From an uncultured virus (IMG/VR IMGVR_UViG_3300028048_000078) (taxonomy: Duplodnaviria; Heunggongvirae; Uroviricota; Caudoviricetes): a stretch of 20,000 nt of DNA. The notes beneath the pieces are model-generated. The model was not told the origin of the DNA and ran no database searches. It saw only the letters and a list, made by a program, of their open reading frames with translations. Location of the stretch: the IMG/VR virus record IMGVR_UViG_3300028048_000078. One strand, written 5' to 3'. Below, in pieces: positions 1 to 20,000 of this stretch. The first letter of the stretch is position 1, and the number at the start of each line of letters is the position of its first letter. Position numbers and translations under genes: made by a program.

Positions 1-8
1 ATTTACTG

Positions 9-42
9 AAATAAGGCAGGATTTTCCTGCTTTATTTTTTTT
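9..42 (+). terminator. Intrinsic terminator (GCAGG...CCTGC family)
   Basis: aaataaggcagg-atttt-cctgctttattt followed by a T run. Confidence 0.85.
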
Positions 43-53
43 GAGAAAATGTA

Positions 54-82
54 TTGACATATAAAACCATTTATGATAATAT
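54..82 (+). promoter_or_regulatory. SigA-type promoter P1
   Basis: TTGACA-17-TAATAT with extended TG. Confidence 0.8.
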
Positions 83-106
83 ACTAACCATAAGAGGTGA
101 TTGAAT

Positions 107-454
107 ATGTTAATACTTGATAGAAACCAAAGAAAAGATGATGTAGTTATTACACATAAGGATATGCATTTTGATTTATCCGCTATTAAGGAACACAGAT
201 TTAAGTTACACATTTCTACACACTATGCTGATAGAATTAAGCAGAGGAAAATCAAAATCCACAAGATTGCTAGGATTATGAGTGATGGAATAGTGTGTGG
301 TGTACAGACCATTGAAGGTAAGCTTTATAGACTAGCTATTAAAGTTTGTGGTAAAGGTAATGGCAAGCTTGCTACACTGTATGTTATTCAAGTAAGGCAG
401 ACTGAGGAAACCTTGATTTTAACCTTGATAACAGTCCATAAAATTTTTAAATAA
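107..454 (+). CDS. DUF4258-like protein (possible RelE/RNase-like fold)
   Basis: RBS GAGGTGA then ATG 107; motif ISTHYADRIKQRKI...G...V...LITV resembles DUF4258 (by eye). Confidence 0.6.
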   Translation: MLILDRNQRKDDVVITHKDMHFDLSAIKEHRFKLHISTHYADRIKQRKIKIHKIARIMSDGIVCGVQTIEGKLYRLAIKVCGKGNGKLATLYVIQVRQTEETLILTLITVHKIFK

Positions 455-459
455 TTTTG

Positions 460-488
460 TTGACACACACTAATGATTTTGATATAAT
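460..488 (+). promoter_or_regulatory. SigA-type promoter P2
   Basis: TTGACA-17-TATAAT. Confidence 0.9.
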
Positions 489-514
489 GTACTCAAAGAT
501 AAGGAGTGAGTGAT

Positions 515-691
515 ATGGCTACTAAAGAAGAACTTTTAGAGATTGCTGAAAGACTTTGTAATGTTAGGACTAGTTGTACTGATTGTCCTGTTATATTAAG
601 AGCAAGTTTAAACTGTTGGTTAGCTACACATAACTTGACTGAAGATTTACCACCGATTTTTAAAGGAGTGACTTTAGATGGACATGAATGA
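515..691 (+). CDS. Small Cys-containing hypothetical protein
   Basis: RBS AAGGAG, ATG 515; C-x5-CxxC-x9-C possible metal site. Confidence 0.75.
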   Translation: MATKEELLEIAERLCNVRTSCTDCPVILRASLNCWLATHNLTEDLPPIFKGVTLDGHE

Positions 692-977
692 GATTTTGGA
701 AACTTTTGATTTCGCTTATGAGAAGTTAGATAATGGTTTATATAAGTTGATTGATATGGAAGGTTACTTTGATACTATCTATTGTGAAAGCTTTTCAGAA
801 CTAATAGAAGCATTACCACAGGCAGTTATTAAGGACTATGTACTTAGTAAAGAAACCTTTGAAACTGAGGAAGATTTTGAAACCTTAGAAGATGTGTTAG
901 AGTATTGCAAGAAGCATAAACCATTGTATGTAGATGTAATTAAAGCATTGATTGACCCTAGTATAGTAAAGGAGTGA
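678..977 (+). CDS. Acidic hypothetical phage protein
   Basis: RBS AAGGAG; overlaps the upstream stop; D/E rich. Confidence 0.8.
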   Translation: MDMNEILETFDFAYEKLDNGLYKLIDMEGYFDTIYCESFSELIEALPQAVIKDYVLSKETFETEEDFETLEDVLEYCKKHKPLYVDVIKALIDPSIVKE

Positions 978-1144
978 TTGTTATTGAGTCCACTACAGTA
1001 AAGGAACTTAAAGAAGTACTTAGTCACTTCAATGATGATGATATTGTAAAAATTTGGGTAAATGAAACTATCTATGAAGTGCAAGCAGGAGTAAATGTTG
1101 CAGACGAAGGGGAAGAATTGTTGTTTACCTATATGTTTAAGTAA
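974..1144 (+). CDS. Small hypothetical protein (TVKELKEVL...F.DD motif), start uncertain
   Basis: Open 56-codon frame filling the gap, not in the ORF track; strong RBS but no in-frame ATG near it. Confidence 0.6.
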   Translation: MIVIESTTVKELKEVLSHFNDDDIVKIWVNETIYEVQAGVNVADEGEELLFTYMFK

Positions 1145-1157
1145 AGGAGTGTTAAAT

Positions 1158-1901
1158 ATGAATAGACTTATTAATATTTTGGTAGGTAGTTATTGGGATT
1201 ATCAGCCTAGATTTATTGCAAGTAACTTTAATGTTGGTATAGGTAGTTATGCTGATGATGAAATTGAGGAATATCCTATTGATTATGAGTATAATAAGAA
1301 GAATGATGAACATAAGATGTTTTTCTTTATCGGTGATAAAGTTTGTAAAATGGCTACATTAGGCAATAAACCTTTGGAAAGAGCAAAGAAACATAACTCT
1401 AGAGGAATGTCATTTACTGCAATTCGTAGTAAATATCCTTCAATTAAACACATCTATGCTATCAATCCTAGACTTCATGCTTTTAATAAGTTTTACAGTC
1501 CTATAAGCAGATACGACCATGAAAAGAAGTATCGTCTATTTGTGCAGTATGGTGTAGGCACTGATGTACATTTGAGTAAGAGTAACCTTAAGAGCCATAA
1601 GGAACATTGTATTAAGTCTTATAACTACTATTTGGCTAGTCAGCTTAAGAGAAGATTAGTAGATTATAAGGCAAGTAAGACTGATGATAATACTGTAAAA
1701 ATGGCTATGGCTAAAGCTTTGAGAAGTTGTGCAGACCACATAGAAGGTAAGAACCCTAATTTTGGAGCTAATATTAAGAGTCCTTGGCATAGAGATGAAC
1801 CTATTAGAGAATTTTTCAGTGATATGTTTAACTTCTATAAATATAAGCTTGATGATGTTGAAAGAGTAAGACTTTTGGAAAGTTTGAAAAATTATTGTTG
1901 A
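1158..1901 (+). CDS. Hypothetical basic protein (247 aa)
   Basis: RBS AAGGAG then ATG 1158; the TGA stop lies inside the -35 box of P3. Confidence 0.85.
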   Translation: MNRLINILVGSYWDYQPRFIASNFNVGIGSYADDEIEEYPIDYEYNKKNDEHKMFFFIGDKVCKMATLGNKPLERAKKHNSRGMSFTAIRSKYPSIKHIYAINPRLHAFNKFYSPISRYDHEKKYRLFVQYGVGTDVHLSKSNLKSHKEHCIKSYNYYLASQLKRRLVDYKASKTDDNTVKMAMAKALRSCADHIEGKNPNFGANIKSPWHRDEPIREFFSDMFNFYKYKLDDVERVRLLESLKNYC

Positions 1902-1926
1902 CACGTATTAATGTTTTTGGTATAAT
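1898..1926 (+). promoter_or_regulatory. SigA-type promoter P3
   Basis: TTGACA-17-TATAAT, extended TG. Confidence 0.9.
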
Positions 1927-1948
1927 CTTAATCAAGAGGTGAGGATAT

Positions 1949-2140
1949 ATGAAGATAGCAAGCATTAAAGTTAGTGGTTATATTGATGTTGAAATTCCAG
2001 ACCACATCAATGATACTGATATTGCGGAAGATTGGATTAAGGAACACTTGAATATTTATAATACACCAATAGAGGAATTTGATGATTATGATTTACATTG
2101 TCAGTATCTTGTAGATTGGGGTGAAGATAATGAAGGTTAA
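1949..2140 (+). CDS. Small acidic hypothetical protein
   Basis: RBS GAGGTGAGG; first gene after P3. Confidence 0.8.
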   Translation: MKIASIKVSGYIDVEIPDHINDTDIAEDWIKEHLNIYNTPIEEFDDYDLHCQYLVDWGEDNEG

Positions 2141-2285
2141 AATCTTTCAGTTTGAGATAAGCGAAGTAAATGAGAATTATATCAATGAGTTTTGTGAGGG
2201 AAAAGATATTGTTGATATAAAGATAACACATGCAGAAAGCTATAACTACTATTATTTGTTTTATACAATTATGTACAAGGAGTGA
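2130..2285 (+). CDS. Cse60/DUF2758-like small protein (51 aa)
   Basis: MKVKIFQFEISEVNENYINEFCEGKDIVDIKIT...IMYKE fits the MKVK.F...IN.F...I.DIK...I.Y pattern; RBS GGGGTGA; absent from the ORF track. Confidence 0.65.
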   Translation: MKVKIFQFEISEVNENYINEFCEGKDIVDIKITHAESYNYYYLFYTIMYKE

Positions 2286-2291
2286 TTAATA

Positions 2292-2723
2292 ATGGCTACA
2301 AGGATATTTGATGTAACTACCTATATGGCATTTGAATATTTTACAGATGAAGATGTTACTTTCCTTGCTATTACAGACGAACATAAAGAATGTTGGATAA
2401 ATATCAAGAATAAGGAATTGATTATGAGTCAGCTTCAATCTGAAACTATCACTATTCCTCTTATAGATAAAGCTACAAAGTCTATGCAAGCTTTATATGA
2501 TTACATTATGGATAGAGATACTAGCTTAGTAGTAGAGGTTGATGATGATATAGCTGAGTACTGTATGAAAAGAGCTAATGTAAGCTTAAAGCAATTCTTT
2601 GACGAAATTAAGGCAGATATAGAGAAGTTTGCATTAGATGATTGCATTGATATGGAGAATAATAATGGGTGCTATTTCTTAGTATTTAGAAATTTATGTG
2701 AAAAATTTTCAAGATTGTATTGA
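2292..2723 (+). CDS. Hypothetical protein
   Basis: RBS AAGGAG; stop within the -35 box of P4. Confidence 0.85.
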   Translation: MATRIFDVTTYMAFEYFTDEDVTFLAITDEHKECWINIKNKELIMSQLQSETITIPLIDKATKSMQALYDYIMDRDTSLVVEVDDDIAEYCMKRANVSLKQFFDEIKADIEKFALDDCIDMENNNGCYFLVFRNLCEKFSRLY

Positions 2724-2748
2724 CATATAAATGTTTTTATGATAATAT
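2720..2748 (+). promoter_or_regulatory. SigA-type promoter P4
   Basis: TTGACA-17-TAATAT, extended TG. Confidence 0.8.
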
Positions 2749-2779
2749 ATAACCATCAAATAGATAAGGAGTGTTGAAC

Positions 2780-3007
2780 ATGATTGATATTACAGTAACC
2801 ACATTTGATGATAAGCTTATCATTGATGTAGAGGACTATGATTATGAAGAAGGTAGTATTATTCTTCATAGTAGTATGAGTAATAAGTACTCTAATTCTA
2901 CTGATGGTTGGGTAAAGCTTATGAGTGACTATGCAAGGGTACGCAAAATGTACCCTAATGCAAGTCATGTTATGAGATATGGAAAGACAGGTGATAGAAT
3001 ATGGTAA
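2780..3007 (+). CDS. Hypothetical protein
   Basis: Leader AAGGAGTGTTGAAC then ATG 2780. Confidence 0.8.
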   Translation: MIDITVTTFDDKLIIDVEDYDYEEGSIILHSSMSNKYSNSTDGWVKLMSDYARVRKMYPNASHVMRYGKTGDRIW

Positions 3008-3276
3008 GATTGATTACTGATGAGGGTACATTTGAGTATACTGATTTGGTAGAACTTATTCATGAGTATGATAAAAACACACTTGATATGAATGTTCCAT
3101 GCGAATCTACTATGATAAACAAGTTAATTGATAATGATGGCTATGAATATGTGATTAACTGTGCGTTTAGTGAATTTATTGGAGATTTAATTATTTATCA
3201 TAATCTTATATTAAGAGAAATTCCTAAAAGATTGCTTAAAGATTATGTTTATTATGAAGTAAAGATAAAGGAGTGA
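3001..3276 (+). CDS. Hypothetical protein
   Basis: RBS AGGTGA; coupled to the upstream gene. Confidence 0.8.
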   Translation: MVRLITDEGTFEYTDLVELIHEYDKNTLDMNVPCESTMINKLIDNDGYEYVINCAFSEFIGDLIIYHNLILREIPKRLLKDYVYYEVKIKE

Positions 3277-3281
3277 AACTT

Positions 3282-3770
3282 ATGAATACTAGAATTTATA
3301 GCTTAGACAGTATTGGTGTTAATGAGTTTGATTTTCATGCTGATTTTGCATATTGGTTTGGCACTGAAGGTAAAATCACTAATGTTGTTTTGAGTAACAT
3401 AAGTTTAGCTGAAACCATTAATGAGTCATTTGCAGAATCTATCAATCGTCTTGGTGGATGTAAAGAAACACTTGCAGAGTGCATGAGTGATGGGGGTGTT
3501 TATATCCATAAGAGTGCTGATTTGTGGTTAGCTAATGCTACTATGAATAACATTAAAGCATACCTTAAGGACTTGACTATGGCAGACTTTAAAAATCATG
3601 GCAGAGCAAGATTGCATGAAATTACACACCCTACTGAACCATTTGTTTGCTTTAGGGATGATGATGGAAAACCTACTATTATGCCTTTATATGATTTTAT
3701 TTTTAATAGTAGATATAAGGAATTTACAGAGGTGCTGAACCTTAGTAGAGTTTTCTATGTAAAATATTAA
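3282..3770 (+). CDS. Hypothetical protein
   Basis: RBS AAGGAG then ATG 3282. Confidence 0.85.
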   Translation: MNTRIYSLDSIGVNEFDFHADFAYWFGTEGKITNVVLSNISLAETINESFAESINRLGGCKETLAECMSDGGVYIHKSADLWLANATMNNIKAYLKDLTMADFKNHGRARLHEITHPTEPFVCFRDDDGKPTIMPLYDFIFNSRYKEFTEVLNLSRVFYVKY

Positions 3771-3780
3771 AAAAAACATA

Positions 3781-3809
3781 TTGACATACTGTAAATGTTT
3801 TGATATAAT
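3781..3809 (+). promoter_or_regulatory. SigA-type promoter P5
   Basis: TTGACA-17-TATAAT, extended TG. Confidence 0.9.
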
Positions 3810-3831
3810 CTTAGACAAGAGGTGAGGTTAA

Positions 3832-3963
3832 ATGAAAAGAAAAACTATAGCAACGATTTTCGCAGTAGGTTATGTAGGTGTTGTATTACTCTTTAAGCTT
3901 GCAGTATTCTGTGGACTTGTATTCTTAGCAGTTATGATTTTACGTTACATGGGAGTGATTTGA
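3832..3963 (+). CDS. Small membrane peptide (43 aa)
   Basis: MKRKTIATIFAVGYVGVVLLFKLAVFCGLVFLAVMILRYMGVI; RBS GAGGTGAGG; first gene after P5. Confidence 0.8.
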   Translation: MKRKTIATIFAVGYVGVVLLFKLAVFCGLVFLAVMILRYMGVI

Positions 3964-3965
3964 TT

Positions 3966-4214
3966 ATGACATTTTACTGTATTACACATGATTGTATTGA
4001 TTTTTCAAGAGTTTATGGAGTTATAACTATTTGGGGTGATGATGAGTACATAGCTGATTGTGGCGGTGTTGCCTATATGATTGCTAGGGGTAAAGGTGAA
4101 GCAGTAAAGAAGTTTGGTGATGATTATACCATTTATGATATTCTTGATGAAGCTAGTTTATTATATCCGACTTGTGATTTTAACTTTAAGTATACAATTG
4201 ATGTAGAGGTGTAA
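3966..4214 (+). CDS. Hypothetical protein
   Basis: RBS GGGAG, ATG 3966. Confidence 0.8.
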   Translation: MTFYCITHDCIDFSRVYGVITIWGDDEYIADCGGVAYMIARGKGEAVKKFGDDYTIYDILDEASLLYPTCDFNFKYTIDVEV

Positions 4215-4217
4215 GCT

Positions 4218-4457
4218 ATGATAGAAGTACATTATATAATGCACATTGATGATGTGTATAGGGATATGTTGTATTATTACATGGATATATCGCCTACAGT
4301 ATTATTTAATTACTTTAATGATATGGGCAAAGTAAAATATTGGGCAGATGGTAGGATTGTACTAAATACACTATCAAAGGATTATGAAATTATCCTAGAG
4401 ATAAGAGAAATAAAGACCATTAGCTTAGAGGAATTATCTGATAGAATAGGAGTGTAA
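4218..4457 (+). CDS. Hypothetical protein
   Basis: RBS GAGGTG. Confidence 0.8.
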   Translation: MIEVHYIMHIDDVYRDMLYYYMDISPTVLFNYFNDMGKVKYWADGRIVLNTLSKDYEIILEIREIKTISLEELSDRIGV

Positions 4458-4460
4458 GCT

Positions 4461-4580
4461 ATGAGAGATTTTATGCTTTTAGGACTTATGATATTGTTTG
4501 TAGTAGGTATTCCACTACTTTTCTATAGTGGACTTGCAGTTATAATCGTAACCGCAATAAAGTATTTAGGAATTGTTTAA
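4461..4580 (+). CDS. Small membrane peptide (39 aa), paralog of 3832..3963
   Basis: MRDFMLLGLMILFVVGIPLLFYSGLAVIIVTAIKYLGIV; RBS AGGAG. Confidence 0.8.
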   Translation: MRDFMLLGLMILFVVGIPLLFYSGLAVIIVTAIKYLGIV

Positions 4581-4588
4581 AAATTTTG

Positions 4589-4617
4589 TTGACATAAGTT
4601 AATGGTTTTGCTATAAT
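4589..4617 (+). promoter_or_regulatory. SigA-type promoter P6
   Basis: TTGACA-17-TATAAT, extended TG. Confidence 0.9.
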
Positions 4618-4637
4618 ATAGTCAAGAGGTGAGGATA

Positions 4638-4904
4638 ATGAATGTAAAGAATATCTATAATAAGCTTGATAAGTTAGAGGATAGCTTTGAAGCTAAGCTT
4701 GATTATCTATCAGCAAGAAAAGACTTGACTATGATTAGCCACATGACTAATGAATATTATGATGAATATGTATTTGAGGGCACTGATGGCTATATAGATA
4801 TTGAAAAGGCACTGAAAAATCCTAGAATAAACTATGAGTATGGATGGAGTACTAAGGCAAGAATAATAGTAAATGGTAAAGTAATAACTGTAAGTAAGGA
4901 GTGA
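4638..4904 (+). CDS. Hypothetical protein
   Basis: RBS GAGGTGAGG, ATG 4638. Confidence 0.8.
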   Translation: MNVKNIYNKLDKLEDSFEAKLDYLSARKDLTMISHMTNEYYDEYVFEGTDGYIDIEKALKNPRINYEYGWSTKARIIVNGKVITVSKE

Positions 4905-4909
4905 GATTT

Positions 4910-5119
4910 ATGTATTATGTAATGGTAGTAAGTGAGTTTGGCAGTGTATTAATACACCGTGATTTTGAAGATATTAAAGAAGCTAAACAGTTTTTCAATA
5001 AGGTTATTAAAGACTATAAAATTGGTGGATATAAGTCTAAGAAGTTATCAGATGAAGTCACTGAGATTTATGATAATAATAGCTTTTACCATGTAAGCTT
5101 ACGTAAATTTGAGGAGTGA
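4910..5119 (+). CDS. Hypothetical protein
   Basis: RBS AAGGAG, ATG 4910; F..I.EAK.F motif typical of small phage proteins. Confidence 0.8.
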   Translation: MYYVMVVSEFGSVLIHRDFEDIKEAKQFFNKVIKDYKIGGYKSKKLSDEVTEIYDNNSFYHVSLRKFEE

Positions 5120-5125
5120 TAAATT

Positions 5126-5371
5126 ATGTATTATTGGAAAGCAGAGTCTACAGATAACAGTTATCAAGAAGTTAGTGTGCCATTTAAGACTAAAAAAGAA
5201 GCTTATGAAAGTATGCGTAATTCAGCATTAGAGAAAATGAAATGGAATACTGAGTATGATGAGGATTTTGAGGATGATATACCTATTGGCTATGAAGTAA
5301 CATTTTCAAAAGACTGTATAAGACATTTTTCATATAGTGGAGAATACATTTATAAGATAGTGGAGGAATAA
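5126..5371 (+). CDS. Hypothetical protein
   Basis: RBS GAGGAG; FKTKKEAY motif. Confidence 0.8.
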   Translation: MYYWKAESTDNSYQEVSVPFKTKKEAYESMRNSALEKMKWNTEYDEDFEDDIPIGYEVTFSKDCIRHFSYSGEYIYKIVEE

Positions 5372-5374
5372 ATC

Positions 5375-5620
5375 ATGTTTTGCGTAAAGTGTGGAAAAGA
5401 ATTCGTTGGCGGTAAGAATAGCCGTTATTGTGAAGAGTGTAAGGCAGAAAAGAAAAAAGAAAATTCAGCTAAAATGAATGTATACGTACAAGAAAGAAAT
5501 AAAAGACTAGGTTTAACTAATATAAGTATCTATAAGGAAGATAGAGATTTATTAAAATCTCTGGGGGCAGAAAAAGGAGTTTCTATAGCAGAGATAGTAA
5601 AAGAACTTTTAAGAAAGTAA
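5375..5620 (+). CDS. Zn-ribbon + ribbon-helix-helix DNA-binding protein
   Basis: CxxCGKEF-x8-CxxC; C-terminal TNISIYKEDRDLLKSLGAEKGVSIAEIVKELL fits the RHH (CopG/Arc) pattern. Confidence 0.75.
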   Translation: MFCVKCGKEFVGGKNSRYCEECKAEKKKENSAKMNVYVQERNKRLGLTNISIYKEDRDLLKSLGAEKGVSIAEIVKELLRK

Positions 5621-5704
5621 TATATGTATATAAATATAATTTATAACTAATATAAATATATATGTATATATGTAAATATAAACATAGAAAAGAGATGAAA
5701 TATA

Positions 5705-5860
5705 ATGATTGAATTATATATAAAGGATAACACTATAACAATAAAAGAATCATGGAATGGTATTAATGTATTAGTAGAAAATCCTTTAGGTAATATATCT
5801 ATAAATAATATACCACAAGAAGAAGCTAGAAGAATATTACTACAGTATATTAGTAAATAG
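5705..5860 (+). CDS. Small hypothetical protein (51 aa)
   Basis: MIELYIKDNTITIKESWNGINVLVENPLGNISINNIPQEEARRILLQYISK; weak RBS. Confidence 0.5.
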   Translation: MIELYIKDNTITIKESWNGINVLVENPLGNISINNIPQEEARRILLQYISK

Positions 5861-5863
5861 CTA

Positions 5864-5915
5864 GTCAAAAAACACTGTCAAATAGCTATGTCAAAAATAG
5901 GTGTCAAATAGCTAG
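5864..5915. repeat. Four GTCAAA-headed 13-bp tandem units
   Basis: GTCAAA at 5864, 5877, 5890, 5903. Confidence 0.85.
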
Positions 5916-5970
5916 CTGGCTCTCACTATACAATACTATTGACTTTGTAAATTGGTGTATTGACATTATT

Positions 5971-6385
5971 AGTGTGTGTTTTTCCTATATATATAGAGAA
6001 AATACACACTTTTTCTTTTTTTTCTATATATACTGAAACATATATAGTTGTGTTTTTCTTATATATATACTAAGAATAATACCATATATCTTTTTTGCCC
6101 AAAGGATTTTGTATTTTTCCTATATATATAGACAATATACATATTCTTTTTGTTTTTCCTATATATATAGATAACAATATACATCTCTTTTCTTTTTTTC
6201 TTTCCCCCAGAGGACTTTGTGTATTTCTCTTATATATATACTAACAATACAATAGTTGTTATTTCTCTATATATATATACATATATAATCTCTTCTTCTT
6301 TTCTTTTTTGCCCAAAAGGTACTTTGTGTTTTTCTATATATATATACAGAAATACATATAATCTCTTTTTGCCCAAAAGTTTTTT
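5971..6385. repeat. Degenerate array of about 8 TTTTC(C/T)TATATATATA palindromic units
   Basis: Cores near 5985, 6024, 6060, 6120, 6159, 6230, 6267, 6334; (G/C)CCC boxes at 6097, 6204, 6310, 6371. Confidence 0.85.
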
Positions 6386-6395
6386 GAGAATTGTA

Positions 6396-6424
6396 TTGAC
6401 AGTCAAATGTTTTTATAGTATACT
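6396..6424 (+). promoter_or_regulatory. SigA-type promoter P7
   Basis: TTGACA-17-TATACT. Confidence 0.9.
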
Positions 6425-6458
6425 TAAGCTACAAAATAACAAAAAGGAGTGTTGAATT

Positions 6459-6905
6459 ATGAATGAATTGATGAAACTTTATGAGGAAGTATTCATTCCT
6501 GCTTGGGAAGAATCTCATACAGAGGGAGAACCACCTTGCTTTGAGGAATGGAAGGACAATGACTTTTATGAGTGGCTAGATGATTATATAAACAACAAAG
6601 AGTATGAATGGCAAGCTAATTTAATTAGTACTTATGCTAGAGAAGTTATAACAAATATTCCTGTTTGTTATGATATGTATACTCTTAATGATTATGATTT
6701 TACAGATATTTATGATAAAATCGACCATGAGAACTTTAATGTTCGCCATGATGTATATTGGAATGAATGTGGTGGTTATATCTGTAGTGGTGATTATTGT
6801 GCTTATGTTGATAAGTATTGGGATGATAATAAAGACGACATCTTAAACTATGTTATTAAATTCTTTGATACTTTTGATATTGATACTGACGAATATTTTT
6901 GTTGA
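6459..6905 (+). CDS. Highly acidic hypothetical protein (GYICSG family)
   Basis: RBS AAGGAG; stop in the -35 of P8; similar to 10435..10800. Confidence 0.85.
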   Translation: MNELMKLYEEVFIPAWEESHTEGEPPCFEEWKDNDFYEWLDDYINNKEYEWQANLISTYAREVITNIPVCYDMYTLNDYDFTDIYDKIDHENFNVRHDVYWNECGGYICSGDYCAYVDKYWDDNKDDILNYVIKFFDTFDIDTDEYFC

Positions 6906-6930
6906 CAAGTTAATGTTTTTGCAGTATAAT
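6902..6930 (+). promoter_or_regulatory. SigA-type promoter P8
   Basis: TTGACA-17-TATAAT. Confidence 0.9.
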
Positions 6931-6964
6931 GTACTCACAAACAACAGATAAGGAGTGTTGAATT

Positions 6965-7387
6965 ATGGAAGTTAAAGTAGAAGTTAATAATGAGTTTGCA
7001 TTAAAGGATTTACTTTGGGGACAAGGTTATGACACATTTAAGAGAGTTTGTGATGAAGGTTTAGGCGAAGCTTTAATGAATCACATTGAAGAACTTTTCT
7101 GTGATGAGTTGCCAGACATTTGTGATATTAATGACTATCTTGCCTATGAACTTGATGAAGATGAGTTTATTGCTACTCATATAAACCTTGATGATTTACT
7201 TGATATTGATACTCTTATGCAGTATGCTTCTGAGTTAGGTTATTTTAAGGCACATGGTACTATTAAAGAAGCTATTAATATTGGTAAATCTAAGGAGTTA
7301 TGGGATTATCTTGTAGATAATTATTCTGATTATAATTTGGATGATTTATTTTCTGAAATTAACTGTATTGATTTAGAAGATATCTGA
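6965..7387 (+). CDS. Highly acidic hypothetical protein
   Basis: RBS AAGGAG; N-terminal half resembles 12033..12245. Confidence 0.85.
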   Translation: MEVKVEVNNEFALKDLLWGQGYDTFKRVCDEGLGEALMNHIEELFCDELPDICDINDYLAYELDEDEFIATHINLDDLLDIDTLMQYASELGYFKAHGTIKEAINIGKSKELWDYLVDNYSDYNLDDLFSEINCIDLEDI

Positions 7388-7398
7388 AAATCTCTTTT

Positions 7399-7424
7399 GC
7401 CCCCAGCTTTTTGGGGGCTTTTTT
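7399..7424 (+). terminator. Intrinsic terminator
   Basis: gccccca-gctttt-tgggggc + T run. Confidence 0.85.
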
Positions 7425-7452
7425 GACAGTATATATTTATATATGCTATAAT
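7423..7452 (+). promoter_or_regulatory. SigA-type promoter P9 (no ORF of its own)
   Basis: TTGACA-18-TATAAT with extended TG. Confidence 0.8.
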
Positions 7453-7458
7453 TTATAT

Positions 7459-7507
7459 ATATAGTAAAACAATTCTTTACTAAAGGAAGCAGTACATACA
7501 TTGTCAA
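7459..7507 (+). ncRNA. Candidate small RNA/leader: 24-nt copy of the helicase CDS plus 23-nt copy of the post-helicase repeat arm
   Basis: 7460-7483 is identical to 9351-9374; 7484-7506 matches 9719-9741 at 21/23; begins at the predicted TSS of P9. Confidence 0.4.
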
Positions 7508-7516
7508 AACTTTTTC

Positions 7517-7545
7517 TTGACATATTAATGTTTTTGTAGTATACT
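7517..7545 (+). promoter_or_regulatory. SigA-type promoter P10
   Basis: TTGACA-17-TATACT. Confidence 0.9.
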
Positions 7546-7578
7546 TTAGTCATAGTCAAACAGAAAGGATGATGTGAT

Positions 7579-8067
7579 ATGAAGTATACTACAGAACAAG
7601 TCAGAAAGATGGTTTTTGCTTTCCGTGAGGATATGGCTTCAAGAGGTATTGAAGTCGGTAGAGTTTGGAGAGTAAAGTTTGGCAAGTCAGCACACACTTT
7701 TGGACTTTGTACCTATGAAGGACATGATATGTACACCATTACTATTAATGACTTAGCTTTGCATGGTGAAGTTATTGATACTATTGTACATGAGCTTATT
7801 CACACTGTTAAAGGTTGTATGAACCACGGCAAGAAGTTTCATGAGATTGCTGATATGTGCAATAAAATCTATAACCTTGATATTGGTACTCATGCTAGTA
7901 AAAAGGAGATTGAAGCTTGCAAGGAATATAGACTTAGGACTTCTAAGTATGTAATACAGTGTACTAAGTGTGGGAATACAATTTTTAGGACTAGAAGTTG
8001 TAGGCTTGTTAATCACCCTAATCACTATTCTTGTGTATGTGGTGGCGAACTTAGAAGAATCAGATGA
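7579..8067 (+). CDS. SprT-like zinc metalloprotease with C-terminal Zn ribbon
   Basis: FGLC, DTIVHELIH (HExxH), NHGKKF, Y...CTKCG...Y.CVCGG.L. Confidence 0.9.
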   Translation: MKYTTEQVRKMVFAFREDMASRGIEVGRVWRVKFGKSAHTFGLCTYEGHDMYTITINDLALHGEVIDTIVHELIHTVKGCMNHGKKFHEIADMCNKIYNLDIGTHASKKEIEACKEYRLRTSKYVIQCTKCGNTIFRTRSCRLVNHPNHYSCVCGGELRRIR

Positions 8068-8070
8068 TTT

Positions 8071-8089
8071 GTGGGGGATTTTCCCCCAC
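8071..8089 (+). other. GC-rich intergenic hairpin (weak terminator or processing site)
   Basis: gtggggga-ttt-tcccccac with a poor U-tract. Confidence 0.55.
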
Positions 8090-8117
8090 TAACTTTCTTA
8101 CAACGAGGTGAACAACA

Positions 8118-8303
8118 ATGTATACAATGGTTATTAGGCTTATACGGACAACTATAGGAAGTGAGGTTGATTTTAGTAGAATTGTAGCTACTCTTGATAA
8201 AGATAGTGGCTATGGCTACGAATATCTTAAAGACCATGTAAAGCTTCTTAATGTCAGTGCCTTGCCTAATGAATATTATAAAATTGATTATGAAGTTACT
8301 TGA
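8118..8303 (+). CDS. Hypothetical protein
   Basis: RBS GAGGTGA; stop in the -35 of P11. Confidence 0.75.
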   Translation: MYTMVIRLIRTTIGSEVDFSRIVATLDKDSGYGYEYLKDHVKLLNVSALPNEYYKIDYEVT

Positions 8304-8329
8304 CAGTTAATGTTTTTATATGATATAAT
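8300..8329 (+). promoter_or_regulatory. SigA-type promoter P11
   Basis: TTGACA-18-TATAAT, extended TG. Confidence 0.85.
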
Positions 8330-8349
8330 CTTCTTAAAGAGGTGATTAT

Positions 8350-9525
8350 ATGATAACTGTTATTGACAGTCCTTGTGGTCGAGGAAAAACTACCTATGCT
8401 ATCAAATATATCAATGAAAGACCAACAGACAATTTTGTGTATATTACACCATTTCTGAAAGAGGTTGAAAGAGTCATTGAACAAACCAATAAAAGATTTG
8501 TACAACCTGCTAATGTTGGTAATGGAAAATATGAAAGCTTAGTTAATTTGTTTAATAATAATAAAGACATTGTATCTACACATTCACTATTTTCTAAATG
8601 TAGTCAGAGTGTAGCTGAAAACATCAAAATGGGACATTATACCCTCATTTTAGATGAAGTTATGAGTGTTGTGGAAGTATTAAACCTTAAAAAGTCTGAT
8701 ATACCTACAATGTTAGATGCTGAGTTAGTCAGAATTGACGAAAAGACTAATAAACTTATATGGTTAAAAGACGATTATGATGGAGCTTACAATGAAATAA
8801 AGGAAAGATGTGAAAACAATAATATCTATGTTGTTAGTGGTGTAGCTATTATATGGACTTTTCCTGTAGAGATTTTTGAAGCTTTTGACAATGTAATTAT
8901 CTGCACATATATGTTTGATTATCAACTACAAAAGTACTACTATGATATGTACTCTGTAGAGTACACTAAAAAGTCTATTGTAGATGGCGAACTAGTTGAT
9001 TATATTGAACAAAAAGACAATCTTGATAAGTTACACATACTAGAAAATAACAAAATTAACCATGTAGGTGATGGTAAGTACGATTTGTCTAAGTCTTGGT
9101 ATGAAAGGCATAAGGGAAACTTAAAGGTATTACAAAACAATATTTATAACTATGTACATAACTTTTCCCCTACACTATCATGTAGTAAAGTTAAGTCTAA
9201 AGATGTTATTTGGACTACTTTTAAGGACTATAAGACTAAACTAAGTGGTAAAGGCTATGCTAATGCATTTATTCCTTGTAATTCTAGAGCTACTAACGAA
9301 TATATGAATAGTTTTGTTGTTGTTTATCCTATAAATATATTTGTTAATCCTATAGTAAAACAATTCTTTACTAACAATGGTGTAGAGATTGATGAGGATA
9401 ACTATGCTTTATCTGAACTAATACAGTTTATCTATAGGAGTAGAATTAGACAAAATGAGCATATTTTCTGTTATATACCTAGTCTAAGAATGAGAAGCTT
9501 GTTATATAACTATATAATGCCTTGA
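8350..9525 (+). CDS. SF2 helicase-like ATPase (DEAD/DEAH-like; possible origin-binding/replication protein)
   Basis: Walker A DSPCGRGKTT, motif Ia YITPF, STH, Walker B LILDEV, motif V-like RATNEY, motif VI-like QFIYRSRIR. Confidence 0.85.
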   Translation: MITVIDSPCGRGKTTYAIKYINERPTDNFVYITPFLKEVERVIEQTNKRFVQPANVGNGKYESLVNLFNNNKDIVSTHSLFSKCSQSVAENIKMGHYTLILDEVMSVVEVLNLKKSDIPTMLDAELVRIDEKTNKLIWLKDDYDGAYNEIKERCENNNIYVVSGVAIIWTFPVEIFEAFDNVIICTYMFDYQLQKYYYDMYSVEYTKKSIVDGELVDYIEQKDNLDKLHILENNKINHVGDGKYDLSKSWYERHKGNLKVLQNNIYNYVHNFSPTLSCSKVKSKDVIWTTFKDYKTKLSGKGYANAFIPCNSRATNEYMNSFVVVYPINIFVNPIVKQFFTNNGVEIDEDNYALSELIQFIYRSRIRQNEHIFCYIPSLRMRSLLYNYIMP

Positions 9526-9741
9526 CAATGTATGTTCTGCTCTTACTGAGCAGATAAAGCTAAAGCTTTATAACTTTAACACTTTGAAGGTGTTAAAATT
9601 GAAAATGAAGCTAGTAATATCAAGGCTTCCAGCGATTTTCCCTTAAAGAATAGTAAGAGTAAAATAAGAAATAGAGAATGGATAATGAGTATACCCTTTA
9701 GGGTATACTTGTTTCCGTAGGAAACAGCACATACATTGTCA
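9523..9741. other. Inverted-repeat-bounded, hairpin-rich non-coding element (candidate origin or structured RNA)
   Basis: Ends TGACAATGTATGTTCTG / CAGCACATACATTGTCA (16/17 IR); internal hairpins near 9536-9554, 9575-9597, 9607-9629, 9688-9709, 9711-9725. Confidence 0.65.
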
Positions 9742-9785
9742 GAAGTGATTTTTTATGATTATCGAAAAAATTTATAAAATATTTG

Positions 9786-9814
9786 TTGACAGAGTATTTT
9801 GTTTTAGTTATAAT
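9786..9814 (+). promoter_or_regulatory. SigA-type promoter P12
   Basis: TTGACA-17-TATAAT. Confidence 0.85.
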
Positions 9815-9921
9815 AAGCTTAGAAAATCTGATAGGGATAAAGACAAATACATTCCTACAGAAGCAATTATTAATGGCTATGACAGTCATGGAAACTATAA
9901 TATTATAAGGAGAGATGTAAA

Positions 9922-10320
9922 ATGAGTATGAGAACTTGGTTGATTGAGGATATTTGTGACAGACTTGAAAATTGGGAAGGTAATGTAGTTGCTATTTCAG
10001 ATTTACCAAATTATCTGTATCAGTCAGCACTTGCAGATGGTAGTATCTTCTATAGTACATATGAAACTAGACAATGGATAGCTAAGTACTTTGAGGATAT
10101 TGCAGAAGTCATTGAGGATTATGAGGATGAAATTGAGGACTGTGCAGACTTGAAGCAAGTTTTCACAAATCCAGAAGCTTTCCATGTAGACTTGTGTTAT
10201 TTCTTGTGTAATCCATTGTTACATGAATCAGAGTGGATAGACGAACATGAAGATGAAGAAGTAGAGCTGACAGAGGAAATCATTGAAACCATTAAGGGAG
10301 AGCTTTTAGCTACTATTTAA
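9922..10320 (+). CDS. Highly acidic hypothetical protein
   Basis: RBS AAGGAG; D/E-rich. Confidence 0.85.
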   Translation: MSMRTWLIEDICDRLENWEGNVVAISDLPNYLYQSALADGSIFYSTYETRQWIAKYFEDIAEVIEDYEDEIEDCADLKQVFTNPEAFHVDLCYFLCNPLLHESEWIDEHEDEEVELTEEIIETIKGELLATI

Positions 10321-10328
10321 CAACAAAT

Positions 10329-10361
10329 AAGGGACTATTTTATATAGTCCCTTTTCTTTTT
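10329..10361 (+). terminator. Intrinsic terminator
   Basis: aagggacta...tagtccctt + T run. Confidence 0.85.
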
Positions 10362-10371
10362 AAAAATTTTA

Positions 10372-10400
10372 TTGACAACAAAAACATTAAGTAGTATAAT
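10372..10400 (+). promoter_or_regulatory. SigA-type promoter P13
   Basis: TTGACA-17-TATAAT. Confidence 0.9.
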
Positions 10401-10434
10401 GTAATTACAAAATAACAAAAGGGAGTGTTAAACA

Positions 10435-10800
10435 ATGAAAATCAGAGATTTTATCGGTAATAGTGATTACTGTAGTAATGAAGAACTTATTGAACTTTGG
10501 AACAACCATTGTATTTTAGCAGGATATGTAGATGATATGTGTCACCCTATGAGTCAGTTTGATGATTTAGTAGACACAGACAGACCATACAAAGAGGTTA
10601 TTAAGAAATTAGATAGTAACTTTAACCATAATCACTCAGTATTTTGGATTAATGGGTGCGGTTATATCTGTAGTGGCTATACATCAGATTATATCAATAA
10701 GGTAGTTGATATTGATTTGTTAGCTGATAGCATAGAGCTAAATCCTAGTGACTTTGATACTTTTGATTGGGACGAAGTTACAGATATTCAAAATTCTTAA
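10435..10800 (+). CDS. Acidic hypothetical protein (GYICSG family)
   Basis: RBS GGGAG; NFN..H.V(F/Y)W....GYICSG shared with 6459..6905. Confidence 0.85.
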   Translation: MKIRDFIGNSDYCSNEELIELWNNHCILAGYVDDMCHPMSQFDDLVDTDRPYKEVIKKLDSNFNHNHSVFWINGCGYICSGYTSDYINKVVDIDLLADSIELNPSDFDTFDWDEVTDIQNS

Positions 10801-10809
10801 AAATTTGTG

Positions 10810-10838
10810 TTGACACATAAATGTTTTTGATGTATAAT
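10810..10838 (+). promoter_or_regulatory. SigA-type promoter P14
   Basis: TTGACA-17-TATAAT. Confidence 0.9.
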
Positions 10839-10871
10839 TAAGACATCAAATACAGATAGGAGTGATACTCA

Positions 10872-11360
10872 ATGAAGCAGGAATACACAAGTGCAAAGAC
10901 AAGTACAAAACAAGTACCTAGAACACACAAACATCTTATTAAGTATGGTGAAGGTTTTAAGAACTTTGATAATGGTGCAGGAAAGTACATGGATGGTACA
11001 ATGTATCTGTACGACCATAAGATTTTTAATCATAGGTACGACCCATTTAACGTATCAGAGGTGGAGAACTTTGGCTCATTATCCTATAAGGGCGAATACT
11101 TTACTAGTACAATAGCCAATGTACTCAATACAATAAAGGAAAAGGAAGTACAGTTAGATGTACTCAAAAGAAGCTATGACATGCTTAGAGAAGGTGGATT
11201 TTGCTTCATTTGTGTATACTATGATAAGAATAAGTCAGCAGGAGCTACAAGGAATGGCTGGCAGTGGCATAAACCATTAAAAGACTATGTTCCTTTAGTA
11301 AAAGAGGTTTTTGGTGTAAAGGTACACATTGAAAACAATATTATTGTAGCTATCAAGTAA
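10872..11360 (+). CDS. Class I SAM-dependent methyltransferase-like protein
   Basis: Motif I FDNGAGK, YDPFN, ANVLNTI, LREGG. Confidence 0.75.
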   Translation: MKQEYTSAKTSTKQVPRTHKHLIKYGEGFKNFDNGAGKYMDGTMYLYDHKIFNHRYDPFNVSEVENFGSLSYKGEYFTSTIANVLNTIKEKEVQLDVLKRSYDMLREGGFCFICVYYDKNKSAGATRNGWQWHKPLKDYVPLVKEVFGVKVHIENNIIVAIK

Positions 11361-11379
11361 GAGGTGGAAACACCTCTTA
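11358..11379 (+). other. Perfect hairpin with GAAA tetraloop
   Basis: taagaggtg-gaaa-cacctctta, no U-tract. Confidence 0.6.
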
Positions 11380-11399
11380 CAAAATTCTTAAAATTTTTG

Positions 11400-11429
11400 T
11401 TGACAATACACAAAACACCATGTTATAAT
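11400..11429 (+). promoter_or_regulatory. SigA-type promoter P15
   Basis: TTGACA-18-TATAAT, extended TG. Confidence 0.85.
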
Positions 11430-11461
11430 TAAGACATCAAATAACAAAGGGAGTGTTAAAT

Positions 11462-11833
11462 ATGAATTTTAGAGATGTAAACGGAAAGTTGTATTCCTAT
11501 TATGGCAAGCTTATTTTAAATGATTACGAGAGGGAACACAAAAGACTGTCTTACAGTAATATGTTAAAGGCATTAACTGATGATTGTTATATTCTTAATA
11601 ACACAATTGCTGATAAGTTTGAGTTTGACTTCTTAGACGAGAGTCTATACGACTTAGAAGAGCTGACAATTTATCAGTACTACATCATCAGCGAATACAC
11701 AGCAGAAAAGTTACAGAAGCACACAAACGAGATTATACTCTATAATGCTGATTTGGATATGTATTTGTTAGGTGTAGGGCATTTTGGTACATCTTGGGAT
11801 TATGTTTTAACAGATATTAAGATAGAGGAGTAA
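11462..11833 (+). CDS. Conserved-looking phage early protein (YQYYII...HFGTSWDYV)
   Basis: RBS GGGAG then ATG 11462. Confidence 0.85.
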   Translation: MNFRDVNGKLYSYYGKLILNDYEREHKRLSYSNMLKALTDDCYILNNTIADKFEFDFLDESLYDLEELTIYQYYIISEYTAEKLQKHTNEIILYNADLDMYLLGVGHFGTSWDYVLTDIKIEE

Positions 11834-11835
11834 TT

Positions 11836-11976
11836 ATGAAAAAAGATGTTGAAAGTCTATATGTTGAGGATATGATAGAGCGAACTACACAGAACACTAT
11901 TGATGATTGTATTATATTTATCAACATGCTATGTTGTTTAGCAGTAATGTGGATAATTTTTACAATTTTATCTTGA
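11836..11976 (+). CDS. Small C-terminally membrane-anchored protein (46 aa)
   Basis: MKKDVESLYVEDMIERTTQNTIDDCIIFINMLCCLAVMWIIFTILS; RBS GAGGAG; stop in the -35 of P16. Confidence 0.7.
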   Translation: MKKDVESLYVEDMIERTTQNTIDDCIIFINMLCCLAVMWIIFTILS

Positions 11977-12001
11977 CAGTGGTTTTTATATGGTGTATAA
12001 T
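11973..12001 (+). promoter_or_regulatory. SigA-type promoter P16
   Basis: TTGACA-17-TATAAT. Confidence 0.9.
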
Positions 12002-12032
12002 TAAGACATCAAATGAAGAGGGAGTGTACATC

Positions 12033-12245
12033 ATGGAACTTACTTACACTGACACAATTTATGATTTTCAAGGCTTGTATGACAATTTGTGGGAGTGCGA
12101 TTATGTACTTGAAACCATTGAGGATGCTGACAGAGAAGAAGAAGCATGGCAGTTAATTATTGAGTACAGTAATGGAAAGTCATTGACTGAAATTAACGAT
12201 TTTGTAAGATTTGATTTGTTAGATATTATGGGTTTGGGGGATTAA
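12033..12245 (+). CDS. Small acidic hypothetical protein
   Basis: True start ATG 12033 after RBS GAGGGAG (the track start at 11907 runs through P16). Confidence 0.85.
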   Translation: MELTYTDTIYDFQGLYDNLWECDYVLETIEDADREEEAWQLIIEYSNGKSLTEINDFVRFDLLDIMGLGD

Positions 12246-12284
12246 TTTCCCCCATATACCCTAACAATAAGGGAATGAGGGAAA

Positions 12285-12476
12285 ATGAGAAAAGAGTTTT
12301 ATAAAGAGTATGAACGAGTAAATGTTACTAAGGCCAGAACGGCTTTTAAGAAGAACAAAACAGTTATATATTGGAATGAGTCACAGTTGATAAACGAAAC
12401 AACAAAACCTAACTATGTTACAGATACAACAATATTTGATACACCAAAATTGAAGTATTTTATAGTGGTTGATTAA
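12285..12476 (+). CDS. Hypothetical protein
   Basis: RBS GAGGG. Confidence 0.7.
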   Translation: MRKEFYKEYERVNVTKARTAFKKNKTVIYWNESQLINETTKPNYVTDTTIFDTPKLKYFIVVD

Positions 12477-12583
12477 AATTGAGTATGAGTTATCGTTGTG
12501 TAACCTCCTTTAAACACACATTGATTAATACTACACAACACATCATCATAACACAACGATAATTTATTATATACTATTCTTAG

Positions 12584-12613
12584 AGAAAAGGCAGGGTTTT
12601 ACCTGCTTTTTCT
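12584..12613 (+). terminator. Intrinsic terminator (GCAGG...CCTGC family)
   Basis: aaaaggcagg-gtttta-cctgcttttt. Confidence 0.85.
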
Positions 12614-12631
12614 ATTGCTTAAAAATAATTG

Positions 12632-12660
12632 TTGACATCTTAATGTTTTTGATATATAAT
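12632..12660 (+). promoter_or_regulatory. SigA-type promoter P17
   Basis: TTGACA-17-TATAAT. Confidence 0.9.
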
Positions 12661-12691
12661 TACATTATCAAATACAAAAGGAGTGTTAAAC

Positions 12692-12913
12692 ATGACTAAA
12701 ACAGTTGAGTTTGTATCCATTCAGCAAGTAGGGTGGAGTTATAATGGTGGTTTTTATATCAATGGAATTTTTGGAATTTTTGATATTCTTATTCTTAGGG
12801 ATAGATATAGAGTAATCCTAGAGTTTGAAGGGCATAAACATAAGTATCCTAGAATTGCAGACTTTATCACTAGAGAATTAAAAAAGGCTGTTGAAAATAA
12901 TTTTTATTGTTGA
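12692..12913 (+). CDS. Hypothetical protein
   Basis: RBS AAGGAG, ATG 12692; stop in the -35 of P18. Confidence 0.8.
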   Translation: MTKTVEFVSIQQVGWSYNGGFYINGIFGIFDILILRDRYRVILEFEGHKHKYPRIADFITRELKKAVENNFYC

Positions 12914-12938
12914 CAGTCACAAAACATTGTGCTATACT
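12910..12938 (+). promoter_or_regulatory. SigA-type promoter P18
   Basis: TTGACA-17-TATACT, extended TG. Confidence 0.9.
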
Positions 12939-12969
12939 CAATACATCAAATATAAAAGGAGTGTTACAA

Positions 12970-13185
12970 ATGAGAAAACAAATTATTGATTTTATCCGCA
13001 ACAACAAAGAAGCAAATCAAGAAGCAGTTTATAGTGATGTTACTAGGTTTTTAATTAAACATCATGGTATAAAGCTTATTGGAAAAGGTACAGTTGATAT
13101 TGTATTCTCAGTATGGCAAATAGAGGATATACTTATATACATAGAATTGCATGGAGCTGATTTTAATTACACATTCTTAAACTAA
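12970..13185 (+). CDS. Hypothetical protein
   Basis: RBS AAGGAG, ATG 12970. Confidence 0.8.
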   Translation: MRKQIIDFIRNNKEANQEAVYSDVTRFLIKHHGIKLIGKGTVDIVFSVWQIEDILIYIELHGADFNYTFLN

Positions 13186-13193
13186 ACATAAAC

Positions 13194-13228
13194 AAGGCAG
13201 TAGTTTTTCTACTGTCTTATTTTTTTTT
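13194..13228 (+). terminator. Intrinsic terminator
   Basis: aaggcagtag...ctactgtctt + T run. Confidence 0.85.
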
Positions 13229-13229
13229 G

Positions 13230-13258
13230 TTGACAGTGATGTATTTATATAGTATAAT
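13230..13258 (+). promoter_or_regulatory. SigA-type promoter P19
   Basis: TTGACA-17-TATAAT. Confidence 0.9.
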
Positions 13259-13289
13259 TGAATTATCAAATAACAAAGGAGTGTTAAAT

Positions 13290-13580
13290 ATGGTTAATGT
13301 GTACAAAGATGGAGAATACGTTACAATAGGTACTGACAAGGGTGTATACCTTATTGGGTATGGAAAGCTTTTAGCTTTTAAACCATCAACAAAACAATAT
13401 GATAGTTATGGAATGTATATTGATAAAGGCTTTTATGACTCTTTTACACAAAGTAGCAACGAATTTGTTAATAATTGTGCTGACTGTATTAGCAGATTTT
13501 GTGGCAGAACACCAACAGATTTTATAAATCGTGTTAATAGAGGTGAATTCGCTATAAAAGATTTACAAAATATGTTCTAA
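13290..13580 (+). CDS. Hypothetical protein
   Basis: RBS AAGGAG, ATG 13290. Confidence 0.8.
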   Translation: MVNVYKDGEYVTIGTDKGVYLIGYGKLLAFKPSTKQYDSYGMYIDKGFYDSFTQSSNEFVNNCADCISRFCGRTPTDFINRVNRGEFAIKDLQNMF

Positions 13581-13586
13581 ACAATG

Positions 13587-13622
13587 ACTAGGCAGTATTT
13601 TATATATTGCCTAGTTTTTTTT
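13587..13622 (+). terminator. Intrinsic terminator
   Basis: actaggcagtat...atattgcctagt + T run. Confidence 0.85.
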
Positions 13623-13623
13623 G

Positions 13624-13653
13624 TTGACAACAAAAACATTAATGTGATATAAT
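13624..13653 (+). promoter_or_regulatory. SigA-type promoter P20
   Basis: TTGACA-18-TATAAT, extended TG. Confidence 0.85.
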
Positions 13654-13682
13654 ATAGAAAATCAAACAAAGGAGTGTTGTAA

Positions 13683-13937
13683 ATGAATTGTAACTATGTA
13701 TTAGTAAATCACACTGAAAATGATGTCACTTGTTTTGTAGGTAACACAAAGGACAAACAAAAATTTAAAGAGTGTGCAGACAATAACGGAATGGAATTAT
13801 ATATGCATATTCCATTAAATAGTAATGACTGTGTAAACCTTGACTATTTATTTTTGGGCATGTGGCTGGCAAGTAAAGATACCTTTGAGTTTATGAAGGT
13901 ACTTGAAAGCTATAAGCAATTGGAAAAACTTACCTAA
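13683..13937 (+). CDS. Hypothetical protein
   Basis: RBS AAGGAG. Confidence 0.8.
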   Translation: MNCNYVLVNHTENDVTCFVGNTKDKQKFKECADNNGMELYMHIPLNSNDCVNLDYLFLGMWLASKDTFEFMKVLESYKQLEKLT

Positions 13938-14016
13938 TATATAATATAGAAAATTGTCAAGAGAATAGCTTATATTCTTACTTTAAAGATTATTGTAAAA
14001 ATATTTGATTTTTCTC

Positions 14017-14045
14017 TTGACAGTCACTTCTATATAGTGTAATAT
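14017..14045 (+). promoter_or_regulatory. SigA-type promoter P21
   Basis: TTGACA-17-TAATAT. Confidence 0.8.
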
Positions 14046-14094
14046 AATAGACAGATAAAGCAATTCAATAATTTTTTAAAAGGAGAGATGATTT

Positions 14095-14361
14095 ATGCGA
14101 GTAGGAAACATGGAAAGTACAAGAACAGGAAGGCCAGTAGCAAACCAATTTATCATTAGGGACAACGGAATAACGTATTTTCAAAGCTATGATGTTATTG
14201 TAGCAAAAATTGAAGGTGTGCAGGTAACCCTCGATAAAAATTATTGGGATTATAGCCGTACTACTGCAAAATACCGTAATGCATTTTTAGGTATGACTAC
14301 TAAGGAAGTAAAACAGAAAATTAAGGATGGAGATATCCTTCTCGATGATTTGAACAAGTAA
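14095..14361 (+). CDS. Conserved-looking phage early protein (ANQFII...FQSY...WDYSRTT)
   Basis: RBS AAGGAG; motif recurrent in phage early regions, function unknown to me. Confidence 0.85.
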   Translation: MRVGNMESTRTGRPVANQFIIRDNGITYFQSYDVIVAKIEGVQVTLDKNYWDYSRTTAKYRNAFLGMTTKEVKQKIKDGDILLDDLNK

Positions 14362-14376
14362 AGCACAACAACAAAG

Positions 14377-14407
14377 AAGCAGGAGCAAATTTGTTCCTGC
14401 TTTTTTT
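14377..14407 (+). terminator. Intrinsic terminator (GCAGG...CCTGC family)
   Basis: aagcaggagcaa..ttgttcctgctt + T run. Confidence 0.85.
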
Positions 14408-14417
14408 ATAAAAACAG

Positions 14418-14446
14418 TTGACAAACAACAAACAATAGTGTACTAT
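14418..14446 (+). promoter_or_regulatory. SigA-type promoter P22
   Basis: TTGACA-17-TACTAT. Confidence 0.8.
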
Positions 14447-14488
14447 AATAGACAGATAGACAAACAACTATTTAAAGGAGTGTTTACA

Positions 14489-14728
14489 ATGACAAAATCA
14501 GAAAAACAAAACTACTTGAACAAAAAAAGTGTAGGTTATTGGAGTGCATGTAGTGGTGTAGAAGTTAAAGAAATTATCTATGGTATTAATGACTATGCCG
14601 TTATAGTTACAGGTGCATGGAGTAGCAATAAGTCAGTACATAGAGTTAAAATCTACTATGGCAATAAAAGAGATTATATAAACATACATGGATATAGACT
14701 TTATTTTGACGAGTGTATCAGAATGTAA
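14489..14728 (+). CDS. Hypothetical protein
   Basis: RBS AAGGAG, ATG 14489. Confidence 0.85.
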   Translation: MTKSEKQNYLNKKSVGYWSACSGVEVKEIIYGINDYAVIVTGAWSSNKSVHRVKIYYGNKRDYINIHGYRLYFDECIRM

Positions 14729-14754
14729 GCAGGATTTTTATCCTGCTTTTTTTT
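14727..14754 (+). terminator. Intrinsic terminator (GCAGG...CCTGC family)
   Basis: aagcaggat-tttt-atcctgctt + T run. Confidence 0.9.
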
Positions 14755-14794
14755 ATTGGTTTTAAAATAATTCAAAAAGTTTTTATAAAAAGTG

Positions 14795-14822
14795 TTGACA
14801 GATGATTTTATATGAGTATAAT
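14795..14822 (+). promoter_or_regulatory. SigA-type promoter P23
   Basis: TTGACA-16-TATAAT. Confidence 0.75.
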
Positions 14823-14873
14823 AATAAGTGTAAGGACAACTTACAAATACAAATTTTATAGGAGTGATTATTT

Positions 14874-15239
14874 ATGGAACATTTAAATGAGATTTTAGCG
14901 GAGCTTAATTCTGTACGTACTGCAAAAAAGCAGTTAGCCACAAGGGAAAAAGAGCTTTTAAAGGCAGTTGAAACATACTTGCCACAAGGCTTTGAGCCTA
15001 TAACCCTTGAAACAGATGATTATATCCTAAAACGCTATACCGCATTAAGTGGAGATAGGTTTGATGTGGATGCAGTAAGGAAATTAGCAATTAAAAACCA
15101 CATTAAACTTGTGGAGCGTGTAGTTAAGCATAAGGTTATTGAGTCAGCCCTTGCTGATATCGTTGGGAATATTATCAGTGAAGAAGAATATAATAACCTT
15201 AAAATTTTGTGTAATAAACTAAAGATAGATGTAAAATAA
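14874..15239 (+). CDS. Hypothetical protein with N-terminal coiled coil
   Basis: RBS AGGAG; heptad pattern in residues 1-35. Confidence 0.85.
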   Translation: MEHLNEILAELNSVRTAKKQLATREKELLKAVETYLPQGFEPITLETDDYILKRYTALSGDRFDVDAVRKLAIKNHIKLVERVVKHKVIESALADIVGNIISEEEYNNLKILCNKLKIDVK

Positions 15240-15256
15240 TACAATACAAGCTTCTA

Positions 15257-15288
15257 GGCAGGTTGAAAAATACCTGCCAATTTTTTTT
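15257..15288 (+). terminator. Intrinsic terminator (GCAGG...CCTGC family)
   Basis: ggcaggt...acctgcc + T run. Confidence 0.75.
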
Positions 15289-15308
15289 GAAAATTTACAA
15301 AGTTTTTC

Positions 15309-15337
15309 TTGACAACAACAAAACAAGGGTATATTAT
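15309..15337 (+). promoter_or_regulatory. SigA-type promoter P24
   Basis: TTGACA-17-TATTAT. Confidence 0.85.
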
Positions 15338-15381
15338 AATAGACAGATAAGCAATTAATCAATGAAAGGAAGGTATTTATT

Positions 15382-15648
15382 ATGGTAGTAAAGACAAACG
15401 GATTTGAATTGACAATTGACGAGGAATATGTAGAGTGTGAAGTACATTTCAACAATACTGTATGGTATTTCTTAGAGGAATATCTCACAGATGAGCTTCT
15501 AGAGTTAATAGAAGAATACATCAACAAAGATATAACTTTACTTGACTTTGTTTCAAGTTTTTATGACTCTATTTTATTCGAGGATGAAAACGAGGAGCAA
15601 AAACCTCACGAATTTTCCATAGACGAATGGAGCTATATTTTAGGATAA
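15382..15648 (+). CDS. Very acidic small protein
   Basis: RBS AAGGAAGG; E/D-rich with few basic residues. Confidence 0.85.
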   Translation: MVVKTNGFELTIDEEYVECEVHFNNTVWYFLEEYLTDELLELIEEYINKDITLLDFVSSFYDSILFEDENEEQKPHEFSIDEWSYILG

Positions 15649-15655
15649 CACAACG

Positions 15656-15689
15656 AAAAGCAGGAATTAAAAATTTCCTGCTTTTTTTT
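15656..15689 (+). terminator. Intrinsic terminator (GCAGG...CCTGC family)
   Basis: aaaagcaggaa...ttcctgctttt. Confidence 0.9.
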
Positions 15690-15690
15690 C

Positions 15691-15719
15691 TTGACAAGTA
15701 CAAAACATTAGTATATTAT
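15691..15719 (+). promoter_or_regulatory. SigA-type promoter P25
   Basis: TTGACA-17-TATTAT. Confidence 0.85.
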
Positions 15720-15773
15720 AATAGACAGATAGTATTAATTAATTAATATACAAGTTGAAAGGATGGTTTTATT

Positions 15774-16196
15774 ATGAAAAAGACAATTACACTTAAGGAC
15801 AAGTATACTGTACATGTACACTTAGAGCTTAGAGAAAACAAGGACAATAAGCCTGTTTTTTCCTGTTGTGCAGACTGTAATAGACTCCACACACATGGAC
15901 AAGGGCTGGATAAAATTAATCCATATATGCAAAACAATACAATGTGGAAAATTATTTATAGGTTATGGAAAGCACATCATTTAAACGATATGCATCCAGG
16001 CACAGAGGTACAAGAGGCAATACTAGAGGAGGATTTTGGAGATGATTTGTATAAACTTTCCTATACAGATAAATGCAGGTGGTTAAGTCGTTATAATCTA
16101 CTTGAACATAATGGATATAAATATGGACATGGATGGCTATATCGTGAAATACCTGCGGATGATTTGGCAGTCATTAAGGCGATAATAGAAGCATAA
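15774..16196 (+). CDS. Conserved-looking phage early protein (W..HHLNDM.PGT..QE...YKYG.GWL)
   Basis: RBS AAGGATGG; motif recurrent in phage early regions. Confidence 0.85.
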   Translation: MKKTITLKDKYTVHVHLELRENKDNKPVFSCCADCNRLHTHGQGLDKINPYMQNNTMWKIIYRLWKAHHLNDMHPGTEVQEAILEEDFGDDLYKLSYTDKCRWLSRYNLLEHNGYKYGHGWLYREIPADDLAVIKAIIEA

Positions 16197-16204
16197 AAAC
16201 ACCT

Positions 16205-16236
16205 AGAGGATATTTATAGAAAATATCCTCTTTTTT
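16205..16236 (+). terminator. Intrinsic terminator
   Basis: agaggatattt...aaatatcctct + T run. Confidence 0.85.
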
Positions 16237-16237
16237 G

Positions 16238-16266
16238 TTGACAAGGGTACAACAAATCTATATAAT
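16238..16266 (+). promoter_or_regulatory. SigA-type promoter P26
   Basis: TTGACA-17-TATAAT. Confidence 0.9.
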
Positions 16267-16311
16267 AATACTTAGGATATACAAATTTTATTTTATAGGA
16301 GTGATGATATT

Positions 16312-16392
16312 ATGATTAGTACTTTTGTTATCGGTTTTTGTGCATGGATGGTGTTGAGTATTTTTGCAGATGTGTTAGGAGGTAGATTATAA
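16312..16392 (+). CDS. 26-aa hydrophobic peptide
   Basis: MISTFVIGFCAWMVLSIFADVLGGRL; RBS AGGAG; TAATG coupling to the next gene. Confidence 0.65.
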   Translation: MISTFVIGFCAWMVLSIFADVLGGRL

Positions 16393-16811
16393 TGATATAC
16401 ATCATCAGAAAAGATACATATAAAATCAAAGACAGTCTAAAAGCTATTGGATGTAAATGGAACGGAAAATACAAGGTATGGATTTTTCCAAACGAAAAAG
16501 CCACAAAGGGTTTTAACTTTGAGGTCGTGGAAAGTCTTGATAAACTTACAATACCACAAGAAAAACTGTACAAAAAACCTTTTGTTGCTTCTAGTATAAA
16601 TCTTAACTGTGTTATAATCAGAGAAGACAGCATCACAAACAAAATAAACCTCTATACCGCCATAGGCAGGGGAGAACATGAAGGAAAAACATTTTTCTTC
16701 TATGGATGTATAGAAAAGTACTCAGTAGGTGAGATTTTAGAGGATATACCTTGTAAAATTGATTTTATAAAGGGTAACTCTATCACACTTAAATATAGAC
16801 TAGATGTATAA
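16392..16811 (+). CDS. Hypothetical protein with N-terminal TY.IK..LK..G.KW....K.W domain (DUF5710/HARP-like)
   Basis: RBS AGGAGG; motif seen in the sequence, family assignment by eye. Confidence 0.75.
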   Translation: MIYIIRKDTYKIKDSLKAIGCKWNGKYKVWIFPNEKATKGFNFEVVESLDKLTIPQEKLYKKPFVASSINLNCVIIREDSITNKINLYTAIGRGEHEGKTFFFYGCIEKYSVGEILEDIPCKIDFIKGNSITLKYRLDV

Positions 16812-16818
16812 TAAATCT

Positions 16819-16850
16819 GACAGTAGTCTTTTATGGCTACTGTCTTTTTT
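16819..16850 (+). terminator. Intrinsic terminator ending the cassette array
   Basis: gacagtagtc...ggctactgtc + T run. Confidence 0.85.
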
Positions 16851-16957
16851 AATGGATACAACAACAAACAAACAAGTTTTAGACAATACAACAACAAAAC
16901 AAAACAAAACAACAATATATATATAATAAAGTTGTATATATCTTTATATATTTTAGT

Positions 16958-17149
16958 ACTTTAGCAGACTAAAGGGCGAGGTAGCCTACTTCACCCATGT
17001 AGCACTTTAGCACGTTAAAGTCTTAAAGCTTTAAGACTTTAGCACGTTAAAGTGTTAAATAATTAAAACTTTAGCACGTTAAAGTGTTAAAGCTTTAATA
17101 CTTTAGTATGGTAAAGTTGTAAAGTTTTAGTGCTTTAGCAGACTAAAGT
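16958..17149. repeat. Array of 18-bp palindromes ACTTTAGCACGTTAAAGT at 32-bp period
   Basis: Copies at 17004, 17036, 17068 (exact), 17100, 17132 (variants), plus 16958. Confidence 0.9.
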
Positions 17150-17150
17150 C

Positions 17151-17206
17151 TGACTTTTTGCTGATTTGACCTTTTGACCTTTTGACTAATTAACCTTTTG
17201 ACTTTT
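17151..17206. repeat. 8-bp tandem repeat TGAC(C/T)TTT
   Basis: TGAC at 17151, 17167, 17175, 17183, 17199; TAAC at 17191. Confidence 0.8.
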
Positions 17207-17752
17207 TAAAAGTTAAAAATCTTTTTACTTAGTCAGATGCCCTTATTTGCTAATGACTATTAACTTTTGAATTGAAAAGTTAAAAAAAGTTTATACTTGT
17301 CCTGAGACTCGCATAAGTGAATAGTTATTAACTAATGTGTTGGTGTTGTTCGCTTTTGTCTGATTTTGGGGATAATGGCCACTTTATAAATGCCTCTGTA
17401 AGGCCACCAGATGCCCTGTATTCGTTTTTATGGTATAAAGGTATAAATATATGGGTTGTTGTCGTTGCGTTTAACCTGTGCAATTCTCAATTAGAAGCCT
17501 TGATATATAAGGGTTTTTGGTATGATAATGAGTATCAAGTAGCGGTATTTGTGGCTAAACTTTGTTCTGTTTAAGTAGTATATGAATTTTGCCTAATGTA
17601 TTAAGGTGAAAGTCTAGGTCCGGCCCTTATATAATTAAGTGAAGTTCCTGGATTTGTTAATAAATGTAAAGAATGAAGGTCCCGGAAGGCCCTGGATAAG
17701 TGTCATTTATGAAAGTTATGTATTACCATAAAAATCTTGTATAGTAAATTGC

Positions 17753-17781
17753 TTTACATCTACAGCTAAATAGTGTAGACT
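17753..17781 (+). promoter_or_regulatory. SigA-type promoter for the 17850 gene
   Basis: TTTACA-17-TAGACT. Confidence 0.6.
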
Positions 17782-17849
17782 ATTAAATGTAGGGAGGAGT
17801 TATTCCTCTATGTAAATGTGTTAGCCTTAGAAGGGCAGGAGGTAGAAAA

Positions 17850-18167
17850 ATGATTAAGATGGTAAAGAATTATGGAAAGACTCGCAAATTATTCGAAAAT
17901 GAGGTACTGCTGAAAGAATTCTCTAATTGGAATACTGCAAGGGAATGTCATGTAATTGGTAACTACCTTGTGCAGTGGTTTGATGAGCCGTGGAGGAATT
18001 TCAGTACTATGACAGTATCCAAACTAATGAGTAATGCAGGTAATACCTATTGGGAGAGGGTATTCTGGATTAACCGCATGAACCCAATGGAGTGGGTTAT
18101 TGATACCTCAAAAATTGATGGCGAACTCCACAACTTGATTAACAGAATTGTAAAGTCATTTGGATAA
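17850..18167 (+). CDS. Hypothetical protein (Trp-rich)
   Basis: RBS AGGAGG; isolated gene between repeat blocks. Confidence 0.8.
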   Translation: MIKMVKNYGKTRKLFENEVLLKEFSNWNTARECHVIGNYLVQWFDEPWRNFSTMTVSKLMSNAGNTYWERVFWINRMNPMEWVIDTSKIDGELHNLINRIVKSFG

Positions 18168-18297
18168 TGTTTCCCACCACAGGACACTTGCCAGACCTCG
18201 ACAAGTGTCCTCCTGTGGAGGACATGTAAACACTGTCCACTCTGAGGGGACTACCGTACCCTTCAAGTGGACACACTTTTTGGGTATCAATCCCACT

Positions 18298-18423
18298 CAC
18301 TCAAATTTTTTGAAAATTTTCAATTTGGTTTTCCCCTACTGTCAACTCACTCAAATTTTTTGAAATTTTCTGATTTGGTTTTCCTGCCACTCAAATTTTT
18401 GAAAAATTTGGATTTGGTTTTCC
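18298..18423. repeat. Three ~37-bp direct repeats CACTCAAATTTTTTGAAA...ATTTGGTTTTCC
   Basis: Copies start at 18298, 18348, 18388. Confidence 0.9.
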
Positions 18424-18435
18424 CTATATATGAAT

Positions 18436-18477
18436 AAAAAAAAATAGAGTCGTTTAAGAACGACTCTTTTTATTTTT
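18436..18477. terminator. Bidirectional terminator
   Basis: A run + agagtcgtt-taag-aacgactct + T run. Confidence 0.85.
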
Positions 18478-18825
18478 CTTTTGTTTCTTTGGTTGTTGTA
18501 TATCTAAGTTAGATATATAATTCTTACCTACTTTAAAGATATAATCTTTATTGCCGACCCAAGATTTCATTTCTTCTACTTCATCTTTATTGAGTCTGGC
18601 CACAACTATGTCTGCTTCTTTAAGTAAATCATTTCTTTCATTGGCTACTATTCCTACTGAGGAACTTTTACCTTCTGCATCTCTGGTATGAACGTAATCT
18701 GCCCCAGCGGTAATTAACTTTTTCAGCCCCAAGGACTGGAAGTTTGCCATAAAGTATTCCCAAATCTTACTCTCTGTAGGTACTTCTTTAGGTAAGTACA
18801 CAACCTTATCTTTGAAATCAATCAT
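18454..18825 (-). CDS. Truncated, apparently catalytically dead EcoRI-type adenine methyltransferase homolog
   Basis: FKDKVVY...P.ES..W.YF..NF..LGLKKLI and LL.EADIVV match the EcoRI_methylase family, but NPPF is replaced by ARLN. Confidence 0.6.
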   Translation of the reverse strand: MIDFKDKVVYLPKEVPTESKIWEYFMANFQSLGLKKLITAGADYVHTRDAEGKSSSVGIVANERNDLLKEADIVVARLNKDEVEEMKSWVGNKDYIFKVGKNYISNLDIQQPKKQKKNKKSRS

Positions 18826-19069
18826 CTATGTTTAGCTCCTTACATACTCTATTTATTTCTGGCATATAACTGGCGAACCACCCTATTGTTGGCTCTTTTA
18901 CATTTGTTTCTCTTAAGAAAGCTTTTATTATTAACTCTCTTACTATCTGGCGCTTATACTTAGCATCCATTTCTTGAAATAACATATTCTGGCCAAGGGT
19001 AATTTTACCACACTCTACACCAGTCTCTTCGCCTACTTCTAAAGTATAATATGTATTAATAATCTTCAT
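18818..19069 (-). CDS. Hypothetical protein
   Basis: Coupled overlaps with both neighbours. Confidence 0.75.
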   Translation of the reverse strand: MKIINTYYTLEVGEETGVECGKITLGQNMLFQEMDAKYKRQIVRELIIKAFLRETNVKEPTIGWFASYMPEINRVCKELNIDD

Positions 19070-20000
19070 AGTATCTCTTTAAATATCCTTTCTAATACTC
19101 CTACAACTATGCTGTTACCTGCTAGTCTGTATAATTGTGTATCACTTATCTTGTCTATAATTTTATCTATATCATCATCTGATACATCCATAAGTCTTAA
19201 ACACTCTCTTGGTGTAAGCTTTCTCGGTGTATATGTACCATCGGGATTTTGCTTGTCGGTTACTAACTGCCTACGATTTTTTGTTAGGAATGTTTTTAGG
19301 TTTGTACCTCGCCAATAACTTGCATCAAGACAATAGCTAAATTTGTTGTCCAATGGCTCTTCTAAGCTATCATTATGTAAGTAATACTTATCATCAACAT
19401 TACTCTCCATTAAGTCTGAAAGGTATGTTCTTAATAACTTAATTGGTGGCGGTACAAATTTATTTTCTTCATCCAATACACTCACACAGAATAACCTTCT
19501 TCTGCTTTGTGGAATATCATAGTCCATAGCATTTAGTATATGATACTTACTATTATAACCCAAACTACTAAGGTATTCTAAGAAGAGGTTGAAGTTATCT
19601 GCGTTCTTTTCCCCTAAGATAGAGTTTACATTCTCCATAACTAAATACTTTGGCTTTTTGGCTTCAATAATCTTTTTGCACTCCCAAAGAAGGGAAGATT
19701 TTGTGTTAGAACCCTCTGTTAAACCACCATGCTTACCAGCAGCAGACACATCTTGACAAGGGAAGGAGTAAGTAAATAAATCAAAGTCTGGTATCTCATC
19801 TGGATTAATATACCTAATATCACCGTAATTCTTAGATAAGTGACTTGCCTCATATAAAGCATTTAACCTAGATGGTATCATCTTATCTAAGTTAAGTTCT
19901 CCTGTTTTGTAGTGATGAGGTATATTCAATCTTCGTAAATATTTAACTTTTTCCTCTCTAGGGACATCTGATATACTACCATCATAACCACAATGAATAT
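19066..20000 (-). CDS. DNA (cytosine-5) methyltransferase, 5' end outside the window
   Basis: Motifs IV YSFPCQ, VI MENV, VIII PQSRRR, IX RECLRLM, X AGNSIVV; frame stays open to the window edge. Confidence 0.95.
   Translation of the reverse strand, partial: IHCGYDGSISDVPREEKVKYLRRLNIPHHYKTGELNLDKMIPSRLNALYEASHLSKNYGDIRYINPDEIPDFDLFTYSFPCQDVSAAGKHGGLTEGSNTKSSLLWECKKIIEAKKPKYLVMENVNSILGEKNADNFNLFLEYLSSLGYNSKYHILNAMDYDIPQSRRRLFCVSVLDEENKFVPPPIKLLRTYLSDLMESNVDDKYYLHNDSLEEPLDNKFSYCLDASYWRGTNLKTFLTKNRRQLVTDKQNPDGTYTPRKLTPRECLRLMDVSDDDIDKIIDKISDTQLYRLAGNSIVVGVLERIFKEIL

Follow-up and report, generated by a model that had tools for sequence, protein, structure and literature searches.

Why should a phage carry a perfect consensus promoter that is followed by no gene, only by two abutting pieces that recur in its own helicase locus? 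The question was pursued in a stretch of 20,000 nt (the window), read 5' to 3' on the plus strand, which consists of phage DNA with 31% GC and is present in gut and bovine-gut metagenome runs; no RNA dataset was listed for it, which has no bearing on expression. The original prediction took the transcript of this promoter for a guide or bridging RNA acting on the helicase gene and named a mini-origin, a decoy and a deletion relic as alternatives. Its anatomy was upheld and the relic became the best-supported reading, whereas the conserved guide of its headline was not sustained.

Along the plus strand of the window runs a long series of consensus promoters, each with small ORFs under its control. 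P9 (7423..7452, plus strand) agrees with the consensus at 12/12 positions (TTGACA-18-TATAAT), shows an additional TG extension and is directly preceded by an intrinsic terminator-like hairpin (7399..7418, plus strand). As had been claimed, it is the sole promoter among 26 listed plus-strand TTGACA promoters that lacks an RBS and an ORF of at least 25 codons before the next promoter. This next promoter, P10 (7517..7545, plus strand; -35 box at 7517), serves a SprT-like metalloprotease ORF of 162 aa (7579..8067, plus strand; PF10263, E 8e-7, above the curated cut-off), for whose product no relative was found in IMG/VR. Neither a terminator between P9 and P10, nor a peptide of at least 25 codons from P9, nor an antisense promoter inside the element was found; minus-strand sites matching 10/12 promoter positions (7811-7783 and 9921-9894) are at chance level. 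Compared with the 25 other promoters, P9 has two tied best matches, of which the helicase gene promoter (8300..8329, plus strand; 25/30) alone aligns without gaps, a resemblance that is ordinary for nearest neighbours in the array (scores 13-23).

The first piece behind P9 is a 24-mer (7460..7483, plus strand), which is an exact copy of helicase codons 334-342 (9351..9374, plus strand; 24/24, identity stopping at both ends) and forms a perfect 7-bp dyad at the +1 of the promoter. Since its first four nucleotides, TATA, coincide with a (TA)n run after the -10 box of P9, 20 nt remain as an unambiguous copy. The second piece (7484..7507, plus strand) is a copy of the arm closing, as an inverted repeat, a 220-nt folded region behind the helicase: 7484-7506 agrees with 9719-9741 in 21/23 positions and 7489-7507 with the reverse complement of 9522-9540 in 18/19, a match that rises to 19/20 (9522-9541) when position 7488 is added. 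All match coordinates of the original prediction proved correct on sequence comparison, and the two matches abut. Compared with the 24 nt observed, matches to the CDS reached 18 nt at most in 300 Markov-simulated backgrounds, and the arm pattern has three matches in the window where 0.09 are expected. The composite is a single unit, no second guide or array being present in the window; likewise, the dyad of the 24-mer has six window matches at three or fewer mismatches (7.5 expected) and no further good copies. Folding of an RNA covering 7457-7510 is not unusual (z -1.1).

The gene to which both pieces lead back (8350..9525, plus strand) encodes a protein of 391 aa of the YonV family, which matches phrog_2467 over the full length of the profile (E 2e-68 across residues 2-388), carries PF27199 (YonV_C) and is 41% identical to SPbeta YonV (NP_046621.1) over 99% of its length. 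PF27199 was found on all 120 listed homologues. GxGKT (Walker A) and LILDEV (DE motif) are invariant in this protein of two RecA-like domains. In structure comparison, DinG/XPD helicases are the best matches of the predicted model (pLDDT 90.9), with Z 17.5, rmsd 4.8 and 325 aligned residues for DinG and Z 16.7, rmsd 4.9 and 333 aligned residues for CasDinG, the latter tied within 1 Z with non-CRISPR DinG/XPD proteins; judged by this model, the protein is a putative SF2 helicase of DinG/XPD-like fold. A LAGLIDADG domain occurs in 9/11 longer homologues (longer forms at P0187-P0195 and L134-L150), where these domains are likely inteins; according to the accessible part of PMC5784728, inteins favour replication, recombination and repair proteins. 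In many SPbeta-like loci yonV is interrupted by some 500 inserted nucleotides, several phages hold two yonV-family gene copies, and the members of one family subgroup (L003, L007, L029, L030) have in common the short motif GCCAAACGGC, which lies 70-110 nt upstream of the start codon. Transcription of yonV is reported in the text accessible to us of PMC5848175; our literature search on yonV found neither a function nor a description of a 3' motif.

Close homologues (P0003-P0054, P0121-P0186) are patchworks of two or three allele blocks, and one helicase allele differs across residues 295-361 and at the C-terminus. Two recombinant alleles break just after the 24-mer. That the 24-mer is a gene-conversion patch sweeping through the alleles was considered and not shown, mosaic borders occurring all along the protein. 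Variation of the G.U type in protein P0122 was rejected as an artefact of the translation code, because TGA codons underlie both of its tryptophans.

Behind the gene, 9520-9745 folds as a closed multi-hairpin (z -8.7; minus strand -8.2), whose left arm (9522..9541, plus strand) spans the helicase stop codon and whose right arm (9719..9741, plus strand) is the likely source of 7484-7506. The layout recurs in L121, with 50% protein identity the closest sequenced relative compared as DNA: there, a 20-bp inverted repeat starting from the stop codon (11173-11555) encloses a hairpin-rich region of 340 nt, the sequence of the closing repeat being unrelated. One hairpin (9575..9597, plus strand) is common to both, with 10/10 pairs kept in L121 and two of them changed on both sides, a covariation that stems from two sequences only and is not significant alone. 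Several small insertions lie on this conserved hairpin (9576-9595) in one of the strain runs considered below (X13). The fold contains more G.U pairs on the plus strand (6 vs 2; 17 vs 8 in L121). In the family at large, a folding z of -2 or lower was obtained in 24/45 of the closest loci (12 shuffles each), and a family-wide closing stem was not found, since among 145 loci a score of 14 is reached by the window and L121 only and random windows reach 13. The core pattern shared by the window and L121 has 17 matches in IMG/VR, with a helicase within 2.5 kb in L121's own record only. The enrichment of GNA mini-hairpins in the post-gene regions is only slight (11 top, 7 bottom in 58 kb). A search of Rfam gave three weak sub-threshold matches in 5500-10500 and unrelated tmRNA only in the loci of four relatives.

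Within the folded region lies a bipartite motif (9605..9655, plus strand) that is found family-wide, an imperfect palindrome with a fixed gap and a CCTTAAA box, which presumably resembles an IHF-type bending site. It occurs 3' of the stop codon in 52/145 dereplicated loci (the window and 51/144 relatives), in 43 of them within 50 nt, compared with 57 peaks elsewhere in 4.9 Mb, an enrichment that is inflated because the motif was trained on these post-gene regions; the window, excluded from training, scores 24.8 at 9605. In 18 larger records eight matches lie near the gene (one on the 5' side) and two are remote. The motif core is oriented either way (7 vs 8) and hence points to a double-stranded DNA site. 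The motif behind yonV-family genes is a candidate cognate cis element, most likely of origin type; an earlier description was not found in the literature. We regard this motif and the folded region around it as the more durable gain of the study, and the motif as the part most worth following; it gives a direct handle on the role of a widespread, intein-bearing SPbeta-like phage helicase.

Other repeats occur in the window. The palindrome half of the family motif recurs once in isolation, at 17495-17518, and 16996-17163 holds palindromic repeats with a period of 8 bp and a likeness to 9561-9597 (84% over 37 nt); both places are possibly near a genome end. Moreover, 5860-6380 is poor in ORFs and contains repeated TGTCAAA words and many repeats of the TTTTCCTATATATA type, whose copy number varies between strains; this stretch could be an origin.

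If P9 encoded a conserved guide, relatives should hold short copies of their own helicase genes behind a promoter, as the original prediction had proposed to check. No CDS copy of at least 20 nt outside the CDS was found in 205 distinct relatives (flanks of up to 10 kb on each side), and a CDS piece adjoining a post-gene piece occurs in 1/245 loci (not dereplicated, window included), namely in the window alone. Likewise, 18 larger virus records with 19 genes (1.8 Mb, 16-100% complete) gave no combination of arm and CDS copy; these are 18 of 22 records, G004, G013, G018 and G019 being left out and the second G005 paralogue not serving as query. Relatives compared as DNA share either at most 51% or at least about 95% protein identity. 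The longest remote CDS copy in the 18 records is an AT-rich intergenic 20-mer in G003 (L290 3788-3819), which matches the yonV of its own phage at the codons homologous to the 24-mer, overlaps a 125-fold leader motif and has no closing arm; it is a weak lead and probably due to chance. Remote pieces of post-yonV sequence without a gene were seen in two complete phage records, G002 (L271 16603-16620, L268 989-1014) and G005 (L283 6752-6791). IMG/VR yielded no close relative, and searches of it gave no match to the exact 24-mer and six single matches to the arm pattern, none with a helicase.

Close strains provide the second line of evidence. Of four strain runs compared, one carries the element, two replace it and one breaks at the same points. 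X2, a run from another study, is identical to the window over 7301-7936; as every listed piece of its locus is near-clonal with that of the window, it does not represent an independent origin. In X4 and X13 single contigs join 7181 and 7183, respectively, to 7517 with 471 and 469 other letters between, and X3 has loose ends at 7181 and 7517. The swapped segment that holds the element (7182..7516, strand not assigned) ends on the left inside an ORF and on the right at the -35 box of P10. Contig comparison shows presence, not absence, and the replacements of about 470 nt are known by length only; depth arithmetic gives no cover of 7404-7516 in X3 and X13, and this lack of cover is not counted as evidence. 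All four runs keep the helicase, X4 and X13 retain parts of the 3' element (X4 without any difference over 9346-9561), and X3 covers the complete 3' element, 12 differences falling within 856 nt. Strains with the same target therefore do not need the element, and a conserved guide or bridging RNA is contradicted by relatives that lack the copy as well as by close strains that keep helicase and 3' element and carry other DNA at the site. X13 also joins 6442 to 6950. At 9786-9925 the window shows a promoter and then a 108-nt leader resembling the 3' remnant of some gene, and X13 and X3 have other sequence before 9842-9852.

On balance, the element is probably a gene-less, internally deleted copy of the helicase cassette in a shuffling promoter array, made once and confined to one lineage. 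Its promoter, CDS piece, right arm and next promoter follow the order of the helicase cassette, with overlaps of 1-4 nt at the junctions of the pieces, and this colinearity is joined by the single occurrence, the replacement in X4 and X13, nearby cassette rearrangements and the mosaic homologues; the shuffling of PeSL cassettes, taken up below, is a precedent. It may have originated by short-homology template switching or by deletion near the structured 3' element, possibly with another allele of the helicase cassette as donor, and may have been placed by recombination between look-alike promoters of the array. Since the CDS stretch is invariant between strains, the 24/24 identity needs no selection on the copy; with an invariant CDS and varying non-coding DNA, a donor of another allele would explain a perfect 24-mer beside a slightly diverged arm. 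Several points stand against a miniature cassette of this kind. Its borders look purposeful, the copy beginning near +1 and the arm taking in all of the complementary sequence. For the left arm, the copied arm is a better pairing partner than the native right arm, and P9 is still 12/12 consensus. Zero changes in 20-24 nt have a probability of 0.03-0.06 if the pieces are of the same age and neutral, assuming the pooled divergence of promoter and arm (13%). Finally, within the replacements of X4 and X13 the arm could be present with another 5' piece.

What transcription from P9 would do can be judged from the neighbouring cassette. In read-through RNA only, a hairpin is predicted (7532..7596, plus strand; -26.7 kcal/mol, z -7.0) that sequesters the SprT-like gene's RBS together with its start codon; the RNA of P10 itself has z +1.1. 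Two displayed changes in X4 within the stem preserve pairing, and the hairpin belongs to the SprT cassette, because it is also present in strains without P9. Among 23 cassettes, start-codon pairing is strongest at the SprT-like gene and second at the helicase cassette, the promoter regions of both (7532-7596 and 8300-8370) pairing with their own start codons; such pairing would silence translation from read-through RNA only. As the read-through RNA folds over the SprT start, P9 RNA is predicted to be non-coding. If P9 fires, its RNA would run into P10, fold this hairpin over the SprT start and make no protein, with little or no net effect or, at most, some damping of P10. A relic of this kind would show promoter-cassette arrays converting fragments of a structured locus into units that resemble guides and are possible raw material for new regulatory RNAs, and the element warns against calling guides from one genome.

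A young trans-acting RNA of antisense type is a possible though doubtful alternative to the miniature cassette. Here, 7484-7507 of the P9 RNA would pair with the nascent left arm (9522-9541) before the native right arm is made, and would block or reroute the closing stem, so that at the 3' cis element either the processing of the mRNA or priming would be tuned. In this scheme the 24-mer would serve as a 5' hairpin only, and the 3' end might be produced by cleavage within the hairpin at 7532-7596. Having the same sense as the helicase mRNA, the 24-mer cannot pair with it and could act on DNA only; the left arm is the one strong predicted partner of the P9 RNA, which keeps this alternative alive. 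The predicted duplex is stronger than the native stem (-29.4 vs -24.9 kcal/mol), co-folding with a transcript that stops at 9600 brings about 17 kcal/mol, a closing stem at the stop codon recurs in L121 with unrelated sequence, and the plus strand is richer in G.U pairs. The identical allele in X2, from another study, could be added, although X2 is near-clonal with the window. Against such an RNA, the element is absent at the site in strains keeping the target, and the short RNA has neither a terminator nor a significant fold.

It is unlikely that the element acts as a DNA decoy or operator, in which dyad and arm would be copied binding sites of YonV or a regulator that titrate the protein or control the SprT-like gene. 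The perfect dyad at a promoter +1 would suit this function, and some relatives also hold remote pieces of their own post-gene region (18 nt in G002, 40 nt in G005). However, further good copies of the dyad are lacking in the window, its 7-nt spacer was copied as well, which an operator would not need, and a common allele alters exactly these codons. The conserved family motif, the obvious candidate binding site, is absent from the element; the mini-origin of the original prediction is weakened for the same reason.

Very improbable is a true guide, in which the P9 RNA would be a spacer-repeat unit and the RNA of 9522-9741 a tracr-like scaffold with a 5' anti-repeat, the two loading the DinG-like helicase at 9351-9374, next to its cis element (for R-loop priming or self-control), or on phages sharing the allele. 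In favour, 20-24 nt of target identity are followed by about 20 nt predicted to pair with the 5' end of an RNA of several hairpins (although both strands of the post-helicase region fold almost equally), the helicase fold is closest to DinG/XPD including CasDinG, and the copied codons are among those differing between the two main alleles. Yet the unit is single, was not found in relatives and is replaced in close strains, the core motif flips its orientation as a double-stranded DNA site would, and the 5' arm of the scaffold is already partnered in cis. Nor was a partner of Cas5/6/7/8 or RAMP type found among 16 ORFs scanned, neighbours of the helicase included; the helicase itself matches Cas3 profiles only partially (P-loop) and far below the cut-off, and no CRISPR repeat family matched 5500-10500 up to E 5. 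We would give just as little credence to a nuclease-free targeting system of two RNAs and one protein, composed of YonV, its own 3' structured RNA and the newly captured P9 spacer-repeat. In it, the P9 unit would pair with the 5' arm of the structured RNA and steer the helicase to a chosen DNA site, be it to fire an origin or to counter related phages; if real, a minimal helicase directed by RNA would be new. A resemblance by chance within AT-rich sequence, to which the low GC content and the AT-rich 24-mer would lend themselves, has next to no probability in view of the length of the CDS match, the excess of arm matches and their abutment, and is rejected.

How does the locus compare with known systems? 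In type II crRNA:tracrRNA pairs, a DNA-matching 5' sequence precedes a stretch that can pair with the 5' end of an RNA rich in hairpins. The P9 element shares the DNA-matching 5' part and, by prediction, the pairing stretch, but no Cas protein, array or Rfam CRISPR repeat was found with it, and it is not conserved and draws its 'repeat' from the phage's own helicase locus. ColE1 RNA I and the CI RNA of phage P4 are antisense controls of replication whose genes sit at, or inside, the locus they target, and they are conserved. The P9 RNA is likewise predicted to be short and able to bind a structured transcript in the vicinity of a putative origin; in contrast, the element is a distant, lineage-restricted copy, half of which is sense. 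SPbeta YonV, besides its similarity in sequence, also has an annotated stem-loop and then a gap of 330 nt behind its gene. No description of an RNA-guided phage helicase of the YonV kind was found in the literature; crRNA-like regulatory RNAs (crlRNAs) do occur in phages, according to the accessible part of that account (10.1101/2024.10.29.618823). Alternating GGY/NN motifs, given for VIPR RNA in the text available of its description (10.64898/2026.04.26.720920), are absent from 7460-7507. Type IV-A CRISPR, as far as set out in the accessible portion of 10.1101/2023.06.23.546257, places its guide in a multi-subunit complex fed by a CRISPR array and works with CasDinG; a DinG-type helicase fold on a mobile element is common to both, whereas neither complex nor array was found here and the fold is equally near to ordinary DinG/XPD. 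In the origin-binding helicases UL9 and T5 D2 an SF2 helicase is proposed to act at a cognate cis site (PMC3632103, in the part accessible), and YonV, too, is a phage SF2 helicase with a candidate cognate cis site; by contrast, its sequence match to UL9 is insignificant (E 0.4), UL9 is absent among the listed top fold matches (which does not speak against kinship), and the model of its 391 aa suggests no appended DNA-binding domain. The promoter-stem-loop cassettes (PeSL) of T4-type phages shuffle, as told in the accessible text of Arbiol et al. (2010, PMC2839356). Measured against that text, the promoters of the window do not form a uniform promoter-plus-terminator unit, and the cargo consists of two copied pieces of another locus instead of a gene; in common with PeSL, the window has strong look-alike promoters, terminators and small variable ORFs, a strain swap that ends on a promoter, and the loss and replacement of cassettes.
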